Source of the DNA: an uncultured bacterium | GTDB lineage: Bacteria > Nitrospirota > Thermodesulfovibrionia > Thermodesulfovibrionales > CALJEL01 | Direction: 5' to 3' | NCBI GenBank assembly: GCA_938074335.1 | Contig: CALJEL010000013.1 | Coordinates: 888-64,887, forward strand | Length of the DNA: 64,000 bases | Shown: one piece after another, positions 1-64,000 of the stretch | Numbering within the stretch: position 1 is the stretch's first letter | How the letters are laid out: each line of letters starts with the position of its first letter | Notes under the pieces: generated by a model | The model's input: the letters and a program-made list of their open reading frames with translations, nothing else | Told to the model about the DNA's origin: nothing | The model's database searches: none | Translations under genes and position numbers: made by a program

Positions 1-303
1 TCTGTCAAACTGTGCAAGTGTATTTGGATCAGAAAAGGTCATCTCAATTGTCCCGCGCATTACTCCAATTATCTGGGTATGCTGATTGCCGAGCTGACCT
101 GAATGGAATATCTGGACCTTTATCCTGCCGTTGCTGAGTCTGTTCAGCTCATCAGCAAAGACCTTCAGACCAAGGACCTCTGGTTGCTGCGGGCCTGCAA
201 CGGTGTTAAACCTCAGGACATAGGTTTTTTCTGCTGCAGGCACAGAAGATTGAAGAAAGAAAAAACAGCAGATAAAGATTAAAACTCTTTTGAAAAAATC
301 CAT
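1..303 (-). CDS. TRAP transporter solute-binding subunit (DctP family). Only the N-terminal 101 codons are present; the gene runs off the window start.
   Basis: My translation from the ATG at 303: MDFFKRVLIFICCFFFLQSSVPAAEKTYVLRFNTVAGPQQPEVLGLKVFADELNRLSNGRIKVQIFHSGQLGNQ... This is a signal peptide followed by a DctP-like N-terminus. It is absent from the ORF track because the window edge truncates it. Confidence 0.65.
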   Translation of the reverse strand, partial: MDFFKRVLIFICCFFFLQSSVPAAEKTYVLRFNTVAGPQQPEVLGLKVFADELNRLSNGRIKVQIFHSGQLGNQHTQIIGVMRGTIEMTFSDPNTLAQFDR

Positions 304-380
304 CCTTCACCTCTCACAAGATTTTTAATACCAAAAATTATAACATAGCTCCTGTTTTGTCGGTTCCTGTTTGCTAATCT

Positions 381-840
381 CCGTAATCTGCCATTAGAAA
401 TTTATAAAAAGCCTTTAATAAAACTGGCAGTCTGCCCATATTTCGGGGTTCACGGGGTGAAGCTTGTCTTCAGTCCGCGCTCTAAAGGCAATACCAGCAC
501 CCCAGAAAATCTGACGATTTTCTGGGGACCCCGCCTGCGACACCTTAGTAGAGCAGTAGAGCAACAGAGCAGCAGCGCAGCAGTTAAATAATAATATAAA
601 AAATTCCTTAATAAAAACTACTGCTCTACTGCTCTGCTGGTCTGCTGCTCTATTAATAAAAACTGCTGGTCTACTGCTCTGCTGCTCTATCAATAAAAAC
701 TACTGCACTGTTGCTCTGCTGGTCTATCTGTCGCACCGTAGCACTACTTTTGTAAGCCACAGACAAGAATGTCTGTGCTACTTGCTCTACTTCTCTACTG
801 CTCTACTGCTCTGCTGCTCTATCAATTAAGGCAATCAAAT
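381..840. repeat. Repeat locus A, a composite hairpin/octamer-array element. It contains an end motif, the 40-nt module 1, hairpin 2 and the long hairpin, whose right arm is tandemly triplicated.
   Basis: gtaatctgccat end motif at 384-395. Module 1 cggggttcacggggtgaagcttgtcttcagtccgcgctct at 444-483. Perfect 11-bp hairpin ccccagaaaat/ctgacg/attttctgggg at 500-527. TAGAGCAG-type octamer arm, AT-rich loop, then three tandem units starting ttaataaaaac / ttaataaaaac / tcaataaaaac at about 608, 653 and 690. The same modules recur at 14.1, 27.5 and 55.2 kb. Confidence 0.9.
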
Positions 841-888
841 AGCACTGCACGGTAATTCTACACAGTGGTATTTATGCTAAAATAATTC

Positions 889-1611
889 ATGCTTCTTGGA
901 GTAAATGTTGACCATGTGGCAACCATAAGGCAGGCAAGGCTTGCAAAGGAGCCTGACCCTGTCATGGCTGCAACGCTTGCTATCCTTGGTGGTGCTGATG
1001 GCATAACAGTCCATCTGAGAGAAGATAGAAGACACATCCAGGACAGAGACCTCAGGCTTCTAAGAGATATAGTGACCTGTGAATTAAATCTTGAGATGGC
1101 AGCCACTCCTGAGATGCTCAGAATCGCCATAGACACAAGACCAGACCTTGTCACCATAGTGCCTGAAAAAAGGCAGGAGCTTACCACAGAGGGTGGCCTT
1201 AATGTAAAGGAGAATCGTGAAAGGCTTAAGGAGTTTATAAAAAGGATAAATGCCTATGGTATCCCTGTCAGTCTTTTTATTAATCCATCTATAGAAGATG
1301 TGGATATATCAAGAGAAATAGATGCTCAGATGGTAGAGATTCATACTGGCATGTATGCTGATGCCCCTGCCTTAAATAAACCTGAAGAACTTAAAAAGAT
1401 AAGCAACGCAGTCCAGAGGGCAAGATCCATAGGCCTTGAGGTAAATGCAGGCCATGGTCTCAATTATCATAATGTTAAACCAGTAGCACAGATCCCTAAC
1501 TTAAGAGGCCTTTACATCGGCCACAGCATTGTGGCAAGGGCTGTGCTTGTTGGGATGAAAGAGGCTGTAAGGGAAATGAAGAACCTGATAGAATCAGCTA
1601 CAAAGGTCTGA
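889..1611 (+). CDS. pdxJ: Pyridoxine 5'-phosphate synthase
   Basis: LGVNVDHVATIRQAR...ITVHLREDRRHIQDRD...GHGLNY is a typical PdxJ sequence. Confidence 0.9.
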   Translation: MLLGVNVDHVATIRQARLAKEPDPVMAATLAILGGADGITVHLREDRRHIQDRDLRLLRDIVTCELNLEMAATPEMLRIAIDTRPDLVTIVPEKRQELTTEGGLNVKENRERLKEFIKRINAYGIPVSLFINPSIEDVDISREIDAQMVEIHTGMYADAPALNKPEELKKISNAVQRARSIGLEVNAGHGLNYHNVKPVAQIPNLRGLYIGHSIVARAVLVGMKEAVREMKNLIESATKV

Positions 1612-1612
1612 T

Positions 1613-1963
1613 GTGATAAAGGCAACAGGGATTGATATTGTAAGGATAAAAAGGATTAAAGAGGCAGCAGAAAAATGGGGAGAAAGATTCCTCACAAGGA
1701 TATTCACTCAGGATGAATTAAGTTACTGTTTCCAGAAAACCCCTCCCTATGAGTCCCTTGCTGTAAGGTTTGCTGCAAAGGAGGCCTTCCTTAAGGCAAT
1801 CAATAAGAGGCTGAGCCTCAGCTCAATAGAGATAAAAAATGAACCCTCTGGAAGACCCTATCTTTCTGTAAAAGGGGATATCCCTGATAATCTGAGATTT
1901 CATCTGAGCCTCAGTCATGACAGTGAGTATGCCATTGCCGTGGTTATCGTGGAGGAGGTCTGA
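1613..1963 (+). CDS. acpS: Holo-[acyl-carrier-protein] synthase
   Basis: GIDIVRIKRI...FAAKEAFLKA...SLSHD is the AcpS pattern. It follows pdxJ, and its stop overlaps the next start (TGATG). Confidence 0.85.
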   Translation: MIKATGIDIVRIKRIKEAAEKWGERFLTRIFTQDELSYCFQKTPPYESLAVRFAAKEAFLKAINKRLSLSSIEIKNEPSGRPYLSVKGDIPDNLRFHLSLSHDSEYAIAVVIVEEV

Positions 1964-3489
1964 TGAAGGTTGTTACTGCTGAGGAGATGGGCCTCATTGA
2001 TAGAAGGACCATAGAAGAATACGGTATCTCTTCCCTTACCCTGATGGAAAGGGCTGGAAGGGCAGTGGCCCAGAGGATAAGGGAGAATTTTAAAAAAGGA
2101 AAGATCCTGATAATTGCTGGTCCAGGCAATAACGGTGGAGATGGAATGGTTGCTGCAAGGTATCTAAGGAAGGCTGGCTTTAAGGTCAAGGTCTATCTAT
2201 TATTTGAGGAGGAAAGACTGAGCCCTGAGGCAAAGGTCCAGCTTGAAAGGCTCAGAAAGGCAAGGATACCCTTTACCATAACCAGAGATATCAGTAAAGA
2301 AGAGTTCAGGGATTCAATAATAATGGATGCCCTTTTTGGAACAGGCCTGAAAAGGGATATAGCAGGTGAACTAGCTGAACTTATTGAGAAGATAAATTCC
2401 TCAGGAGCTCCAGTAGTGGCAGTGGATATTCCGTCAGGGATATCCTCTGATGATGGCTCTGTGATGGGAAAGGCTGTGAGGGCAGGCCTTACGGTTACCT
2501 TTGGACTTCCAAAAAGAGGACATCTTTTATTCCCTGGTGCAGAACATACAGGAAGGCTCTATGTAGAAGACATAGGATTTCCAGAAGAGCTCCTCATTTC
2601 AGATTCCATTAAAGTGGAACTCCTTAAAAGGGAGTTTCTGAGGTCATTAATTCCTGAAAGAAAGAGATATTCCCATAAAGGCACCTATGGACATGTCCTC
2701 CTGGTGGCAGGCTCAAGAGGAAAGACAGGTGCCTGCTTCATGGCAGCAAGGGCATCTCTCAGAAGTGGTGCAGGCCTTGTGACAATAGGTGTGCCGGAAA
2801 CTCTACTTCCGGTATTCCAGTCAAGGGTCACTGATGAGATGTGTCTTGGGCTTCCTGACAGGGGTGATGGTTCACTCCGTAAAGACGCACTAACGCATAT
2901 AATTGATTTTGTAGAAAAAAAGTCCATGGTCATTGCAATCGGTCCAGGCATTGGTGTAACAGAAGACACCAAGGAGATTGTTAAAGGAGTGGTTCAGAAG
3001 GTCAAAATTCCCCTTGTCCTTGATGCTGATGCAATAAATTGCCTTAAAGATATGCCAGAGGTCCTTAGAGGAAAAGGTAATTGTGTGCTCACACCCCATC
3101 CAGGAGAATTCTCAAGGCTCACTGCAATACCAGTAGAGGAGATAGAGAAAAAAAGGATAGACCTCGCCTGTGAGTTTTCATCCCAATATGGTGTTACCAT
3201 TGTTCTTAAAGGTGTACCAACAGTAATAGGTTATGAGGGATATGCCTATATCAATCCCACTGGAAATCCTGGCATGGCAAAGGCAGGAAGTGGTGATGTC
3301 CTTACAGGGATTATCTCAGGCCTCCTTGCCCAAGGTCTTTCTGGGCTGAAGGCAGGTCTTCTTGGTGTCTATATTCATGGACTTGCTGGTGACATAGGTG
3401 CAAAAGACAGGGGTCTATGGAGCCTCCTTGCTTCTGATATAATTGAATATATACCATCTGCCTTTAAGGAATTAAAAGGAGATGCATGA
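1963..3489 (+). CDS. nnr: Bifunctional NAD(P)H-hydrate repair enzyme (epimerase plus ADP-dependent dehydratase)
   Basis: N-terminal YjeF-N region (GPGNNGGDG) and C-terminal carbohydrate-kinase-like region (GPGIG...GSGDVLTG). Confidence 0.85.
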   Translation: MKVVTAEEMGLIDRRTIEEYGISSLTLMERAGRAVAQRIRENFKKGKILIIAGPGNNGGDGMVAARYLRKAGFKVKVYLLFEEERLSPEAKVQLERLRKARIPFTITRDISKEEFRDSIIMDALFGTGLKRDIAGELAELIEKINSSGAPVVAVDIPSGISSDDGSVMGKAVRAGLTVTFGLPKRGHLLFPGAEHTGRLYVEDIGFPEELLISDSIKVELLKREFLRSLIPERKRYSHKGTYGHVLLVAGSRGKTGACFMAARASLRSGAGLVTIGVPETLLPVFQSRVTDEMCLGLPDRGDGSLRKDALTHIIDFVEKKSMVIAIGPGIGVTEDTKEIVKGVVQKVKIPLVLDADAINCLKDMPEVLRGKGNCVLTPHPGEFSRLTAIPVEEIEKKRIDLACEFSSQYGVTIVLKGVPTVIGYEGYAYINPTGNPGMAKAGSGDVLTGIISGLLAQGLSGLKAGLLGVYIHGLAGDIGAKDRGLWSLLASDIIEYIPSAFKELKGDA

Positions 3490-4135
3490 CCTTATAGTGC
3501 CAGAGATATTTCCAGAAGGAATAAAGGCCTTCTTTACGACAAAGGCAAGTCATGAAGTTGTCTCAAAGAGCCTGAATATCCCTCTCTATAAGCCTGTTCA
3601 AAGGCATACCTCTGAGGTTATTATCCTTAACGGGATGGAACGCCTGGTGGCTGATGGCGTGATTACTGACAGAAAGGGCATTGTGCTTTCTATTGAGACA
3701 GCTGATTGTGTGCCCATTCTTCTCTGTGATCCTGCTGTGCCAGTTATTGGAGCAGTTCATGCAGGATGGAGGGGTACAGCCTCAGCAATAATAAGAAATG
3801 CTATAAGGAAGATGAAAGAGGTCTTTTGCTCAGAACCCTCAAGGATCCTCATGGCAATAGGTCCATCCATAGGTCCCTGCTGTTATGAGGTGGATGAACC
3901 TGTTTACAGGGCTATATCTTCCCGGACAGGTTCTCATTATATACCCCGGAATAACAAATACTATATTGATCTTCCTTCAGAAAATATCAGGCAGGCACTA
4001 TCAGAAGGCCTGAAGGAAGAAAACATATGGACCTCAAAGGAATGCACAAGGTGTGGACATGAGAGGTTTCATTCCTACAGATTTCAGGGAAAAACTGCTG
4101 GACGGCAGGGAGGATTTATTCTTATTGAAATTTAA
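3482..4135 (+). CDS. pgeF: YfiH/PgeF family multicopper-oxidase-like protein (peptidoglycan editing factor / purine nucleoside phosphorylase family)
   Basis: ADCVPILL...HAGWRGT...CCYEV...SYR are conserved YfiH motifs. Confidence 0.8.
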   Translation: MHDLIVPEIFPEGIKAFFTTKASHEVVSKSLNIPLYKPVQRHTSEVIILNGMERLVADGVITDRKGIVLSIETADCVPILLCDPAVPVIGAVHAGWRGTASAIIRNAIRKMKEVFCSEPSRILMAIGPSIGPCCYEVDEPVYRAISSRTGSHYIPRNNKYYIDLPSENIRQALSEGLKEENIWTSKECTRCGHERFHSYRFQGKTAGRQGGFILIEI

Positions 4136-4222
4136 TATCATTTATGGTAATTTTGATTTAAGGCCCTGAGATCTTCAGGGATTAAATATCACAGCCACAG
4201 GGGTGGCAGAAGGAGGCCTGAA

Positions 4223-4453
4223 TTGAAGGAACAGGAGATTATTGAAGCCCTAAGAAGAGAAAATGAGGAGTTCAGAAGACTTGAACAGGAACACAGGAAT
4301 CTCGATAACACCCTCAGAGAGCTTGAATCAAAGAAATTTCTGACAGCCGAAGATGAGTTACAGATCCATAATTTAAAGAAATTAAAGCTTTTCAAAAAAG
4401 ACAGGATGCTTGAGATGATCCAGGAATATAAAAAGAGCCATTCTCTAAATTAA
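4223..4453 (+). CDS. DUF465 (YdcH-like) small coiled-coil protein
   Basis: 76 aa with the L..EH..LD..I..LE / ...LK..KL.LKD pattern. TTG start 6 nt after AGGAGG. Confidence 0.6.
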   Translation: MKEQEIIEALRRENEEFRRLEQEHRNLDNTLRELESKKFLTAEDELQIHNLKKLKLFKKDRMLEMIQEYKKSHSLN

Positions 4454-4507
4454 TTTTTAATTTCTGATTCCGGAATCTTAAATTTTGAATCTAAAGGGAG
4501 GATTTTT

Positions 4508-6172
4508 ATGTCATTAAGGAGTAACAGGATTAAAAAAGGACTTGAAAGGGTTCCTCACCGGGCCCTCCTTTATGCCACAGGCATTCCAAGGTCTGAACTC
4601 AACAAGCCATTTATTGGAGTTGCTACAAGTTTTACTGATATCATACCAGGGCATATTGGTATGAGGGATCTTGAAAGATTCATTGAAAAGGGTATTCATA
4701 CAGGAGGTGGTTATCCTTTCTTCTTTGGAATCCCAGGGATATGTGATGGTATAGCCATGGGACACAGGGGAATGCATTACAGCCTTCCATCCAGAGAACT
4801 CATCGCTGATATGGTGGAGACCATAGCAGAGGCGCACCAGTTTGATGGACTTGTGCTTCTAACCAATTGTGATAAGATAACCCCTGGTATGCTCATGGCA
4901 GCAGCAAGGATCAATATTCCATCAATTATTGTGACAGCAGGACCAATGCATTCAGGCCTACTTAAGGGTAAAAGGCTATCCCTTGTTAATGACACCTTTG
5001 AGGCAATTGGAAAGTTTAAAAAGGGTCTTATATCAGAAGCCGAGCTTGAGCAGCTTGAGCTCTGTGCCTGCCCTGGACCTGGCTCATGTCAAGGGATGTA
5101 CACAGCAAACACAATGGCCTGTGTGACAGAGGCACTGGGAATGAGTCTGCCAACCTGTGCCACAAGCCTTGCCATTACATCCCATAAAAGAAGGATTGCC
5201 TTTGAAAGCGGAAGGAAGATTGTGGAGCTTGTAAGGAAAAATATCACACCAAGAAAGATATTAACAAGAAAGGCCTTTGAGAATGCCATAAGGGTTGATA
5301 TGGCCCTTGGAGGTTCAACAAATACGGTGCTTCATATACCGGCAATAGCCCATGAGGCAGGAGTTAAGCTTCCCCTTGAGGTATTTGATGAACTGAGCAG
5401 GACAACCCCTCACATAGCAAACATGCTTCCAGGAGGGGAGCACTTCCTTGAAGACCTTGATGCAGCTGGAGGTATACCTGCGGTGCTAAAGAGACTCGGT
5501 AAACTTCTTCACAATACTATGACCCTTAGTGGATTTACCACCTACCAGATAGCCCAGAGGGCAGAGATATATAATGAAGATGTGATAAGACCCCTTGAAA
5601 AGGCCTATCATAAAGAAGGTGGTATTGCTATCCTCAGGGGAAATCTTGCACCAGGTGGTGCTGTGGTCAAACAATCTGCAGTAAATCCAAAGATGATGGT
5701 CTTTGAGGGGACCGCAAAAGTCTATAATTCAGAAGAAGAAGGCATGAAGGCAATCCTTAATGGTGAGATAAAGCCAGGTGATGTGGTGGTGATAAGATAC
5801 GAGGGTCCAAAAGGTGGTCCTGGTATGAGGGAGATGCTCTCTCCTACAGCCACCATAGCTGGTATGGGACTCAGTGACTCTGTAGCCCTGATTACAGATG
5901 GAAGGTTCTCAGGTGGGACAAGAGGACCCTGCATAGGCCATATATCTCCAGAGGCAATGGAGGGTGGACCGGTTGCAATAGTTCAGAACGGAGACAGGAT
6001 AAAGATAGATATCCCGAAAAGAAGGCTCGACCTTCTCATACCTGAAGAAGAAATCAAAAAAAGACTTTCAAAATGGAGACCTCCAAGACCAAAGATAACA
6101 AAGGGCTGGCTTGCAAGATATGCTAAACTGGTTACCTCTGCCGGCACGGGTGCTGTGATGAAGGAGGACTGA
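4508..6172 (+). CDS. ilvD: Dihydroxy-acid dehydratase
   Basis: RALLYATG...[10 protein letters not shown]...TNCDKITPG...TDGRFSGGT along the full length. Confidence 0.95.
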
Positions 6173-6186
6173 AGAAAGACTTGAGT

Positions 6187-7803
6187 TTAAAATAGTCCCA
6201 TTTGTTTTTCTTTCAGGGGTCTATCTGGTATAAAGATGTCCTCTATGCATTGGTTATTGATTTCTGAAAGAAAAAGAGAGGCCTTTTGAGCCCCTGTCTT
6301 TCCATATAACGATCTCTTTCTTGCATGAATCAGAAACAATTCCTCCTTTGCCCTTGTCATGGCCACATAGAGGAGCCTTCTTTCCTCCTCAATATCTTCT
6401 GCTTCAAGAGGTATAATACCCTGTTCAAGTCCTGCTATAAAGACTACCCTGAACTCAAGACCCTTTGACATATGCATGGTAAGAAGCCTCACACCCTCTG
6501 CCTCAAGTCTGTCCTCTTCAGGACCTGTGAGTTTAAGCCAGGTTATAAGGTCATCTGATGATGAGGGCATATAATTATCAAACAGTGAATTCAAAGCCCT
6601 GTATCTCTCTCTGAGCTCCTGAAGCAGTAATTCCCAGGGTTTATCCTTATTTTCCTGAATATAACTTAATATCTCTTTCAGGGTCTCTGAAAAGACCCTT
6701 CCCATTACATAACAGGGTATACCTGTCTTTTTTAATTCAGTCTCAAGGGCAAAAACCTGATTGTTTGTCCTTAAAAGCACAGCAAAGTCAGAAAGACTGT
6801 AACCACCCCTTTCAGCCTGAAGACCCCTCATAAGACTGTAATGACTCATCCCTCCAAGCCTCTTTTCAATCTCATGAGCTATAAACTCGATCTCTGCCCT
6901 GTCATCAGGCACAGATACAAGCCTTAAAGGAGGGCCTTCTTTTTTGATACTTACAATCTTTTTCGGTATCCTTTCCTTATTTTTTTCAATGAGGCTCTCA
7001 GAGGCCTTTACTATAAAGGCCTGGGACCTGTAGTTTTTATCAAGGACAATCCTTATTGCCTGAGGATATTCCTTTTCAAAGTCCAGAAAGTTCTTAACAT
7101 TTGCTCCCCTGAAGCTATAGATTGACTGGTCAGGATCACCTACAGCAAATATCCTTTCAATAGAAAATGCCTTAAGCAACCTGTATTGAAGGGGATTTAT
7201 ATCCTGATATTCGTCCACTATAATATATTTGATGGTCTTTCTGTATCTGTTTTGATTTGATGGATCTTTAAGAAGATCTATTGCCCTGATTATAATGTCA
7301 TCAAAATCAAGGGCCCTTTTTTTCTGAAGAGCTTCCTGATAATCCTCCATTATCTTTTTTATCCTGTCATCAGGCTCATCAAGAAGATTCTTTATCCTTG
7401 ATATCCTTTCAATGATAGAGGATGGCCTTCCTGAACCGGAGACCCCTTTTATAACCTCAAGCTGTTCCTCTCTGCTAAGGATAGAAAATTCATCTCCCCA
7501 TGTATCTTTTATAATCCTTAAACCAAAAAGATGGAATGTCCCTGCAAATAATCCCTTCAGATCTCCATGAAAGATCCTTATCCTTTCTTTAAGCTCTGAG
7601 GCAGCCCTGTTAGTAAAGGTAATTGCCACTATTTCCTCAGGCCTTGCTCCCTTTGCTAAAAGATAGGCTATCCTTCTTACAATGGTAAGGGTCTTCCCCG
7701 TGCCAGGACCGGCAACAACAAGCACAGGGCAATCAGGTGCTCTGACAGCAAGCCTCTGGGATTCATTCAGGCCTTCAAGGATTCTTTCTATATTCATGGG
7801 CAA
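6187..7803 (-). CDS. Compact UvrD/Rep/PcrA-family SF1 helicase (538 aa)
   Basis: LNESQ..AV, Walker A AGPGTGKT, IIVDEYQDINPLQY, VGDPDQSIYSFRGA, KNYRS, MHMSKGLEF, LLYVAMTRAKEEL. All SF1 motifs are present but the protein is about 180 aa shorter than classical UvrD. Confidence 0.8.
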   Translation of the reverse strand: MPMNIERILEGLNESQRLAVRAPDCPVLVVAGPGTGKTLTIVRRIAYLLAKGARPEEIVAITFTNRAASELKERIRIFHGDLKGLFAGTFHLFGLRIIKDTWGDEFSILSREEQLEVIKGVSGSGRPSSIIERISRIKNLLDEPDDRIKKIMEDYQEALQKKRALDFDDIIIRAIDLLKDPSNQNRYRKTIKYIIVDEYQDINPLQYRLLKAFSIERIFAVGDPDQSIYSFRGANVKNFLDFEKEYPQAIRIVLDKNYRSQAFIVKASESLIEKNKERIPKKIVSIKKEGPPLRLVSVPDDRAEIEFIAHEIEKRLGGMSHYSLMRGLQAERGGYSLSDFAVLLRTNNQVFALETELKKTGIPCYVMGRVFSETLKEILSYIQENKDKPWELLLQELRERYRALNSLFDNYMPSSSDDLITWLKLTGPEEDRLEAEGVRLLTMHMSKGLEFRVVFIAGLEQGIIPLEAEDIEEERRLLYVAMTRAKEELFLIHARKRSLYGKTGAQKASLFLSEINNQCIEDIFIPDRPLKEKQMGLF

Positions 7804-8947
7804 AGATCCTCTTTATAAACATGGTGCCATAGCTACCCCTTGGTAGTTCAAAATTAAGATAGAGGAGTTTTTTCCCTTGATAAAGCTTATCATCCCTAAC
7901 AGCATAATCCTTCAGCCAGGGAGTTACCACAAGAGGCCTTTGTGTTGAACTGAAAAAGGCTGACCTTATCTTCTTAAGATTGAACATAGATGGTCTCAGA
8001 TCCATCTCTTTAAGGATATTATTATAAATCTCAGCTGTCAGTTCATCAGGCATCTCGGTCTTATGGGATGCCGTAGGTATGAGGAGCTCCGTAAGATACT
8101 GAAAGGAATGACACCTTCTGTAAAATATATAATCCCAGTAATTGCCCCTGTAGCTTAAGAGCTCATCTCCGTAAATTATTACCATTCTTTCTGCCACCTT
8201 ATTCCAGATATAGGATTGAAAGGCTGAAAAGAAGAGGGAAAGCTCATCCTTTGGAATAGACTGGATTATCCTGAGGAAGGGTTTTCCCCCTTTTTTCATT
8301 AAAAAACTGAAGGCCCTTTTCTCAAAAGAGGTCTTTGCCTTTTTTAAACATTCATCCCAGTTTCCCCAGTTTTCAAAGAAAAACCTCTTTCTATCCTTTT
8401 CTTCCTTTCTATCCTCTGGATGGATTGCTGTAAGATAGATCTTCACAGCACCATTATAATGCCTCTTTAAGATCTTTTCAGCAATAAATCCCTGCTCCTT
8501 TGAGAAGCTGCCAAATCTCTGGTCATCAAAATAATTTGGATATCCATATTCCCTTACAATTTCAATCTCCCTTATCCCCCGCTCAACCTCCTCTTCTGCC
8601 AGATCCCTGATAGAGATCTTAAACTCATTTCCCTGAATAAGGTCTGGTCCCATGGGTCTTGGCATATCACCTATGTATTTAAGGCTGAAATTATCTCCCT
8701 GTGTTTCCCTTACTGATGGATCATCAATGGTAATATACTGAGATGTCAGGGCATATCTATCTTTTTTCCCTCCATAAGAAAATCTCTGGAAGGGGATACC
8801 AAAGGTCTTTGATAACCTTATAAGGAGATCAACAGTATTGTAACCCTTTTTTGTCAGGAGATAGACCCTGTAAGGGCTACCTTCACTTAATGGAAGACTT
8901 GCCTTCTCCTCCACCACAAAATCCTCTGGCCTTACCTTTATCTTCAT
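7775..8947 (-). CDS. truD: tRNA pseudouridine(13) synthase TruD
   Basis: MKIKVRPEDFVVEE...YGGKKDR...NYFDDQRFG are TruD hallmarks. I prefer the ATG at 8947 (AAGGTG 9 nt upstream); the track's GTG at 8956 is the alternative. The 3' end overlaps the helicase start by 29 nt. Confidence 0.85.
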   Translation of the reverse strand: MKIKVRPEDFVVEEKASLPLSEGSPYRVYLLTKKGYNTVDLLIRLSKTFGIPFQRFSYGGKKDRYALTSQYITIDDPSVRETQGDNFSLKYIGDMPRPMGPDLIQGNEFKISIRDLAEEEVERGIREIEIVREYGYPNYFDDQRFGSFSKEQGFIAEKILKRHYNGAVKIYLTAIHPEDRKEEKDRKRFFFENWGNWDECLKKAKTSFEKRAFSFLMKKGGKPFLRIIQSIPKDELSLFFSAFQSYIWNKVAERMVIIYGDELLSYRGNYWDYIFYRRCHSFQYLTELLIPTASHKTEMPDELTAEIYNNILKEMDLRPSMFNLKKIRSAFFSSTQRPLVVTPWLKDYAVRDDKLYQGKKLLYLNFELPRGSYGTMFIKRIFAHEYRKNP

Positions 8948-8982
8948 ATATACCACACCTTCTTACTTACCACATAACTATC
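8943..8982. repeat. Direct repeat R1, left boundary of the lhgO island
   Basis: ttcatatataccacaccttcttacttaccacataactatc aligns with 10422-10462 at about 80 percent identity with one 1-nt indel. It includes the truD start codon (cat). Confidence 0.8.
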
Positions 8983-9104
8983 TGAACCTCCGATAACCGA
9001 AGCAAAAACCAAACAAAACCATTATGCCTATAATCATACCATAGCTTATTCATGCACCGAGGCCAGGGGGTAATATATAGTGAGGCTTCCTAAATTTTAG
9101 GGTA

Positions 9105-10322
9105 TTACCTGTTAATTATAAAACTATCCACAATATATTTAGTAAAGGGTAAACTTGCTGTAAAGCCAGGAGAAACCGCATTTAATATATGAACACTCTC
9201 TCTATTAGATTCAATCACAAAATCATTAACGAACTCCAGGGTCCGTAAATCCATAAGCTGTGCTCTAATTCCTGCTTTAGCCCAGCTCCAAGATTTATCT
9301 ATGGGGATAGAAACTAATTTCTGGGCCTCTTTAATTAAATAATTTTTAGACCATTTTTTAATTTCTTTCAGGGCAATAGACCTTACAAGCTGATTTTTTG
9401 CTATAAGTAAAAGAAACTTTTCGGTAATTGCCAAGAACTCTTTTAATTTAAAATTTTTTACTCCTTCATAATTTTCTCTCCAAAGGCAGGGTATAGCAGT
9501 TGGCCCAATCTTAATTTTTCCATCCACTTTTACTGTAAAGTGGACACCGAGAAAGGGAGTTTTTATATCAGGGACAGGATAAATATTTCGCCTTAAAAAT
9601 TTATCTTTACCCCTGAATTCAAGATAAATTCCCTTAAAGGGGATTAAAAAGTAATTATGTCCCAAATCAAAATCCTGTGCTATTTTATCTGCATAAAGTC
9701 CACTGCTATTTATAAGCCTTTTGTATTCAAATATGTAATCTCCTGCAAGAATAGCAAACTCACCAATTCTCTTTTTATAGGGAGCATTGAAATAGAAGGT
9801 CACATCTTGATTTATAAGGTCCTTTTTAAAAGATTTTAAGACTTCAAGAGGATCAATCACAGCCGTAGAGGGGCTCCAAAGGGCATATTTGAATGTTTTG
9901 GCTACAGGTTCAATTTCCTTGAGCTCCCTTTCCTCAATTAAATAATTTCCTGCACCATTTATATCTCCTCTTCTCTTTAATTCATATAAAGTCTCTAATT
10001 CCTCTTCATTCTTAGCCACAACTACTTTACCACATTTATTTATCTTCAATCCTCTTGCCTCACAATAACTTTTTAATTCGAAATTTCCTTCCTTGGTAAA
10101 TTTAGCCTTTAAAGAATCAGGGTGATAATAAAATCCAGCATGTAACACGCCACTATTTCTCCCGCTTGCATGGAACCCGATATCTGGCTCCTTATCAATA
10201 AAACAAATTCTTTCTTCAGGAAAATATTTACGTAAATTTAATGCAATGGCTAAACCTATGACACCAGCCCCTATAACAATATAATCAGTTTGAATAATCT
10301 TTGATGATTGAAACCTGCTCAC
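9105..10322 (-). CDS. lhgO: FAD-dependent L-2-hydroxyglutarate oxidase/dehydrogenase family protein
   Basis: DYIVIGAGVIGLAIA...HASGRNSGVLHAGFYY.PDSLKAKF... is LhgO-like. I place the start at the GTG at 10322, 7 nt after AGGAGG. The track's TTG at 10391 adds an implausible leader. Confidence 0.7.
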   Translation of the reverse strand: MSRFQSSKIIQTDYIVIGAGVIGLAIALNLRKYFPEERICFIDKEPDIGFHASGRNSGVLHAGFYYHPDSLKAKFTKEGNFELKSYCEARGLKINKCGKVVVAKNEEELETLYELKRRGDINGAGNYLIEERELKEIEPVAKTFKYALWSPSTAVIDPLEVLKSFKKDLINQDVTFYFNAPYKKRIGEFAILAGDYIFEYKRLINSSGLYADKIAQDFDLGHNYFLIPFKGIYLEFRGKDKFLRRNIYPVPDIKTPFLGVHFTVKVDGKIKIGPTAIPCLWRENYEGVKNFKLKEFLAITEKFLLLIAKNQLVRSIALKEIKKWSKNYLIKEAQKLVSIPIDKSWSWAKAGIRAQLMDLRTLEFVNDFVIESNRESVHILNAVSPGFTASLPFTKYIVDSFIINR

Positions 10323-10421
10323 GAACCAACCTCCTGGTGCAGGGATAATTTTATAAAACCAGAAAGTGATACGCCAGGCTTTGATGCACAAACCATCTCT
10401 TCAGACAGGAAAACTGTATTT

Positions 10422-10462
10422 TTCATACATACCACATTATCTTACTTTACCACAGAATTATC
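10422..10462. repeat. Direct repeat R2, right boundary of the lhgO island
   Basis: ttcatacataccacattatcttactttaccacagaattatc is the partner of R1, 1479 bp away in the same orientation. Confidence 0.8.
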
Positions 10463-10504
10463 CAGCATACCAAGATGAATAGTCAAACCATACAGCTGAT
10501 TCAA

Positions 10505-10564
10505 CCTTAATAGAGCAGAAGAATATGGAAAATAAATTATCCCCTTGCTGCTCTACTGTAAGCC
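10505..10564. repeat. Degenerate mini-copy of the long-hairpin repeat module
   Basis: ccttaatagagcagaag ... gctgctctactgtaagcc. The outer stem TAGAGCAG/CTGCTCTA and the accttaatagagcag junction match the family at 27.58 kb. Confidence 0.6.
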
Positions 10565-10638
10565 CTCGAGGCAGTTATCTATTGGCAAAAGGGGGGTATA
10601 ATTATTGTCAATGTTATGATAAAATATTGGAGTTAAAT

Positions 10639-11313
10639 ATGGCTATACCACGAATTGAACTATTTAAGGACCTTTCAGAGGAAGAGCTCTCAGAGCTTGA
10701 AAAGAATTCTTTGAAAGAACTCTTTAAGAAGAAAGAGAGCATATTCAGTGAAGGTGAGCCCTCGGAATGGTTTTATATCCTTACAAAGGGGAAGGTAAAG
10801 ATCACAAAATTATCCTACGATGGCAAGGAGATAATACTTGAACTTATAAAGGCACCTGATTTTTTTGGTGGTCTGGCTGTATTGAAAGGCTTTCCCTATC
10901 CTGCCAGTGCCATTGCAATGGAGGACAGCGAGGTAATAAAGATTCCAAAAGATAAATTCTTAAAGCTGGTGGAGAAATATCCATCCATAAACAGGGCGAT
11001 GCTCTCCTTCCTTATAGACAGGGTAAAAACCACTCAGGAGACACTAAAAAATATAGCCTTAGAAAGGGTAGATACAAGGATAGCCTCCACGCTCCTCAGA
11101 CTTTCTGAAAAATATGGCAGGCATGAAAGGGATGGATTAATGATAGACCTGAGACTTACAAAACAGGAGCTGGCTGATATGGTTGGGACCACTGTTGAGA
11201 CAGCCATAAGGGTCATGAGTAAGTTTAAGAAATCTGGCTATCTAAATGAGAAGGATGGAAAGATCATCATCACTAATATAAATAAATTGAAAGAACTTGG
11301 CTCTGAATCCTGA
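10639..11313 (+). CDS. Crp/Fnr-family transcription regulator (cNMP-binding-like domain plus C-terminal HTH). It has no N-terminal Cys cluster.
   Basis: LFKDLSEEEL...FSEGEPSEWFYILTKGKVKI... and HTH LTKQELADMVGTTVETAIRVMSKF. Start at ATG 10639 (GGAG 8 nt upstream). The track's upstream extension is translated repeat sequence. Confidence 0.8.
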   Translation: MAIPRIELFKDLSEEELSELEKNSLKELFKKKESIFSEGEPSEWFYILTKGKVKITKLSYDGKEIILELIKAPDFFGGLAVLKGFPYPASAIAMEDSEVIKIPKDKFLKLVEKYPSINRAMLSFLIDRVKTTQETLKNIALERVDTRIASTLLRLSEKYGRHERDGLMIDLRLTKQELADMVGTTVETAIRVMSKFKKSGYLNEKDGKIIITNINKLKELGSES

Positions 11314-11318
11314 TTGAC

Positions 11319-11729
11319 CTATTGACCCTCCTTTGCATAAAGTGTTGCTATCATGTTGTAAAAGAAGATCACTATGGAAAGTGCCTCAAGTATTCCTGAT
11401 GCCACAGTAAGACCCCTGTAAAGGGAATCGCCTGGATTATAGGTCTCAAGGGTATAAAAGAAAAGCATTCCTATCAAACCTGTGTTTGCCAGATAAAATT
11501 GAATCTCTCCCAGGGTAACACTCTTTATCCTCCTGCCAACGAATCTCGGAAGTATATGATAACCAACTCCATAGATCATCATGGAGACCCAGCCAAGCAT
11601 GTTAAGATGTGAATGAACGAACTTAAGTCTGAGAAGTTCTGGATTATAAAGCATGAGAATTCCAAAGATTGTTGAAAGAAACAGATATACAATACTTGCA
11701 CCTATAAAATTTTTCACAAAACGATCCAT
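11319..11729 (-). CDS. Small 4-TM His-containing membrane protein. It resembles the helix-X region of heme-copper oxidase subunit I.
   Basis: 136 aa with four hydrophobic spans. VHSHLNMLGWVSM...GYHILPRF recalls the HxH..(L/M)G heme-ligand helix of HCO subunit I. The assignment is tentative. Confidence 0.4.
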   Translation of the reverse strand: MDRFVKNFIGASIVYLFLSTIFGILMLYNPELLRLKFVHSHLNMLGWVSMMIYGVGYHILPRFVGRRIKSVTLGEIQFYLANTGLIGMLFFYTLETYNPGDSLYRGLTVASGILEALSIVIFFYNMIATLYAKEGQ

Positions 11730-11799
11730 ATTTATCCTCCTTTTAAAAGTTTTGTGATTGCTTTTAAAATATTTTATCGGGATAATAGATTTTTATTCT

Positions 11800-11813
11800 A
11801 TGACGCAGGTCAT
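11800..11813 (-). promoter_or_regulatory. Candidate Crp/Fnr-type operator ATGAC-N4-GTCAT upstream of the 11319-11729 gene
   Basis: Perfect palindrome atgacgcaggtcat centred about 78 nt upstream of the ATG at 11729. On the minus strand a TAAAAT -10-like hexamer starts 24 nt after the palindrome end, which is class-II-like spacing. Confidence 0.45.
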
Positions 11814-11827
11814 AAATGGATTGAGTT

Positions 11828-12295
11828 TCAGTGGCCAGTTTTTTCAGCACCCATAAGGGAATAAACTTCTTTCATTAATTCATCTATATCCTTAAACTGT
11901 CGGTAAACAGAGGCAAATCTCACATAGGCAACCTTGTCAAGTCTCTTGAGGTTCTCCATGACATCCTCACCTATCCAGCTGGATGGTATCTCCTTCACGC
12001 CGAGATTCATCAATCTCTTTTCTATAGCATCTACTATACCTTCAAGTGTATCTATTCCTATGGGTCTCTTCTCACAGGCCTTCTTCAAACCATTGAGTAC
12101 TTTATTGCGTTCAAAGGGCTCACGCCTGCCATCTTTTTTAATAACAAGGGGAAGGACGTCCTCTACCCTTTCATAGGATGTAAACCTCTTCTTGCAGGCA
12201 AGACATTCCCTCCTTCTCCTTATAGCATCTCCCTCTTTAGAGGTTCTTGAATCAATCACCCTGTCTTCAAGATTTCCACAAAAGGGACATCTCAT
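11828..12295 (-). CDS. nrdR: Transcriptional repressor NrdR
   Basis: MRCPFCG...VIDSR...CL.C..RFTSYE zinc ribbon plus ATP-cone. Confidence 0.9.
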   Translation of the reverse strand: MRCPFCGNLEDRVIDSRTSKEGDAIRRRRECLACKKRFTSYERVEDVLPLVIKKDGRREPFERNKVLNGLKKACEKRPIGIDTLEGIVDAIEKRLMNLGVKEIPSSWIGEDVMENLKRLDKVAYVRFASVYRQFKDIDELMKEVYSLMGAEKTGH

Positions 12296-12316
12296 AAGAC
12301 ACCTTCTCTACATCCT

Positions 12317-13582
12317 TTATCTTGATGCTGTCTCAACAAGCCTCTTTTCATAAACTGGAAAGGCATGACATAACTCTCTTACCCTTTCCCTTATCTTCAG
12401 AATCCGCTCCTTATTTTTGATATTCTGTAAAACCTCTGTAATGAATTCAGCAATCCTGACCATTTCCTCCTCGGTCATTCCACGCGTGGTGACACAGGGC
12501 GTGCCAAGCCTTATACCGGCCGTTATGGATGGAGGGGTATCATCAAAGGGAATGGAATTCTTATTCACTGTAATGCCAGCTAAATCAAGGGCCTCCTCTG
12601 CATCCTTACCCGTTATTCCAGATCCCCTGAGGTCGACAAGGAAGAGGTGATTATCTGTCCCACCGGATATGATCTTGAATCCCCTCTTAATAAGCTCCTG
12701 GGCAAGCCTCTTTGCATTCTTTACAATCTGTGCCTGATACCGCCTGAATCTTTCTGTAAGCGCCTCTTTAAAGGCCACCGCCTTTGCAGCAATAACATGC
12801 ACAAGGGGACCACCCTGTATCCCAGGAAATATCATTTTATCTATCACCTTTGCATACCTTTCCTTGCACATTATCATACCACCCCTAGGACCCCTCAGGG
12901 TCTTATGTGTTGTGGTGGTAACAAAATCAGCATGGGGCACAGGAGAGGGATGAAGACCTGCTGCAACAAGACCTGCAATATGGGCAATATCAGCGAGAAG
13001 ATAAGCACCCACCTCACGGGCTATTTCAGCAAATTTCTCAAAGTCTATTATCCTTGAATAGGCACTTGCACCAACAATTATTATCCTGGGTCTGTGCTCT
13101 ATGGCAAGTCTTTTAACCTCATCATAATCTATATATCCATTTTCATTGACGCCATAAAATACAGTTTTATAAAGCATGCCAGAAAAATTTGCTGAAGCAC
13201 CATGGGAAAGATGTCCTCCATGTTTCAGGCTCATGCCGAGGATTGTATCACCTGGTTTTAAAAAACCAAAAAGCACAGCCATGTTTGCCTGAGTTCCTGA
13301 ATGAGGCTGGACATTTACATGTTCTGCTCCAAAAAGCTCCTTTGCCCTCTGAATGGCAAGGTTCTCTACCCTGTCAGCAAATTCACAGCCACCGTAATAA
13401 CGCCTGCCTGGATAGCCCTCTGCGTATTTATTGGTAAAGATAGAGCCCTGTGCCTCAAGCACAGCAGGGCTTACATAATTTTCTGAGGCTATGAGAACAA
13501 TCTTCTCCTCTTCTCTCAAGATCTCTCCCCTGATCGCCTCATAAATATCAGGGTCAATAAATCTCAGGTTTTCGTAGTCCAT
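12317..13582 (-). CDS. glyA: Serine hydroxymethyltransferase
   Basis: LIASENY.SPAV...[13 protein letters not shown]...[14 protein letters not shown]. Confidence 0.95.
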
Positions 13583-14028
13583 CCTGAATACCTCTCTTCT
13601 ATTGATTTAATCTTCTGAAGTCTTCTCAAGTGTCGTCCACCCTCAAACTCTACTGTCATCCATGTCTTTAAGATCTCTCTCGCAAGGTCAATACCCACAA
13701 TCCTTCCACCAATAACAAGCACATTTGCATCATTATGAAGCCTTGAGAATCTCGCAGTATAAAGGTCGTTACATAAAGAGGCCCGTATATCAGGAAATTT
13801 ATTTGCTACAATGGACATCCCTATCCCTGTCCCACAGATAAGGACACCCCTATCTACGGTCTTTGATGATACAGCCAGTGAAACCTTTTCCCCAAAATCA
13901 GGATAATCAACAGACTCAGAACCCCCTGGTCCGAAATCTATACATTCATGACCCATTTCCTGAAGAACCTTCTTTAATTCTTCTTTGAGCTGAAAACCTG
14001 CATGGTCTGAGCCTATAGCAACTTTCAT
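13564..14028 (-). CDS. rpiB: Ribose-5-phosphate isomerase B
   Basis: [15 protein letters not shown]...[14 protein letters not shown] is the RpiB/LacAB family pattern. Confidence 0.9.
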
Positions 14029-14082
14029 AAATTATCATATATAAGAAATAAAAGGCCTGTCAACTGAGGTATAGATTCCCTC

Positions 14083-14458
14083 AATCTGCCGAGAAATGCA
14101 TTTTCATCGGGGTTCACGGGGTGAAGCTTGTCTTCACTCCGTGCTCTAATGGCGGGGTATGCCTCAAAGCCTTCTTAGACCAGCAGAGCAACAGTGCAGC
14201 AGAGCAGTAGTTTTTATTGATAGATCAGCAGACCAGCAGAGCAGTAGAGCAGTGGTTTTTATTAAGGAATTTTTTTAATTATTATTTAACTGCTGCGCTG
14301 CTGCTCTGTTGCTCTACTGCTCTGTTATTGCCTGTTGCTCTACTGCTCTACTGCTCTATTAAGGTGTCGCGAGCGGGGTCCCCAGAAAATCTGACGATTT
14401 TCTGGGGTGCTGATATTGCCCTTTCGGCGTTCCCCGCCATTCCTATGGCAGATTACAG
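14083..14458. repeat. Repeat locus B, the most complete copy of the composite element. It is about 375 bp and MITE-like, with terminal inverted repeats.
   Basis: The left end is aatctgccgagaaatgcatttt...aatggcggggtatgcc. The reverse complement of the right end is aatctgccataggaatggcggggaacgcc. Inside are module 1 (14108-14147), octamer-array hairpins and hairpin 2 (14380-14407). Confidence 0.8.
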
Positions 14459-14491
14459 TAAATTAATGATTCAGTAATTGAAGAGTTCTAA

Positions 14492-14821
14492 TCATGACCG
14501 AGGGGCAAACATGATAATAGCCATACCGAGTATAGCTACTACCGAGCCAGTAATATCCCACATATGCGGTCGTACGCCATCGATGAGCCAGAGCCAGAGC
14601 AATGCAGTTGCCACATAGACTCCGCCATAGGCTGCATAAACACGTCCGGCATCAGTTGGATGAAGTGTGAGCAGATAGACAAAAAGTGCAAGTGATACAG
14701 AGGCAGGTGCAAGAACCCACACAGGCGCTCGTCCTTTTATCCAGAGATAGGGGAGATAACATCCCATAATCTCTGCAATGGCAGTCAACAGGAATAGCGC
14801 CGTTGTCTTAAGTATATTCAC
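14492..14821 (-). CDS. ynfA: UPF0060 family membrane protein YnfA
   Basis: 109 aa, 4 TM, AEI.GCYL...W...[11 protein letters not shown] start with GGGAGG upstream. Confidence 0.75.
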
Positions 14822-14930
14822 TACTAACTTAAACCTCCCATGATAAAAGGTCTTATACTAATATAACAAAATTCACCGTAAGGGTAAAAAGAGCAAGAGT
14901 CAGGTTATTTAGTCCACCTTCTTACGCATC

Positions 14931-16067
14931 CTATTTTCCGAATGGACATACAGGGTATCTGCATTCCTTGCAATTAAGACATAGTCCTCCGTGACCGAGT
15001 TCTGCAAGCTCATATCTTCCAATCTTTTCTCCTGCAAGCACCCTTGGAAGGATTAAGTCAAATATAGTTATCTTATGATACATCCCGCAGGCAGGGATGC
15101 CTAAAACAGGAATGGGTGAAGGGGTGAATGGGTGAATGGGTGAAGTGGCTGTTGCACTGTCGTTCTGTCGCACTGTCGCACTAATATATGCCACCAGAAA
15201 CATAGCACCTGGCAGCACTGCCGAGCCATATGTGATATCAGTTGCCCCGAGCTTTCTGATGGCAAATCTTGTAACATCATCAGGGTCAACGGACATGCCA
15301 CCTGTGGTTATCAGGAGATCTGCACCGGCCTCAAGGAGTTCCCTGAGTCTTGCCTCAATAAACTCCACATCATCAGGTGCATAATAAATTCCCACTATCT
15401 CTCCCTGATAGGACTCTATCTTCTTTGTGATAATAGGTGCAAAAACATCCTTTATCCTTCCATAATAGACCTCATTGCCTGTGATGACCACTCCAGCCTT
15501 AGGCCTTCTTAATTCCTTAATCTCAATTACCCCTGTGCAACCATTAACACCTTGCACCTCTTCCGCAATTCTTACAGCCTTCTGAATAACTTCCTTTTTA
15601 ACTATAAGAGGGATTGCCCGTGTCCCTGCTACTACCTGTCCTTTTCTTACTACAGTATTGCTATGAAAAGTAGCACACATCACATCACCAAGCATATTAA
15701 ATCTTAATAGTGCCTCTTTGTGTATCTTTAACAATCCATCTCTTCCTGCTCTTATGTTTATCCTTCCTTCCTTTGGTTCACCCTCCATCTCCACACCTTC
15801 ACCCATCAGCGCCCGTGCAAGGCAATAGGCTGCCTCATCCTCGTGCATCTCATCAGGTCCTATACTCAATACATAAAGATTTTCCTTCCCAAGTCTTCTA
15901 AGGTGATCAATGTCCTCCTGCCTGATTATATGTCCCTTTCTGAAGGCCCTTCCTTTAAACTCTCCCTGTCTTATCTCTGTAATGTCATGGGCAAGGACAG
16001 TGCCAACCGCCTCTGTAATAGGAACTGTCTTAAGACCTTTAATCTCTTTTTCATTTACCTCACACAT
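14931..16067 (-). CDS. Molybdopterin-binding (MoCF-biosynthesis/MoeA-like) domain protein with a C-terminal Cys motif. It carries a 24-codon repeat-derived insertion.
   Basis: ITGNEVYYGRI.D...LLITTGGMSVDPDDVT...LPGAMFLVAY...GIPACGMYHK.TIFDL...GGLCLNCKECRYPVCPFGK. Confidence 0.7.
   Translation of the reverse strand: MCEVNEKEIKGLKTVPITEAVGTVLAHDITEIRQGEFKGRAFRKGHIIRQEDIDHLRRLGKENLYVLSIGPDEMHEDEAAYCLARALMGEGVEMEGEPKEGRINIRAGRDGLLKIHKEALLRFNMLGDVMCATFHSNTVVRKGQVVAGTRAIPLIVKKEVIQKAVRIAEEVQGVNGCTGVIEIKELRRPKAGVVITGNEVYYGRIKDVFAPIITKKIESYQGEIVGIYYAPDDVEFIEARLRELLEAGADLLITTGGMSVDPDDVTRFAIRKLGATDITYGSAVLPGAMFLVAYISATVRQNDSATATSPIHPFTPSPIPVLGIPACGMYHKITIFDLILPRVLAGEKIGRYELAELGHGGLCLNCKECRYPVCPFGK
15111..15182. 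repeat. Nine tandem octamers (72 nt) embedded in frame in the molybdopterin-binding gene
   Basis: Plus strand: aatgggtg aaggggtg aatgggtg aatgggtg aagtggct gttgcact gtcgttct gtcgcact gtcgcact. It encodes SATVRQNDSATATSPIHPFTPSPI. The same GTCGCACT and TTCACC motifs occur intergenically at 27.41, 41.40 and 49.02 kb. Confidence 0.9.
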
Positions 16068-16076
16068 AATATCCTC

Positions 16077-16412
16077 CTATTTTTTACAAAATATCTCATT
16101 GAATTTTTTATCAACCATCTCTCTTATACCCTCTTCGAGCATTTCATATCTTTTCAGAAAATCCCTTGCCTCCTCTGTGAGCCTTGCCCCACCTCCATTT
16201 TTACCACCTGCCTGTCTTTCAACAAGTCTTATACCAAGCCTTTGTTCCATGGCATTTATGTAACTCCAGGCCTTTCTATAGGAGATATTTATCTCCTTTG
16301 CCGCTTTATTAATAGAACCATATTTATCAATGGCCTGAAGCAGGAATCTCCTGCCCCTTCCAAAGACAGGCTCCCCCTCCACCTCTATCCAGAGCTTTGA
16401 TTTAATCACCAT
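16077..16412 (-). CDS. ModE N-terminal-domain-like winged-helix regulator (molybdate-responsive family, no Mop domains)
   Basis: GRGRRFLLQAIDKYGSINKAAKEINISYRKAWSYINAMEQRLG..LVERQAGGKNGGGARLT is the ModE-N pattern. Confidence 0.75.
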   Translation of the reverse strand: MVIKSKLWIEVEGEPVFGRGRRFLLQAIDKYGSINKAAKEINISYRKAWSYINAMEQRLGIRLVERQAGGKNGGGARLTEEARDFLKRYEMLEEGIREMVDKKFNEIFCKK

Positions 16413-16462
16413 GTCTTAACCTCTCGTTATGACAATTTTGCATAACGCATACCAAAATTTTT

Positions 16463-16789
16463 TTACCAATCATCACATTCAGAAGGCCAGCACAGGGTTG
16501 CCTCTTTTTCCATAAGTCTTGAACTGATTGATATCTTCTGAAGCCAGAATATACCCTTAAGTGGAGAAAGGACTCCTTTAATTGTGCTGCTTATAATATC
16601 CTTTGCAAAGTCCCTTATTAAGGGCACTTCTCCTCTGTCTGTGTGAATCGTCATGTTTTCACCCTCAATAGACAGTGCTATCTCCCTGCAATCTATCCCG
16701 AGAGAAAGACATATACCTCTCAGGACATTTCCTATGTAGCTCTGGGTAAAGTTATTAAGAGGAACTACATAGTCATTTACTATCAGCAT
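16463..16789 (-). CDS. Hypothetical 108-aa protein
   Basis: Open frame. I prefer the internal Met (MLIVNDYVVPL...) at 16789, which overlaps the fmdE-like stop by 17 nt. I recognise no motif. Confidence 0.45.
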   Translation of the reverse strand: MLIVNDYVVPLNNFTQSYIGNVLRGICLSLGIDCREIALSIEGENMTIHTDRGEVPLIRDFAKDIISSTIKGVLSPLKGIFWLQKISISSRLMEKEATLCWPSECDDW

Positions 16790-17381
16790 GGTCTTCCACA
16801 ATGTAGTAGCCTCCCTCTGAACAGCTTCTGCATAAGGTCTTTCCATCTTTATAAACCTCCCTCATATCCTGGACATACTCACCACACTTTTCACATAGAA
16901 CCCTTTTTAAGGGCCTTCCTGGCATGTCCTCTGGCTTGAGCCTTACAATTACAGGCATGGTCTCAAAAAGCTCATGGTCAGACATTATCTTATAGGCCTC
17001 GAGCTGGGCTTTGTATTTGTCCTCAATATCAGGGTAATACTCCTTTGCCTTTTCCCGCGCATCTTCTCTTGCAATAACCCTTACTGCCCTACCAGTCTTG
17101 AGATTCAAAAATGTTGCTGCCATCTTTCCATAATCCATGAACTTAAGTGTTCTTTTACCAAGACTGCATCCTGTAACAGACTGAACAGCATCAGTTGCAC
17201 ACCTGTCCATCTCTACAAAGACAATAAGATTCTTTCTGTCCCTCCCCTTAGGCTCATCAATATCAATAAGTCTCAGCCCGAGCATGGACATCCTCACGCC
17301 AAGCACTTGCCCAGGACAGAGATGGCCATGAATCCTTACAGATTCCTCAAGCAATGTCTCAAAATCCATAATACCTGTCAT
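16773..17381 (-). CDS. FmdE/FwdE-domain protein with a C-terminal zinc ribbon
   Basis: HGHLCPGQVLGVRM...VFVEMDRCATDAVQ..TGCSLGKR plus CEKCGEYV...CRSC. Confidence 0.8.
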   Translation of the reverse strand: MTGIMDFETLLEESVRIHGHLCPGQVLGVRMSMLGLRLIDIDEPKGRDRKNLIVFVEMDRCATDAVQSVTGCSLGKRTLKFMDYGKMAATFLNLKTGRAVRVIAREDAREKAKEYYPDIEDKYKAQLEAYKIMSDHELFETMPVIVRLKPEDMPGRPLKRVLCEKCGEYVQDMREVYKDGKTLCRSCSEGGYYIVEDHADSK

Positions 17382-17725
17382 GGAAGTCCTTCTATAACCT
17401 TTGTGAACTCATCAAGTGTATAGGGCTTCTCAATAATGGCATCCACGGTGAGATTCATAGAAGAGGTATCAACAGAAGCAGTAAGAACTATCTTACCCCT
17501 GTAATTATTAGACCTGAGGTATCTTATTATCTCATCACCGTCCATCTTCTTCATATGATAGTCTGTAACAACTATATCAACCCGTTCTGTGTTTATCAAT
17601 CCCTCTGTTATCCATGCGCCATTGGTGAGCGCAATAACATCATAACCCCTTTTTGAAAGATGCTGAAAAAGGAGCGAAGAAACATTATATTCATCATCAA
17701 TTACTATTACCTTTTTTGCCATCAA
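17378..17725 (-). CDS. Single-domain CheY-like response regulator receiver
   Basis: VIDDE...VVTDYHM...LTAS...EKP. All phosphoacceptor-pocket residues are present. Its stop overlaps the fmdE-like start (ATGA). Confidence 0.85.
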   Translation of the reverse strand: MMAKKVIVIDDEYNVSSLLFQHLSKRGYDVIALTNGAWITEGLINTERVDIVVTDYHMKKMDGDEIIRYLRSNNYRGKIVLTASVDTSSMNLTVDAIIEKPYTLDEFTKVIEGLP

Positions 17726-17797
17726 TTTTAGTCTATAAAATAAGCATGTAAATTTGCTGTTAATTTAAATTATTGAAAGTCTAATTTAAAAATTTTT

Positions 17798-17825
17798 CAG
17801 GGTGGGCGGCAAGCCGCCCACCCTG
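17798..17825 (-). terminator. GC-rich hairpin immediately after the molybdoenzyme gene
   Basis: cagggtgggcggc aa gccgcccaccctg, with 13-nt complementary arms, lies 6 nt past the stop at 17831. The minus-strand tail is gaaaaattttt. Confidence 0.7.
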
Positions 17826-17830
17826 AAAAC

Positions 17831-20800
17831 TCAAACCTTAACCAATTTTACCTTCGTATCGTAAAAGGAGACACTTCCACCAACTGGATCAATCATGCAG
17901 GTATTCTTAAGATAAGGGTCTACCCACATAGCAGCATTGGCATGGACTCCTGTTGCCCTTCTTGGATCTCCCTTTATGACCTTTCCATCAATCACTATGT
18001 CTGACGCACCTGTAGCCCAGTGACCATATCCAAGGACAAAGGTTACCACCCCTGGTTTTATAGTCTCTGTTAATTTAGCCTTACCTATCATGGGCTTCTT
18101 TGTGCCATTCTTCAGATCCCATATGCCATCTGGATTTGTTGCTGATACAACCTTTACCCTGTCACCATCTTTAAGCATGAGTTTTTTAGCATCAAGAGGA
18201 TTAATTAATATCTCGTTTTCTGGCTTAAGGGCGAGCAACCAGTAATCCGCAGCAGTCCTTGACTTGGTCATGAGTATGTCTCTCTGAGTGATCAGACTTA
18301 AGGGGTAACCATCCACAAGGCCTGCCTCTTTTGGTGTCTTACCAGTAGTAATAGCCACAGGTATGTATGTGGCATATCCAGGTAGTGATTTTCCTGTAAA
18401 GGCACTTTTGGTTGTGGCAGTTTTTTCCTGATAGATATTTATGGATTTGCCATATTTATTTGCCACATGCTCACCCTTATACTGATCCTTGTAGTCCTGG
18501 AACCTACCACCCCTGTTCAGCACATAAACTACCTTCCTCCAGTTCGGCCCTGTAATTGCCTGCCATCTGTCTGGATCAAAGACCGTCCTTGGAAGATGTT
18601 TCCTTGATTCAAGGAAAAGTCTTATCTCTTCATCAGAGGCATCCGGGACAGGTTTACCATCTGTAGCCACATTTGCCACCATTCTTATATAAAAGTCATC
18701 AGGTCTTGTAAAGTCCTGACCCTCACCGAAGCCATTCTTACCAAATCCCTTCATGCCGAGTTTCTCAGCCAGTGCCATAAGCATTGCTTCAAAGGAACAG
18801 GGAATCTCCTCCCCGAATACCTTCACTGTCTCTGAAAGTGGTGCTATTACTGGCTGTCTGATGGGCTGAACCTTTGTAGGTATATTGGGATGTGAGCCAT
18901 GCATTTCCCATCTCTCAAGATATGAAAGATCCGGGAATATGTAGTCTGCATACATAGAGGTAGTTCCCACAATAATGTCACTGGCTACTATAAGAGGTAG
19001 TTTGTTTACATCAGCAAGGACCTCAATATTTGTGTGACCTGCTGGAAGCGCATAGGCTGGAGAACCCATGTAAAGAAATAGTGCCTTTACCGGATATGGA
19101 TAGGCATCACCGATGGATGGAATAACCTCTTCATAAATATCGCTTGACAGTGGCCACCAGTTCCGCTTTGCCGGATAACCATTAAAGAGGGTGGTGTCTT
19201 CATACTTTACATCATGTCTTATAATGCTGATTCCGAAGGGTGATGTCTTTCCAGGAGTCATCTTTTTGAAATCAAAGGCCTGACCCTCTTTGTCTCCCAC
19301 AATACTATAGGTAGAGGCAGCTATCATCCCGCCCTTCCAGTCAAAATTACCAATCAGTAGATTTACAGTCATTGCAGATGTAACATTATAGAATCCATTT
19401 GTATGCTGTGAAACTCCTCTATGGACCTCTACAACTGCCTTCTTTCCATAGGAGGTCAATTCCTTAGCAACCCATTCAATATCCTTGACAGGGATTCCAC
19501 AGATCTTTGACCACTCCTCCATGGTCTTTGAATTTGCAGCCTCATAAACTATCTGGAGTGCGCTCTTAACCTTAATACCATTTATCTCTGTATCTACTAA
19601 GAGATCACCTGTAATGGGATCTTTCTCATCATTTGGATCAACCGCCACGGGTTTACCATCCTTCATACAGACAAGATATTCAAAGTCATGCTCCTTTCCT
19701 TCTTTATCGGTCCTTTTTTCAACCTGGGCAATGCCAATCTCATGAGCCCTTAAGAACTTGCCGGGTTTTCCTTCTTTGTCAATCTTTACAAGTAATACTG
19801 CATTTGTCCAGGTTAGCTCACCAGCAGCCTTAGCAGCTGCCTTGTTCGCACAGGAGAGATACTTTTCATCATATCTTTTGTTCTTGATTATCCACTGGAT
19901 GATCCCTGCAAAGAAGGCTGCATCTGTGCCTGGTTCTATGGGAAGATACCTGGTAGCCTTTGCAGCTGCTTTATTGAATCTGGGGTCCACCACAACCAGC
20001 TTTGCTTTACCTTCAACAACTCTGGGTATCAGCCTGGCTGCCCTGTTGGGCGGTCCATAGTTTGCATCAAAAAGATTCGCTCCGACACAGAGGATAAATT
20101 CTGAATTTTCAAAATCTGCCTGCCAGTAAAACTTCTTACCACCTGTAAATTTATTATATTCATACTGCTCGCTCATGGCCTTACAGGTAAAATAAAGTGA
20201 TCCCTGACAGACTGTGGTATGACCGTGGGTGTTAACTGTGCCAAAATAGTCATTAAAGAATCTCTTGGCAAATTCAGTACGTCCACCCTTTTTCCTGCCC
20301 CACATATAGACGACCTGGTTGTTCTTTGGACCGAGGTCGGGATGATCAGGATCAATAAGCAAATGGAGATGATCCTTATATTTTGCTTTAAAGTCTTCCA
20401 CTGCCTTCTTTTTGTCCTTTGACTTCCAGATCGCCTTTACATCCTCTGCCATGTCCTTTGATAGCTTAGGATCTCTTAAGGCATAAAGATCTTTTAGGCC
20501 TGGAACCCATCTATTCTCTTCCCCTGGTACATGCTTGAAAATATCTCCACCATTTACAATCTCATTAATAGCCTGTTCAAAGGATATGGTCATCCATTTA
20601 TTCTCACCTCTCTTCCCAGCCCTTTTAAGCACCTTTGTTATCCTGTAGGGATCATAAGCAGTCTGCAAACCTGCCTGACCTTTAGGACAGATTGCCATGT
20701 CCACGGTGTTTATATCAAAGGGTGAAGTCTCATAAGGGATGTGAGGAACAGCTACCCAGGGACTATAGGGATTACCATCAATCTTTAAGGCAACGGCTGA

Positions 20801-21049
20801 CCCATTTTTTCTAAAAAGCTTTACCTTTATTCCGCAACCTGTGTTACACTGAAGACAAACTGTATAAAGGGTATTCTCAGCCCTGATCAGTTCATACTCT
20901 TCTTCAGGACTAAGTTCACCTGCCTCTGCCCTTCTTATTAAGTCCTTTGCCCACTCAAATTGTGTTGCAAGGAGTGCTCCTCCAAGCACAGCCGAACATT
21001 TTAAAAAATCTCTTCTATTTAAACCATTTCCATTCTTTTTGTCTTCCAT
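17831..21049 (-). CDS. Tat-exported molybdopterin (bis-MGD) oxidoreductase catalytic subunit, TtrA/PsrA-like (1072 aa)
   Basis: Twin-arginine leader NRRDFLKCSAVLGGALLA. FS0 cluster motif CLQCNTGCGI...CPKG. Candidate Mo ligand region HGHTTVCQGS. Size matches tetrathionate-reductase-like enzymes. Confidence 0.85.
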   Translation of the reverse strand: MEDKKNGNGLNRRDFLKCSAVLGGALLATQFEWAKDLIRRAEAGELSPEEEYELIRAENTLYTVCLQCNTGCGIKVKLFRKNGSAVALKIDGNPYSPWVAVPHIPYETSPFDINTVDMAICPKGQAGLQTAYDPYRITKVLKRAGKRGENKWMTISFEQAINEIVNGGDIFKHVPGEENRWVPGLKDLYALRDPKLSKDMAEDVKAIWKSKDKKKAVEDFKAKYKDHLHLLIDPDHPDLGPKNNQVVYMWGRKKGGRTEFAKRFFNDYFGTVNTHGHTTVCQGSLYFTCKAMSEQYEYNKFTGGKKFYWQADFENSEFILCVGANLFDANYGPPNRAARLIPRVVEGKAKLVVVDPRFNKAAAKATRYLPIEPGTDAAFFAGIIQWIIKNKRYDEKYLSCANKAAAKAAGELTWTNAVLLVKIDKEGKPGKFLRAHEIGIAQVEKRTDKEGKEHDFEYLVCMKDGKPVAVDPNDEKDPITGDLLVDTEINGIKVKSALQIVYEAANSKTMEEWSKICGIPVKDIEWVAKELTSYGKKAVVEVHRGVSQHTNGFYNVTSAMTVNLLIGNFDWKGGMIAASTYSIVGDKEGQAFDFKKMTPGKTSPFGISIIRHDVKYEDTTLFNGYPAKRNWWPLSSDIYEEVIPSIGDAYPYPVKALFLYMGSPAYALPAGHTNIEVLADVNKLPLIVASDIIVGTTSMYADYIFPDLSYLERWEMHGSHPNIPTKVQPIRQPVIAPLSETVKVFGEEIPCSFEAMLMALAEKLGMKGFGKNGFGEGQDFTRPDDFYIRMVANVATDGKPVPDASDEEIRLFLESRKHLPRTVFDPDRWQAITGPNWRKVVYVLNRGGRFQDYKDQYKGEHVANKYGKSINIYQEKTATTKSAFTGKSLPGYATYIPVAITTGKTPKEAGLVDGYPLSLITQRDILMTKSRTAADYWLLALKPENEILINPLDAKKLMLKDGDRVKVVSATNPDGIWDLKNGTKKPMIGKAKLTETIKPGVVTFVLGYGHWATGASDIVIDGKVIKGDPRRATGVHANAAMWVDPYLKNTCMIDPVGGSVSFYDTKVKLVKV

Positions 21050-21065
21050 AAATCAACCACCTCCT

Positions 21066-21896
21066 TTAAGGTAATATATAGTATACTCTTGGTTTTGTCT
21101 TGGGGTTGTCTAAAAAAACAGGAATACTTCCAGGATATCCAATAGCATCTGTAATAAATCCTGCTGTTTTACCTCTTAGATCTTCTTTCTTAAGCTTAAT
21201 TTCACCAGGGCTTTTTACCTCAGCAAGGAAGGTCACCTTGTTATTTTTGATCATCTTATAAATAAGGCTTTCTTTGTCTTCAGGATCACCAAAAAAGTTT
21301 GCCCTGCAGATACAGGTGCTTACGCACATTGGCAGCATCCCATTTTTTAATCTGTGATAGCAGAAATGGCATTTTCTTGCGTTGCCAATGGGGATGTGAT
21401 ATTTTTCCCTTGGCCATTTTCTACTGTATTCCCAGTTGGGAGCTCTTTCATATTCCTGAATAGCTGGGGTACCCTCTGTATAAAAATAACCGCTATCAAG
21501 GCCTCTTGCCTTATAAGGGCATGCTATAACACATCTTCCGCAACCAATACACTGCTCATAATTTATCATCACTATGCCATTTTTTGCCTTCCATGTGGCC
21601 TTGCCCTCGCCCTTATTAGGACAGGCATCAACACAGGGAGGCTCATCACATTGCTGACATGGTCTTGGAGTAAAGAGCCTCTTCACATTAGGAAAAATTC
21701 CTGATTCCTTCTCGTATACAGGCCTGTACATTATACCCGGAGGGCTTTTTTGTTCTACCATGCAGCCTACTGTACAGGCCTTACAGGAAGTGCATCTTCT
21801 CAGGTCTATGAGCATTGCCCATCTTGTCTGAGGCTTTGAAAGCGCCCTCCTTATATCTTCCTGAATAATAGTTAGCTCATCTTTTCCTTCAAACAT
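21066..21896 (-). CDS. 4x[4Fe-4S] ferredoxin-type electron-transfer subunit (DmsB/PsrB/TtrB family)
   Basis: CTSCKACTVGC, CQQCDEPPCVDAC, CIGCGRCVIAC, CHFC...CVSTC. There is no signal peptide of its own. Confidence 0.85.
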   Translation of the reverse strand: MFEGKDELTIIQEDIRRALSKPQTRWAMLIDLRRCTSCKACTVGCMVEQKSPPGIMYRPVYEKESGIFPNVKRLFTPRPCQQCDEPPCVDACPNKGEGKATWKAKNGIVMINYEQCIGCGRCVIACPYKARGLDSGYFYTEGTPAIQEYERAPNWEYSRKWPREKYHIPIGNARKCHFCYHRLKNGMLPMCVSTCICRANFFGDPEDKESLIYKMIKNNKVTFLAEVKSPGEIKLKKEDLRGKTAGFITDAIGYPGSIPVFLDNPKTKPRVYYILP

Positions 21897-22214
21897 TTAC
21901 CTCACCTCCTTCAGGTGACAGACATAACAATTGGTGGAAAGGTCAAAGGCCTGCTTGCCATTATGACAGACACCACAGGACCTTGCCTGTCTTCTGTGGG
22001 ACATCTTAAGTGATACATGTTTTTCCTTTGTTTCAAAGATGAATGGATGACATTCTGTGCAGGAAAATCCCATTGTCTCTACATGGGTATCATGATGGAA
22101 TATGACATTGCCTATATGCTTTACCTCATATTTGATGTCACCACCACCAATCCTTGCAAGTCCTGCTGAGCTTAAAATTAAAATTATTACTAAGCTTAAA
22201 ACAGGTACCTTCAT
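21897..22214 (-). CDS. Periplasmic triheme cytochrome c (c7/c3 family), copy 2
   Basis: Signal peptide plus three CXXCH motifs (CTECH, CGVCH, CYVCH). Paralogous to the upstream gene. Confidence 0.85.
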   Translation of the reverse strand: MKVPVLSLVIILILSSAGLARIGGGDIKYEVKHIGNVIFHHDTHVETMGFSCTECHPFIFETKEKHVSLKMSHRRQARSCGVCHNGKQAFDLSTNCYVCHLKEVR

Positions 22215-22230
22215 ACCATACCTCCTGAAT

Positions 22231-22539
22231 TTATTTTTTGTGACAGATGTAGCAATTTGAACCTACATCAAAGGCATTCTTGCCATTGTGACATGTACCA
22301 CATGCCTTTTTTGCCCTCATCTCAGCCATGGTGCGCTTTTTTTCCTTATCCCTTGGAAGAGGGAAAATTACCGGATGACAGTCATCACAAGTGAATCCCC
22401 TGCCTGTCACATGAGAATCATGACTGAAGGTCACATCACCAATATACTTAACCTTATAAGTTATGTCTCCACCACCTGCTGCAAAGGAAATACCGGTTAG
22501 AAAGGTAATTAACATAATAGCCAGTACGAACTCTCTCAT
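22231..22539 (-). CDS. Periplasmic triheme cytochrome c (c7/c3 family), copy 1
   Basis: Signal peptide plus CDDCH, CGTCH, CYICH. Confidence 0.85.
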   Translation of the reverse strand: MREFVLAIMLITFLTGISFAAGGGDITYKVKYIGDVTFSHDSHVTGRGFTCDDCHPVIFPLPRDKEKKRTMAEMRAKKACGTCHNGKNAFDVGSNCYICHKK

Positions 22540-22598
22540 TTTGCACCCCTTTCTTTTTTAAATAAATAAAAACCTGAAAATCAGGTTGTTATAAAGAA

Positions 22599-22614
22599 AG
22601 CAAATTTCATGCCA
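22599..22614 (-). promoter_or_regulatory. Sigma54 (-24/-12) promoter of the cytochrome/molybdoenzyme operon
   Basis: The minus strand reads TGGCATGAAATTTGCT, that is TGGCAT-N5-TTGCT. It ends 60 nt upstream of the ATG at 22539. Confidence 0.8.
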
Positions 22615-22656
22615 AATATTAACCATTTGATTTTAAAAAATTTTTATATTAATGCC

Positions 22657-22672
22657 GTTACTAAAAAGTAAC
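22657..22672. promoter_or_regulatory. Candidate enhancer (UAS) site 1, GTTAC-N6-GTAAC
   Basis: gttactaaaaagtaac has the same half-sites and spacing as 22744-22759. It lies about 45 nt upstream of the sigma54 promoter. Confidence 0.6.
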
Positions 22673-22743
22673 ACCAAAAGCAGATAGTTAATTTTTTCTT
22701 TTAAAATAAAACAGTTAAGAGAAGGTAAACAAAACAAGCACAT

Positions 22744-22759
22744 GTTACGAATTTGTAAC
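22744..22759. promoter_or_regulatory. Candidate enhancer (UAS) site 2, GTTAC-N6-GTAAC
   Basis: gttacgaatttgtaac lies 87 bp from site 1 and about 130 nt upstream of the promoter. Confidence 0.6.
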
Positions 22760-22843
22760 CTATAACCCTCTACCACAGCAGGCATTGAAATTCTTAAAAT
22801 AACAGCATCAGTCTTTGAAGTTTCTTCAGTGGTGGGAGCCTGC

Positions 22844-24196
22844 TTAAATCTCTATACCATAGGCATTGAGCTTTTCCCAGAGTGTCTTTCTACTTATACC
22901 GAGAAGCTCAGCAGCACGGGTCTTATTACCCCCTGTAAGTTTTAGGACCCTGAGGATATGTTCTTTTTCAGCCCTTGCTGAAATCTCTGAAAGGGATAAG
23001 GCCTGAGTAGTGGCAGAAGCAACAGTTGAAGTGGAGGACTGAGAAATTGGAAGGTCCTCTCTATTAATAATCTCTCCTGAGCAGAGGATAACTGCCCTCT
23101 CTACTATGTTTTCAAGTTCTCTCACATTGCCAGGATAATCATATTCAAGAAGTGCCTTAATGGCATCTCTTGAGAACCTTACATTCTTTCTTAAATGGGT
23201 GTTAAACTTCTTTAAGAAATGCTCCACAAGGAGAGGTATATCTTCTTTTCTATCTCTTAAAGCCGGGATCGTAATGGGTATAACATTCAGCCTGTAAAAG
23301 AGATCCTCTCTGAATCTTCCTTTTTTTACCTCTTCTCTGAGATCTTTGTTTGTTGCGGCAATTATTCTTACATCCACTTTTATAGTCTCTGTCCCACCAA
23401 CCCTTTCAAAGGTCTTATCCTGAAGAACCCTCAGTAGCTTTGCCTGGGCAGAAAGTGGTAGATCTCCTACCTCATCAAGGAAAATAGACCCACCGTTTGC
23501 AAGTTCAAATCTCCCTGCCTTTCTTCTGAGAGCTCCTGTAAATGCACCCTTTTCATGACCAAAGAGCTCACTCTCTATAAGGCCCTCGGGAAGGGCTGCA
23601 CAATTCACCTTCACTAAGGGCTTGTCCCTTCTGGGACTTTGATAATGGATTGTGGTTGCCACAAGCTCCTTGCCTGTGCCGCTTTCACCACTGATAAGAA
23701 CAGTGGAGTCAGAAGAGGCTATCCTTTCTACCATAACAAGCAGTTTTTTTATAGCCTCGCTTTCACCAATAATTGATGAAAGACCATAACATCTCCTTAC
23801 ATCCTGTTTAAGTCTTAGATTTTCCTGTCTGAGTTTTTTAAAATCTATTGCCCTTTCTACAAGAAGGATGAATTCTTCCAGGGAAAAGGGTTTTGTTATG
23901 TAATCAAAGGCACCAAGCCTCATGGCCTCCACAGCATCCTTGATTGTGCCAAAGGCGGTAATCACTATTACAGGTGCATCACTCAGAATGGGTATTTCTC
24001 TGAGAAGCTCTATCCCGTTTCTATCAGGAAGCCTGACATCAGTAACAATGAGGTCAAAACCTCTTTCCTTTAGAAGAGAGAAACCTCCCTCTGCATTTTC
24101 AGAAGAGTACACCTCATAATCATTAGCCCTCAGGCTATCCTCAAGGGTTATCCTCATCAGTTTATCATCTTCTATTATGAGTACACTACCTTTCAT
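22844..24196 (-). CDS. Sigma54-dependent response regulator (REC, AAA+ and Fis-type HTH; NtrC family)
   Basis: LIVTDVRLPD; GESGTGKELVA; GAFTGA loop (EKGAFTGA); C-terminal NKTRAAELLGISRKTLWEKL. Confidence 0.9.
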   Translation of the reverse strand: MKGSVLIIEDDKLMRITLEDSLRANDYEVYSSENAEGGFSLLKERGFDLIVTDVRLPDRNGIELLREIPILSDAPVIVITAFGTIKDAVEAMRLGAFDYITKPFSLEEFILLVERAIDFKKLRQENLRLKQDVRRCYGLSSIIGESEAIKKLLVMVERIASSDSTVLISGESGTGKELVATTIHYQSPRRDKPLVKVNCAALPEGLIESELFGHEKGAFTGALRRKAGRFELANGGSIFLDEVGDLPLSAQAKLLRVLQDKTFERVGGTETIKVDVRIIAATNKDLREEVKKGRFREDLFYRLNVIPITIPALRDRKEDIPLLVEHFLKKFNTHLRKNVRFSRDAIKALLEYDYPGNVRELENIVERAVILCSGEIINREDLPISQSSTSTVASATTQALSLSEISARAEKEHILRVLKLTGGNKTRAAELLGISRKTLWEKLNAYGIEI

Positions 24197-25691
24197 AACT
24201 TTGAAAAGGAAAACTCAGTATAAATCGACTCCCTCTACCCTCTTCACTTTCAACCTTTATATCTCCATTATAACTCCTTACTATCTCATAGGTTAACCAT
24301 AACCCAAGGCCTGTTCCTTCACCCGGGGGTTTTGTTGTAAAAAAGGGATCAAATATCCTTGAAAGATGTTCTTTTTTTATGCCAGGGCCTGTATCGCTTA
24401 CCTCTATGATTAATGAAGAGTTATTCATTGATGCAGAAACCCTGAGCTCGCCACCGTCAACCATCGCCTGAATAGCATTTATAAAAAGGTTAAGTATAAT
24501 CTGCTGAAGATCCTGAGGATCTACAGTCATTGTCAGTACATGCGGTACATCATTGATAAACCTTAGATTCAACTTTCTACCCCTGAATTCCACGAGCCTA
24601 TATACAGCATCAACAGCATCCCGTATATTTATCTCCTGCTGATTTGGCTCTCTCTTTCTTGCCATATAAAGAAGCCTGTTTACAGTGGTCTCAATCCTTT
24701 CAAGTCCTTCTCTGATAAGATCAAGATATTTCTCTCTCAGGGCTGGATCGTCTCCCTTCTGCTTGAGTATCTCAAGACAGTTAAAAAGTCCTCCAAGGGG
24801 ATTGTTGATCTCATGGGCAATCCCTGATGCAAGGATCCCTATGGATGCAAGCCTCTCCGACTGCATTAGCCTTTCATGGGTCTTTCTTAACTCTAACTGT
24901 GCATCCCTGATCCTCTCCATAAGGGAGTTGAATCTTTCTGTAAGAACAGCAATCTCATCCATACCCCTGACAGGTATTTTAATATCCAGTTGTTCTCCTC
25001 TCATCTGTTCCATCGTATTTGCAAGCTCTGTAATTGGTCTTATAAATCTCTGACTGAGAAGCACTATCATACCAAAACCCGCTGCAAGAAAAATGGCAGT
25101 AAGAAGGGCAATCCTCCATACCGTGGCTGTTAATTCCTTTTTGACCTTCTCAAGAGAAACACCGAACTTAAGTGTACCCCATCTTTTTTTACCAATGGAT
25201 AAAGGAAAGGAAAAATCTATAGCCGGTCTATCATTATAAGTTAAATGTTGCACCATGGGTGAGTCTGAGTTAAGTGCCCGCAGCGTGATGCTGTCAGAGA
25301 GGACCTTTCCATATTCAGTAATATCATTATGAGATATTACCTTTCCAGATTCATCAAGTATTGCTAAATAAAGGAGGTCTATGTCCCTTCTGTGAAATAT
25401 CTCAATTATATAATTATCCAGAAGACCTCCTTCCTCTACAAGCCCGAGCCTCTCATATATAAGGTCATTTATAATAGGTATTGCAAGGGTCTGTCCAAGA
25501 AGTCTTCCCTGTCGTTCAACCTCTTGATAGAGTATCTGTCTTTCTCTCTGAACTGCTATAACGCCAAGAATCGACATAAGAATAATAATCGAAAGCCCTG
25601 TGAAGATTATAAATCTCTTTTGAAGCCCTGGCCTGAAGATTGTCGTTAAGAAAGTTAGAATTTTATCTTTGGATGACATCCTTTGCCACAT
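24186..25691 (-). CDS. Membrane sensor histidine kinase (2 TM, extracytoplasmic domain, HAMP, HisKA, HATPase)
   Basis: AHEINNPL H-box, N/G boxes (NLFINAIQA, DTGPGI, GTGLGL) and two hydrophobic spans flanking about 150 aa. Confidence 0.85.
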   Translation of the reverse strand: MWQRMSSKDKILTFLTTIFRPGLQKRFIIFTGLSIIILMSILGVIAVQRERQILYQEVERQGRLLGQTLAIPIINDLIYERLGLVEEGGLLDNYIIEIFHRRDIDLLYLAILDESGKVISHNDITEYGKVLSDSITLRALNSDSPMVQHLTYNDRPAIDFSFPLSIGKKRWGTLKFGVSLEKVKKELTATVWRIALLTAIFLAAGFGMIVLLSQRFIRPITELANTMEQMRGEQLDIKIPVRGMDEIAVLTERFNSLMERIRDAQLELRKTHERLMQSERLASIGILASGIAHEINNPLGGLFNCLEILKQKGDDPALREKYLDLIREGLERIETTVNRLLYMARKREPNQQEINIRDAVDAVYRLVEFRGRKLNLRFINDVPHVLTMTVDPQDLQQIILNLFINAIQAMVDGGELRVSASMNNSSLIIEVSDTGPGIKKEHLSRIFDPFFTTKPPGEGTGLGLWLTYEIVRSYNGDIKVESEEGRGSRFILSFPFQSYER

Positions 25692-27376
25692 GATTCAGGG
25701 ACAGAGTTAATAAGACCTCTTATATCGGAATAATCACTATCAGAGGCAGGCATAAAACCATTCTTCAATTCATCATCCAGTCTATTAAGTAACCTTATGT
25801 ATTCAGACTTTCTTGGGTCAATTTCAAGAAGGCTATTTTTGACTATCTCTACAATAGAAAAAGGTACATTTGCTCCCACAACAAGTGGGCCTGTAGGAAT
25901 AAGCCTTGATTCTGCAACTTTTTCCAGCCCCAATCTCTCATATCTTATGGCAACTGTATCCCTCACAGCACCCACATCAAACTGCCCCTTCAGAACAGCC
26001 TTGGCTACTGAGTCATAATAGTCAAAATTTTTAAATCCCGAAAGCTCACTGAGATGGATGCCATGATTTGCAAGCATATACCTTGGTATGAGATTACCTG
26101 CCGTGGATTTTACAGGGCCAAAGGCAATCCTCTTACCCTTTAAATTTGATATATCATTCAATGTGGAGCCTCTTTTTTTTACTATGATACTTCTGTAAAA
26201 ACCTGTTCCATCAATTCCCTTTGGCCTCAAGATGCATACAGCACCATAGCCTGCCCTTGCCTCAAGGTATGTGAGTGGGCCAAGAAAGGCCATATCTATC
26301 TCACCCATTCCCAGCGACTTCACTGTATCTTCGTAATCCCTTTTAACTATTAATTCAAATGAAAGCCCTGTTCTCTCGGAAAGGTAATCAAGAAGGGGCT
26401 GATATTTTTCATAGAGCAGCCTTGGATTATCCCTGGGCACCACTCCAAAATATATAATCTTTTTTGACCCTTTTTGGTTATTTTCATTCTTCACTCCCCT
26501 CAAAACCCTGTCCATCTCCCTTATGGAATCATAGGCATTATCAGAAATTATTACAAAACTATCAATCATCATGGCATTGAGTATCTTCTTACCTTTTTCA
26601 GTTTTATGCATCTTGAGAAGGATATTTCTTATATTCTCTCTGAGATCAGGCCTTATATCCCTTGTGACAATAACAGGAGGTATACCAAAAGGAGGAGATC
26701 TTTTTATAACCTTAACCTGTGATGCATAGGGAGACCCTGTTTTAAGCATGTACTCAAAAACTATGCTTTCTACAGCTGCACCATCAACCTTTCTTTTTGC
26801 TACAAGCTCTACTGATTTATTATGACTGTATGAATAGATAACCTTTTTAAAGAATTCCTCTGGCGATTTTCCTATGGTCTTCAGGAGATAAATAGGATAG
26901 AGCCTTCCGGTATTTGACCGTGGATCGGTAAAGGCAAAGGTCTTACCTTTAAGCTCTGCAAAGGAATTGATCGGACTGTCTTTATGAACTATAATGTAGG
27001 AATGATAAATAGTCTGACCATTAACCTTTGGAACTACAAGAAGCTCTACACCTAATGCCTCTCTGTCTTTCACATAAGGATAGGAACATATAAAGGCTAT
27101 CTTCACCTCACCCTTCTCAAGCAATCTATCCATCTCCTCATAAGACCTCCTGTGCACCATCTCAACAGGTATCCCCAGTTCCTCTCCGATGTAATCTACA
27201 ATCTCCTGATAGTACCTCACCGCCTCCACAGGAGTAATCATTGAGGAGACACCAATTTTCAGGACCTCATCCCTTTTAGCCTCAGCTGGTGAGAAGAAAA
27301 GCAGAATGGATAAGGCAGTGATAAATAAAAACCTTGAGCGTAAAAATTGTCCTCGCAGTAAAGCAGGCAATCTCAT
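25655..27376 (-). CDS. Secreted tandem-duplicated PhnD-like (phosphonate-binding-fold) periplasmic binding protein
   Basis: Signal peptide, then two roughly 270-aa repeats each starting ..L(K/Y)(I/F)GV.. ... Y..L.DYL....G...E......Y......L..GE.D.AF. Confidence 0.75.
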   Translation of the reverse strand: MRLPALLRGQFLRSRFLFITALSILLFFSPAEAKRDEVLKIGVSSMITPVEAVRYYQEIVDYIGEELGIPVEMVHRRSYEEMDRLLEKGEVKIAFICSYPYVKDREALGVELLVVPKVNGQTIYHSYIIVHKDSPINSFAELKGKTFAFTDPRSNTGRLYPIYLLKTIGKSPEEFFKKVIYSYSHNKSVELVAKRKVDGAAVESIVFEYMLKTGSPYASQVKVIKRSPPFGIPPVIVTRDIRPDLRENIRNILLKMHKTEKGKKILNAMMIDSFVIISDNAYDSIREMDRVLRGVKNENNQKGSKKIIYFGVVPRDNPRLLYEKYQPLLDYLSERTGLSFELIVKRDYEDTVKSLGMGEIDMAFLGPLTYLEARAGYGAVCILRPKGIDGTGFYRSIIVKKRGSTLNDISNLKGKRIAFGPVKSTAGNLIPRYMLANHGIHLSELSGFKNFDYYDSVAKAVLKGQFDVGAVRDTVAIRYERLGLEKVAESRLIPTGPLVVGANVPFSIVEIVKNSLLEIDPRKSEYIRLLNRLDDELKNGFMPASDSDYSDIRGLINSVPESCGKGCHPKIKF

Positions 27377-27410
27377 TCACACCCTTTAATTAATGCGGGC
27401 GACTGCAGGA

Positions 27411-27433
27411 CCACTGTGTCGCACTGTCGCACT
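27411..27433. repeat. Short GTCGCACT-type octamer array
   Basis: ccactgtg tcgcactg tcgcact lies just upstream of the binding-protein start codon. Confidence 0.7.
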
Positions 27434-27486
27434 TTTTATTATATTACAACAAAGGTAATAAAAAGGACAATGTATCCGCATGTCCC

Positions 27487-27695
27487 TAAACTGCCGATAG
27501 GAATGGCGGGAGATGCCGAAAAGGCAATACCAGTACCCCAGAAAATCGTCAGATTCTCTGGGGACCCCGCCTGCGACACCTTAATAGAGCAGTAGAGCAA
27601 CAGAGCAGCAGCGCAGCAGTTAAATAATAATATAAAAAATTCCTTAATAAAAACTACTGCTCTACTGGTCTGCTGGTCTGCTGCTCTATTAAGGA
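27487..27695. repeat. Repeat locus C, a half element (one terminal motif, hairpin 2 and the long octamer hairpin)
   Basis: aaactgccgataggaatggcggg end motif. Hairpin 27536-27563 (loop cgtcag). 37-nt arms at 27583-27619 and 27654-27690 (30 of 37 positions complementary by my count) around a 34-nt AT-only loop. Confidence 0.9.
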
Positions 27696-27722
27696 TAGAA
27701 ACCTATCATACAATCTGAAAGC

Positions 27723-29516
27723 TTACATCTCAATCCTTGTTAGGACTCCGTGAAGTTTTTTAGGTGGAAGCTGAAAGAAGCTGATAAAGGTTGGTGTTAC
27801 TCTCTTGATTATAGAATAGGCCTTCCATATAAGCCCCTTTGCACTTATGTCCTCAAGGCCATAAAAGATAGCCCTTTCCTCAATCCCGTTCTCTCTCAAT
27901 ATTTCCTCCACATTTACAACCTCCATATATCCCATCTGAATCTCAAAGGCCCTGATACCACAGCATAGGTCTTCCTTAAAAAATCCTGTAACACCAAAGG
28001 GATCAGGCCTTCTTACAATAGAAAGGAATATATTTTCTTCATAGATGATCCCGTGGAAAAACATGGTCTCCACTATATAGGGAGGGATCTCCTTTGCATC
28101 CTTTAAGAGAAAAAGGGCTGTGCCAGGGATTCTCGGATTCGTCCTGTAAACCCTCTCAAACTTAAGGATAAATTCATCCCTTGGCATAAAATTCATAAAT
28201 CTGTAAAGCCTCTTCTGGCCCTCTGTAAAAAGCAAGATCATCGCAAAAGGAAACATGGCAAGCACAATAGACCAGTAACCACCATGGGGTACCTTATGAA
28301 GTGTAGAGCTGAAATAGGTGATATCAATTAATGTAACAAGAGCGGCAAAAAAGGCAGGGATATATCTCTTCTTAAGAATAAATATACTAATCATGACAAG
28401 ACCTGTGATGGTCATATCACCTGTAACTGCAAGTCCATAGGCAGCCGCAAGTTTTGAGGACTGACCGAATTCAATCATAATAAATATAACTGCACCAAGC
28501 AAAAACCAGTTCACACTACCTATGTATATCTGGGACCTCAATTCCTTTGATGTATAATCAACCTTAAATACCGGCATTATCCTTGTGGTGATTGCCTGAT
28601 AAACAATACTGAACATCCCGCTAATCATTGCCTGGGAGGCTATAATCGTGGCTGATATGCTCAGCAAAAGAAAAGGCACATAAAGAAGAGGGACTGCCTT
28701 TAACGCCATCTCAAAAAGTATATTCTTTGCCTCAGGATGGGCAAGGAGAAAGGCACCCTGACCAAAATAATTTATTGTGAGTGTTATAAATACAAAGACC
28801 CAGGCCTCCCTTATGGGTCTTGAACCAAGGTGTCCCATATCAGCATACATTGCCTCACTACCTGTTGCACAGAGTATAACCTCTCCAAGAATCAGATAAC
28901 CTTTCCAGCCACTATTCAGAAGGAACTGAATGGCATACCATGGATTCACCGCCTTCAGAATCGATGGATTCTTAAATATAAAATTGAGCCCCAGAAGCAA
29001 TAAAGAAAAAAACCATATAACCATCACAGGGCCAAAGGCAAAGGCAACCTTTTCCGTCCCCTTTTTCTGAAAGGCAAATAGAAGAACGGCTATGAGTATT
29101 GATATCAGGACAATTATTGTCTGGGATATACCCTCAAGACCTGGTATAAGGGCAGAACCTTCCACAGCACTGAGGATACTTATGGCAGGGGTTATAACAC
29201 CATCACCCATAAGGAGTGAAACACCAACAAAGGATAGAAGCGCAACTGCTGTCTTTGATTTAAGGGATTTTAAAAGAGATTTAAATATCTCTGCAAGGAC
29301 GATCGTACCACCCTCACCTCTTATACTCAAACTCATGGCAAGGACATTGTATTGAATGGTTGGTAAAAACACGAGGGTCCAGAATATTAAAGATAGAACT
29401 CCGATAATATTTATCTCTGTTGGCTCAAGGATTAAAAACACAACGGTAACTGTATATATAGGGCTTGTTCCTATATCACCAAAGACAAGTCCGAGTGCCT
29501 TAATTATTCCAGCCAT
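27723..29516 (-). CDS. kup: KUP-family potassium uptake transporter
   Basis: LGLVFGDIGTSPIYT... and 12 TM plus a cytoplasmic C-terminal domain. Confidence 0.9.
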   Translation of the reverse strand: MAGIIKALGLVFGDIGTSPIYTVTVVFLILEPTEINIIGVLSLIFWTLVFLPTIQYNVLAMSLSIRGEGGTIVLAEIFKSLLKSLKSKTAVALLSFVGVSLLMGDGVITPAISILSAVEGSALIPGLEGISQTIIVLISILIAVLLFAFQKKGTEKVAFAFGPVMVIWFFSLLLLGLNFIFKNPSILKAVNPWYAIQFLLNSGWKGYLILGEVILCATGSEAMYADMGHLGSRPIREAWVFVFITLTINYFGQGAFLLAHPEAKNILFEMALKAVPLLYVPFLLLSISATIIASQAMISGMFSIVYQAITTRIMPVFKVDYTSKELRSQIYIGSVNWFLLGAVIFIMIEFGQSSKLAAAYGLAVTGDMTITGLVMISIFILKKRYIPAFFAALVTLIDITYFSSTLHKVPHGGYWSIVLAMFPFAMILLFTEGQKRLYRFMNFMPRDEFILKFERVYRTNPRIPGTALFLLKDAKEIPPYIVETMFFHGIIYEENIFLSIVRRPDPFGVTGFFKEDLCCGIRAFEIQMGYMEVVNVEEILRENGIEERAIFYGLEDISAKGLIWKAYSIIKRVTPTFISFFQLPPKKLHGVLTRIEM

Positions 29517-29564
29517 AGGGCTTTAAGATATAGCATAAAACAAAGAGGCTTAGCAAGACAATTT

Positions 29565-30560
29565 TTATCTTAACATGTAAAGAATTCCAAGATTTACAAA
29601 ATATATCAGTAATATGGAAATGGAATCCCATGAGATAAACAGGAACTTCTTCTCGGTACGGTAGGTTAAACCAATTATGGCTAGAGAGGTCATGAGTATT
29701 ACAGAAAGGGCAGAGATTATGTGATACTGACTTACAAAGGAAAGAAGAGGTCCCTTTGTGAAAAAAATATCATCAAGGCTCAGGATAAATATATTGAATA
29801 TGTTACTGCCGAATAGATTTCCTATGGCAAGGTCTATGGCACCTATCTTAACAGCAGAAATTGAGACAGTCAATTCTGGAAGAGTTGTGGAAATTGCAAC
29901 AAAGATTGTGCCCACAAAGGTCTGGCCAAGTCCTGTGGTCTCGGCAATTCCATTTGCTATCTCAGGAAGAAAAACAGCAGCAATAATAACAGCAGCTGCA
30001 TTGATACCATAATTGATAATAGCCGTTTTAGTAGAAATCTCTTTATATTTCAGTTCCAGAGCCATTTCTTTAATGAATTCAGCTATCTTTCTTTTTTCAT
30101 AATAATAGACAAGTCTCATGGCTGAAAAATATATAATTATAAACAGGGGAGTATAAATCCCGATCCATCCGGAATGGAGGATATGGTCTCCTAAAAAAAT
30201 GCCCATAACAGTTATGGCCATAAGGAGTATTCCGAAGGCTGCAGAAAGCACATGTCCATGATGGGCCTTTGCAGAAATGGGCCCAGGCTGATGAATTACA
30301 TCAAGTATAGCAAGTGTTACCATATTAAAGATGCATGCTCCAGTAATATTGCCAACTGCTATGTCAGGAAGACCTGCATATGTAACAGAGCTTATTCCTG
30401 TAACAAGCTCTGGTAGAGAGGTTACGGATGCCATTAGAACTACGCCAATCCATGTCCTTCCGAGTCCTGTCTTTTCAGCGATGATATCCCCGTATTTGGA
30501 AAGTCTCGTGCCTGCATAGAAAATCACTGATGTGCATGCTATAAAAGCAATCCAGAGCAT
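29565..30560 (-). CDS. Ca2+/cation antiporter (CaCA, YrbG-like Na+/Ca2+ exchanger family) membrane protein
   Basis: Two internally repeated alpha-repeat regions (GTSLPELVT.. / STTLPELTVS..), about 10 TM. Confidence 0.75.
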   Translation of the reverse strand: MLWIAFIACTSVIFYAGTRLSKYGDIIAEKTGLGRTWIGVVLMASVTSLPELVTGISSVTYAGLPDIAVGNITGACIFNMVTLAILDVIHQPGPISAKAHHGHVLSAAFGILLMAITVMGIFLGDHILHSGWIGIYTPLFIIIYFSAMRLVYYYEKRKIAEFIKEMALELKYKEISTKTAIINYGINAAAVIIAAVFLPEIANGIAETTGLGQTFVGTIFVAISTTLPELTVSISAVKIGAIDLAIGNLFGSNIFNIFILSLDDIFFTKGPLLSFVSQYHIISALSVILMTSLAIIGLTYRTEKKFLFISWDSISILLIYFVNLGILYMLR

Positions 30561-30567
30561 AAATCCC

Positions 30568-32580
30568 CTATCTCTGATACCTTGCCACTAAAAATCTATC
30601 AGATTCAAGATATTCTATGGCATTTTTAATATCCTTCCTCTTGCCTATTAATAAGAGCACATCACCTGGTTTAAATACAAAATCAGGTGATGGGTTTTGA
30701 TGAATTTCATCATCACGTTGAACCGCGATGATGGTTGCGCCTGTCTCTGCCCTTAAGTGCAGTTCTTTTATGGAATGTCCGCTTACAGGAGAGCCTTCTT
30801 TTATAAGATATGTTTCTGTCTCTATATCTTTTAAGAATTCATGCCTTTCTATCAGTTGTCTTCCTGGTAATTCTACTGTCCTCAGGGCGATATAACTATC
30901 CTTCCTGATGTTTTCGATATGTTCTGATATAACATTCCTGGGCACCTGGTAATGGTGTAATACCCGGGAGAATATCTCAATGGATGTCTCAAACTCCTCC
31001 GGAATGACCTCATTGGCGCCTAATTTTACAAGGTCATCCACCTCAGCGACATATCGCGTTCTCACAATTATATATATACGAGGATTTTCATGCTTTGCAA
31101 TCTGCACAATCTTTCTTGTTGCAGCAGGATCGGATATGGCAACCACAAGTACTTTTGCCCTATGAATGCCCATCTTGTGAAGTATCTCAGCAGATGTGCC
31201 ATCGCCATAATATATGGGCTCACCTCTTTTTTTCATCTTTCTGACCGTATTTGTATTTATCTCAAGAATTACATAGGGAATCCCGGATTCTTTTAAAACC
31301 CTTGCGAGATTCCTGCCGTTAATACCGAAACCCACAATTATCACATGGTCTGATTTTTTTGATAGCAATTCTTCCCTCGGTTTCTTTCTCTTAATCCTTT
31401 CAAAACTCCTTAAGGGTAAAACCGAGATAAGATATTCTGAAACACGAGGGGATATAATGATAATAAAAGGGGTCAGAAGCATTGTTATCACTGATGCCGA
31501 GAGAAATATCTGATACCCGTATTCCTCAAGAAGACCTGCCTTTTTACCCGCAAGGGCAAGGACAAAGGAGAATTCACCTATCTGGGAGAGATAAAATCCG
31601 CTGAGGATTGATATCCTCAACAACTGACCTGACAGTAAAGAGGCTATAGCTGTAATAATAGTCTTGAGAGCTATTATAGAAATAACAGCCGCCATGATGG
31701 TTACCAGGTCCTCTTTCAAGATACTCACATTCATAAGCATACCTACAGATATAAAAAATAAGCCGATAAAGCTCTCCTTAAAGGGCATTATATCAGCTAC
31801 TGCCTGTGAGGCATATTCGGATTCTGAAATAACAATGCCTGCAAGAAATGCCCCCAACGCAAGGGAAAGGCCTAATCTGGATGTAAAAAAAGCTGTTCCA
31901 ATACAGAGGAGTATAATCGTTATGATAAATAATTCACGGCTTCTCGTCTTAACTATCTCATGAAGTATGAAGGGCACCGCCCACCTTGCTGTAATCAGGA
32001 CAGCGGCTAACAAGCCAAAAGACTTAAACATAGTAAGGGCTATATCCCGAAAACTTCCCCCATTTCCTGCAAGAATTGGTATAAGGAGCATAAAGGGTAC
32101 CACGCATAGGTCCTGGAAAATGAGTATACCTACAGATGTCCTTCCTTGAGGTGAGTTTATCTCTGCCCTGTCCATCAGGAGTTTAATCACAATCGCTGTG
32201 CTGCTTAAGGCGACAAGAAAACCATCAAATATAGCAGCATTAATCTTCTGATTTAAGAAAAAGAGGCTCATGATCGTTACGGCAAGCACAGTGAGTGTAA
32301 CCTGAACAAACCCTCCACCAAGAACCTGAGAGCGAAGCATCATGAGATTCCTTAAGGAAAACTCAAGCCCGATGGTGAACATAAGCAATATAACTCCGAT
32401 TTCTGCAAGGAGTTCAACTTCGTGGACCTCTTTGATTAACTGAAATCCGTGAGGTCCCAGGATTACCCCTGCGATAAGAAAACCGACAACAGAGGGGATC
32501 CTCAGCTTGCCAAGTACAAATACCACTATAGCCGATACACCAAAGATTAAGACCAGTGATTTTAAAAATTCCAACTCCAT
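30568..32580 (-). CDS. CPA2-family cation:proton antiporter (Kef-type) with TrkA-N and TrkA-C (RCK) domains
   Basis: Na_H-exchanger membrane domain, then VIIVGFGINGRNLA Rossmann and a C-terminal RCK-C. I prefer the start at MELEFLK (ATG 32580) over the track's 32622. Confidence 0.8.
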   Translation of the reverse strand: MELEFLKSLVLIFGVSAIVVFVLGKLRIPSVVGFLIAGVILGPHGFQLIKEVHEVELLAEIGVILLMFTIGLEFSLRNLMMLRSQVLGGGFVQVTLTVLAVTIMSLFFLNQKINAAIFDGFLVALSSTAIVIKLLMDRAEINSPQGRTSVGILIFQDLCVVPFMLLIPILAGNGGSFRDIALTMFKSFGLLAAVLITARWAVPFILHEIVKTRSRELFIITIILLCIGTAFFTSRLGLSLALGAFLAGIVISESEYASQAVADIMPFKESFIGLFFISVGMLMNVSILKEDLVTIMAAVISIIALKTIITAIASLLSGQLLRISILSGFYLSQIGEFSFVLALAGKKAGLLEEYGYQIFLSASVITMLLTPFIIIISPRVSEYLISVLPLRSFERIKRKKPREELLSKKSDHVIIVGFGINGRNLARVLKESGIPYVILEINTNTVRKMKKRGEPIYYGDGTSAEILHKMGIHRAKVLVVAISDPAATRKIVQIAKHENPRIYIIVRTRYVAEVDDLVKLGANEVIPEEFETSIEIFSRVLHHYQVPRNVISEHIENIRKDSYIALRTVELPGRQLIERHEFLKDIETETYLIKEGSPVSGHSIKELHLRAETGATIIAVQRDDEIHQNPSPDFVFKPGDVLLLIGKRKDIKNAIEYLESDRFLVARYQR

Positions 32581-32609
32581 ATTTTTATGGTAGCATAGAT
32601 TATGCTTTA

Positions 32610-32630
32610 TTACTATACTCAAATGTCACA
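32610..32630 (-). promoter_or_regulatory. 21-nt motif TGTGACATTTNNNWATAGTAA, inverted copy next to the kef-type gene start
   Basis: The reverse complement of ttactatactcaaatgtcaca is TGTGACATTTGAGTATAGTAA. Confidence 0.5.
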
Positions 32631-32832
32631 TTCATCTTCTTCCATACCTTCTGCAGAGATGATCTGCTGGTGGAGATATACTTATTTACTCGGCTCTCTT
32701 ATTGTCGGATGCCTTATTGATAAGGATGTCTTTGCCCAGAGGAATCCACTCACATGCGAGGTGAGGGGAAAAGTTCTTTTAAGACAAAGGGTTAAAACTC
32801 CATGTGCCTATTCTTAAGGAGACTACCATATA

Positions 32833-32879
32833 TGTGACATTTTAAAATAGTAATTATGTGTGACATTTCAATATAGTAA
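32833..32879 (+). promoter_or_regulatory. Two tandem copies (26-bp period) of the same 21-nt motif, upstream of yceD
   Basis: TGTGACATTTTAAAATAGTAA (32833-32853) and TGTGACATTTCAATATAGTAA (32859-32879). Confidence 0.5.
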
Positions 32880-32964
32880 CCACACCACCCACCCACGAGC
32901 CTTGACAATCTTCATAAATTACCCATATAATTATTTAATTCATTTTAAAGGATGTTCTTTGGCA

Positions 32965-33477
32965 ATGAAACTCATAATTTCAGAAATACCTGAGGAGGGA
33001 CTTGATCTCAGCCTTGATAATTTATCTTTAATATCAAAGGCTGTCTCAATTATATCACCTGTTAAAGGTGAATTGAGGATTGACAAGGTAGGGGCAGAGG
33101 TATTAATAAAGGGTCATACATTAACAGAGATAGAGTTGACCTGCAGCAGATGTCTTAATAATTTTAAAAAAGAGGTAAATCTTGATATATCCATAACCTA
33201 TCATCCTCTGTCTGAGCTTAAAGGAGATGAGGTCTATGAGCTCCATGATTATGAAATGGAGGTCGATTTTTATTCAGGTGATGAAATAGATATTGACAAT
33301 CTAATCGAGGAAGAGATCATATTAAGCATTCCTATGAAACCACTCTGCAGCGAGGAATGCAAAGGTCTCTGTCCAAAATGTGGAGCTGATCTTAATATAA
33401 CTTCCTGTGGATGTTCAAACCAGGTTATAGATGAAAGATTCGGGATGTTAAAAAAACTTTTAAAAAAAGGAGAATAA
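32965..33477 (+). CDS. yceD: DUF177 / YceD ribosome-accumulation protein
   Basis: C-terminal CSE.C.GLCP.CG..LN motif and its position directly before rpmF-plsX. Start at ATG 32965 (MKLIISE). Confidence 0.8.
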   Translation: MKLIISEIPEEGLDLSLDNLSLISKAVSIISPVKGELRIDKVGAEVLIKGHTLTEIELTCSRCLNNFKKEVNLDISITYHPLSELKGDEVYELHDYEMEVDFYSGDEIDIDNLIEEEIILSIPMKPLCSEECKGLCPKCGADLNITSCGCSNQVIDERFGMLKKLLKKGE

Positions 33478-33479
33478 AT

Positions 33480-33668
33480 ATGGCAAATCCCACTCATAGA
33501 CACACAAGGTCAAGAAGGGACAAAAGAAGGGCAAACTGGAAAGGTCAGATCCCAAATATCATCACCTGTCCAGAATGCCATGAACCCACCCTTCCACACA
33601 GGGTATGCGGTAACTGCGGTTCCTACAAAAAGAAAAAGATACTTGAGGTGATTGAGAAAGAGTCATGA
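33480..33668 (+). CDS. rpmF: 50S ribosomal protein L32
   Basis: MANPTHRHTRSRRDKRRANWK...CPECHEP.LPHRVC..CG. Confidence 0.95.
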   Translation: MANPTHRHTRSRRDKRRANWKGQIPNIITCPECHEPTLPHRVCGNCGSYKKKKILEVIEKES

Positions 33669-34708
33669 AGATTGCCCTTGATGCAATGGGTGGTGACCAC
33701 GCACCTGAGGTAACCGTAGAAGGTGCGATAGATACCATAAAGGAATACCCTGACATAGAGATAATCCTTGTTGGTGATGCCTTAAGACTTGAAAAAGAGC
33801 TTAAAAATAAAAAGAGGTATCCAGAGGAAAGGCTCTCCATAAAGCATGCCTCAGAGATTATAGCAATGGATGAATCTCCTTCCTATGCCTTGAGGAGAAA
33901 GAAGGACTCATCCATAAAGCGGGCTGTTGAATTGCATAAAGATGGTGAGGCAGAGGCAGTTGTGAGTGCCGGTCATTCAGGTGTTGCCATGGCTACAGCC
34001 CTTTTTATCCTTGGAAAGGCACCAGGGGTTGATAGACCTGCCATTGCAGCATCACTTCCAACATTAAAGAAACCCTTTGTCCTCATAGATGCAGGTGCAA
34101 ATGTTGATTGCAAACCATCAAATATACTTGAATTTGCTTATATGGGCACTGCTTACTACAGGGCTGTTTTTTCAGTTGAAAAACCGAGGGTTGCACTCCT
34201 TAGCATCGGAGAAGAGGATACAAAAGGAAATGAGCTTACAAAAGATGCCTTCAAGCTTCTTAAAAACTCTGAACTGAATTTTAAAGGCAATATTGAGGGT
34301 AAGGACCTCTTTATAGGTGATGCTGATGTAATTGTATGTGACGGATTTATAGGAAATGTTGTATTGAAACTCAGTGAAGGACTTGCTGAGGTTATAATGA
34401 AGATGCTTAAAAGAGAGATATCCGATATCTCCACAGGAAGGCTTGCCTATCTTCTCATGAAGCCTGCGCTCAGAAGATTCAAGAAAAAGACAGACTATGC
34501 AGAATATGGAGGTGCCCCTCTTCTTGGAATCAATGGCACATGTATAATAAGCCATGGTCGATCCTCTGCAAAGGCAATAAAGAATGCCATAGTGGTTGCT
34601 GCAAATCTTGCAAAGGCAGGGCTCCACAGGACCATATCCCAGGAGCTTTCAAAGATAAAAGAAACTATCAGTTTAGATATGCCTGCCCTCAGTGGGGTCT
34701 CCAGCTGA
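33665..34708 (+). CDS. plsX: Phosphate acyltransferase PlsX
   Basis: IALDAMGGDHAP...VSAGHSG...LLGI.G..IISHG.S. Confidence 0.95.
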   Translation: MKIALDAMGGDHAPEVTVEGAIDTIKEYPDIEIILVGDALRLEKELKNKKRYPEERLSIKHASEIIAMDESPSYALRRKKDSSIKRAVELHKDGEAEAVVSAGHSGVAMATALFILGKAPGVDRPAIAASLPTLKKPFVLIDAGANVDCKPSNILEFAYMGTAYYRAVFSVEKPRVALLSIGEEDTKGNELTKDAFKLLKNSELNFKGNIEGKDLFIGDADVIVCDGFIGNVVLKLSEGLAEVIMKMLKREISDISTGRLAYLLMKPALRRFKKKTDYAEYGGAPLLGINGTCIISHGRSSAKAIKNAIVVAANLAKAGLHRTISQELSKIKETISLDMPALSGVSS

Positions 34709-34712
34709 ATAG

Positions 34713-35687
34713 ATGTTTAGCCGCATCATATCCACAGGCTCTTACATGCCAGAAAAGGTCCTGACCAACCACGACCTTGAAAAGATGGTTGACACTTCTG
34801 ATGATTGGATTACTGAAAGAACCGGTATTAAAGAAAGAAGGATATCAAGACCTGACCAGGCTGCATCAGATCTTGCCTGTGAGGCTGCAAAAAGAGCCCT
34901 TAAAAAGGCACAGCTAAAGGTAGAGAAGATTGACCTCATTATAGTTGCCACTGTAAGCGGTGATATGCCACTGCCATCAACAGCCTGTCTTTTACAAAAA
35001 AAACTTGGTGCAGCTAATGCTGCTGCAATGGATATAAATGCAGCCTGCTCTGGCTTTATCTATGCCCTTTCAGTGGCAGATGCCTTTATAAGATCAGGCA
35101 AATATAAAAAGATTCTTGTTGTGGGTGCAGAGGCTCTTTCTAAATTCACTGACTGGCAGGACAGGACTACCTGCGTGCTCCTTGGTGATGGAGCTGGTGC
35201 AGCAGTGCTTGTTCCTGACCGCGGAAGGGGGATCCTGTCTGTAGATATTTATTCTGATGGAAGGCTATGGGATCTCCTTCATGTGCCTGCAGGAGGTTCA
35301 GCAATGCCTGCCTCAAAAGAGACAGTTGAAAAAAGACTACACTATATAAAGATGAAAGGTAATGAAACATTCAAGGTTGCTGTAAGAACACTTGAAAATC
35401 TTGTGATCGAAACTTTGAAAAAAAATAATCTCAAACCTTCTCAGCTTTCCCTGCTTATACCGCATCAGGCAAATCTAAGGATTATCAAGGCCACTGCAGA
35501 AAGGCTCGGACTCCCTATGGAAAGGGTTGTCGTCAATCTAACAAGGTATGGAAATACCTCTGCTGCCTCCATCCCTGTTGCCCTTGACGAGGCAATTGAT
35601 GAAGGAAGGATAAAAGAAGGCGATTACATAATGCTTGAGGCCTTTGGAGGCGGACTCACCTGGGGTTCAGCGCTCATAAAGTGGTGA
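34713..35687 (+). CDS. fabH: 3-oxoacyl-ACP synthase III
   Basis: TSDDWI..RTGI.ERR...ACSGF.YAL...HQAN.RI...GNTSAASIP. Confidence 0.95.
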   Translation: MFSRIISTGSYMPEKVLTNHDLEKMVDTSDDWITERTGIKERRISRPDQAASDLACEAAKRALKKAQLKVEKIDLIIVATVSGDMPLPSTACLLQKKLGAANAAAMDINAACSGFIYALSVADAFIRSGKYKKILVVGAEALSKFTDWQDRTTCVLLGDGAGAAVLVPDRGRGILSVDIYSDGRLWDLLHVPAGGSAMPASKETVEKRLHYIKMKGNETFKVAVRTLENLVIETLKKNNLKPSQLSLLIPHQANLRIIKATAERLGLPMERVVVNLTRYGNTSAASIPVALDEAIDEGRIKEGDYIMLEAFGGGLTWGSALIKW

Positions 35688-36420
35688 TACCCTTCTTTTT
35701 CTTTTCTCTTTTCTTTTTGTAATACTGATATACATGCCACTTCCTCAATGCCCTCTCTATCTTGTCCCTGTAGGCAAGGGCAACGAGCACAACAATTATT
35801 GCCATACCAGCAAGTATAGAGAATCTTCCATACTGATGATGTTTTATGTAACTGCCACCAAGAGTAAGAAGTATGGTTCCAAATAGCCTTCCAACTCCTG
35901 CGATTATCAGAAATTCCATTGTTGTAAGATGCCCGAGCCCGAGTATATAACAGAGATAGTCCTTCGGAAAACCAGGAATGAGGAAAAGTAAAAACACAAG
36001 AAAGGCCGCCTTGTGATGAAGTAGATAATCAAATCTTCTGATGGTGTTTTTTTCTACAAACCGCTCCACAAAGGGTCTTCCAAAGGCCCTCGAGAGGCTG
36101 AAGGCAATATAGGAACCAAGGGTAAGGCCAATGGTTGAAAGGATCACACCAAATACAGGACCGTAAAGATAACCACCAAGGAGTCCTGTCACCTCTCCTG
36201 GTATAGGTGATATAACGACCTGAAGTGCCTGAAGCAGGATAAATCCAATAAAGGACAGGGGACCAAATATCTTTAAAAAATTGAGGATCCTTTCTCTGTC
36301 AACGAAGTAATGGATTAAACCTGTCTTATAAAATATAAAAGACAGTCCTCCAATAATTAGAACAAGTATAAGAAGCCTTAGCCATACCCGATTTTTTTGT
36401 AAGTCCTTTTTTCTATCCAT
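35674..36420 (-). CDS. TVP38/TMEM64 (DedA superfamily) membrane protein
   Basis: SPIPGEVT.LLGGYLYG...LIPGFPKDYLCYILG. The start is uncertain (ATG 36420 or the track's TTG 36468). Confidence 0.7.
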   Translation of the reverse strand: MDRKKDLQKNRVWLRLLILVLIIGGLSFIFYKTGLIHYFVDRERILNFLKIFGPLSFIGFILLQALQVVISPIPGEVTGLLGGYLYGPVFGVILSTIGLTLGSYIAFSLSRAFGRPFVERFVEKNTIRRFDYLLHHKAAFLVFLLFLIPGFPKDYLCYILGLGHLTTMEFLIIAGVGRLFGTILLTLGGSYIKHHQYGRFSILAGMAIIVVLVALAYRDKIERALRKWHVYQYYKKKREKKKKGITTL

Positions 36421-36691
36421 TTCCAATTTCCAGCCTTTCAGCCGTTCTGTTAAAAATAATATGTGCAAAAATCCTTAATGCAACAACTGCTTACTAAAGA
36501 AGTTCCATCTGAATCCCGGCCCTTCCATACCGATATATGATAAAAACCATCCTCAAAAACAGAGATATTTTTATTTGCAAAAATATCCTTAATATGGTCT
36601 CAGGATAACATTCCTTTTCCTCTTTGAGGAAAAATCAAAGATCTTCCCGGGCACCATTCTGCTCTGTTCTCTAATCACTGCGTAAGTATTA

Positions 36692-37453
36692 CTATGATTT
36701 AAGTTTCTCTATAAAAGGTTTTATAAGGTCAACAGGCACAGGGAATATAATGGTTGAATTCTTCTCTGAGGATATCTCAAGCAGTGTCTGAAGGAACCTG
36801 AGCTGCAGTGCTGCTGGCTCTGATGAGATAATCTTGGCTGCCTGGGCAAGTTTCTCTGCAGCCTGATATTCACCCTCAGCATGAATAACCTTTGCCCTTC
36901 TCTCACGCTCTGCCTCTGCCTGACGGGCTATTGCCCTGAGCATCTCTGTGGGAAGATCCACATTCTTCACCTCAACTGACGTCACCTTTATTCCCCATGG
37001 CTCTGTCTGAAAATCTATTACCCTCTGGAGTTCTGCATTCAGCTCATCCCTCTTTGTAAGGAGGTCATCAAGCTGACTCTGACCGAGTATGCTTCTCAGG
37101 GTGGTCTGTGCAATCTGACTTGTTGCATAGTAATAATCTTCAACTTCTGTAATAGCCCTTGCAGGATCAACAACCCTGAAATAGACAACAGCATTCACCT
37201 TCACTGTTACATTGTCCTTTGTAATAACATCCTGTGGAGGGACATCCATGGTCACTGTCCTGAGGCTTACCTTTACAAGCCTATCAATAATCGGCCAGAT
37301 AATAACAAGACCAGGACCTTTCACAGGGATAAGCCTCCCGAGCCTGAAAACCACACCTCTTTCATATTCCTTAAGTATCTTTATTGCACTTGATAGAAAG
37401 TAAAGGACAAGAAATATAACCACTACAAATGTGTAAAAACTAAGAGGTATCAT
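36692..37453 (-). CDS. SPFH/Band-7 (stomatin-like) protein
   Basis: N-terminal TM, then [12 protein letters not shown]...[18 protein letters not shown]...EAERE.RAKVI.AEGE. Confidence 0.9.
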
Positions 37454-37497
37454 AGACTATCCTCCCTTGTTCAGGATTCTGAAGACCATGTCTTCAG

Positions 37498-38808
37498 TTA
37501 TTGATTTATTTTCTTTACCTTCAGTTTTAGACCCGAGACAGCCTCCACCCTGACCCTATCACCCTGTTTTATGGGCTCATCACTCATGGCAGACCATATC
37601 TCACCCCTTACATAAACCATGCCGTCATCCTTGATATCAGTCCTTGCTATACCTTCAAGCCCTATTATACCTTCTGCACCGGTAACAGGTTTTCTCTTCC
37701 ATGCCTTAAAGGCAAGGCCAAAGGTTATCACAAAGAATAACGCCGTTATAATAACAGCAGGTAATATTACATATAAGGATACCCTCAAAAAGGGTGCCGG
37801 ACTTTCAAAGAGCATTAATGAGCCTATAATCATGGATATAATCCCTCCCATAGTAAGTATACCATGGGAGACAATCTTTACCTCCAGGATGAAAAGAATG
37901 ATAGCCAGGATAATAAGGAGGATACCTGCATAATTTACAGGAAGGGTCTGAAAGGCATAAAAGGCAAGTATGAGACAGATACCACCGAGCACTCCCGGGA
38001 ATATAGCTCCAGGATTGGTGAGCTCAAAAAATAGTCCGTAGATACCAAGAAGCATAAGGATATAAGCGATATTGGGATCACTTATAAGGTCAAGGACACG
38101 CTGTCTGAACCCCATCTCCTCATAAACAATCCTTGCATCCCTGGTGTCTATTGTCTTTTCTCCAAAAACAGTCTTCACCCTTCTACCGTTAATCTTCTTC
38201 AAAAGCTCATCCCTGTCCTTTGCTATGAGATCTATGACCTTCAGCTCAAGTGCTTCCTTCTCCGTTACTGATACGCTTTTCCTCACAGCATCCTCAGCCC
38301 ACTTAACATTTCTGCCCCTGCTCTCCGCAAGACTCCTTATGTAGGCAGCAGCATCATTGGTAACCTTTTTGGCCATCTCCTTGTCCATCTTCTCACCCAT
38401 TGCCACTGGATGGGCCGCTCCTATGTTTGTCCCCGGAGCCATGGCTGCGATATGAGATGCAATAGTTATAAAGGCACCTGCTGAGGCTGCCCTTGCACCA
38501 CTGGGAGACACATAGACAACAACTGGGACTGAGCTTCCCACCATCTCCTTGATTATTGTCCTCATGGAGGTGTCAAGCCCCCCTGGTGTATCAAGCTCCA
38601 TTATGATAGCATTATAATTCTTGTCATTTGCCTTTTTAATTGCCTTTACAATAAACTCTGCCCTGGCAGGATTTATAACACCGTCAACCTTTATAAGCAT
38701 TATTTCTGAGGCAGGTTCAGAGGAAGGGATTCCCGGCAAAGGCATATTAAGCAAAAATATTAGAGTGAAAAGCAAAAAGGTAAATATCTTGATGACCTCT
38801 TTTGTCAT
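37498..38808 (-). CDS. Membrane-bound NfeD-family ClpP-class serine protease
   Basis: ClpP-like N-terminal domain (TPGGL...SGARAASAG), 4-5 TM and a C-terminal OB/NfeD domain. It is paired with the SPFH gene as usual. Confidence 0.85.
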   Translation of the reverse strand: MTKEVIKIFTFLLFTLIFLLNMPLPGIPSSEPASEIMLIKVDGVINPARAEFIVKAIKKANDKNYNAIIMELDTPGGLDTSMRTIIKEMVGSSVPVVVYVSPSGARAASAGAFITIASHIAAMAPGTNIGAAHPVAMGEKMDKEMAKKVTNDAAAYIRSLAESRGRNVKWAEDAVRKSVSVTEKEALELKVIDLIAKDRDELLKKINGRRVKTVFGEKTIDTRDARIVYEEMGFRQRVLDLISDPNIAYILMLLGIYGLFFELTNPGAIFPGVLGGICLILAFYAFQTLPVNYAGILLIILAIILFILEVKIVSHGILTMGGIISMIIGSLMLFESPAPFLRVSLYVILPAVIITALFFVITFGLAFKAWKRKPVTGAEGIIGLEGIARTDIKDDGMVYVRGEIWSAMSDEPIKQGDRVRVEAVSGLKLKVKKINQ

Positions 38809-38964
38809 AATTTAAATTATATCATAATACCTGAAGACTTGTCTCAATAATATTATTTATGTTATTCTTAATTTACCTTACATAAAGGGCAGTCAAAATC
38901 ATAAGGATTTTAGATGCCCCTCCTGGCCTTGTCAGGAAAAGTAAATCTGAAAGGTGGTGAGGTA

Positions 38965-39234
38965 ATGGCACTTACAAGAGAACAAAAAAAGATACTGATG
39001 GAGAGTTTTAGAATTCATGATAAAGATACAGGTTCCCCGGAGGTGCAGGTTGCTCTCCTTACTGAAAGGATCAATTATCTTACAGAACACTTCAAGATAC
39101 ACAGGAATGACCACCACTCAAGAAGAGGGCTTCTTAAATTAGTGAGTCAGAGAAGGAAATTGCTTGATTATCTTAAAACAGTGGATAGATCAAGATACGA
39201 AAAACTTATAGAAAGGCTTGGATTGAGAAAATAG
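38965..39234 (+). CDS. rpsO: 30S ribosomal protein S15
   Basis: [34 protein letters not shown]. Start at ATG 38965 after GGTGGTGAGG. Confidence 0.95.
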
Positions 39235-39237
39235 GAA

Positions 39238-41343
39238 ATGCAAAAAGTTGAGATTGAGTTCAGAGGTAAGAAACTGAGTATTGAGACAGGTGAGATCGCA
39301 AAACAATCAGATGGAGCAGTCCTTGTAAGGTATGGTGATACAGTGGTGCTTGCCACTGTAGTTGCTGCCAAAAAACCTTCAGAGGTCTTTGACTTTATCC
39401 CTCTGACCATAGATTACCAGGAAAAGGCCTATTCAGCAGGAAAGATTCCAGGTGGTTATTTTAAAAGAGAAGGCAAACCATCTGAAAAAGAGATACTCAC
39501 CTCTAGGCTTATTGACAGGCCAATAAGACCGCTTCTTCCAAAGGGTTTTTTTTATGAGACACAGGGGATAGTTTCAGTCCTCTCTTACGGAGATGAGAAC
39601 ATCGCAGACATACTCGGAATTATAGGTATGTCAGCTTCTATAATGGTCTCCGATATTCCCTTTAATGGTCCAGTAGGTGCGGTCAGGGTAGGAAGGATAG
39701 ATGGTAATTTTATAGTAAATCCAGACCTTTCGGAGATAGAAAAGACTGACCTTAACCTTGTTGTCGCAGCCACTGAGGAAGCAGTTGTAATGGTTGAAGG
39801 TGGTGCAGATGAGGTATCAGAATCTGTAATACTTGATGCCCTTCAATTCAGCCATGAAGAGATAAAAAAGATACTCCCGCTTCAGCATGAATTAAGGAAA
39901 CTCGCCGGGAAGGAAAAGAGACCCCTGCTTGATGTACCCATTGATGAGGAGATGAGACAGAAGGTAAAAGGGTATGTACTGGAGAGGATGAAAGAATTCA
40001 TAACTATCCCGGGCAAACAGCAGAGGCAGGCTGCACTTGATATGCTTCTTGAAGAAACCATAAAGCACCTTGCTCCTGAAGGTGGCAGGGAAAGAGAGAT
40101 CTCACTCATATTTAATGAGCTGGAAAAAGACCTTGTGAGGTCAATGATATTGAATGAAGGTATTAGGGCTGATAGAAGAAGGCCTGATGAAATAAGGCCC
40201 ATATACTGCAGGGTTGGTCTCCTGCCAAGGGCTCATGGCTCTGCCCTTTTTGTCAGGGGTGAAACGCAGGCACTTGCAGCAGTGACCCTTGGGACCCATG
40301 AGGACGAGCAAAAGATAGACAGCCTTGAGGGTGAAACCTATAAGGCATTTATGTTGCATTATAATTTCCCACCATTCAGTGTTGGAGAGGTTAAACCCCT
40401 GAGATCCCCTGGAAGGAGGGAAATAGGTCATGGTGCTCTTGCTGAAAGGGGTCTCAAACCTGTCATACCTCCAAAGGAGGTCTTTCCCTATACAATAAGA
40501 GTCGTATCTGATATCCTTGAATCAAATGGTTCCTCATCCATGGCAACTGTTTGTGCAGGAACCCTCGCATTAATGGATGCAGGGGTACCAATAAAGGCGC
40601 CAGTTGCAGGAATTGCAATGGGTCTTATATCAGAAAGAGATAAATATACAATACTGACAGATATCCTCGGGCTTGAAGACCACCTCGGTGATATGGACTT
40701 TAAAGTAACAGGTACCAGAGATGGAATTACCGCCTTTCAAATGGATGTTAAGATAAGTGGTGTAACAAGAGAGATACTTGCCCAGGCACTTGAACAGGCA
40801 AGAAAGGGCAGATTACATATCCTTGAAAAGATGGCACAGGCTATCTCAACACCAAGAGAGACACTTGCTCCTCATGCACCAAGGATTTACACCATTCAGA
40901 TAAAACAGGATAAGATAAGAGATGTGATCGGCACAGGTGGAAAGGTCATAAGGGGGATTATTGAACAGACTGGGGTAAAAATAGAGATAGAAGACTCAGG
41001 TCTTGTAAACATTGCTGCCACTGATGAAAGCTCTGCCCGGAAGGCAATAGAAATTATTAAAGGAATTGTTGAAGAACCTGAGGTTGGTAAGATTTATCTT
41101 GGAAAGGTAAAAAGGATCGTTGATTTTGGTGCCTTTGTGGAGATACTTCCTGGCACAGAAGGTCTCCTTCACATATCTCAAATATCCCATAGAAGAATTG
41201 CAAAGGTCACGGATGTCCTTAAAGAAGGAGATGAGGTACTTGTAAAGGTTACCGAGATCGACCCTCAGGGCAGGATCAAGCTCAGCAGAAAAGAGGCTAT
41301 GAAGAACGGGGCAGAAAAAAGCCCTGCAAGGGCCCGACATTAA
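39238..41343 (+). CDS. pnp: Polyribonucleotide nucleotidyltransferase (PNPase)
   Basis: Two RNase PH domains, KH and S1 along the full length. It follows rpsO. Confidence 0.95.
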   Translation: MQKVEIEFRGKKLSIETGEIAKQSDGAVLVRYGDTVVLATVVAAKKPSEVFDFIPLTIDYQEKAYSAGKIPGGYFKREGKPSEKEILTSRLIDRPIRPLLPKGFFYETQGIVSVLSYGDENIADILGIIGMSASIMVSDIPFNGPVGAVRVGRIDGNFIVNPDLSEIEKTDLNLVVAATEEAVVMVEGGADEVSESVILDALQFSHEEIKKILPLQHELRKLAGKEKRPLLDVPIDEEMRQKVKGYVLERMKEFITIPGKQQRQAALDMLLEETIKHLAPEGGREREISLIFNELEKDLVRSMILNEGIRADRRRPDEIRPIYCRVGLLPRAHGSALFVRGETQALAAVTLGTHEDEQKIDSLEGETYKAFMLHYNFPPFSVGEVKPLRSPGRREIGHGALAERGLKPVIPPKEVFPYTIRVVSDILESNGSSSMATVCAGTLALMDAGVPIKAPVAGIAMGLISERDKYTILTDILGLEDHLGDMDFKVTGTRDGITAFQMDVKISGVTREILAQALEQARKGRLHILEKMAQAISTPRETLAPHAPRIYTIQIKQDKIRDVIGTGGKVIRGIIEQTGVKIEIEDSGLVNIAATDESSARKAIEIIKGIVEEPEVGKIYLGKVKRIVDFGAFVEILPGTEGLLHISQISHRRIAKVTDVLKEGDEVLVKVTEIDPQGRIKLSRKEAMKNGAEKSPARARH

Positions 41344-41392
41344 ATATTACCCTGAACTGCTGATGAATGGTGCGGTATGAATGCCTTTATAT

Positions 41393-41446
41393 CGACACCT
41401 TAGTAGTGCGAAAAGTGCTACCGCCTATCCCTTCACCTCTTCACCT
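41393..41446. repeat. Relic of the octamer-repeat family in the pnp-downstream spacer
   Basis: cgacaccttagtagtgcgaaaagtgctaccgcctatcccttcacctcttcacct shares the junction cgacacctta with loci A and C. A GTGCGA-type block is followed by a TTCACC-type block, in the same order as in the 15111-15182 insert. Confidence 0.6.
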
Positions 41447-41695
41447 ATAATATTCCTGCACCTACGATGTGACGGTCTACGGGTGTGAGGCAAGCCGCAC
41501 AATTTAAAATATATTTCTGAATGGCAGTTACGCATTAATAACATCTTGATTTATCTATCTTTTTTACAGTATTTTCGAGACCTGCCAAATTAAAAGACAA
41601 ATCTGTTAAACTATTACGAATCATTAAAGGGATTTCTAACAGTATGGGTCCCCTGAATTTAATTCATTTTAAGGAAATTTTAAAAGGAGCCCTCA

Positions 41696-42922
41696 ATGAA
41701 ATTTAAGAAAGAATATCTTAGAAATGGAATACCTGTTGTTATGGCTCCAATGAGAGAGTTTCGGTCTGTGTCAATGGGTATATGGGTGAAAACCGGTTCA
41801 AGATTTGAGTCACCTGAAGAAAATGGGATATCCCATTTCCTTGAACATCTATTCTTTAAAGGAACCGAAAAACGTACCCAGAAAGATATAGCAATGGAGA
41901 TAGACTCCATCGGTGGTGAGCTCAATGCCTTTACCTCAAAGGAAACCACTACTTTCTATATAAGGGTCCTTGATCAATTTCTTGAAAGGGGAATAGGGCT
42001 TCTCAGTGACATATTCCTGAATTCTATCTTCCTGGAAGAGGAGATAGAAAAAGAAAAGTCAATCATAAAGGAAGAGATAAAACTTGTTGAAGACACCCCC
42101 GATGACTACATCCATGACCTCTTTCACCAGACCATCTGGGATAATTCAGGACTCGGTCAACCCATCCTTGGCAGAAGAGAGACGATAAAGACCTTTTCAA
42201 GGGAAAGGCTCCTCAATTACAAAAAGAAATATTATGGGACCAAGGACATAGTAATATCCTGTGCCGGTAGATTTGAACCTGAAAAACTCATAGAGCTCCT
42301 CAATAGATTTCTTGGCTCAATGGAGGCTGGCTCCGATCCACCTGAGATTATTAAGCCTGTTTTTCATCCAAGAAAGAATATTCACAGAAAGGACCTCTCA
42401 GAGGTGCATCTCTGTCTTGGTGTTGAAGCCTTTGAACTTTCAAGTAAATACCGTTACCACATCTCCATCCTCAATGCCATACTTGGGGGTGGGGTGAGCT
42501 CAAGACTCTTTCAGGAGATAAGGGAAAAAAGAGGACTTGCCTACTCTATTTATTCCTATGTAACCGGTTTTCTTGACACAGGGGTCTGGGGTGTTTATGC
42601 AGGGACATCAAAAAAGAGATACAATGAGGTGATAGAACTTATAATAAAGGAGATGACAGGTCTCAAAGATACCATTTCAGAGGAAGAGCTGAGAAAGACA
42701 AAGGATCAGCTAAAGGGCAATATAATCCTTGGCCTTGAATCTACAGGTAATACCATGTCCCATATAGCAAGACAGGAGATTTACTATAAAAGATATATAT
42801 CCCTTGAAGAAACCATAAGCCATATAGAAAAGATAAGTCTCAATGAGATAAGAGAGATCGCTGAAAGACTTGTCTCCAGCAATAATTTTGCCATAACACT
42901 ACTGGGGCCGGTTAAGGAATGA
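41696..42922 (+). CDS. M16-family (insulinase/pitrilysin-like) zinc peptidase
   Basis: HFLEH inverted zinc motif (GISHFLEHLFFKGT) and about 410 aa. Confidence 0.85.
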   Translation: MKFKKEYLRNGIPVVMAPMREFRSVSMGIWVKTGSRFESPEENGISHFLEHLFFKGTEKRTQKDIAMEIDSIGGELNAFTSKETTTFYIRVLDQFLERGIGLLSDIFLNSIFLEEEIEKEKSIIKEEIKLVEDTPDDYIHDLFHQTIWDNSGLGQPILGRRETIKTFSRERLLNYKKKYYGTKDIVISCAGRFEPEKLIELLNRFLGSMEAGSDPPEIIKPVFHPRKNIHRKDLSEVHLCLGVEAFELSSKYRYHISILNAILGGGVSSRLFQEIREKRGLAYSIYSYVTGFLDTGVWGVYAGTSKKRYNEVIELIIKEMTGLKDTISEEELRKTKDQLKGNIILGLESTGNTMSHIARQEIYYKRYISLEETISHIEKISLNEIREIAERLVSSNNFAITLLGPVKE

Positions 42923-43554
42923 AGAATATTCTTCTTGCAGGGCTGACAGGGAATTATGGCTCCGGTAAAAGCTTTATCCTTGAGAAATTTAGAAAGATGG
43001 GTGCCCTGGCAATAAATTCTGATGAAATAGTCAGGACCCTGTTAAAAAAGAATGAGATTAAAAAAGAGGTCAGCAAACTCCTCGGCGAAAAGGTCTTAAC
43101 CGAGGATGGAGAGCTTGATAGAAAGGCAATTGCTGATATTATATTCAGGGATGCCTATCTCAGGCTCAAACTTGAGGATATAATACATCCAGAGGTCTTT
43201 AAGGAGATTAAAAGGCTCATATCTGAGGTTAAAGAAGATAAGGTGATAATAGTGGAGATACCCGTGCTTTTTGAAAGAGGTTACCAGAATAGATTTCATA
43301 AGATAATAACGGTTTATGCTGATGAGGCAACGATATTAAGGAGACTCCAGAGAGAAGGTTTATCAAAAGAAGAGATATCCAAAAGATGGGAGGCACAATT
43401 CCCCTATGAAAAAAAGATAAGGTCCTCTGATTTTGTGATAGATAATTCTGAAGGAAGGGATATTGACAGACAGATAGTTCACATATATTCACAACTTCAG
43501 AAAGAAATTCAAAAAGGAGACAGATATGGAGATCAAGAGACTGGAGGATATTAA
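42919..43554 (+). CDS. coaE: Dephospho-CoA kinase
   Basis: GLTGNYGSGKS P-loop and CoaE-length core with a short C-terminal extension. Confidence 0.8.
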   Translation: MKNILLAGLTGNYGSGKSFILEKFRKMGALAINSDEIVRTLLKKNEIKKEVSKLLGEKVLTEDGELDRKAIADIIFRDAYLRLKLEDIIHPEVFKEIKRLISEVKEDKVIIVEIPVLFERGYQNRFHKIITVYADEATILRRLQREGLSKEEISKRWEAQFPYEKKIRSSDFVIDNSEGRDIDRQIVHIYSQLQKEIQKGDRYGDQETGGY

Positions 43555-44509
43555 AGAACCACCTGTAAGAACAGTCCTTACGATAGGTAATTTTGACGGA
43601 GTCCATATGGGACATCAAAGAATTATAAAGCAGGTGGTATCTTCAGCAAAGAGAATAAAAGGTACATCAGTGGTTATGACCTTTGATCCCCATCCAATGA
43701 GATACCTTCAACCAGAAAAGGACCTACCTCTCCTCACACTTTGTGATGAAAAGGCCAAGATAATTGAGAAACTGGGTATCCAGATACTTCTCTGCGTAAA
43801 ATTTGACCAATCCTTTGCAAGCCTTGAGCCGGAGGAATTTATTAAAAAGATACTTGTGGATAAGCTCGCCGTAAGAGAAATAATAATAGGCAAGGACTAT
43901 AGATTTGGAAAGGCCAAAAAAGGAGATGTAAAGCTTCTTAAGAGGGAAGGAAATAAATATGGCTTCAGGGTTGAGGTGGTAACGCCTGTAAAGATTAAAG
44001 GTGAAATAGTCAGCAGTAGCACAATTCGCACACTTATAAAAAAAGGCGAAGTGAAAAGGGTAACCGATTTTCTTGGCAGGCCTTACAGCATTGAAGGCAC
44101 GGTTGTAAGGGGCACAGGAAGGGGATCAACCATACTGGGGTTTCCAACTGCAAATATCCTTTCAGGGGCAGAATTAATACCAAAAGAAGGCGTATATGCT
44201 GTTAAAGTTAAGATAGAAGAGTCTCCTGCGGGTAAAAAGAAAAAAGAAGACAGATTATTAAATGGTATAATGAACATCGGGACAAACCCGACTTTTGGTA
44301 ATCAGGAGCTCTCGCTGGAGGTTCATATACTTGATTTTAATGAAGATATACTTCACAAATTTATAAAGGTCTACTTTATTGAGAGACTGAGAAATGAAAA
44401 AAAATTTTCCTCTCCTGATGCCCTGAGAAAGGCAATAAAAAGGGATATTGAAAAGGCAAGGCTCCACCTTCAGGGCAAGGTTTTTACAGAGGGTCCACAT
44501 AAGCCCTGA
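43526..44509 (+). CDS. ribF: Bifunctional riboflavin kinase / FMN adenylyltransferase
   Basis: IGNFDGVHMGH...GFPTAN...G.MNIG.NPTF. Confidence 0.9.
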   Translation: MEIKRLEDIKEPPVRTVLTIGNFDGVHMGHQRIIKQVVSSAKRIKGTSVVMTFDPHPMRYLQPEKDLPLLTLCDEKAKIIEKLGIQILLCVKFDQSFASLEPEEFIKKILVDKLAVREIIIGKDYRFGKAKKGDVKLLKREGNKYGFRVEVVTPVKIKGEIVSSSTIRTLIKKGEVKRVTDFLGRPYSIEGTVVRGTGRGSTILGFPTANILSGAELIPKEGVYAVKVKIEESPAGKKKKEDRLLNGIMNIGTNPTFGNQELSLEVHILDFNEDILHKFIKVYFIERLRNEKKFSSPDALRKAIKRDIEKARLHLQGKVFTEGPHKP

Positions 44510-46319
44510 CATCAAGTCCCTCTTCTTTTAAAAGACCCATGAGATCTTCAAGAGGCTTATTAGAAATAGCCTTTCCTATCCTCAGCAGATAGATTGCCTC
44601 TTGAGCCATTGCCTTCTTTCTCTTTTTTAATTTTATCTGCCTTACTGAACTATCCTTGATGCCCCTTAACATGGTAATTACCTTATCATGGTCAACAGGC
44701 TTTCTGGAGAAGATCCTGAGTATTACAAATCTTGAATAGGGTGGCAGATTGTTGAGTTTTCTCATCTCCAACTCAGAGATAGCAAAACCTGTATAATCAA
44801 GCCTTCTTATATAATCAAAGGCTTTGTATCCAGGCATCCTTGTCTGAATTATTATCTTACCGCCCTGCCTGATCCTGTCCCTAAGATAATAAACCTCATG
44901 GAAAAGCCTTTCAGAGGCCCTGTAATCAGGTAAATTAAGAAGGATATCTGCATCAAGAAGTACACCAAGAGAAAAATTATAATTGATATTTTCCTTTCTT
45001 GAACTCGTTGATATGACAATACCCTCCTCTGACCTCACAGGCAGTAAACTCAGTCTATCCGCCAGGACCTCCCTTATCCTTTCAACTCCTCCAGAGACAT
45101 GTTCAAGCCCTGTACCCTTACAATAGGTACATACTGAGGGGATGTTCTTAATACTATCACATAACCTGCATCTTAAGATCTTCTTGTCCCTGTAATATAC
45201 AAAAATACCTCCGCAATCACACCTCAGGACATTATTGCAATCCCTGCAATAAATAATTGAATAACCGGTTCTTGGAAATGATAAAAATACCTTTTCATCT
45301 TTTTTAATAATATTTTCTATTTGTCTTAAAAGACCCTCAGGGAGTATCTCAAATCCTGATGAGGTTTTTTTGACTATCTTACTGATAATTATAGAAACCT
45401 TCTTCTTACCTTCAAAGGTATCAGGATCTCTGGAGGACTTTTTATCCACCCTGTTCATTTCCTCTTTCACCAGCCTGTATTTACCAATCCTGCAATTATA
45501 AAAGGATTCAATAGACGGATGTTCTGAAGAAAGATAAACCGGAATCTTTTCAGTATAAGCCCTCATAACCGCCACATCCCTTGCATTAAAATAAGGAGCC
45601 TCTTCCTGCTTGTAAGAAAAAGAACACTCCTCAATAACAATAATCCTGGATGGCTTAAAAGGTGCAAAAACAGAATTCCTTGTTCCTATAACAATGGGCT
45701 GGCAATCCCCGTAAAAGGCCTTAAGAATTCTTATATAATTCTCCAGTAGCACCAACCTCTTGAGTCTACTATGATAAAGGACTAACCTCTCACCAAAAGA
45801 ATGGGCCAGACTTTTATAGACCTCCTCTGCAGATTCCACTGTCGGTACAAGGATAATTGCGCCATCTCTACCATTATCTTCTAATAACCTCAGTAATCTG
45901 CCAGTCCTTAAGAGATCCTCCATAATAAGATAAGCACTGTACCGGGAAACAGGTCTTACGGGAGTTTTTACATTTATTTCTATATCAAGCTTCTTTTTAT
46001 TAAATATAAAGGAAGGGATCATGCTTCTGAGAACCACACCTTCTTCAGCTATATAATATCCTGACATCCATTCAAGAAGGCTTATGAGGGTACTGCTGAG
46101 CAGAGGAAACTCAAAAACAATCTCCCTGACAGGAAGCGCCTCTCCCTCAAAGTCTACCCCACACCTGAGGACCACACCTCTTAAAAAACTCTTTCTTAAA
46201 GGTGCTTCCACAAGCATACCAGGCCTGATCCTGTCCCTCAGCGATTCCGGTACAGAATAGGTCAATGCGCCGAGCCTTAATGGAAAAACAATATCACAAT
46301 ATCTGGCTTTGCTATTCAT
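44484..46319 (-). CDS. priA: PriA-like primosomal protein N' with degenerate helicase motifs
   Basis: PriA-like N-terminus (YCDIVFPLRLGALTYSVPE), the conserved block IVIGTRNSVFAPF and the Cys-rich zinc region CRDC...C.C...CRLC...CTYC. Walker A, the DExH box and motifs III, V and VI are all replaced (see finding). Confidence 0.7.
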   Translation of the reverse strand: MNSKARYCDIVFPLRLGALTYSVPESLRDRIRPGMLVEAPLRKSFLRGVVLRCGVDFEGEALPVREIVFEFPLLSSTLISLLEWMSGYYIAEEGVVLRSMIPSFIFNKKKLDIEINVKTPVRPVSRYSAYLIMEDLLRTGRLLRLLEDNGRDGAIILVPTVESAEEVYKSLAHSFGERLVLYHSRLKRLVLLENYIRILKAFYGDCQPIVIGTRNSVFAPFKPSRIIVIEECSFSYKQEEAPYFNARDVAVMRAYTEKIPVYLSSEHPSIESFYNCRIGKYRLVKEEMNRVDKKSSRDPDTFEGKKKVSIIISKIVKKTSSGFEILPEGLLRQIENIIKKDEKVFLSFPRTGYSIIYCRDCNNVLRCDCGGIFVYYRDKKILRCRLCDSIKNIPSVCTYCKGTGLEHVSGGVERIREVLADRLSLLPVRSEEGIVISTSSRKENINYNFSLGVLLDADILLNLPDYRASERLFHEVYYLRDRIRQGGKIIIQTRMPGYKAFDYIRRLDYTGFAISELEMRKLNNLPPYSRFVILRIFSRKPVDHDKVITMLRGIKDSSVRQIKLKKRKKAMAQEAIYLLRIGKAISNKPLEDLMGLLKEEGLDVRAYVDPL

Positions 46320-46345
46320 AAGAATATTATGTCATAATAGAAACT

Positions 46346-48076
46346 ATGATGGCTAAAAAATTAATCTTCCCTGTGCTCCTGTGTGTGGTTACTCTAACAG
46401 CCTGTGCCTCTCTGAGGCAGACTGCCTCGTTAAAGGAGGAAAAACTTGAATTACCAGATGAGGAGTTATCGCAGCTTCTGCCCGGGGAGTTTGAAAATTC
46501 ATATTTTTATTATATCCTTGGTTACCAGGCAGAGCTTCAGGGTGACTGGCAAAAGGGACTGTATTATTACTCTAAGGCTGAATCCCTTGATCCCGCCTCA
46601 GTCTTTTTAAAGCTTCAGATAAGTAATCTCCTTATAAGGACTGGTAAGATTGAGGAGGCTATCCTTAAAGCAGAAGAGGCAATAAAGATCAATCCTGATT
46701 ATGTGCCAGGGCTTTTGCTTCTTGGTCAGCTTTATAATGCCCAGAGGAGGTCAGAGGATGCCATAAAGACGCTTTTAAAGGTTATAGAAAAAGAACCCTC
46801 CACTAAGGAGGCCTATATATTCCTTGGAAGTATCTATGCCTCCCTTGAAAGATTTGATGAGGCTCTCAAAATCTTTGAAAATTTAAGTAAACAATTTCCT
46901 GATGAACCCCTTGCCTATTTTTATTCAGGCGCCATCTACCTTGAAAAAAATGAAACCGAAAAAGCAGAAAAGGCCTTTAAAGAGGCAATAGAGAAAAAAG
47001 ACGATCTTGATGCCGCCTATTTTTACCTCGGATTGATCATGGAGATGAGAGAGAATCTAAAAGAGGCAGAAAGATATTATAAAAAGACTATTGAGCTTAA
47101 TCCACATAATCTTCAGGCAAGACAGAGGCTCAGCCAGCTTTATATAAAACAGAAATCCTACGGTAATGCGATTACAGAATTAAAAGAGCTCCTCAAACTT
47201 TTACCCCAGGACCTTGATGCCCACATGAGGCTGGGACTTCTTTACATGCAACAGGAAAATTATGAAAAGGCAATTGAGGAATTCAGACTCATCCTCCAGA
47301 GGAAGCCTGATGCTATAGAGCCGAGATACTATCTTGCCCTCTCTCTTGGTGAACTTGGCAAAAATGATGAGGCAATGAAAGAATTACAGAATATCCTTGA
47401 GTATGACCCAAACAATATAAATGCATTACTTAATCTTGGACTTTTTCTCTCAAGACAGAAAAGATATACCGAGGCACTTGAGGCATATGAAAAACTGCTT
47501 AAACTCATACCTGACAGACCTGACCCTTATCTCTTCACAGGATCACTGCATATTCAGCTGAATGAGACCGAAAAGGCTATCACTATCCTGGAGGAAGGGA
47601 TCAGAAAATTTCCTGAACATCCAGATATGCACTTTAATCTTGCAGTTGCCTATGAAAAGGCAAAAAGATTTAATGACATGGAAAAGGAGCTCAGGAAAAC
47701 CATAGAACTTGACCCTGAGCATTATGAGGCAATGAATTATCTTGGCTATTCCTTTGCAGAAAGAGGGATAAACCTTGATGAGGCCCTTAAACTCATACAG
47801 AAGGCCCTTGAGCTGAAACCAGACAGTGGACACATAATTGATAGCCTTGCCTGGGTCTATTATAAGATGGGTAAACTCAATGAGGCTTTAAGAGAAATCA
47901 AGAGGGCAATTGAGAAACTCAAAGATGACCCTACCCTTTTTGACCACCTTGGAGATATATACGATGCCCTTGGTATGAAGGACCTTGCAAAAGAGGCATG
48001 GAAAAAGGCCCTTGAATTTATAGATAAAGAACCTTCCTTGAAAGAGGGGATTGAAAGGAAATTAAATACCCCCTGA
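46346..48076 (+). CDS. TPR-repeat lipoprotein
   Basis: Signal peptide with lipobox LTAC, then more than 12 TPR-like 34-aa repeats. Confidence 0.75.
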   Translation: MMAKKLIFPVLLCVVTLTACASLRQTASLKEEKLELPDEELSQLLPGEFENSYFYYILGYQAELQGDWQKGLYYYSKAESLDPASVFLKLQISNLLIRTGKIEEAILKAEEAIKINPDYVPGLLLLGQLYNAQRRSEDAIKTLLKVIEKEPSTKEAYIFLGSIYASLERFDEALKIFENLSKQFPDEPLAYFYSGAIYLEKNETEKAEKAFKEAIEKKDDLDAAYFYLGLIMEMRENLKEAERYYKKTIELNPHNLQARQRLSQLYIKQKSYGNAITELKELLKLLPQDLDAHMRLGLLYMQQENYEKAIEEFRLILQRKPDAIEPRYYLALSLGELGKNDEAMKELQNILEYDPNNINALLNLGLFLSRQKRYTEALEAYEKLLKLIPDRPDPYLFTGSLHIQLNETEKAITILEEGIRKFPEHPDMHFNLAVAYEKAKRFNDMEKELRKTIELDPEHYEAMNYLGYSFAERGINLDEALKLIQKALELKPDSGHIIDSLAWVYYKMGKLNEALREIKRAIEKLKDDPTLFDHLGDIYDALGMKDLAKEAWKKALEFIDKEPSLKEGIERKLNTP

Positions 48077-48082
48077 GTGTAG

Positions 48083-48955
48083 ATGAAGCTCCTTGCGCCT
48101 GCCAAGATAAACTGGTTCCTCCAGGTTGGTGAAAAAAGGCCTGATGGTTACCACGACATACTGAGCCTCATGCAATTTATTGACCTCTTTGATGAGATAG
48201 AACTTGAGCCTTATGAGGAGTTAATAGTTGAGACTGACCTTGATATTCCAATGAAAGAAAATATAGCTTATAAGGCAGCAATAAAACTCAGAGAGAAAAC
48301 AGGTTATAAAGATGGTGTGAAGATAAGGATTAAAAAGAACATTCCTGCTGGTGCCGGGCTTGGAGGTGGAAGCTCCGATGCCGCCTCCACTCTTATGGGA
48401 CTTAATAAGCTCTGGGACCTTGGTCTTTCAACTGAAGAACTCGCCGGGATAGGTGCTACGATAGGCTCTGATATACCCTTTTTCTTAAACGGACCATCTG
48501 CCATTGTGAGAGGGAGAGGAGATATAATTGAAAAAATAGAGATAAAGGACACCTGTCTACTTCTTCTGGTAAAACCAGAATTCAGCATCTCCTCAGCCTG
48601 GGCATATGATGAACTCGACAGGATAAGAAGACAAAAGGAAGGGCAGAAATCTGGAAATCTGGAAGTCCTCACCCTTTCCTCACTGAAGACTGTCAGCTCC
48701 TGTACTGAACTGTTTTCTTTCAGAAATGACCTTGAAGAACCTGTCTTCAGGAGTTTTCCCTTATTAAGGGAGATCAAAAAGGACCTTACTCTGAAGGGAG
48801 CCCTTTATTCTGGCATGACAGGAAGTGGCTCTGCCATATTCGGGGTATTCAGCTCAGAAGAGGAGGTCCTGAAGATTCAGGACAGATTTAAAAAACACTG
48901 GACAAGGATCGTCAGGACAATTAGTAGTATGACAGATGATAGCATCATTGTGTAG
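48083..48955 (+). CDS. ispE: 4-diphosphocytidyl-2-C-methyl-D-erythritol kinase
   Basis: APAKINWFL.V...K.IP.GAGLGGGSSDAA is the GHMP kinase pattern. Confidence 0.9.
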   Translation: MKLLAPAKINWFLQVGEKRPDGYHDILSLMQFIDLFDEIELEPYEELIVETDLDIPMKENIAYKAAIKLREKTGYKDGVKIRIKKNIPAGAGLGGGSSDAASTLMGLNKLWDLGLSTEELAGIGATIGSDIPFFLNGPSAIVRGRGDIIEKIEIKDTCLLLLVKPEFSISSAWAYDELDRIRRQKEGQKSGNLEVLTLSSLKTVSSCTELFSFRNDLEEPVFRSFPLLREIKKDLTLKGALYSGMTGSGSAIFGVFSSEEEVLKIQDRFKKHWTRIVRTISSMTDDSIIV

Positions 48956-48960
48956 TGCCA

Positions 48961-49036
48961 ATTAGAGCGACCGTGCAATTGTGCTACAGCACTACAGATT
49001 AGAGTGACCGTGCAATTGTCGCTCTGTCGCACTGTC
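48961..49036. repeat. Two direct 23-nt copies plus a GACAGNGC-type octamer run. It spans the ispE/pabB convergent gap and the pabB 3' end.
   Basis: attagagcgaccgtgcaattgtg (48961-48983) and attagagtgaccgtgcaattgtc (48998-49020), followed by gctctgtcgcactgtcg. Confidence 0.8.
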
Positions 49037-50071
49037 GTGAAATGCCTTCATCTTCAGATAAAGCTCTGATAGTTCCTTCTCTGGCACAGAATCCCAGACT
49101 ATTCCACAACCTGCATAATAGGACAATCTATTACCACTGCCTATGGCTGTCCTTATAAGGACAGAAAGGACAAAATCTCCATCTGACCTTAAAAGCCCTG
49201 CACAGCCACAGTAATAGCTCCTTGGATGGGGCTCAAGACCCTCTATTATCTCCACTGCCTTCCGCTTGGGTGCACCTGTAACAGAGGCCGGTGGAAAGGT
49301 TGCCTTGAGTATATCCACAATCTCTTTATCTGTAATTGCCTCAACTGTTGAATGCATCTGAAAAAGGGTCTGGTATCCTGTAATCTTGAAGAGTTCTGTT
49401 ACCCTCACACTGCCATTCCTTGCAATCCTGCCAAGGTCATTTCTCATCATATCTGTAATCATGAGGTTCTCAGCCTTATCCTTTTCGCTGTTTATAAGTG
49501 CCTGGGCTGTGGTAGCTGTACCTTTTATGGGTTTGCTCCTTATAATGCTGCCCTCCTTTTGAAGGAATAACTCCATGGAGCCCGAGATAATATAAAAATC
49601 ACCTGCATTGAAACAGAATGAATAAGGCACAGGCTGGCTATGGTGAAATCTATAAAATAAGGACTCAGGGAAGCCATCAAGCTCAAAATCAAATCTATTT
49701 GTCAGATTCACCTGATAGATTATTCCCTCAGCTATGAGTTCCTTTATCTTCAGTACAGAGTTTTTATAATCATCATCATTGAGAGAGGCTCCCTTTAAAG
49801 AAAGCCTGCAGGGGTAAATCTCCGGGGATGTTTCATTAAAATCATTCACTTCAATGAGGGCAACAGGAGGAAGATCTGATTTTTTTATGTTAAGATCAAG
49901 TAATCCTCCCGAGAGGTCATAGGAGAGTATGATAAAATAATCTTTATTAAAAAAGGAAAATCTTCCGAGGTCATCAAGATTATTAAAAAATCTCAGACTG
50001 CCTGTGTCTGCCCTGTAAAAAAGGCCTTTATCTCTCTTAAGCCAGGTCCCGTTGAGTAGCAAATCTTTCAT
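48992..50071 (-). CDS. pabB: Chorismate-binding enzyme, short aminodeoxychorismate synthase component I type
   Basis: SGSMELF...PIKGT...MITDMMRNDLGR...PPASVTGAPK..A...I..LE...R..YCG. It lies directly upstream of a class-IV aminotransferase-fold gene. Confidence 0.7.
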   Translation of the reverse strand: MKDLLLNGTWLKRDKGLFYRADTGSLRFFNNLDDLGRFSFFNKDYFIILSYDLSGGLLDLNIKKSDLPPVALIEVNDFNETSPEIYPCRLSLKGASLNDDDYKNSVLKIKELIAEGIIYQVNLTNRFDFELDGFPESLFYRFHHSQPVPYSFCFNAGDFYIISGSMELFLQKEGSIIRSKPIKGTATTAQALINSEKDKAENLMITDMMRNDLGRIARNGSVRVTELFKITGYQTLFQMHSTVEAITDKEIVDILKATFPPASVTGAPKRKAVEIIEGLEPHPRSYYCGCAGLLRSDGDFVLSVLIRTAIGSGNRLSYYAGCGIVWDSVPEKELSELYLKMKAFHDSATERQLHGHSNL

Positions 50072-50838
50072 CTATTTTCCTCATCAATTATTCTATTAAG
50101 CTCATGGATTATATCTTCAGGTATGGAAAAATCGTTATCCATAATCTTTGTAACCGGTACCGCACCAGAGATACTGTTTGTAATAATCAGGGAGTCTGCT
50201 TCCATTAATTCCTCAATCCCTATCCTCACCTCTTTTATATCAATCTTTTCCATTAATATGCTCAGGGTAGTCCCTCTCAGGAGGCCACATTGAAGGGCAG
50301 GAGTCATAAAAAGGTCATCCTTTATTATCAGGAGGTTTGATGAAGAGCATTCGGTTATCTCATCTTTTTCATTTAATATAATGGCATCATCAAATCCATC
50401 AATTACCGCCTTTCTTTTTACAAGGATATTGAAAAGATAATTCATGGTCTTGTGATATATAACTGGATCCCTTGAATTTCTCCTGAAAGGAGAGATGGTT
50501 AAATTAACGGTCTTAAGCCTTTTATAGGGTTTTGCTATTACCTTTACCTTATAACCATCCGGCAGTGAATCATATCTTGTATCACCTGAAGCAATAAGGC
50601 AAAACTTTACATAGAGATCCCTTTTGCCTCCTGTCTCCTTTTCAATCATCTGGATGAATTCTTCAAGCTGAGGACATGGTATTTTTAAAAAATTGGCAGA
50701 ACCCTTAAGCCTCTCATAGTGCCTGATTAATTTCTTTGTCCTGCCCCTCCAGAGGATTGTCTCAAAAAGGCCCTCACCATAAAGGAGTGTCCTGCTCAAT
50801 ATGTGGCAGTCACCGCTTATATCCTGAGGGTTGCTCAT
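50068..50838 (-). CDS. pabC: Aminodeoxychorismate lyase (class IV aminotransferase fold)
   Basis: YGEGLFET......LL.G.T, about 256 aa, translationally coupled to pabB. Confidence 0.65.
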   Translation of the reverse strand: MSNPQDISGDCHILSRTLLYGEGLFETILWRGRTKKLIRHYERLKGSANFLKIPCPQLEEFIQMIEKETGGKRDLYVKFCLIASGDTRYDSLPDGYKVKVIAKPYKRLKTVNLTISPFRRNSRDPVIYHKTMNYLFNILVKRKAVIDGFDDAIILNEKDEITECSSSNLLIIKDDLFMTPALQCGLLRGTTLSILMEKIDIKEVRIGIEELMEADSLIITNSISGAVPVTKIMDNDFSIPEDIIHELNRIIDEENR

Positions 50839-51554
50839 GTGGCCATAAGGTCAAGTAAAACAAGCCTCAGGGCCTTAAGAGGATCTTCCTCACGCATTAT
50901 AGCCCTGCCAAGGACAATGTAGTCTGCCCCTGCCCTGAAGGCCTCTCTCGGCGTAACAGTCCTTTTCTGGTCATCAGGAGGATTCCAGGAGAGTCTTATA
51001 CCCGGCACTACAACAAGAAAATCCTTTCCGCAGGAATTCTTTATGCTCTCTATTTCCTGACCGGAGGCAACAACACCGTCAAGACCTGCATTAAAGGCAA
51101 GCCTTGAGAGGTGTTTTACATGTGTCCTTATGCTGTGAGGTATACAGAGTTCATTTTTAAGTGCCTCGGAGGAAAGGCTTGTAAGTACCGTAACCCCTAT
51201 TAATTTAGGTCTTGGAAGATTCTCCTTAAGACAGGTCTCCACAACTGCATCCCTTGTTTGTCTCATCATATCAAGACCACCTGAGGTATGCATGTTCAGC
51301 ATAAATACACCAAGTCTGGTAACAACCTTTGCAGTCCTGCTTACCGTATTTGGTATATCATGGAGTTTAAGGTCAAGAAAGACCTTCTTTCCTTTTTCTG
51401 TTATCCTGCGGATAATCTCAGGGCCTCCTGCTGTAAAAAGCTCAAGACCAACTTTAAATATCTGAATGTCCTCAGAAAACCTGTCAACAAGCTGAAGGGC
51501 ATACTCAGGTTCATGGGTATCAAGGGAAAGTATTATGCGTTCTCTTACAGGCAT
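50835..51554 (-). CDS. pyrF: Orotidine 5'-phosphate decarboxylase
   Basis: LSLD......FKVG.ELF...DLKLHDIPNT. Confidence 0.9.
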   Translation of the reverse strand: MPVRERIILSLDTHEPEYALQLVDRFSEDIQIFKVGLELFTAGGPEIIRRITEKGKKVFLDLKLHDIPNTVSRTAKVVTRLGVFMLNMHTSGGLDMMRQTRDAVVETCLKENLPRPKLIGVTVLTSLSSEALKNELCIPHSIRTHVKHLSRLAFNAGLDGVVASGQEIESIKNSCGKDFLVVVPGIRLSWNPPDDQKRTVTPREAFRAGADYIVLGRAIMREEDPLKALRLVLLDLMAT

Positions 51555-51555
51555 A

Positions 51556-52104
51556 TCAGACCTTTGGAAGCGTTATCCCCTTCTGTGACTGATATTTCCC
51601 TGCCTTATCGGCATAGGACACCTCGCAGATCTCTATGCCCTTTAAAAATATGAGCTGGGCTATACCTTCATTTGCATAGATCCTTGCCGGAAGCGGGGTT
51701 GTATTGGATATCTCAATAGTGACATGGCCTTCCCATTCTGGCTCAAGGGGGGTTACATTCACTATCAGGCCACATCTCGCATAGGTGGATTTTCCAAGAC
51801 ATATGACAATAACATCCCTTGGTATCCTGAAATACTCCACAGAATAACCAAGGACAAAAGAGTTAGGTGGTATGATGCAGACATCTCCCCTGAATTCAAC
51901 AAAGCTATTAGGGTCAAAATTCTTCGGATCAACCACAGTGGCATTTATATTGGTAAAGATCTTAAACTCATCAGCAATCCTCATGTCATAACCATAGGAA
52001 CTTACACCATAAGAGATAACACCTTCTCTTACCTGCTCAGGACTGAAAGGCTCTATCATGCCTTTTGCTGCCATCTCCTTTATCCATCGGTCATTCATCA
52101 CCAT
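51556..52104 (-). CDS. dcd: dCTP deaminase
   Basis: SYGYD.R......GKS.YARCG......PLEP.WEG..T.E. Confidence 0.9.
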
Positions 52105-52249
52105 AAAATTCCTCCCTGTACTTATACTAACAAAAAAGCTTCTGAACTTTTCCCTGCCATAGCTTGCTATAGTATTATCTGGACTTTCTCACTGAGGGAA
52201 AGGATTTGTTGTGTTTACCCTCAATTATAAATAGCTCCTGAAACTCCAC

Positions 52250-53818
52250 CTACAGCTTGGTCTTTAAAAGTTTGTATTCTATGCTGTCCACCAGTGCCTG
52301 CCATGAGGCCTCTATAATATTTTCAGAGACCCCAACCGTTCCCCATCTTTCATGTTCATCACCTGATTCAACAAGCACCCTCACCTTTGCAGCAGTTCCC
52401 TTCCCAGGTTGAAGTACCCTTACCTTGTAGTCATGAAGTTTTACACTCTTTAAGGCCGGATAAAATCTCTCCAATGCCTTTCTCAGGGCATTATCAAGGG
52501 CATTGACAGGCCCATCACCGGTAGCTGCAGTATGCTCCACATGTCCGGCAACCTTTACCATTATGGTTGCCTCGCTGAAGGGCTCTCCACCATCCCTTCT
52601 CTTTTCCACTATAACCCTGAATCCTATAAGATCGAAGAATTTTCTGTAAAGACCCAGGTGCTTCTTCATCAGAAGCTCAAAAGATGCCTCTGCAGCCTCA
52701 AACTGAAATCCCTGGTTTTCCAGCTCCTTAAGTGTTGAAACAAGGTCTTTAAGCTCCGGCGAGTCAGGGTCTATCTTTATTCCAAATTCCTGTGCCTTTC
52801 TTATGATATTGCTTTTGCCAGCCAGGTCACTGAGGAGAACCCTCTGAGAGTTTCCCACAAGCTCGGGTCTTATGTGTTCATAGGTCTCGGGATTTTTTAA
52901 AATAGCACTTACATGAACCCCGGCCTTATGGGCAAAGGCACTATCACCCACAAAGGGCTGGCGTTTGAAATGCCTGAGATTTGCTATCTCATTAACGAAT
53001 CTTGAGACATCCCTGAGCTTCTTAAGGTTCTCATCAGAAATGCATCTATAACCAAGCTTTAACTGAAGATTAGGTATAACAGAGCAGAGATTGGCATTTC
53101 CACATCTCTCACCAAGTCCGTTTATCGTACCCTGAACCTGTATTGCCCCTTCCTGAACAGCCACAATGGAATTGGAGACAGCACAATCCGAGTCATTATG
53201 GGCATGTATTCCAAGGGGTATCTTTATGACCTTCTTGATAGCCCTCACGATCTCTGCAATTTCTGCGGGCAAACTACCTCCATTTGTATCACAGAGGATA
53301 ATCCTGTCTGCTCCTGCCTTCTCTGCCTCCCTTAAGCACTTAAGGGCATATTCAGGATTGTATTTATAACCATCAAAAAGATGCTCTGCGTCAAAAAAAA
53401 CAAGGGGTATCTTCTTTTTGAGATAATAGATGGAATCATGAATCAGTCTGAGATTTTCATCAAGGCTGCACCTCAGGGCCTCTTTTACATGGAAGTCCCA
53501 GGTCTTACCAAACAGGGTAACTATCTCTGTAGATGCCTCAAGGAGCTCCTTTAAAAGTGGATCTTCCGATGCCTTATGGCCTGGTTTGCAGGTGCTTCCA
53601 AAGGCAACAAGTCTCGCATTCTTTAATTTAAGTTTTTTAGCCCTTTTAAAAAATTCTGTCTCCTTTGGATTTGAGCCGGGCCATCCACCCTCAATAAAAT
53701 GAATCCCGAACTCATCCAGCTTTTCTGCAATCCTGAGCTTATCCTCCACAGAAAAAGCTATGTCCTCTGCCTGTGCACCGTCCCTCAGGGTGGTATCGTA
53801 TATCTCAATTCTTTTCAT
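52250..53818 (-). CDS. cimA: (R)-citramalate synthase (LeuA-related, CimA type)
   Basis: [30 protein letters not shown]...[11 protein letters not shown]. 522 aa with a LeuA-dimer-type C-terminal domain. Confidence 0.75.
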
Positions 53819-53824
53819 ATATAA

Positions 53825-55054
53825 TTACTTCTCACCTTCAGCCTTAGCAAGTTCAAAGGCATCATGCAATACCCTTACAGCAAGCTCGGTATATTTTGCC
53901 TCTATAAGGCATGAGACCTTAATCTCAGAGGTGCTGATTGCCATAATATTTATACCATGCCTTGCGAGGGTTTCAAACATCTTTGCTGCAACACCTGAAT
54001 GGGTCCTCATACCAACTCCCACAATAGAAACCTTTGCAATATCCTCCCTGAGATCAACACCAGAGGCTCCTAACTCCCTTGCAATGGCCTCGGTTATTGA
54101 TAATGCCTTGTTTGAATCAGTCTTTGCAACAGTGAAGGATATGTCCGTTGCCCTTCCATCACTTGAGACATTCTGAACAATCATATCAACCACAATATTA
54201 GCATCTGCTATAGCTTTGAAGAGTCTTGCTGCGATACCTGGCCTGTCAGGTACTGCCTTAATCGTGATCTTTGATTGATTCTTATCATAGGCAACTCCTG
54301 ATACAACAACCTTCTCCATCTCTTTATCCTCCTTTGTTACCAGTGTTCCAGGATTATCATTAAAACTTGATCTAACCACAACAGGCACATTATACTTCAT
54401 GGCAAACTCCACAGACCTTGTCTGGAGCACCTTTGCTCCAAGGCTTGCAAGTTCAAGCATCTCTTCATAGGATATTTTATCAAGTTTCCTTGCCTCTGGC
54501 ACTATATTTGGATCAGTTGTATAAACACCATCAACATCAGTGTAGATCTCACAGAGGTCTGCCTTGAGTGCAGCAGCAATAGCAACCGCTGTGAGGTCAG
54601 AGCCTCCCCTTCCCAGGGTGGTAACCTCATCAGACTCTGTTATCCCCTGAAATCCTGCCACCACAACGATATAGCCTTCATCAAGTGCTCTCTTTGCCCT
54701 GTCTGCCTCTATTCTCTCAATCCTCGCCTTGGTATGAACAGGCTCTGTTATTATACCCATCTGCCTTCCTGTAAGGGCTATAGCCTTTTTCCCGAGTGCC
54801 TGAACAGCCATTGCTGTAAGGGCGGTGGTAACCCTCTCACCTGAGGAGAGAAGAAGATCCATCTCTCGTTCTCCGGGATTAGGAGATACCTCATGGGCAA
54901 GCCTTATAAGATTGTCTGTCTCACCTGCCATGGCAGAGACAACCACAACAACCCTGTGACCTTCATCAGCTGTCCTTACCACCCTTCTGGCAACAGCCTT
55001 TATCCTTTCAGTATTGGCAACAGAGGTTCCACCATATTTTTGAACAATAAGCAT
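53825..55054 (-). CDS. lysC: Aspartate kinase
   Basis: VQKYGGTSV......TTLGRGGSD plus two C-terminal ACT domains. Confidence 0.9.
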
Positions 55055-55195
55055 CTTTAACTATCCTCCCTGAAACAATCTTATATCTAATATCTAAGCC
55101 TTTAACCAGGTTAAGATTATCCAGCAATCTTTGCTCATTTATAATTTTTATATTTTACTCTAAAGGAGGAATAAATTAAAACTGATTAGCAGTTA

Positions 55196-55335
55196 ATAAC
55201 TGAGCAGTAGAGCAACAGAGCAACAGTTAAATAATAATATAAAAAATTCCTTAATAAAAACTACTGCTCTACTGCTCTGCTGGTCTAAGAAGACTTTGAG
55301 GCATACCCCGCCATTAAAAATGCATTTCTATCACC
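55196..55335. repeat. Repeat locus D, the complementary half element (long octamer hairpin plus the other terminal motif, without module 1)
   Basis: gagcagtagagcaacagagcaacagttaaataataatataaaaaattccttaataaaaactactgctctactgctctgctggtctaagaagactttgaggcataccccgccattaaaaatgcatttc. This equals the reverse complement of the left part of locus B, minus the 40-nt module 1. Confidence 0.9.
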
Positions 55336-55416
55336 AAATTTAGGTGAATAATTTCTTATTATAATGCTGGCACAGAGGCAGGTTGATTGAGAGCCTTATC
55401 CACAAATTTTTGCCTT

Positions 55417-55446
55417 GTAAGGGGCAATTCATGAATTGCCCCTTAC
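55417..55446 (-). terminator. Perfect 30-nt palindrome directly after the small ORF at 55450
   Basis: gtaaggggcaattcatgaattgccccttac. There is no clear U-tract, so the terminator function is inferred. Confidence 0.5.
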
Positions 55447-55449
55447 AAA

Positions 55450-55659
55450 CTATATTAATATAATGCCATAATAGTAGCAGCAGAGTTCATTATCAAGGTC
55501 ATTGATAAAGGTCCTCTCTATTCCGTCTTCAAAGGCGATTCTCACAAAACAAAACCCACCTTCCAGAATAGAATGTCTTTCCTCAATAACCTCACCGACA
55601 CCCCATTCATGATTCTTTTTGTGCAATACCCTGTCACCGACCTTGAGATATAGTCTCAA
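55450..55659 (-). CDS. Small 69-aa protein, possibly a Tudor/SH3-like DUF3553-type fold
   Basis: The N-terminus VGDRVLHKKNHEWGVGEVIE resembles the GD.V.H..(F/W)G.G.V motif. Otherwise unassigned. Confidence 0.4.
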   Translation of the reverse strand: MRLYLKVGDRVLHKKNHEWGVGEVIEERHSILEGGFCFVRIAFEDGIERTFINDLDNELCCYYYGIILI

Positions 55660-55806
55660 ATATCCTCCTTATTTAAAATACCATAACAAAAAGGCTTATT
55701 ACCATATCCATTACTTCACCAAAAATCTAAACGAAAGCGAATTTGCCCATCTGTTGACTTTTTTCTTGCTTTAGCCTAAAATTAAATAAAAAATTCAGGA
55801 GAATTT

Positions 55807-56709
55807 ATGGCAACAAAGGTATTACTTGCTGACGACAGTATAACAATTCAGAAGGTGGTTGAACTGATTCTTACTGAGCAGGGTTTTGAGGTAAAGACAG
55901 TGAATAATGGCCAGGAAGCCATAACAGCCATGCTCTCCTATACTCCTGACATAGTACTTGCCGATGCAGAGATGCCCCTTCTAAATGGCTATCAGTTATG
56001 TGAAAGGATTAAAAACAATGCACGAACAAAACACATACCTGTGATACTCCTCGCAGGTGCCTTTGAACCAATTGATGCGGAACTGGCAAAAAATGTAAAG
56101 GCAGATGGAACCCTTACAAAACCCTTTGAGGCACAGGAATTGCTTAATAAGATAAATTCATTTTTAAGTAAAGAGCAAAGACAGGAAGAAATAATAGAAG
56201 AACCTGGGGAGATATTAACCTCTGAATCTGCTATTTCAGAACCCGTTGAAGAGGCTGTAATGGTTGAAGAAGAGGTGTGGGAAATTGAAGAGCCCGAGAT
56301 GGCCATAGAAAGAGCTGAAGAATCAATAACTCCTGTTGAAGAACAAAAAGAGGCAATTGCACAATTTGAAGAAAAACCTGTCAGAGAAGAAAAAGCTGCA
56401 CCAGCCATTCCACCCGTATCTGAAATTTCTAAGGAATCTCTTGAAAGGGCTATTATTGATGCCGTGAGACAGGTATTAGCAAGTTCTGATATTAATTCAG
56501 TAATTAGAGCAGCTGTAAAAGACTCTGTTGAAAAGATGCTTGCTGAAAGGCTTCCAGTCCTTGTAGAAGACCTTACAAAGGAATTACTTAAAGGTTCTCT
56601 TTCAGGGATCTCAAAGGAGATAGAGAAGGTGCTATGGGAGACCCTGCCTGACCTTGCTGAGATGCTGATTACAAAAGAGATAGAGAGGATAAAGGTCTCC
56701 TTATCCTGA
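55807..56709 (+). CDS. Response-regulator receiver fused to a Glu-rich linker and an unassigned C-terminal domain of about 100 aa
   Basis: LLADDS...VLADAEMP...TKPF receiver residues are intact. The linker is about 90 aa and rich in E, P and I. The C-terminal helical region is ...LPVLVEDLTKELL...LPDLAEMLITKEIERI. Confidence 0.75.
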   Translation: MATKVLLADDSITIQKVVELILTEQGFEVKTVNNGQEAITAMLSYTPDIVLADAEMPLLNGYQLCERIKNNARTKHIPVILLAGAFEPIDAELAKNVKADGTLTKPFEAQELLNKINSFLSKEQRQEEIIEEPGEILTSESAISEPVEEAVMVEEEVWEIEEPEMAIERAEESITPVEEQKEAIAQFEEKPVREEKAAPAIPPVSEISKESLERAIIDAVRQVLASSDINSVIRAAVKDSVEKMLAERLPVLVEDLTKELLKGSLSGISKEIEKVLWETLPDLAEMLITKEIERIKVSLS

Positions 56710-56725
56710 AAAATCTCTCCCTGCT

Positions 56726-59548
56726 ATGAAAGATATCAAATCCTTTGAACCAAAAAATTGTGAAGATAGGCTTTATAATTTCTGGATAACCCACAACCTC
56801 TTCAGGCCATCTGAGGAGGGAGGTGAAGCCTATTGTATCGTTATCCCCCCTCCAAATATTACAGGCTCCCTCCATATGGGTCATGCCCTTAATGCCACGC
56901 TTCAGGATATTCTTATAAGATGGAAGAGGATGCTCGGATTCAAAACCCTCTGGCTCCCTGGCACAGACCATGCTGGAATCGCCACTCAGAATGTGGTTGA
57001 AAGGATTCTTCAAAAAGAAAATCTCACAAGAGAGATTATTGGCAGGGAGGCCTTTATAAAAAGGGTGTGGCAATGGAAAGAGATATCAGGAGGTCAGATA
57101 ATCAATCAGCTAAAAAGACTTGGTGCATCCTGTGACTGGTCAAGGCAGAGGTTCACCATGGATGAAGGCCTCTCAAGGGCAGTTAGAGAGGTATTCGTAA
57201 GACTCTTTAATGAAGGACTGATATACAGGGATTACAGACTTATCAACTGGTGTCCGAGGTGTCACACAGCCCTTTCAGATCTGGAGGTGGAGTATGAGGA
57301 GGTTGAGGGAAGGCTTTATTATATAAGATATCCATTCTTTGATAAAAAGGGATACATCACTGTTGCCACAACAAGACCCGAGACCATGCTCGGTGACACT
57401 GCAGTTGCTGTGAATCCTGAGGATAAAAGATATTCATCTCTTATCGGAAAGGAGCTCCTTCTGCCGCTTACTGGCAGGAAGATAAAGATTATCGGTGATA
57501 GTGCTGTTGAAATGGAATTTGGCACAGGTGCTGTTAAGGTCACCCCTGCACATGACTTCACAGATGAGGAGATAGCAAAAAGACATAATTTACCTTCCAT
57601 AATAGTGATTGACAGGGATGCCAAGCTCACGCCTGAAGCTGGTAAAAAATATGAAGGACTTGACAGATATGTGGCCAGAAAGCAGGTAATAAATGATCTC
57701 AGGGCAGAGGGACTGCTTGAAAAAGAAGAACGCTACATCCATTCAATAGGTCACTGTTATAGATGTAAGACAGCCATTGAGCCCCTTCCAACCCTTCAGT
57801 GGTATGTGAAGATTGAACCCCTTGCAAGACCTGCCATAGAAGCTGTGAGATCCGGCAGGATAAGGATAATCCCTGATTCATGGCTTAACAGTTATTATTC
57901 ATGGATGGAAAACATAAAGGACTGGTGCATCTCAAGGCAGATATGGTGGGGGCACAGGATACCTGTCTGGTACTGTCCTCAGTGTAAAGACGAAAGGGGA
58001 AGAAGACAGGGTGAAAGGATAATCATAAAGTTGTCAAAACCTTTATCCCTGAAGGGTGTTGTCAAAGAAAAGGCAACCTATGCAGAACTCAAGGACTGTG
58101 GTCTTTCTCATTCTGAGATCATATCCCTTATAGATTCCCTTGAGATGGACAGGGATATCAAACCAATTGTATCATCAACTGACATCAAGAACTGCCCTGA
58201 ATGTGGTTCAGAAGTCTTACAGGATACAGATGTGCTTGACACATGGTTTTCTTCTGCCCTTTGGCCCTTCTCTACCCTTGGATGGCCTGAAGATACAGAG
58301 GATCTCAAGACCTTTTATCCCACAAGTGTCCTTGTAACAGCCTTTGATATTCTCTTCTTCTGGGTAGCAAGGATGATAATGATGGGGCTTAAATTCATGA
58401 ACGATGTGCCATTCAGGGATGTCTATATCCATGCAATAGTGAGGGACGAAAAGGGTCAGAAGATGTCAAAGTCAAAGGGCAATGTGATTGATCCTCTTGT
58501 GATGATGGATAAATATGGCACAGATGCCTTCAGATTTACCCTTGCAGCCTTTGCTGCCCAGGGCAGGGATATAAGATTTTCAGAAGAGAGACTTGAGGGA
58601 TACAGGGCATTTGTTAATAAACTCTGGAATGCCTCCAGATTCATTGCCATGAATACAGAAGGGCTTAAAGAACTGCCAGGGGATGACTATATAAATAAAA
58701 AAAGGAAGTCCTTAAACCTTCCTTCTCGCTGGATACTTCATAGACTGGCACTTACAGCCGAGGAGCTTAACAGGGCCCTTCAGCAGTACAGGTTTAATGA
58801 TGCTGCCAGTTCAATATACCAGTTCATATGGCATGAGCTCTGTGACTGGTACCTGGAATTCTCCAAGATTTATCTTTATCAAATTTCTAATGGGTCTGAG
58901 AAAAAAGATACCCAGGAGGTGCTTCTTTATGTCCTTGAAAAGACCCTGAGACTTCTTCATCCCTTTATGCCTTTTGTAACTGAGGAGATATGGCAGCATA
59001 TACCCCACAGGGAAGTGAGCATCATGATAGCACCTTATCCAGAAAAGATGCAGACTGATGAAGAGGCGGAGCAGAAGATATCCTGTCTCCTTAATACTAT
59101 TATGAGTATAAGAACAATAAGAGGTGAACTCAATATCCAGCCATCAAAAGAACTTGAACTTCTTGTAAGGACCCCCTCAAGGGAGGCTACGGATATATTA
59201 AGAGAACATGAGCTACATATAAAGAAATTATCAAAGGTCAGCAATGTAAATATAGGAGAAGACATAACAAGGCCCAGGGGTTCTGCTGTTGCTGTGAGAG
59301 ATGGCCTTGAGATATATATACCGCTTGAAGGAATTGTTGATGTAAGTCAGGAGATAAATAGATTGAAAAAGGAACTGGGCTCAATTCTCAGGGAGATGGA
59401 ATTTATTAATAAAAAGCTTATGAATGAAGACTTCCTTAAGAAAGCACCACTTCATGTAGTGGAAAAAGAAAAAAAGGAATACGAAAGTTTAGTAATTAAA
59501 AAGCAGAAGCTAACAGAAAGCATAGAAAGGCTTAAAGAAATGCAATGA
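56726..59548 (+). CDS. valS: Valine--tRNA ligase
   Basis: PPPNITGSLHMGH, KMSKSKGN and a C-terminal coiled coil. 940 aa, with an enlarged zinc-knuckle insert. Confidence 0.95.
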   Translation: MKDIKSFEPKNCEDRLYNFWITHNLFRPSEEGGEAYCIVIPPPNITGSLHMGHALNATLQDILIRWKRMLGFKTLWLPGTDHAGIATQNVVERILQKENLTREIIGREAFIKRVWQWKEISGGQIINQLKRLGASCDWSRQRFTMDEGLSRAVREVFVRLFNEGLIYRDYRLINWCPRCHTALSDLEVEYEEVEGRLYYIRYPFFDKKGYITVATTRPETMLGDTAVAVNPEDKRYSSLIGKELLLPLTGRKIKIIGDSAVEMEFGTGAVKVTPAHDFTDEEIAKRHNLPSIIVIDRDAKLTPEAGKKYEGLDRYVARKQVINDLRAEGLLEKEERYIHSIGHCYRCKTAIEPLPTLQWYVKIEPLARPAIEAVRSGRIRIIPDSWLNSYYSWMENIKDWCISRQIWWGHRIPVWYCPQCKDERGRRQGERIIIKLSKPLSLKGVVKEKATYAELKDCGLSHSEIISLIDSLEMDRDIKPIVSSTDIKNCPECGSEVLQDTDVLDTWFSSALWPFSTLGWPEDTEDLKTFYPTSVLVTAFDILFFWVARMIMMGLKFMNDVPFRDVYIHAIVRDEKGQKMSKSKGNVIDPLVMMDKYGTDAFRFTLAAFAAQGRDIRFSEERLEGYRAFVNKLWNASRFIAMNTEGLKELPGDDYINKKRKSLNLPSRWILHRLALTAEELNRALQQYRFNDAASSIYQFIWHELCDWYLEFSKIYLYQISNGSEKKDTQEVLLYVLEKTLRLLHPFMPFVTEEIWQHIPHREVSIMIAPYPEKMQTDEEAEQKISCLLNTIMSIRTIRGELNIQPSKELELLVRTPSREATDILREHELHIKKLSKVSNVNIGEDITRPRGSAVAVRDGLEIYIPLEGIVDVSQEINRLKKELGSILREMEFINKKLMNEDFLKKAPLHVVEKEKKEYESLVIKKQKLTESIERLKEMQ

Positions 59549-60396
59549 GCATCCCTCCTGAGATAAGGGAATTTTTTAAAAAGGTACTTTTAGAGGATAT
59601 ATCATATCGTGACATAACTACTGAACTTATTATCCCTCCTGAAAGCACCTCAGCTGCAATTATCAAGGCAAAGGAAGATTTTATACTGGCAGGAATGCCC
59701 TTTGTTAAAGAACTCTTTAAGATTTATGACCCTCAGATTACCTTCAATATTTTAAAAGAAGATGGCTCCGAGATAAATGATGGAGATATACTTGCAGAGA
59801 TTAAAGGGAAAACCCGTTCGATACTTGCCTGTGAAAGGACAGGTCTTAATATCTTACAAAGGCTCTCAGGTATTGCAACCCTCACAAAGAAATTTGTCAT
59901 GGAAATAAATGGCACAGGTTGCAGGATCCTTGATACAAGAAAGACAACACCAGGAATGAGATATCTTGAAAAATATGCTGTTAGAACAGGTGGGGGCTAC
60001 AATCACAGGTCAGGCCTTTATGATGGGATACTCATTAAGGATAATCATATAAAGGTAGCTGGAGGCATCAGAAAGGCAATAGATACCTTAAAAGATAACA
60101 GGGCCTTCCATCACCTTTTAAAGATCGAGGTTGAGGTAAAGGATATTGCCGGGGTGAAGGAGGCAATAGAGGCAGGTGCAGATATTATAATGCTTGATAA
60201 TATGGATATAGAGGAAGTCAAAAAGGCAGTAAGGATCATCAGAGAGAAAGACCCCTCTATACTCATAGAGGCCTCCGGGAATATAAATCTTAAAAATGTC
60301 CGTGCCATTGCTGAGACAGGTGTTAACTTCATATCAGCAGGAATGCTCACCCATTCAGCAAGGGCAGTGGATATCAGCCTGAAGATTATTGATTAG
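59545..60396 (+). CDS. nadC: Nicotinate-nucleotide pyrophosphorylase (carboxylating)
   Basis: DIT......ERT.LN.LQ..SGIAT......DTRKT.PG.R..EKYAV..GGG..HR. Confidence 0.9.
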   Translation: MSIPPEIREFFKKVLLEDISYRDITTELIIPPESTSAAIIKAKEDFILAGMPFVKELFKIYDPQITFNILKEDGSEINDGDILAEIKGKTRSILACERTGLNILQRLSGIATLTKKFVMEINGTGCRILDTRKTTPGMRYLEKYAVRTGGGYNHRSGLYDGILIKDNHIKVAGGIRKAIDTLKDNRAFHHLLKIEVEVKDIAGVKEAIEAGADIIMLDNMDIEEVKKAVRIIREKDPSILIEASGNINLKNVRAIAETGVNFISAGMLTHSARAVDISLKIID

Positions 60397-60431
60397 AATC
60401 GAAGGGCTGTTAGCTCACCACGCATGGAGGA

Positions 60432-61046
60432 CTATACATACAGACCTCCATGTCGTTGCCCCCCTGCTCTTATATAATATTCATGCATAATTAGTCTTCT
60501 CTTTAATTCTATGCCGAGGTTATAACCACATAAGGCTCCTCCGCTTCCCACTATCCTGTGACAGGGTATCACAATAGGTAAGGGATTTTTCTTGAGTGCC
60601 TGACCTACGGCCCTGCAAGCAGAGGGAATCCCTATCTGCCTTGCGAGCCAACCATAGGTCCTTGTTTCTCCAAAAGGTATCCCTTTCAGTTTATGCCAGA
60701 CAGAAAGCTCAAATTCAGAAAAATATGAGATTTCCTCTTTAAGGTCAAGGACTGTCCTTAATTGAAAGGAAACCCTTTTACCGGAAAAATATTCCATGAA
60801 CTGAGAATGGATATATTCCGGTAACTTTTTCCTTTTAACCCTCGGTTCAGGGCCGCACTCATACCCCGAAAAATCTGACAATTTTGAGACCCCGCTTTTT
60901 TTAAAATAAAAAGGAAATCTCTTTTCTATTACTTCACCTGAAAGGGCAGTAGATATTCCGTAGAGAATCTCCTCATCAAAAAGGATAGAAAAGCTACCAA
61001 ATATCGTATCTATCTCATCAAGGCAAAGGATCTTGTCATTATCCAT
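60432..61046 (-). CDS. ogt: Methylated-DNA--protein-cysteine methyltransferase (Ogt/MGMT)
   Basis: C-terminal VW..L..IPFGETRTYG.LA......RAVG.A...NPLPIVIPCHRIV with the PCHR active site. The N-terminal domain is longer than usual. Confidence 0.85.
   Translation of the reverse strand: MDNDKILCLDEIDTIFGSFSILFDEEILYGISTALSGEVIEKRFPFYFKKSGVSKLSDFSGYECGPEPRVKRKKLPEYIHSQFMEYFSGKRVSFQLRTVLDLKEEISYFSEFELSVWHKLKGIPFGETRTYGWLARQIGIPSACRAVGQALKKNPLPIVIPCHRIVGSGGALCGYNLGIELKRRLIMHEYYIRAGGQRHGGLYV
60855..60897. repeat. Decayed copy of hairpin module 2, inside the ogt reading frame
   Basis: gcactcataccccgaaaaatctgacaattttgagaccccgc aligns with cagcaccccagaaaatctgacgattttctggggaccccgc of locus A. It encodes ...KKSGVSKLSDFSGYECG... 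Confidence 0.6.
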
Positions 61047-61059
61047 TACCTGACTGACT

Positions 61060-63993
61060 TCACACCGTTAAGGCAGAGGAATGATAGACCTCTACCCTGT
61101 CACCACCCAGTCTGATTGCCTCTTTAAGTGCCCTCTCAGCACACCAGAGCAATTCTTCAGCTGTCTGAGCCTCAAGGAGTGCAAGACCAACACTCACAGT
61201 AACCCTCCCTTTGGGCAGGGTCTCTGCATAGAGGAATGGATGATTTTTTATGATAGCACTGAATCTATTTCCAAGGGACCTGGCTGCCTCAAAGGATGTA
61301 TTTGCAAGTATTATGGCGAAGGCATCACCCCCGTATCTGACCACCACATCAGAACCCCTTGTATTCTTCTTAAGAAGCTCGGCGATCTTTTTGAGAACAA
61401 GATTTCCGTAAAATTCACCTCTTTCAGAAACATATCTTCCAAAGAAATCAACATCAAGCAGTAAAAGATTGAGCGGTAGTTTATATCTATGTGCCCTCTC
61501 CACCTCCTGAGCAAGCCTCAGGACAAGATATCTGTGATTGAAAAGACCTGTGAGGTCATCAACAAGACGTGCCTTCCTTGGATAGAGCATTTCCAGTTCC
61601 TGTATATGTGAAATGAGATCCTTAGGTTCAAAGGTATGCCTTTTTATGATTCTCTCAATTCGACCAAGGAGTTCAAGCCTTTCATCTACAGGTATATCCT
61701 TCTGAGTCAATAAGAAGAGCGGTATATCTTTACTTACTGGATTTTCCTTTAATTGTCTGACCATATCAAAGCCCGATATATCAGGTAGATCCAAGCCAAT
61801 CAATATCATGGAAGGCCTTACAGCAGAGGCAAGCTCAAGACCACTCTTTCCATCCTTTGCCTCATGAACAATAAAACCACCTGAAAAAAAAGTATCCTTA
61901 AGCTCAGTAAGAGAGCCTGGATCGCTCTCGATAATCAGGACACTTTTTGGTACCCTGTCCCTCTGCATTGATAAGGCAAGCTCCTCAAGTCTCAAAAGAA
62001 GCGCCTCCTTGTCAAGAGGTTTAAGAAGATAATCTGCTGCCCCAAGTGTGAAGGCAAGCTCCCTGTTGTCAACTATTGAATGTATTATAACAGGAATTGA
62101 AGATGTTTCCTCAAAGGCCTTCAGCTCCTGGAGGACCTCCCAGCCATCCTTTTTTGGAATCATTATATCAAGGATTATCGCAAAGGGCCTGAGCATCCTT
62201 GCCTTTTCTATCCCCTCTATTCCGTCATAGGCATGGGCAACCCTGTAACCAGCCTGGGTAAGATGGAGGGTAAGCAGCTCCACAGTAGCAAGGTCATCCT
62301 CTACAAGGAGTATAAGAGGTGCATCCTCTTTGTAGGTTTTAAAGTCCATTTTTGCTGTTTCCACCTCAAGGATTGATTCCTTTGCCTCAGGCACATAAGC
62401 AGGGATAAAGAAGGTAAAGGTGCTACCTTTCCCTGGAGCACTTTCAAGACTGAGCTCGCCTCCGTGAAGCTCTACAAGTCTTTTGGTTAAGGCGAGCCCA
62501 AGGCCAGCTCCTCCCACCTGCCTTGATAAGGATGAATCAGCCTGTTCAAATTCATCAAATATCCTCGCCTGATCCTCGGGTTTTATTCCTATGCCTGTAT
62601 CCCAGACAGAACAGAGGATTACCTCAGCATCAGGTGGCAGGCTTCCATACCTGCCCGCTATGTTTTTATCCTTCGTGATTACAAGACCTATTCTTCCAGC
62701 CTCAGGTGTAAATTTTATAGCATTGTTTAAAAGATTATAGAGTATCTGTTTCAGTTTTATCCTGTCAGCCGTAATATCTCCAACCCCTTCCTGAATATTG
62801 AGATGAACCCTGATATTCTTTCTTGATGCCATCAGCTCTATAGTCTTTATGACATCCTCAACAGTTTCCTTCAGTGAGAATGTCTCATAAACCATATCAT
62901 ATTTTCCGGATTCTATCTTTGAGAGGTCAAGGACATTGTTTATAAGCTCAAGAAGGTATTTACCTGCATTGTGGATATTCCTGATATATCTCTCCTGTTC
63001 AGGAGAAAGCCCCCCTTGGATTTTTTCCAGAAGGACCTCAGAAAAACCGAGGATTGTATTAAGAGGAGTCCTGAACTCATGACTCATATTGGCTATAAAT
63101 CTGGCCTTTGCATTATTAAGTCTTTCAAGTTCTATATTTGTCCTCTGCAGCTCCTCTATTTTTTTTTCAACATCAGCATCTTCCATCAATGGAAAACCTT
63201 TACCGAGAATTACAGAGGCAAAGGAAGATAATATACTGAGGATCAAATTATCTTTTTCAGTATAATCCCTCTGTCTTCTGTCCATAACAGACAGAACCGC
63301 CAGTGTTGTTGTCTGAAAATTTATGGGAACTGCAATAAGAGACCTTATATCCTCTTTAAGTAAAGGGTCTGAAAAATCGGGAAGATCTTTAATATTTCCA
63401 ATCCTGAGCCATTCACCTTTTTCAAAACAATCCCTGAAAATTCTTTCAAGCAAAGGGATATTACTCTCAAGGAATTTTTTACTCAGTCCGGATGAGGATA
63501 AAACCTTTAAAGAAGAATCCTCCAGCTTAACAAAGATCCCGGCAGAAGACTTTAAGAGACCCATTGCTATCTCCAGGAGTCTGGAATATAATTTCTCTGA
63601 GGGATAGCCTGTAATTGATCTCAGAAGATTCTCTATCTCTCTGATTGTATTCACCCATTCAGAGAGATCTGTCTTTATACTCTTATACCTGCCACCAGTA
63701 AGAAGAAAATACCTTGCTGCAATCGGGCCTATAACCTCTGCATGTAGTTCTATCCTCAACCTCTCAGAAAGTTCTGTATCCTCTGTCATATTAATTATAA
63801 GGTCAGGACTGTATCTCTTTAATGGTTCTATTTCTTTCAAGACAGGGATGCCCCATTTTTTTGCCAGCACCGCTCCTGGTGCATTATCGGAGGGCTCTAC
63901 AACTGCAGAAACACGGATCTCAGGCTCTTCCCTCAGGAAGGAGAGAAGTGTACCTCCACCCACGCTACCACCTATTATGACAACCTTTATCAA
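61060..63993 (-). CDS. Hybrid signalling protein: Rossmann-like N-terminal domain, GAF, HisKA/HATPase, REC, REC and a degenerate GGDEF domain
   Basis: KVVIIGGSVGGG...; GAF-like 140-260; H-box MSHEFRTPLN; DTGIGI, GGAGLGL; two receivers (ILDIMIP, LIGLDLP); C-terminal RGSDVVVRYGGDAFAIIL. Confidence 0.85.
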   Translation of the reverse strand: MIKVVIIGGSVGGGTLLSFLREEPEIRVSAVVEPSDNAPGAVLAKKWGIPVLKEIEPLKRYSPDLIINMTEDTELSERLRIELHAEVIGPIAARYFLLTGGRYKSIKTDLSEWVNTIREIENLLRSITGYPSEKLYSRLLEIAMGLLKSSAGIFVKLEDSSLKVLSSSGLSKKFLESNIPLLERIFRDCFEKGEWLRIGNIKDLPDFSDPLLKEDIRSLIAVPINFQTTTLAVLSVMDRRQRDYTEKDNLILSILSSFASVILGKGFPLMEDADVEKKIEELQRTNIELERLNNAKARFIANMSHEFRTPLNTILGFSEVLLEKIQGGLSPEQERYIRNIHNAGKYLLELINNVLDLSKIESGKYDMVYETFSLKETVEDVIKTIELMASRKNIRVHLNIQEGVGDITADRIKLKQILYNLLNNAIKFTPEAGRIGLVITKDKNIAGRYGSLPPDAEVILCSVWDTGIGIKPEDQARIFDEFEQADSSLSRQVGGAGLGLALTKRLVELHGGELSLESAPGKGSTFTFFIPAYVPEAKESILEVETAKMDFKTYKEDAPLILLVEDDLATVELLTLHLTQAGYRVAHAYDGIEGIEKARMLRPFAIILDIMIPKKDGWEVLQELKAFEETSSIPVIIHSIVDNRELAFTLGAADYLLKPLDKEALLLRLEELALSMQRDRVPKSVLIIESDPGSLTELKDTFFSGGFIVHEAKDGKSGLELASAVRPSMILIGLDLPDISGFDMVRQLKENPVSKDIPLFLLTQKDIPVDERLELLGRIERIIKRHTFEPKDLISHIQELEMLYPRKARLVDDLTGLFNHRYLVLRLAQEVERAHRYKLPLNLLLLDVDFFGRYVSERGEFYGNLVLKKIAELLKKNTRGSDVVVRYGGDAFAIILANTSFEAARSLGNRFSAIIKNHPFLYAETLPKGRVTVSVGLALLEAQTAEELLWCAERALKEAIRLGGDRVEVYHSSALTV

Positions 63994-64000
63994 TCCTTAG

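Follow-up and report, generated by a model that had tools for sequence, protein, structure and literature searches.

Bacterial MITEs, e.g., Correia/NEMIS of Neisseria, ERIC/IRU, RUP, Nezha and Chunjie, are small, non-coding elements which have terminal inverted repeats and no transposase nearby. The pneumococcal BOX element (boxA-boxB(n)-boxC) is likewise intergenic and consists of pairing end modules and a middle module in variable tandem copies; it is thought to be mobilised in trans. DNA uptake sequences are motifs of 9-12 nt that number in the hundreds, are found in genes as well as terminators and are not part of any larger conserved context; intrinsic terminators are composed of a GC-rich hairpin followed by a T tract.

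REP sequences are imperfect palindromes of 20-40 nt with a conserved GTAG (or CGTC) foot tag (PMC3733652). In Geobacter metallireducens, 24 pairs of opposite-strand sites each carry four tandem octamers GTTGCTYN; other classes of paired 7-9-mers and GGACCGG x4 arrays inside and between genes are also present, and insertion sequences of the IS481 and IS110 families lie at a fixed distance from the class-1 sites (PMC2700814). These arrays have been proposed, without experiment, to be sites for global regulators of the IHF/HU type (PMC2700814). The ISTde1 subgroup of IS1202 generates direct repeats of 15-17 bp and has been reported from 'Nitrospira' among many groups (bioRxiv 10.1101/2022.12.17.520857).

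Here, a repeat family is described in a 64,000-nt stretch of an uncultured member of the Thermodesulfovibrionales (contig CALJEL010000013.1), hereafter the window. Its interior consists of hairpins with octamer arrays, which come in three flavours.

Organization of the family in the window

The window has a G+C content of ~41%, and the best named matches of its GlyA, aspartate kinase and Kup proteins are from MAGs of Thermodesulfovibrionales/Nitrospirota. The initial annotation proposed a repeat family at four loci, A to D, and this family is real: the shared modules are 87-96% identical, and repeat finding and BLAST reveal long shared stretches among the four loci in both orientations. BLAST matches within the window include those between A and C (173 nt, 95% identity, E 3e-77, the lowest value), A and B (139 nt, 93% identity, E 3e-52), B and C (104 nt, 95% identity, E 3e-43), and B and D as well as A and D (78 nt, 92-96% identity, E 2e-25 to 2e-32). 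Low-complexity coincidence is excluded because the non-repetitive parts, i.e., the ends, the small hairpins and a 34-nt AT-rich loop, are conserved as well as the simple-sequence arms; these non-repetitive modules (termini, boxes, H1, H2 and the loop) are 90-100% identical between loci. The module coordinates below were confirmed by string search, and the parts of element B are given in + strand order.

14078-14463, - strand: element B, two-ended copy (earlier bounds 14083-14458)
14078-14105: B, terminus T_L
14107-14146: B, H1, 12-bp stem
14147-14178: B, E2 box
14179-14255: B, two left octamer arms
14256-14289: B, AT loop
14290-14364: B, right octamer arms (long hairpin overall, 14179-14364)
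14365-14379: B, linker
14380-14407: B, H2, perfect 12-bp stem
14408-14443: B, E1 box
14440-14459(+4): B, terminus T_R
381-840, + strand: element A, beginning with a long-form terminus (381-430) that contains a hairpin CTGCC...GGCAG
443-482: A, H1
500-527: A, H2
528-549: A, linker
550-654: A, long hairpin (left arm 550-583, loop 584-617, right arm 618-654)
655-691 and 692-728: A, extra 37-nt arm units (period 37 x2.8)
729-823: A, further octamer arrays (TGTCGCAC-type octamers 729-747; small hairpin 758-777; CTACTKCT array 778-823)
27484-27722, + strand: element C
27484-27503: C, terminus
27504-27535: C, E1 box
27536-27563: C, H2 (loop flipped to GTCA)
27564-27585: C, linker
27586-27694: C, long hairpin
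27695-27722: C, degenerate inverted second terminus, abutting the kup stop codon (27723)
55200-55346, + strand: element D
55200-55286: D, long hairpin, three octamers per arm
55287-55316: D, E2 box
55317-55346: D, degenerate terminus, GGTGATAG

The letters at 14083-14458 agree with their initial description, and the bounds of B were widened because the conserved terminus motif begins ~5 nt further out. The modules previously assigned to A, C and D are present as described, to which the degenerate second terminus of C and the extra arm units and octamer arrays of A can be added. Only B and C are two-ended copies within the window; A, which lacks a second terminus, and D are one-ended. Element sizes range from about 140 to 460 nt.

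All four loci are intergenic. Element B is flanked by the stop codon of ynfA and by the promoter of rpiB (TTGACA-18-TATGAT, 14063 to 14034), which a promoter scanner places outside B and which is kept in relatives. Element C occupies the interval that separates the kup stop codon from a phnD-like gene. On one side of D is a small conserved ORF, which has a terminator-like hairpin of its own, and on the other is the promoter region of the aspartate kinase gene; A is located between divergent genes. Copies occur in either orientation relative to local transcription and are often just 3' of stop codons. The suggestion that all major copies are intergenic holds for A to D, and almost all units of the family are intergenic, one relic being located within an ogt-like ORF (see below). 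A sigma-54 or sigma-70 promoter within the element was considered and rejected, as inspection by eye revealed no -24/-12 spacing and the rpiB promoter is outside B.

Consistent with the initial view that the window has no transposase, only housekeeping families were recognised in the 40 of 57 called ORFs, including nearly all of the large ones, that were profiled with NCBIfam or Pfam; no transposase, integrase or RAYT was among them. The window and ~250 kb of related loci yielded neither a transposase nor a terminus-flanked gene.

Termini, hairpins and module variation

In the orientation of A, C and D, relative to which B is inverted, the consensus order begins with a terminus, T, of ~20 nt (CCnTAAnnTGCCGATAG for short), for which an alignment of 18 instances gives the consensus CCnTAAnnTGCC(G)ATAGrAA. 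At each end, the terminus is followed by a sub-terminal box, AATGGCGGGGwayGCC. The E1 box reads GGAATGGCGGGGaayGCCGAAAaGGCAATAyCAG. H2 is composed of CCCCAGAAAATC, a 4-nt loop and GATTyTCTGGGG, and is followed by the linker ACCCCGCCTGCGACACCTTAaTAG, the long hairpin (LH) and the E2 box, AAGAAGrCTTTGAGGCATACCCCGCCATTA. E2 is followed by AAAATGCATTTCT and then by the inverted T. The E1 and E2 boxes are complementary through a GGCGGGG/CCCCGCC core. Each LH arm consists of ~4 tandem octamers, which read AGCAGYAG in one arm and CTRCTGST in the opposite arm; the arms enclose the loop TTAAATAATAATATAAAAAATTCCTTAATAAAAA.

The inverted ends previously noticed in B are real: AATCTGCC pairs with GGCAGATT and AATGGCGGGGTATGCC with GGCGTTCCCCGCCATT, and the same ends recur in a sister genome. 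The left end of B reads AATCTGCCGAG..., then ...AATGGCGGGGTATGCC, and the right end reads GGCGTTCCCCGCCATTCCTATGGCAGATT. The terminus model (R1) matches only element ends, which form an inverted pair in B and in the two elements, L018a and L018b, of a related genome described below; motif scans of the terminus yielded 2-5 matches in the window per pattern, compared with 0.4-1.75 in shuffled sequences. The long-form terminus of A is homologous to the right terminus of L018a. The outermost ends consistently differ from each other (CCCTC... versus ...ACWGT), a feature uncommon in simple transposons with inverted repeats.

The inversion of the ends allows extrusion of the entire element as a single long hairpin. 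Element B folds as one nested hairpin, with RNA folding energies of -178.6 (+ strand) and -162.8 (- strand) kcal/mol (z -9.5 and -11) and a DNA z of -10. Element B contains three hairpin modules, as initially proposed: H1 (z -7.3, DNA fold), the long hairpin at 14179-14364 and H2 (z -6.4). The LH of C has a DNA folding energy of -29.6 kcal/mol (z -8.2), and that of D has a z of -5.0.

The interior modules vary independently of each other. H1 is present in the end region of B and missing from D, where the unoccupied junction reads CATTTT|TAATGGCG; in A, H1 precedes H2 and has the opposite orientation relative to LH. In addition, A carries two additional 37-nt units consisting of AATAAAAAC and octamers, and B has two arm units per side; the periods detected are 37 and 45. 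Among copies compared in the same element orientation, some have TGAC and others GTCA as the 4-nt loop of H2, which is interpreted here as the signature of hairpin-loop flipping at the DNA level. The family was initially described as one full copy plus half copies; conserved ends with an interchangeable interior is the better description, as H1 and H2 vary independently, LH is swapped for other octamer-array hairpins in relatives, and LH is also found in a distant MAG without the GGCGGGG boxes or H2.

An element-encoded peptide was also considered and rejected, because the reading frame is not conserved: a frame that runs across A and B is lost in C and in L018a, and the ORFs of A and B resemble each other only because their DNA does.

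Octamer arrays and relics

Arrays with a period of 8 account for 17 of the 44 tandem-repeat rows in the window. TRF detects 3.2-5.4 copies of CTACTGCT/AGAGCAGC per LH arm, arranged as inverted pairs, with units of the form RYTGCTCT, including GTTGCTCT. Three octamer families can be distinguished. The AGCAGTAG family is found in LH. The GTGCGACA family is found in a hairpin of the sister-genome contigs L016 and L055, at 27395-27432 and 49003-49037 of the window, and within A. The GGGTGAAT/GGTGAAGG family is found in H1, in the core of the L018 elements and at 41431 of the window. Smaller units and stray arrays in the window are as follows.

10504-10558, + strand: relic 1, minimal long hairpin ACCTTAATAGAGCAG ... 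CTGCTCTACTG, one octamer per arm, unrelated loop
41393-41446, + strand: relic 2, linker CGACACCTTAGTAG, GTAGTGC/GTGCTAC hairpin and CTTCACCT x2 octamers, downstream of pnp
60863-60895, + strand: relic 3, H2-like sequence ACCCCGAAAAATCTGACAATTTTGAGACCCCGC within the N-terminal part of an ogt-like ORF (60432-61046, - strand)
27395-27432, + strand: hairpin remnant of the GCGAC/GTCGCAC octamer type, just left of C; same octamer family as the hairpin cargo of L016/L055
49003-49037, + strand: TGTCGCAC-type octamer array between ispE and a chorismate-binding gene
15110-15182, + strand: unpaired octamer arrays, GAATGGGT x4.4 followed by CTGTCGCA x4.2, in frame in a MoCF-biosynthesis-like gene (14931-16067, - strand)

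The three relics had been noticed initially, and each outscores all of 400 random window segments (0/400). Relic 1 scores 16.5 against a null maximum of 11.5 and folds weakly (z -1.5), and relic 3 scores 17 against a null maximum of 11. The intergenic space between ispE and the chorismate-binding gene differs in length among relatives.

The nine octamers at 15110-15182 (72 nt) code for a section of a hypervariable loop in the MoCF-biosynthesis-like protein, and the corresponding gene in the related contig L009 is shorter by 24 nt, i.e., exactly three octamers (8 residues). In a distant MAG, CALGPO01, (ATGGGTGA)x4 is located inside a 1018-residue ORF. Octamer arrays occur in three settings, as hairpins in terminus-bounded elements, alone, and in frame within protein-coding loops. 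As the arrays also occur without termini and inside genes, the similarity may have spread in part by a process other than transposition.

Filled and empty sites in related genomes

Two close genomes, GCA_041082235.1 (contigs L009 and L018) and GCA_046292975.1 (L016 and L055), carry the family, and their DNA is 86-93% identical to the window. Both carry it at other places and with other interiors, and comparison of insertion sites revealed four at which one genome carries an element and another does not. The copies in these genomes are as follows.

L018:11533-11800 (268 nt): L018a, between convergent priA and ribF; both inverted termini and H2
L018:1938-2145 (208 nt): L018b, between the aspartate kinase stop codon and leuA; L018a-type core, both termini, no H2
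L016:6941-7215 and L055:11797-end: terminus followed by a different large hairpin of GTGCGACA/TGTCGCAC octamers with the loop CTACAAGGAACGTTTAAACTTCCATAAATAC

In L018a, LH is replaced by a core with the hairpin CTTCACCCAAAAGGTGAAGG, and the stem of H2 has a double change from G-C to A-T. The priA/ribF site is filled in L018 and empty in the window, where the two genes overlap with no insertion. The site between the aspartate kinase gene and leuA is filled in L018 and empty in L016, the window and L049. The leuA/dcd site is filled in L016 only, and the site upstream of rpiB is filled in the window only. The element of L055 immediately follows the kup stop codon, a position orthologous to that of C, and is a different terminus-bounded element.

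L018b is flanked by a 15-bp direct repeat, TCAGGATATTGCAAT, which is present as a single copy in L016, where there is no element. This is the cleanest insertion signature found and the sole clean comparison of a filled with an empty site. An alternative reading of the same sequence is a 6-bp duplication, GGATAT, with the element ends TGCAAT.../...TTTCA, such that the length of the flanking repeat, 15 bp or 6 bp, depends on where the ends are drawn. With ends drawn as CCCTC...ACWG, L018a is flanked by TCATAA/TCATAA and B by TAGATT/TAAATT (5 of 6). For the window's own copies, of which A and D have only one end, no clean target-site duplication is apparent; over all copies, the lengths are inconsistent and the sample is too small. 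The relatives offered no clean empty site for B, as their gene content differs and ynfA is absent from L009. Orthologous sites did not define the boundaries of D, since the region upstream of the aspartate kinase gene is hypervariable in L016 and L018, and in L049 and L052 it has diverged too far.

Several assemblies break within these elements: the L016 and L055 contigs end there, and a Logan contig whose aspartate kinase is identical to that of the window ends within the LH of D.

Neither the family modules nor the terminus was found in ~75 kb of non-redundant sequence from other relatives (L011-L014, L049-L054 and L056; ~90-94% protein identity). CALGPO01, with 47-57% protein identity to the window on two syntenic genes, has three copies of LH whose core is ~90-95% identical to that of the window. 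Two of the three adjoin the same terminus motif, one has another repeat inserted in its loop, and the copies are without GGCGGGG boxes and without H2. Across distant genomes, conservation is higher in the AT loop than in the arms. In this limited sample, the family is present in a group of close relatives and in one distant genome but is missing from intermediates. This patchy distribution points to recent proliferation, for which horizontal spread, rather than ancient vertical inheritance, is the likely cause.

Database searches agree with a narrow distribution. In species-representative genomes, the LH loop pattern was found in one carrier MAG only, apart from chance AT-rich matches. In JGI metagenomes, the loop/arm pattern had 0 matches and the H2-flank pattern had 30, all by chance, on contigs of 61-76% GC without the hairpin; both patterns had 0 matches in viral contigs. 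By blastn, B was unmatched in plasmid and phage collections, and no known annotated family was found. The suggestion that the family is lineage-specific is therefore borne out to the extent that it is confined to a few uncultured Thermodesulfovibrionales genomes among those searched.

Comparison with described repeats

Like bacterial MITEs, the elements are small, non-coding, intergenic and multi-copy, have inverted ends and the potential to form a whole-element hairpin, and are polymorphic in insertion between close strains. They differ from MITEs in that no consistent target-site duplication was found and the outermost 5 nt are unequal between the ends. Also, in place of a fixed internal sequence there is a set of interchangeable hairpins, some with arms of tandem octamers. 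The BOX element is similar in having pairing end modules, a middle variable in repeat number and a stable hairpin; its sequence is unrelated, and the middle of the present family is instead an inverted pair of 8-nt arrays into which optional small hairpins are inserted.

Compared by description, the Geobacter sites also have ~4 octamers with a TGCT core (GTTGCTYN there, RYTGCTCT here) in opposite-strand pairs, and several unrelated array classes per genome, some inside genes. They are from another phylum, however, and their pair spacing is variable, whereas a 34-nt AT loop is conserved here; no outer termini are described for them, and the fixed-distance IS elements have no counterpart seen here. 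This resemblance raises the tentative and rather unlikely idea that octamer-array hairpins are a distinct bacterial repeat class with ~4 tandem 8-nt units per arm and several unrelated flavours per genome, made or bound by dedicated protein machinery that would be shared with the GTTGCTYN, TCTCCGTS and heptamer arrays of G. metallireducens, the terminus-bounded element being only one vehicle.

The REP/BIME and REPIN-RAYT systems resemble the family as intergenic mosaics of palindromes with inverted doublets forming long hairpins, strain-specific abundance and some copies inside genes (PMC3733652; PMC3116915). The present units differ in being larger and in having conserved outer termini, with no RAYT seen in the window. 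The feet of H1 and H2 are CACGGGG and CCCCAG, and GTAG occurs only within the AGCAGTAG octamer, with no fixed foot of the REP type.

Some termini (the right end of B, and those of L016 and L055) start with TGTAA, similar to the TGT ends of the IS481, IS3 and IS1202 families, and the 15-bp repeat flanking L018b is a further likeness. Other termini start with CTC or CTA, flanking repeats are 6 or 15 bp, and no such transposase was found in the sequence examined. IS481, IS3 and IS1202 (ISTde1) might thus be regarded as a lead only in the search for partner families.

Origin and spread of the family

These loci are probably a lineage-specific, gene-less and non-autonomous MITE-like family of Thermodesulfovibrionales with modular hairpin cargo, a reading held here with moderate confidence. 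An appreciably less probable explanation is a BIME-like mosaic, in which termini, palindromes and octamer arrays would be separate short repeats maintained by the host and clustering in intergenic DNA, either as binding arrays for a nucleoid-associated or regulatory protein or as REP-like hairpins with a RAYT-type enzyme, and spreading by recombination or gene conversion. The free combination of modules, the often unequal or unpaired arms, the arrays found alone and inside genes, and the higher conservation of the AT loop than of the arms in distant genomes are consistent with a mosaic, as are the inverted octamer pairs of G. metallireducens that their authors read as IHF/HU sites (PMC2700814). 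Against it, the terminus is found in inverted pairs at element edges and is not scattered, and a whole 208-nt unit with a flanking repeat is present or absent as such. In addition, no RAYT was seen, H1 and H2 are without GTAG or CGTC at a fixed foot, positions relative to promoters are not conserved, and the occupied sites differ between sister genomes.

A structured RNA was suggested initially as an alternative; a family of non-coding RNAs or of cis-acting RNA hairpins (terminators, attenuators or mRNA stabilisers) maintained for its RNA fold is improbable. The very stable folds, the frequent location of copies just 3' of stop codons and the one compensatory change from G-C to A-T in H2 between the window and L018 would suit an RNA. 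However, across the whole window no Rfam family attains its gathering score (relaxation to E<=1 yields only models of eukaryotic miRNA precursors, under half their thresholds), the H2 covariation is not significant (130 of 500 shuffles reach the observed score), and a direct reading of C shows no bias of arm mismatches towards G-U pairs on one strand. Both orientations relative to the transcription of flanking genes are found among the copies, A being between divergent genes; no terminator-like sites or T tracts were found in 13900-14900 or 27300-27800; and the same genes can have a copy beside them in one sister genome and none in another. The other alternative raised at the outset, a DNA uptake sequence, does not fit because the units are long (140-460 nt composites), few and almost all intergenic. 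As for chance similarity of CAG/CTG-rich low-complexity sequence or an assembly artefact, the arms are indeed simple 8-nt repeats at which assemblies tend to break, but the same modules are present in independently assembled genomes of other samples and the non-repetitive modules are 90-100% identical between loci, which leaves this explanation a negligible probability.

If the family is MITE-like, a transposase encoded elsewhere in the genome would recognise the termini and insert the element in trans, mostly just after stop codons or between operons and sometimes with a flanking direct repeat. The interior might then change by octamer slippage and tandem duplication of the 37-45-nt arm units, and also by hairpin-loop flipping and nested insertion or loss of modules. 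Internal deletion would cause decay of copies, resulting in one-ended copies such as A and D and in relics. A possible effect on the host is the provision of hairpins at transcript 3' ends or insulation between operons.

Biological implications

If this explanation is correct, the loci would constitute a new mobile-repeat family for the Thermodesulfovibrionales, an uncultured and environmentally widespread order. The family would explain assembly breaks at particular intergenic sites, and its filled and empty sites would serve as strain-level markers. The combination of conserved ends and swappable hairpins would show that miniature elements acquire and exchange internal modules, and the likeness to the Geobacter arrays hints at a broader type of repeat that is able to sit in frame in genes. 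The value of the finding would lie mainly in genome annotation and mobile-element biology, with no major pathway affected.

Site of element D and the region of relic 1

The features considered at these sites are as follows.
L016:3900-3935, 34-nt palindrome CCCTGTATTAGTGATTACACATCACAGATTAGGG at the orthologue of the element D site
55417-55449 and 55450-55659, minus strand, GC-rich hairpin and conserved 69-aa ORF
9105-10391, minus strand, FAD-dependent oxidoreductase gene (DAO family, 428 aa), flanked by truD and the crp-like gene

In the sister genome GCA_046292975.1 (locus L016), the site at which the window has element D is occupied by the 34-nt palindrome alone, the arms of which look like a pair of inverted termini separated by hardly any sequence. 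This palindrome could be a minimal element, or a remnant of excision or deletion. The 8-mer GATTACAC of the same L016 region is found again at ~3800 of L018, a locus of another close relative. The neighboring 69-aa ORF is kept in all relatives, between the genes for a response regulator and aspartate kinase, and is followed in the window by the perfect GC-rich hairpin GTAAGGGGCAATTCATGAATTGCCCCTTAC.

Relic 1 is located directly upstream of the DAO-family oxidoreductase gene. This gene is absent from the syntenic truD/crp-like region in L011-L013, loci of relatives without the family modules, whereas the window has it.

Hairpin modules and other palindromic repeats

Copies of the small hairpin module H2 and related palindromic sequences were located as follows.
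500-527, 14380-14407, 27536-27563 and L018:11694-11721, H2 hairpin copies compared for their loops
60863-60895, H2-like sequence ACCCCGAAAAATCTGACAATTTTGAGACCCCGC in the ogt-like ORF 60432-61046, minus strand
L008:245-365, long-hairpin copy with an enlarged AT loop in the distant MAG CALGPO01
L009:9440-9515, L011:9420-9445 and L018:1-110, other short palindromic intergenic repeats in relatives

When the elements are equally oriented, the 4-nt loop of H2 is TGAC or GTCA depending on the copy, which can be interpreted as flipping of the loop or of the entire palindrome, comparable to small hairpin inversions elsewhere. The H2-like sequence lies in the poorly conserved N-terminal half of the methylguanine-methyltransferase-like (ogt-like) gene and may be an old insertion within this gene.

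In the enlarged CALGPO01 loop, an insertion of ~120 nt consists of two tandem CCTGTCTGCGTGCAACGCACAGGCAGGCC-type palindromes, demonstrating the nested insertion of a different repeat family. The other short palindromic repeats in relatives, exemplified by TAAGGCTACAGGCTTCAGG/CAGGCCTTAAGTCTATAGCCTGAG and GGGGCAACGCCCCTCAAGCTCCCC ... GGGGCGAAAAACCCCTTTGAGCT, are unrelated to the family studied.

Octamer arrays

The tandem octamer arrays considered are as follows.
15110-15182, two adjoining arrays inside the MoCF-biosynthesis-like ORF 14931-16067, minus strand
L006:6348-6380 and L008:2650-2682, GGGTGAAT arrays (4.1 copies) in CALGPO01

The arrays in the window, 4.4 copies of GAATGGGT and 4.2 copies of CTGTCGCA, are back-to-back over a total of 72 nt and in frame with the ORF, encoding a hypervariable loop flanked by AMFLVAYI and IPVLGIPAC. 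This loop is shorter by exactly three octamers (24 nt, 8 aa) in the closest relative (L009), and is different and longer in a more distant one (L056). Of the CALGPO01 arrays, one is within a 1018-aa ORF and the other directly follows a TPR gene's stop codon. As GGGTGAAT arrays are thus present also in this distant MAG, octamer families are shared between distant genomes, and this sharing does not depend on the inverted-repeat element.

Follow-up and report, generated by a model that had tools for sequence, protein, structure and literature searches.

A 64,000-nt stretch of genomic DNA (the window) was analysed around a run of nine tandem octamers that lies in frame inside a gene for a MoeA-like molybdenum/tungsten-cofactor protein. 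These 72 nt are probably a passenger: a translated copy, tolerated by the protein fold, of the short tandem-repeat elements of this lineage. The element itself would be an array of about four units of 7–8 nt, and such arrays would populate the genomes of the lineage. The coding-region copy would sit in a tight β-hairpin turn and be translated as a disordered surface loop of 24 residues that the fold tolerates. The site would have been colonised early in the Thermodesulfovibrionales. Later, the arrays may have been remodelled, swapped for other unit families or shrunk to a one-unit footprint, and they have passed between strains on homologous-recombination tracts.

The octamer tract and its host protein

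Read on the minus strand from 15182 to 15111, the insert is AGTGCGAC AGTGCGAC AGAACGAC AGTGCAAC AGCCACTT CACCCATT CACCCATT CACCCCTT CACCCATT, and consists of two sub-arrays, A and B, joined by a junction octamer (Table 1). The parse into nine octamers given in the original prediction is correct, and both its unit order and its translation were reproduced. The sequence ...TATATT precedes the first AGTGCGAC and CCTGTT follows the last CACCCATT, the common ATT belonging to the unit. The periodicity of the insert is far above chance: there are 47 of 64 self-matches at a lag of 8 nt, as against a mean of 17.6 (sd 3.4, maximum 31) in composition-preserving shuffles. TRF resolved two period-8 arrays in the gene, at 15110–15144 (4.4 copies) and 15149–15182 (4.2 copies). 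When periods 5–12 were compared across the window, strong arrays were seen at period 8 only (five regions, none in shuffles), and no other in-gene array was found in the window at relaxed thresholds. Since the unit is 8 nt long, translation passes through all three frames and gives peptide periods of eight residues, SATVRQxD in the A array and TSPIHPFx in the B array. Peptides spanning the insert would read ...VAYISATVR and ...SPIPVLGIPACGMYHK.

Table 1. Positions of the insert, its host gene and related arrays in the window.
Feature	Position	Strand	Remarks
Host gene, MoeA/gephyrin-E-like molybdopterin-binding protein, 378 aa	14931..16067	(-)	PF00994, E = 2e-20
Insert, nine octamers, 72 nt	15111..15182	(-)	encodes residues 296-319, SATVRQNDSATATSPIHPFTPSPI
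A sub-array, four purine-rich units	15151..15182	(-)	AGTGCGAC, AGTGCGAC, AGAACGAC, AGTGCAAC
Junction octamer	15143..15150	(-)	AGCCACTT; kept among alleles
B sub-array, four pyrimidine-rich units	15111..15142	(-)	CACCCATT, CACCCATT, CACCCCTT, CACCCATT
Left flank, β-strand	15183..15215	(-)	LPGAMFLVAYI, residues 285-295
Right flank	15084..15110	(-)	PVLGIPACG, residues 320-328
Intergenic A-type array	27417..27433	(-)	AGTGCGAC x2, exact; TRF and 16-mer search
A-type array and junction	49017..49037	(-)	C-terminal tail HDSATERQLHGHSNL (then stop) of PabB-like ORF 48992..50071(-)
Short intergenic composite, A then B	41403..41450	(+)	AGTGCGAA AAGTGCTA CCGCCTAT CCCTTCAC CTCTTCAC CT
Related intergenic element	27579..27694	(+)	inverted arrays of ~4 AGAGCAGC-type octamers each around a conserved 34-nt AT-rich loop
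Further copies of the AGAGCAGC-type intergenic family	542-830, 14170-14360, 55197-55290		

The best PDB sequence matches of the host protein are the MoeA entries 1uz5 and 1wu2, and Foldseek matched it to GephE, Cnx1E and MoeA. The C-terminus is a Cys-rich tail. By synteny, with the neighbours assigned by Pfam, the gene belongs to a conserved FmdE / HTH_1 (ModE-like) / MoCF cluster, which a molybdopterin oxidoreductase gene adjoins. In the PDB sequence comparison, the MoeA alignment reaches the strand just before the insert site. The original prediction expected a surface loop in a structure model, and AlphaFold does model the insert as a loop of low confidence flanked by two strands. Residues 300–315 have a pLDDT below 50 in the AF2 model, with strands 289–295 and 319–323 on either side, and the insert is predicted to be a disordered surface loop. 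A counterpoint to the passenger view is that translation and dispensability of the loop are themselves predictions, from sequence and from the model.

An assembly artefact, or a pseudogene, is almost certainly not the explanation. Short dispersed repeats can mis-assemble, and in one database entry, protein P0225, PILGIPACG follows straight on from the upstream HTH gene. However, a Logan contig and the NCBI/ENA record, which are independent assemblies, give the identical 378-aa protein, and homologous inserts are present in NCBI, ENA, JGI and Logan assemblies. The ORF is intact, with the insert in frame between LPGAMFLVAYI and PVLGIPACG as had been claimed for this conserved molybdopterin-binding gene. 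The gene also keeps its synteny, and its sequence to either side of the insert is highly conserved, which argues against an untranslated pseudogene.

Dispersed relatives and the question of a mobile hairpin

The proposal that the insert units are members of a repeat family dispersed in this genome was borne out. An A-type 16-mer, searched with up to three mismatches, gave six matches in the window (0.06 expected), three of them inside the insert and the others at 730–745, 27418–27433 and 49018–49033. Two A runs had been described as intergenic. The one at 27.42 kb is so; the one at 49.03 kb exists, but it is not purely intergenic and encodes the last ~15 residues of the PabB-like ORF. This 49.0-kb copy reads AGTGCGAC AGAGCGAC AATTGCAC GGTCACTC, including a junction variant, and is 80 % identical to the in-gene copy over 35 nt. 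The copy reported at 41.40 kb is present with A and B types in the same order. Its run at 41.43 kb had been assigned to the B type; the run is there, but 41431–41446 consists only of CTTCACCT x2. B-type (CACCCATT) arrays are nearly absent from the rest of the window.

Arrays of the AGAGCAGC type gave 34 matches in the window against 0.5 expected. The intergenic relatives in this family are inverted arrays with 95 % identity across several loci, and the element at 27579–27694 has an RNA fold of −52.9 kcal/mol (z = −10.4). The array at 14177–14208 mixes AGACCAGC, AGAGCAAC and AGTGCAGC units, and the A-type array at 730–745 directly adjoins the element at 443–840, which together link the AGAGCAGC family to the A type. 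TRF gave 4.2–5.4 copies for most intergenic period-8 arrays. An Rfam scan of the whole window matched no family, and a blastn comparison of the intergenic element with plasmids and phages returned no match.

The in-gene copy had been likened to the palindromic elements of Rickettsia (RPEs), and in structure this likeness fails. The insert is not palindromic, its A and B units are not complementary, and it is half the size of an RPE. It folds no better than shuffles (−5.7 kcal/mol against a shuffle mean of −6.7, z = +0.45, for the mRNA strand; z = +0.21 for the opposite strand), and a hairpin hypothesis for the insert was rejected on these values. RPEs are palindromes of ~100–150 bp with a conserved peptide, whereas the insert is a tandem array of 72 nt without a fold signal, its length is modular in 24-nt steps and its peptide varies between alleles. 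What the two share is a dispersed non-autonomous repeat that lies in frame in conserved metabolic genes and is translated and compatible with the fold. The site in a conserved gene, a two-residue turn in the outgroups and a surface loop in the AF2 model, is likewise predicted to be structurally tolerant, as for RPEs.

Transposition of a discrete palindromic mobile element of the RPE or MITE type into the gene, in the present genome, is very unlikely. The in-gene copy has no hairpin potential, and neither terminal inverted repeats nor an evident target-site duplication was found in it, in spite of the strong hairpins formed by its intergenic relatives at several loci. Some alleles at the insert site are true in-frame palindromes (e.g., P0127, ERAAEQQSSR...TALLRYCATEL), and the same A+B composite occupies both array hot spots of one protein (P0083, P0072), which suggests a portable unit; RPEs, moreover, insert in frame at high frequency. 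However, the insert and its junction are common to orthologues that are 72–82 % identical over the whole protein and so are inherited rather than the product of a recent event in this genome. Presence/absence differences between strains lie on recombination tracts, and a Pfam scan of 11 of the ~55 window ORFs showed no linked transposase. We know of no linked transposase for octamer arrays. REP/REPIN and MITE families (e.g., Correia, ERIC) are similar in their small, multicopy, hairpin-forming intergenic members and occasional translated intragenic copies. They differ in that the in-gene copy described here has no defined TIR or TSD and the arms are built of tandem octamers.

Alleles at the insert site

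In Desulfobacterota orthologues (~40 loci), the site is a two-residue turn, LVAY[LI]G[DE][VI]P[LI]LG, so the 24 residues are specific to the Nitrospirota/Thermodesulfovibrionales. The flanks had been thought to read as contiguous conserved sequence, and these outgroup orthologues do read LVAYLG[D/E]VPLLGVPAC; unrelated lineages carry no homologous segment. Among the Nitrospirota orthologues, the site is expanded in 114 of 120; the median AY-to-PxLG spacing is 26 residues, by a measure that equals 4 both for insert-free alleles such as LVAYLSPIPILG and for the outgroup turn. In 114 of 120 Thermodesulfovibrionales orthologues, this codon position holds translated arrays of octamers or heptamers, with units of many types, and a second loop (aa ~170–178) is likewise array-bearing in relatives. 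The idea of a one-off insertion in the present genome had to be abandoned on this distribution. In each of the 120 alleles, the reading frame runs on unbroken into the invariant C-terminus. The "empty" alleles (LVAYLSPIPILG) retain one B unit, TCACCCATT, and the insert-free alleles LSPI, ISSI and ITELI occur among insert-bearing relatives. Arrays in relatives have units of 7 or 8 nt in ~3–9 copies, and relatives have in-frame arrays in other genes, twice in chorismate synthase and also in an SLT/TPR gene in L085. A further protein search, for which the C-terminal 108 residues served as query, yielded for the most part fragments of the gene and other types of insert, and no new SAT/SPI alleles.

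The frequency of the expansion raises the question of whether the insert is a selected protein feature, a long flexible loop needed as a docking or regulatory arm for which the repeats are mere raw material. Most inserts are hydrophilic or rich in proline. At this site, the coding strand of the examined alleles has the purine-rich array ahead of the other, which leaves the more hydrophobic complement untranslated. We nevertheless find this explanation improbable. The insert peptides differ widely between orthologues and, the repeat units apart, are not conserved in sequence from allele to allele, and the loop ranges from no expansion to ~68 residues beyond the basic turn. Insert-free alleles stand among insert-bearing relatives, in one case in a pair that is 99.4 % identical outside the hot spots. 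The outgroups function with the two-residue turn, and the AF2 model predicts no structure for the loop. As a separate observation, a long insert in 95 % of orthologues together with arrays at two loops could mean that a loop or a DNA tract is selected.

Length variation at the site follows the sub-arrays. At the DNA level, seven close alleles parse as (A)n + junction + (B)m, with (n, m) of 4,4; 4,4; 4,7; 4,1; 4,4; 1,4 and 7,1. The junction octamer is AGCCACTT in five of the seven and AGCCGCTT or ATCCGCTT otherwise. Each sub-array thus has 1, 4 or 7 units in orthologues, with totals of 6, 9 or 12 octamers, and the insert, 72 nt here, measures 21–96 nt in the close alleles. At the protein level, 13 of the 16 SAT...SPI alleles are 16, 24 or 32 aa long. 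The rule that the unit count must be a multiple of three thereby appears as an allelic series, and "exactly nine" loses its special standing, nine being one allele of the series. Frame-shifted alleles are under-sampled in protein databases, so the 1/4/7 rule in part reflects a sampling filter; common descent also links many alleles, and the independent length changes are few, at least four. The (3,2) and (2,3) combinations were not seen, although translation of the unit sequences shows them to be in frame and stop-free; their absence fits single events within one array. A scan of JGI metagenomes for the A–junction–B DNA pattern at any length found a single locus, probably on the same contig as L082.

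We infer that slipped-strand mispairing, or unequal exchange, inside a single sub-array is what alters the length. Only three-unit (24-nt) changes would then keep the essential C-terminal 60 residues in frame, so that surviving alleles would have 1, 4 or 7 units per sub-array.

Some allele pairs with 99 % identity outside the hot spots carry different inserts, and the 99.4 % pair mentioned above includes an insert-free allele. In three near-identical host genes, there are 0 differences over the first 500 nt, but the SNP density rises to 18–23 per 100 nt both next to the alternative inserts at hot spot 1 and on the upstream side of hot spot 2, and is 12 per 100 nt immediately downstream of the insert at hot spot 2. 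These SNP clusters surround whichever hot spot differs, which points to allelic recombination rather than local transposition: the insert differences between strains travel on homologous-recombination tracts. Rapid local insertion and excision at the strain level was ruled out by the same DNA alignment. The first array may have arrived by transposition, templated repair or de novo slippage, and the peptide that the insert encodes is probably without any function.

Precedents and implications

The closest precedents of the insert are the four-tandem elements of Geobacter metallireducens and the cyanobacterial STRRs. Like these, the insert is made of head-to-tail units of 7–8 nt, about four per array, dispersed between and within genes. 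Cyanobacterial STRRs are short tandemly repeated repetitive heptanucleotides (Mazel et al. 1990; see also Elhai et al. 2008). Multicopy "four tandem repeat" elements with hepta/octanucleotide units were described in G. metallireducens (Aklujkar et al. 2009, PMC2700814). These elements have ~4–5 units of 7–8 nt and are dispersed, inter- and intragenic, sometimes twice per gene, and they also occur as inverted pairs at variable distance, as do the AGAGCAGC/GCTGCTCT elements here. They differ in belonging to another phylum and in being read as regulator-binding sites or regulatory RNAs, with no analysis of reading frame, allelic series or occupied protein sites (PMC2700814). Compared by the consensus in figure legends only, the Geobacter units look related to GTTGCTCT here, to TCTCCGAG in L003 and to CTCCTGA/CTTCTGA in L085. 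As consensus strings, AGTGCGAC and CACCCATT match no described family among the cyanobacterial repeats (CCCCAGT and others) or the Geobacter units given in those legends (GGACCGG, GTTGCTYN, TCTCCGTS, MTYCTGA). The STRRs and the G-rich heptamer repeats of Nostoc and Xanthomonas (Rehm et al. 2015, PMC4692102) are also dispersed tandem arrays with a strong preference for about four units; the unit number varies between loci and some copies overlap ORF ends. They are, however, 7-nt repeats of other phyla and are reported as under-represented in coding regions, and that work analyses no in-frame loop insertions. The Nostoc/Xanthomonas repeats are explained through G-quadruplexes, which the octamers here cannot form (PMC4692102).

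These parallels bear on a function of the tract at the DNA or RNA level, either as an array bound by a global regulator or a nucleoid-associated one, or as a contingency (phase-variation) tract. We judge such a function unlikely. Arrays of ~4 units are preferred both in genes and between genes, a preference that recurs in the Geobacter H4 and class 1 elements and in the Nostoc and Xanthomonas heptamers, and the units resemble Geobacter GTTGCTYN, TCTCCGTS and MTYCTGA. This likeness rests on consensus strings in figure legends, however, and unit sequences vary so widely at the same site that one specific binding protein is hard to fit. Known contingency loci are phase-variable simple-sequence repeats, for example, the tetranucleotide and heptanucleotide tracts of Haemophilus. 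As in those loci, the unit length here is not divisible by three and the tract is intragenic, and slippage alters the unit number in them; if one or two octamers were gained or lost, the frame would shift and the Cys-rich C-terminal part would be switched off. However, the tracts here are short, and sub-arrays of four imperfect units are ill suited to slippage in comparison with known contingency loci. None of the full-length alleles seen is out of frame, length steps are of three units only, and the host gene is a housekeeping cofactor gene of free-living anaerobes. Many family database entries are fragments that start just after hot spot 1 or 2, but these are equally explained by contig breaks at dispersed repeats, and L023 ends in an array.

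A broader reading, which we hold to be doubtful, is that the Thermodesulfovibrionales, and perhaps Desulfobacterota such as Geobacter, have portable 7–8-nt cassettes with array-specific copying, a preference for β-turns and a role as hot spots or frameshift switches. The copying would be done by a dedicated recombinase or transposase, or by templated repair. The cassettes would sit in β-turn loops of conserved enzymes and be translated in all three frames in turn, and in-gene tracts would be recombination hot spots or frameshift switches, not inert passengers.

If the tract is a passenger, as we prefer, the insert shows how essential genes can harbour selfish or neutral short tandem repeats with a unit length not divisible by three: translated through three frames, held in a tolerant β-turn and lengthened or shortened only by three units at a time. 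In the 1/4/7 allelic series, nature has run an experiment on how the reading frame filters slippage. For annotation, spurious "lineage-specific domains" may be called at such sites, and contigs break there. In protein engineering, both loops would be permissive insertion sites. The two loops of the MoeA-like protein would be order-wide dumping grounds for many array families, and the finding is relevant to the hepta/octanucleotide arrays, so far unexplained, that were first reported from Geobacter and cyanobacteria.

The octamer insert and its host gene

The insert comprises nine octamers, which read on the minus strand as AGTGCGAC AGTGCGAC AGAACGAC AGTGCAAC (purine-rich, A), a junction octamer AGCCACTT, and CACCCATT CACCCATT CACCCCTT CACCCATT (pyrimidine-rich, B); the translation is SATVRQNDSATATSPIHPFTPSPI. 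Its self-identity at lag 8 is 47/64, against 17.6 ± 3.4 (maximum 31) in composition-preserving shuffles, and TRF called two period-8 arrays within it. When periods 5–12 were compared across the window, strong arrays appeared at period 8 only, in five regions versus none in shuffles. As originally predicted, the 72 nt parse cleanly and lie in frame, here within an ORF of 378 amino acids. Pfam assigns a MoCF_biosynth domain (PF00994, E = 2e-20) to this ORF, whose closest solved relatives, by both sequence and fold, are MoeA, gephyrin-E and Cnx1E. The gene cluster is conserved (FmdE, an HTH_1 ModE-like gene and the host gene), and a molybdopterin oxidoreductase adjoins it. The best matches come from Thermodesulfovibrionales/Nitrospirota MAGs (66–82% identity). 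An identical protein was found in independent assemblies, which leaves an artefact or pseudogene next to no likelihood.

A genome scan yielded 80 loci. In about 40 Desulfobacterota orthologues a two-residue turn links the flanking strands (LPGAMFLVAY[LI]-G-[DE]-[VI]P[LI]LG[VIL]PAC), and a short turn is also seen in a few deep Nitrospirota (locus L007, GD; locus L018, HN). The segment is expanded in 114 of the 120 closest orthologues, with an AY-to-PxLG spacing of 26 residues (median; maximum 72); on this measure insert-free alleles score 4. In the AlphaFold model (mean pLDDT 75), the insert is an unstructured segment between strands 289–295 and 319–323, with pLDDT below 50 at residues 300–315. 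The outgroup turn, the expansion and the unstructured segment thus bear out the claim that contiguous conserved sequence was interrupted. Neither a homologous segment in unrelated lineages nor a sign of an untranslated pseudogene was found. That the loop is flexible because it was selected to be so is distinctly unlikely.

Allelic series and insertion hot spots

At the DNA level, close orthologues all follow the pattern (A)n + junction + (B)m, and the unit-number polymorphism sought among relatives is present, with n and m each 1, 4 or 7 (see table). Among the proteins with the array type of the window copy (SAT...SPI), 13/16 inserts are 16, 24 or 32 residues long. Together with the parsed series, this indicates that each sub-array changes by three units (24 nt). 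The L088 (69 nt) and L089 (21 nt) alleles carry AGACCAGC units instead, which also occur within the intergenic arrays of the window. Mixed combinations such as (3,2) translate in frame and free of stops, yet are absent among the alleles. The pattern agrees with single events of slippage or unequal exchange inside one array, of which only those survive that leave the 60 invariant C-terminal residues in frame. The sample includes many alleles of common descent, and frameshifted genes are under-represented in protein databases. A role at the DNA level, as a regulator-binding site or phase-variation switch, is unlikely, though not negligible.

Positions and alleles of the features (window coordinates unless a homologous locus, L, is named; n and m, numbers of A and B units)
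Feature	Position	n	m	Length (nt)
Insert, window allele	15182-15111 (-)	4	4	72
L082 allele		4	4	72
L085 allele		4	4	72
L083 allele		4	7	96
L084 allele		4	1	48
L086 allele		1	4	48
L087 allele		7	1	72
MoeA-like ORF	14931..16067 (-)
Hot spot 1, region with small inverted repeat	15534-15563
A-type arrays	730-745, 27418-27433, 49018-49033
PabB-like ORF	48992..50071 (-); 3' end with array, 48992-49040
Duplicated block	48956-49012
Composite intergenic elements, shuffled modules	443-840, 14100-14450, 27497-27700, 55190-55320
Mixed-unit array	14177-14208
Chorismate synthase arrays	L085 1778-1810, 2117-2152
SLT/TPR protein array	L085 700-732
Contig-end heptamer array	L023 6738-6764
TupA-like gene hairpin	L083 4645-4790
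Desulfobacterota inverted pairs	L031 3571-3726, L058 9770-9943, L072 3950-4116

The insert site (hot spot 2) is a hot spot holding translated arrays of many units across the order, and not one single event. Octamer arrays there include AGAGCAGA (RAEEQKSR), ACTTCxGA (TSELPNFR), GGAAACGG/TCTCCGAG, AGCGGGAA and AGTATCAA/CTCTGACC; examples of heptamer period are peptides such as NSELRTP, NSKLNTQ and PIPNPQS and, in DNA, AGAGCAT. True in-frame palindromes also occur (orthologue P0127). Hot spot 1, a second loop at residues ~170–178, is as variable, with heptamer arrays (for example CAGAAGT, CAGCAGT and TTCAGCC) or GC-rich hairpins in relatives; the same A+B composite occupies both loops in orthologues P0083 and P0072. 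The window copy has no array at hot spot 1; a small inverted repeat there (GTGCAA-N11-TTGCAC, residues ~169–178) may be a remnant.

In L085, (AGTCAGA)n heptamers run in frame at two places in chorismate synthase (KSQKSEVRSQKSD and YQKTEDRSQKSD), and an SLT/TPR protein has one (AGTCAGG)n array, so in-frame arrays are not peculiar to the MoeA-like gene. Period-8 array density is about eightfold higher in Nitrospirota than in Desulfobacterota loci, a figure biased by the presence of the MoeA-like gene in every Nitrospirota locus. In L083, (CAGAGCAG)n and (CTACTGCT)n form the arms of a hairpin inside the next gene downstream, which encodes a TupA-like periplasmic binding protein, within its N-terminus as called; the pyrimidine arm of the hairpin translates to LLLYCSTALFMLLCC, like a signal-peptide hydrophobic core.

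Protein pairs 98–99% identical outside the hot spots can have unrelated inserts, or none. Three such genes show zero DNA differences in their first 500 nt, and SNPs concentrate around whichever hot spot differs. Their density is 18–23 per 100 nt both next to the alternative inserts of hot spot 1 and upstream of hot spot 2; immediately downstream of the insert at hot spot 2 it is 12 per 100 nt. These clusters point to allele exchange by homologous recombination; local insertion or excision was rejected as the source of strain-level alleles on the same grounds. The "empty" allele LVAYLSPIPILG keeps one B unit (TCACCCATT) and is therefore a contraction footprint rather than a virgin site.

Many family entries among P0121–P0240 are fragments starting just past hot spot 1 or inside or past hot spot 2 (examples are P0196, P0216, P0236 and P0225, in the last of which the N-terminal part of the HTH gene upstream is fused straight to PILGIPACG). 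Broken contigs or chimeras formed at the repeats probably account for such entries; less likely, they are frameshift or deletion alleles. At hot spot 2 of L023, the contig stops within a heptamer array, illustrating how dispersed arrays break assemblies.

The dispersed repeat family

The window contains six A-type matches, three of them within the insert (0.06 expected). The original prediction that the octamers recur intergenically holds for the recurrence of A-type copies, but the 49.0-kb copy is partly coding. This copy includes the junction, is 80% identical to the in-gene copy over 35 nt, and forms the last ~15 residues (HDSATERQLHGHSNL*) of a PabB-like chorismate-binding ORF; the Pfam domain is complete by residue 340, so the array extends the protein at its C-terminus and provides its stop codon. 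Adjoining this array, between two convergent genes, the block ATTAGAG[CT]GACCGTGCAATTG occurs twice, 37 nt apart. The same octamer order was confirmed at 41.40 kb, as a short A-then-B composite.

The dominant family, AGAGCAGC/GCTGCTCT, forms inverted arrays of ~4 units each around a conserved 34-nt AT-rich loop at four loci (34 matches versus 0.5 expected; RNA fold z = -10.4). Composite intergenic elements shuffle these arrays with a 28-nt hairpin CCCCAGAAAATCTGACGATTTTCTGGGG and 30–47-nt flanking blocks; copies reach 95% identity, and no match was found in Rfam, plasmids or phages. One array of this family mixes AGACCAGC, AGAGCAAC and AGTGCAGC units, and the leftmost A-type array directly abuts the leftmost composite element, which links the family to the A type.

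Origin of the insert and known systems

The insert resembles Rickettsia palindromic elements (RPEs; PMC10969869) in being in frame and compatible with the fold, as had been proposed. RPEs, however, are ~150-bp palindromes, and RNA folding found no hairpin potential in the 72-nt in-gene copy (z = +0.45); discrete RPE/MITE-like transposition is very unlikely. The nearest precedent is the multicopy elements of Geobacter metallireducens (PMC2700814), among which are inverted site pairs, each site with the octanucleotide GTTGCTYN four times in tandem, as well as arrays of TCTCCGTS and of MTYCTGA. As consensus strings, these look similar to units found here. Inverted pairs of ~4 species-specific octamers at three Desulfobacterota loci share the architecture of the window's intergenic elements and of the Geobacter class 1 sites. 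Heptamer arrays in Nostoc and Xanthomonas likewise prefer four units (PMC4692102).

We consider it most likely that an array element entered the beta-turn early in Thermodesulfovibrionales and was translated as a disordered, functionally neutral loop. The array would then have evolved by three-unit slippage and point mutation, would also have been replaced by other array families through ectopic or allelic recombination, and would occasionally have contracted.

Short tandem arrays of 7–8 nt are already known as a kind, for instance in Nostoc/Xanthomonas (PMC4692102) and Geobacter metallireducens (PMC2700814). New here is that Nitrospirota have such arrays of octamers, that their allelic series is documented and constrained by reading frame, and that a single enzyme has two insertion hot spots throughout the order.

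Follow-up and report, generated by a model that had tools for sequence, protein, structure and literature searches.

In a 64-kb window, which is the whole stretch of DNA that was analysed, the gene at 44484-46319 on the minus strand was confirmed by sequence comparison as encoding a PriA homologue that lacks the ATPase and helicase motifs, with its predicted DNA-recognition and zinc-binding parts kept. We consider it probable that this protein is the PriA orthologue of its lineage turned pseudohelicase, which, by analogy with known PriA variants, would recognise forks and assemble the primosome independently of ATP. The original prediction described an ATPase-dead restart scaffold, and this reading is supported at the level of sequence, in that the DNA-contact motifs are selectively retained and the nucleotide-contact motifs are lost; the restart role itself is a predicted one.

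Identity of the priA-like gene

The ORF is intact with an ATG start and 611 codons, exactly as described before, and its 3' end overlaps the convergent ribF by 26 nt. No promoter or terminator signal was detected around it, as the scan gave no more matches than in shuffled sequence. NCBIfam PriA equivalogs match the protein with a best E-value of 2e-75, and none of them reaches its curated cutoff (213.9 vs 230.35 for TIGR00595; about 254-254.5 vs 813 for NF004066). For comparison, the canonical PriA P0040 has a TIGR00595 score of 617. Moreover, the N-terminal region, predicted to be PriA-like and DNA-binding, matches Pfam PF17764 (PriA 3'-end-binding domain, 3'BD) at aa 17-102 (E=1.9e-14).

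Among PDB sequences, PriA from K. pneumoniae and from E. coli matches best (8e-41), with 23% identity to the protein in the Foldseek comparison. The AlphaFold (AF2) model (pLDDT 88, pTM 0.89) contains the SF2 core of two RecA-like lobes and the overall PriA fold as predicted structure. When this model was searched with Foldseek, the top nine matches were all PriA, the best being fork-bound E. coli PriA (8FAK; TM 0.80, E=3e-42), and the next family followed with an E-value of only about 1e-6. The coordinates of all features are summarized in Table 1.

Table 1. Features of the priA-like gene and its predicted product (positions refer to the 64-kb window)
Feature	Residues (aa)	Coordinates	Strand	Basis or remark
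Complete priA-like ORF, putative PriA pseudohelicase	1-611	44484..46319	-	611 aa plus stop
3'-end-binding domain (3'BD)	1-105	46005..46319	-	PF17764 and invariant residues
Short linker replacing the E. coli winged-helix domain	106-127	45939..46004	-	Alignment skips Ec ~120-195
RecA-like helicase lobe 1 (HD1)	128-285	45465..45938	-	Motifs I, II, III degenerate
Former Walker A / P-loop site, MEDLLRTGR	133-141	45897..45923	-	Alignment; without GxGKT
Former Walker B / DEEH site, IEEC	229-232	45624..45635	-	Only E231 kept
Aromatic-rich loop (ARL) / motif IIa, SYKQEEAPYFNARD	235-248	45576..45617	-	Alignment
Former motif III, SSEHP	264-268	45516..45530	-	Alignment
Insertion between lobes	~285-325	45345..45467	-	Low confidence, variable by lineage
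Cysteine-rich region (CRR), two predicted Zn sites	354-410	45090..45260	-	Four Cys pairs
Rest of helicase lobe 2 (HD2)	411-525	44745..45089	-	~25 aa deleted, motifs IV-V
Motif V remnant, ISTSSRKENI	436-445	44985-45014	-	In HD2
Conserved block DADILLNLPDYRASER				In HD2
Motif VI remnant, YLRDRIR	478-484	44868-44888	-	In HD2
C-terminal domain (CTD)	526-611 plus stop	44484..44744	-	Divergent, confidently folded

Loss of the nucleotide-contacting motifs

The protein was aligned by MAFFT with E. coli PriA (from NC_000913) and 33 relatives, and each of the motif correspondences in the original prediction was reproduced. In motif I, GVTGSGKT of E. coli PriA (Ec 224-231) corresponds to MEDLLRTGR, with 6 residues fewer in the loop and helix region. 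The DEEH of motif II (Ec 320-323) is replaced by IEEC, in which the middle Glu (E231 here, Ec E322) is invariant among homologues. GSATP (motif III), IGTQMLAKGHHF (motif V) and QVAGRAGR (motif VI) correspond to SSEHP, ISTS--SRKENI and YLRDRIR, respectively, and a deletion between motifs IV and V has removed about 25 residues. The claim that every motif is replaced holds for motifs I, II, III, V and VI, but is slightly overstated, as Ia, Ib and IV are kept and so is the KQEE half of the aromatic-rich loop.

The homologues form a graded series that begins with canonical PriA. Tier 2 has lost the P-loop, DE and motif VI, and tier 1 in addition has the HD2 deletion, the CxC pair and a divergent CTD. 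TIGR00595 scores fall along the homologues from 617 to 315-373 and then to 210-246. Across 28 canonical PriAs, the conservation of motifs I, II, III, V and VI is 90% or higher, but both degenerate tiers have other sequences at these sites, and the replacements at these nucleotide-contact motifs differ between tier 1 and tier 2. Within tier 1, the element MED.L[KR]TG[KR] is kept at the former P-loop site. Two further sets of sequences were set aside: P0042 had been taken for an intermediate without motif VI, and a less strict pattern shows that its QxxGRxxR is kept, and the “-B6” representatives (GVT[SA]SGKT) carry ordinary P-loops which the strict regex had missed.

Regex scans of the whole protein, which included relaxed patterns, found no GK[ST], G[KR][ST], DExH/D, hhhhD[DE] or QxxGRxxR, so that there is no displaced functional P-loop, DExH box or arginine finger elsewhere in the sequence. 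As the P-loop is gone and other residues stand in place of the Walker B Asp, the catalytic Glu and motifs III, V and VI, we infer that ATP is neither bound nor hydrolysed, and the protein is predicted to lack ATPase and helicase activity.

Retained and divergent domains

All 96 homologues share Y21, G34, W84 and Y89 of the 3'BD, where block pLDDT values lie at 91-96 for aa 11-100 (73 at aa 1-10). The linker region that follows (aa 101-130) has block pLDDT values of 69-88; the winged-helix domain is absent, as it is from canonical Nitrospirota PriAs. In the aromatic-rich loop, whose residues were defined previously (PMC5175346), KQEE and ARD are the conserved parts, and the equivalents of W333 and Y335 are now P and F. 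The insertion between the lobes differs in length among relatives, with pLDDT below 50 at aa 287-304 and 318-321.

The zinc-binding cysteines had been described as retained, and all eight (C358/361, C367/369, C384/387 and C397/400) are invariant across the 96 degenerate and canonical homologues, the Zn sites being predicted from the sequence. The second pair is CxC here, not CxxC. The CTD is not matched by Pfam PF18074. Generally, what is still conserved in degenerate PriAs includes Ia (VP), Ib (GTR..F.P), SYKQEE,.R.GY and D..LN.PD[FY]R..ER. The CxC pair, the deletion of about 25 residues, the missing winged-helix domain and the invariant E231 were new relative to the original prediction.

Relatives and genomic locus

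Orthologues with 79% down to about 30% identity are intact, where decay with frameshifts or stops would have pointed to a dying gene. Nearly half (72 of 150) of the best representative matches at the 50%-identity level lack all three motif signatures. All named degenerate members come from Thermodesulfovibrionales/Nitrospirota MAGs, their cluster names include MAGs only and no isolates, and one tier-1-type relative is deposited as “hypothetical protein”. In a neighbour-joining tree, which is a rough distance tree with no support values and no Deinococcus-Thermus sequence, the degenerate proteins are monophyletic and lie beside the canonical Nitrospirota PriAs, as a sister group and not nested in them.

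Tier-1 genes are always flanked by ispE/TPR on one side and ribF-coaE-M16 peptidase-pnp-rpsO on the other, and tier-2 loci share with them either the upstream pair or the convergent ribF. The canonical P0040 is also near ribF, and the adjacency is found in two of the three canonical or tier-2 loci examined. The canonical locus of BMS3Abin09 shares upstream genes with locus L007 and has no ribF, so the canonical loci support the synteny only in part. Together, the related locus and the clade position support the orthology of the degenerate protein with PriA.

Selection on the priA-like gene

At a dS of 0.48, which is not saturated, the priA-like gene has a dN/dS of 0.23, with the lowest value in the CRR (0.09) and the highest of any region in the insertion between the lobes (0.52). 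Housekeeping neighbours range from 0.02 to 0.31 (median about 0.08), and a spurious antisense ORF from the same genome pair gives 2.6. The gene is under purifying selection; as its dN/dS is above that of most neighbours (0.23 vs a median of about 0.08), some relaxation or functional change is possible.

Comparison with known PriA proteins

Canonical PriA (TIGR00595 / PRK05580; 4NL4, 6DGD, 8FAK) and the protein both have the 3'BD, two RecA-like lobes and the CTD, and in both HD2 carries an inserted CRR with its four Cys pairs. They also share motifs Ia, Ib and IV as well as the KQ(Q/E)E of the ARL. Missing from the protein, compared with canonical PriA, are motifs I, II (D and E), III, V and VI and the WH domain, and it scores under all equivalog cutoffs.

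PriA pseudohelicases are a kind already known, from E. coli PriA K230R/A and from D. radiodurans PriA. The latter has no ATPase or helicase activity, yet binds forks and DnaB (Lopper, Boone & Morrow 2015, PLoS One, PMC4504706), and documents the non-helicase Deinococcus PriA variants mentioned in the original prediction. Both it and the Nitrospirota protein are PriA orthologues with non-consensus Walker A and B and with the rest of the architecture retained, and, by analogy, a restart role through fork binding and DnaB recruitment is presumed for both. However, the lack of ATPase and helicase activity was demonstrated for D. radiodurans PriA, whereas for the protein from Nitrospirota/Thermodesulfovibrionales, a different phylum, it is predicted from sequence. 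In D. radiodurans PriA a P-loop is still present, with R in place of K, whereas here the P-loop is erased and shortened. The damage is also far more extreme, with motifs III, V and VI replaced as well and about 25 aa of HD2 deleted. This different lesion and the position of the clade beside canonical Nitrospirota PriAs, in a tree without Deinococcus-Thermus, argue for an origin apparently independent of Deinococcus. In the literature searched, the only pseudohelicase described previously is that of Deinococcus, and the Nitrospirota lineage appears to be an independent, more degenerate and unreported one.

E. coli PriA K230R (priA300), a change tolerated by E. coli, supports restart in vitro and, through the PriA-PriB pathway, in vivo (PMC5778457), and K230A loads DnaB in vitro (PMC10175261). 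These mutants are ATPase- and helicase-dead, as the Nitrospirota protein is predicted to be, yet recognise forks and assemble the primosome, and they are the functional model of the role proposed for it. In each of them a single residue was changed in the laboratory, in an otherwise canonical enzyme working with PriB, DnaT and DnaC, whereas the Nitrospirota loss arose naturally, is ancient and extends over many motifs.

Proposed mechanism and alternative explanations

The full PriA architecture is kept (3'BD, two RecA-like lobes, the predicted Zn-binding CRR and the CTD), and E. coli K230R/K230A and D. radiodurans PriA suggest, by analogy, that the protein binds DNA and assembles the primosome. 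Abandoned forks and D-loops would be recognised via the 3'BD together with those DNA-contact surfaces that the lobes have kept, namely the KQEE loop, the PD[FY]R..ER block and motifs Ia, Ib and IV. The CRR of PriA forms an ssDNA pore and a partner-docking site (PMC10175261). In the Nitrospirota protein, the lagging-strand template ssDNA would be held between the CRR, HD2 and CTD, and the CRR would act as a docking platform recruiting the replicative helicase DnaB and its loader. As HD2 is shorter by about 25 residues and the divergent CTD is without PF18074, the pore and the surfaces for partners may not be the same as in E. coli.

One alternative is that the gene is an extra, inactivated PriA paralogue beside a canonical priA, serving as a regulator, decoy or fork-protection factor and not as the restart initiator. 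An old duplication could yield the same sister relation between the degenerate and canonical Nitrospirota clades, the dN/dS is above that of most neighbours, and the window covers only 64 kb of the genome. However, tblastn with the canonical P0040 matched only the priA-like gene in the window, with no second PriA-like sequence, and the locus in which the degenerate gene lies is related to the priA locus of its canonical relatives. Among the best 120 matches listed for P0040, mostly unnamed, none came from the named bins that carry degenerate PriAs, and none of the named canonical ones was labelled Thermodesulfovibrionales. Named canonical and degenerate PriAs are found in different bins (BMS3Abin09 vs BMS3Abin08/Bbin06), and the taxonomy of the BMS3 bins is given as “unclassified Bacteria”. 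From the above, a paralogue is unlikely. No priB, dnaT, dnaC or dnaB is visible within the 64-kb window.

To a similarly low degree, we would credit a new role, in which DnaB loading has been lost and the protein is a structure-specific DNA-binding protein acting, for example, in fork protection or remodelling with another motor or in some other DNA transaction. The degeneration goes beyond killing the ATPase, as seen in the HD2 deletion, the divergent CTD, the MED.L[KR]TG[KR] element, the CxC pair and the fall of TIGR00595 scores from 617 through 315-373 to 210-246. But the 3'BD and CRR, which are used for fork recognition and partner docking, are the most conserved parts, the overall PriA architecture is predicted to be intact, and since D. 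radiodurans PriA binds DnaB, the conservative reading of an ATP-independent restart protein suffices.

An active ATPase/helicase with a non-canonical nucleotide site is very improbable. A second, weaker nucleotide site was proposed for E. coli PriA and never located (PMC5778457), and E231 is invariant; against this, no P-loop-like sequence exists anywhere in the protein, all five nucleotide-contacting motifs are replaced together and differently between the tiers, and the K-to-R change alone abolishes the activity of E. coli PriA. A decaying pseudogene or annotation artefact, suggested by the scores under the curated PriA cutoffs and by the relative deposited as “hypothetical protein”, is effectively refuted by intact full-length ORFs in dozens of divergent lineages and a dN/dS of 0.23 at dS 0.48, and is further opposed by the invariance of the eight Cys and many further residues and by the confident predicted fold, so that with the conserved gene order the view of a maintained gene stands.

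Implications

We see roughly even chances that an ancient, large Thermodesulfovibrionales/Nitrospirota radiation runs on an ATP-independent PriA as its sole restart initiator. If so, bacteria have given up PriA helicase activity on at least two independent occasions in their evolution, and the graded series delimits the smallest PriA scaffold that suffices for replisome reloading. A second, independent and more eroded pseudohelicase lineage would mean that scaffold function alone could sustain a whole bacterial order in the long term. The natural series of deletions and substitutions would also mark the indispensable surfaces of PriA (3'BD, CRR, motifs Ia/Ib/IV and the KQEE loop) as well as the expendable ones. 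Because tier-1 proteins do not exceed the TIGR00595 cutoff and the label of at least one reads “hypothetical protein”, genomes of this clade can seem to lack PriA.

Identity and predicted structure of the PriA-like protein

By sequence, the product of the priA-like gene is clearly a PriA homologue, although it falls short of the models for the active enzyme. The sole Pfam domain detected is the PriA 3'-end-binding domain (3'BD; PF17764, E=1.9e-14), and DEAD and Helicase_C gave no significant match to the protein. Matches to the NCBIfam PriA equivalog models reach 2e-75, each with a score below its curated cutoff (213.9 vs 230.35 for TIGR00595; 254.5 vs 813 for NF004066). TIGR00595 scores drop from 617 in canonical (motif-intact) PriAs to 315–373 in more distant degenerate relatives (tier 2) and 210–246 in the closest ones (tier 1, including the window protein), which explains why the tier-1 relative P0005 was deposited as a "hypothetical protein". 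Among solved structures, the closest sequence matches are to PriA of K. pneumoniae and E. coli (~8e-41), in alignments that skip PriA residues ~120–248, namely the winged-helix domain and Walker A region. Judged as an active "replication restart helicase PriA", the protein has the right architecture but lacks Walker A, Walker B and motifs III, V and VI, and it scores under the curated cutoff.

AlphaFold2, run on an alignment of 96 sequences, gave a confident model (mean pLDDT 88, pTM 0.89), with low confidence only at aa 287–304 and 318–321. The top nine Foldseek matches in the PDB are all PriA, led by fork-bound E. coli PriA (8FAK; E=3e-42, TM 0.80) and followed by Mfd, UPF1 and RecG at ~1e-6. 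The prediction is therefore of an intact, full PriA architecture, comprising the 3'BD, two RecA-like helicase lobes (HD1, HD2), Cys-rich region (CRR) and C-terminal domain (CTD). Superposition of the model is better on 8FAK (rmsd 5.4) than on apo/ADP crystal forms (TM 0.61–0.73, rmsd 7.8–8.9). The difference could point to a CRR that is constitutively in the "pore-closed" position, but may equally stem from the winged-helix domain missing in 8FAK or from AlphaFold2 bias.

Features of the priA-like gene and other features discussed in the window
Feature	Position	Strand	Basis or remark
priA-like ORF	44484–46319	-	ATG start, intact, 611 aa; ORF inspection and PriA homology
P-loop replacement MED.L[KR]TG[KR]	45897–45923	-	aa 133–141
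Lineage-variable insertion between helicase lobes	45345–45467	-	aa ~285–325; pLDDT <50, highest regional dN/dS (0.52)
Overlap with convergent ribF	44484–44509		26 nt, 3' end of priA-like gene
Gap to divergent TPR lipoprotein gene	46320–46345		26 bp; TPR gene starts at 46346
nrdR, glyA, rpiB	11828–14028	-	~30 kb from priA-like gene
UvrD/Rep/PcrA-family helicase	6187–7803	-	538 aa
Spurious ORF (negative control)	51288–51653	+	121 aa, antisense to pyrF/dcd-region genes

Selective loss of nucleotide-contacting motifs

The window protein, its relatives and canonical PriAs were aligned with E. coli PriA from NC_000913. Motif I (GVTGSGKT, E. coli residues 224–231) is replaced by MEDLLRTGR, with the loop and helix region shortened by 6 residues; motif II (DEEH, 320–323) by IEEC; motif III (GSATP) by SSEHP; motif V (IGTQMLAKGHHF) by ISTS--SRKENI; and motif VI (QVAGRAGR) by YLRDRIR. 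The by-eye correspondences of the original prediction were all upheld, and its observation of motif loss is confirmed. It had allowed that functional motifs might lie elsewhere in the protein; since relaxed scans of the entire protein found no GK[ST], G[KR][ST], DExH/D, hhhhD[DE] or QxxGRxxR, displacement does not account for the loss. The P-loop replacement is itself conserved in tier 1 (P0001–P0012), while tier 2 carries another one (HAPSxxYExSF), and the filler of the former nucleotide pocket seems to have become fixed separately in each sub-clade.

Column by column, we compared the degenerate relatives (15 of tier 1, 23 of tier 2) with 28 canonical PriAs. The canonical proteins show at least 90% conservation of the motifs that contact nucleotide (I, III, V and VI, and in II the D and E), and both tiers carry replacements there. 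The nucleic-acid-contacting blocks Ia (VP), Ib (IVxGTRxAxFxP) and the SYKQEE half of the aromatic-rich loop are conserved in all three groups, as are motif IV (xRxGY) and DxxLNxPD[FY]RxxER. In the E. coli loop, Q329, Q330 and E331 crosslink to fork DNA, and W333 and Y335 couple DNA binding with ATPase (PMC5175346); the window protein retains KQEE, with the W333 and Y335 equivalents changed to P and F. The eight CRR cysteines, said in the original prediction to be retained, are indeed all present and invariant among 96 homologues, the second pair being CxC, not CxxC. Judged from these alignments, such selective loss is the signature of a pseudoenzyme, in which substrate binding would be kept and catalysis gone.

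Some differences had gone unmentioned in the original prediction: a deletion of ~25 residues lies between motifs IV and V, the winged-helix domain is absent (likewise in canonical Nitrospirota PriAs), and a variable insertion separates the lobes. The insertion differs widely in length, with up to ~40 additional residues in the tier-1 relative P0013 and different inserts in P0014 and P0015.

Genomic locus and family

The tier-1 slot is constant, with ispE and a ~570-aa TPR protein gene divergent upstream and ribF-coaE-M16 peptidase-pnp-rpsO convergent downstream. In tier 2, the P0021 locus keeps the upstream pair and the P0017 locus keeps convergent ribF. The canonical P0040 gene lies two small ORFs away from ribF, and the canonical P0185 locus (BMS3Abin09) shares the upstream genes of P0040 but not ribF. 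In a neighbour-joining tree, all degenerate proteins form one clade beside canonical Nitrospirota PriAs, which fits a single ancient loss followed by more erosion in tier 1. No second PriA-like sequence was found within the 64-kb window, and the bins of named canonical PriAs differ from those of degenerate ones. We therefore favour a degenerate orthologue at the ancestral priA locus, although the gene could, less probably, be an extra copy, with a distant canonical priA elsewhere in the genome beyond the window.

The tight gene layout recurs in the relatives' loci L004, L005 and L008 (upstream gaps 23–36 bp; ribF overlap 33 nt in L008). In the region of the 26-bp gap, two promoter-like sites with an extended -10 TG face each other, in a promoter scan not above chance. 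Distant in the window, nrdR, glyA and rpiB lie directly upstream of the priA-like gene in the tier-2 bins BMS3Abin08/Bbin06 (L008/L009, 7848–9996), so the locus was rearranged between tiers with ribF adjacency kept.

In the homology search, tier 1 (P0001–P0015; 38–79% identity, 589–663 aa) shows PF17764 only, and its named members are Thermodesulfovibrionales. Tier 2 (P0016–P0037 and P0039; ~30–34% identity) has Pfam CRR and CTD domains and no helicase domains, and those of its members that carry names are MAGs of Nitrospirota or Thermodesulfovibrionales. Canonical short Nitrospirota PriAs retain GVTGSGKT, DEEH and QLAGRAGR. ORFs are intact throughout all three groups. When 1.84 billion 50%-identity representatives were searched exhaustively with a profile, 72 of the 150 best matches had none of the three motif signatures, and all 87 counted matches had at least 4 Cys pairs; every name recovered for a member is that of a Nitrospirota/Thermodesulfovibrionales MAG.

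Compared with its 78%-identical orthologue in the relative's locus L001, the window gene has a dN/dS of 0.23 at an unsaturated dS of 0.48, ranging from 0.09 in the CRR to its maximum in the variable insertion. For this genome pair, values lie between 0.02 and 0.31 in neighbouring housekeeping genes and reach 2.6 in the spurious control ORF; purifying selection on the window gene is therefore clear, although most neighbours (median ~0.08) evolve more slowly. A pseudogene is ruled out by the dN/dS of 0.23 and the intact ORFs of the graded family, in agreement with the maintained, intact gene originally described.

Probable function and comparison with known pseudohelicases

In E. coli, K230R PriA sustains restart both in vivo and in vitro (PMC5778457). 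In the fork-bound structure, lagging-strand ssDNA is encircled by a pore made of the CRR, HD2 and CTD, and the next primosome protein docks on the surface of the CRR; K230A PriA achieves DnaB loading in reconstituted reactions (PMC10175261). D. radiodurans PriA, in which GKT has become GRT and motifs I and II are poor, lacks both ATPase and helicase activity but can bind forks as well as DnaB, and it has been called a pseudohelicase (PMC4504706). Exactly those parts to which such work assigns fork recognition and partner docking are kept in the window protein, where the CRR is under the strongest constraint. Because of this retention, we propose that it probably acts as an ATP-independent scaffold for fork recognition and primosome assembly, and the maintained, ATPase-dead replication-restart scaffold originally suggested is supported; on sequence grounds, it would lack ATPase, bind forks and recruit DnaB. 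In the UvrD/Rep/PcrA-family helicase of the window, Walker A is intact (GPGTGKT) and the N- and C-terminal UvrD domains are both complete, although the protein is noticeably shorter than a typical ~700-aa UvrD or PcrA; it is a possible accessory fork motor in an organism whose PriA is predicted to lack motor activity.

A PriA pseudohelicase is a kind already known and experimentally characterised in Deinococcus-Thermus, and a 2017 review gives Deinococcus as the only exception to PriA motif conservation (PMC5778457). Full-text literature searches found no report of one in Nitrospirota or Thermodesulfovibrionales. Unlike the Deinococcus case, the present lineage belongs to another phylum, seems to have arisen independently, and includes a graded series of forms. 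Its degeneration is also far deeper, with the P-loop erased rather than carrying a K-to-R change, replacement of all five motifs that contact nucleotide, and a trimmed HD2. Since priA300 (K230R) and D. radiodurans PriA are already known, this is useful rather than startling for a replication-restart specialist.

Partly degenerate PriAs were also seen in the representative search (P0302, P0324, P0346, P0348, P0357, P0364, P0387 and P0075), with Walker A lost or mutated (e.g. LHCI--SGR, GKPGSGKM, GPPKTGKT) and DEEx, GSATP-like or GTQ motifs partly kept. They could be intermediates or further independent ATPase losses in other lineages.
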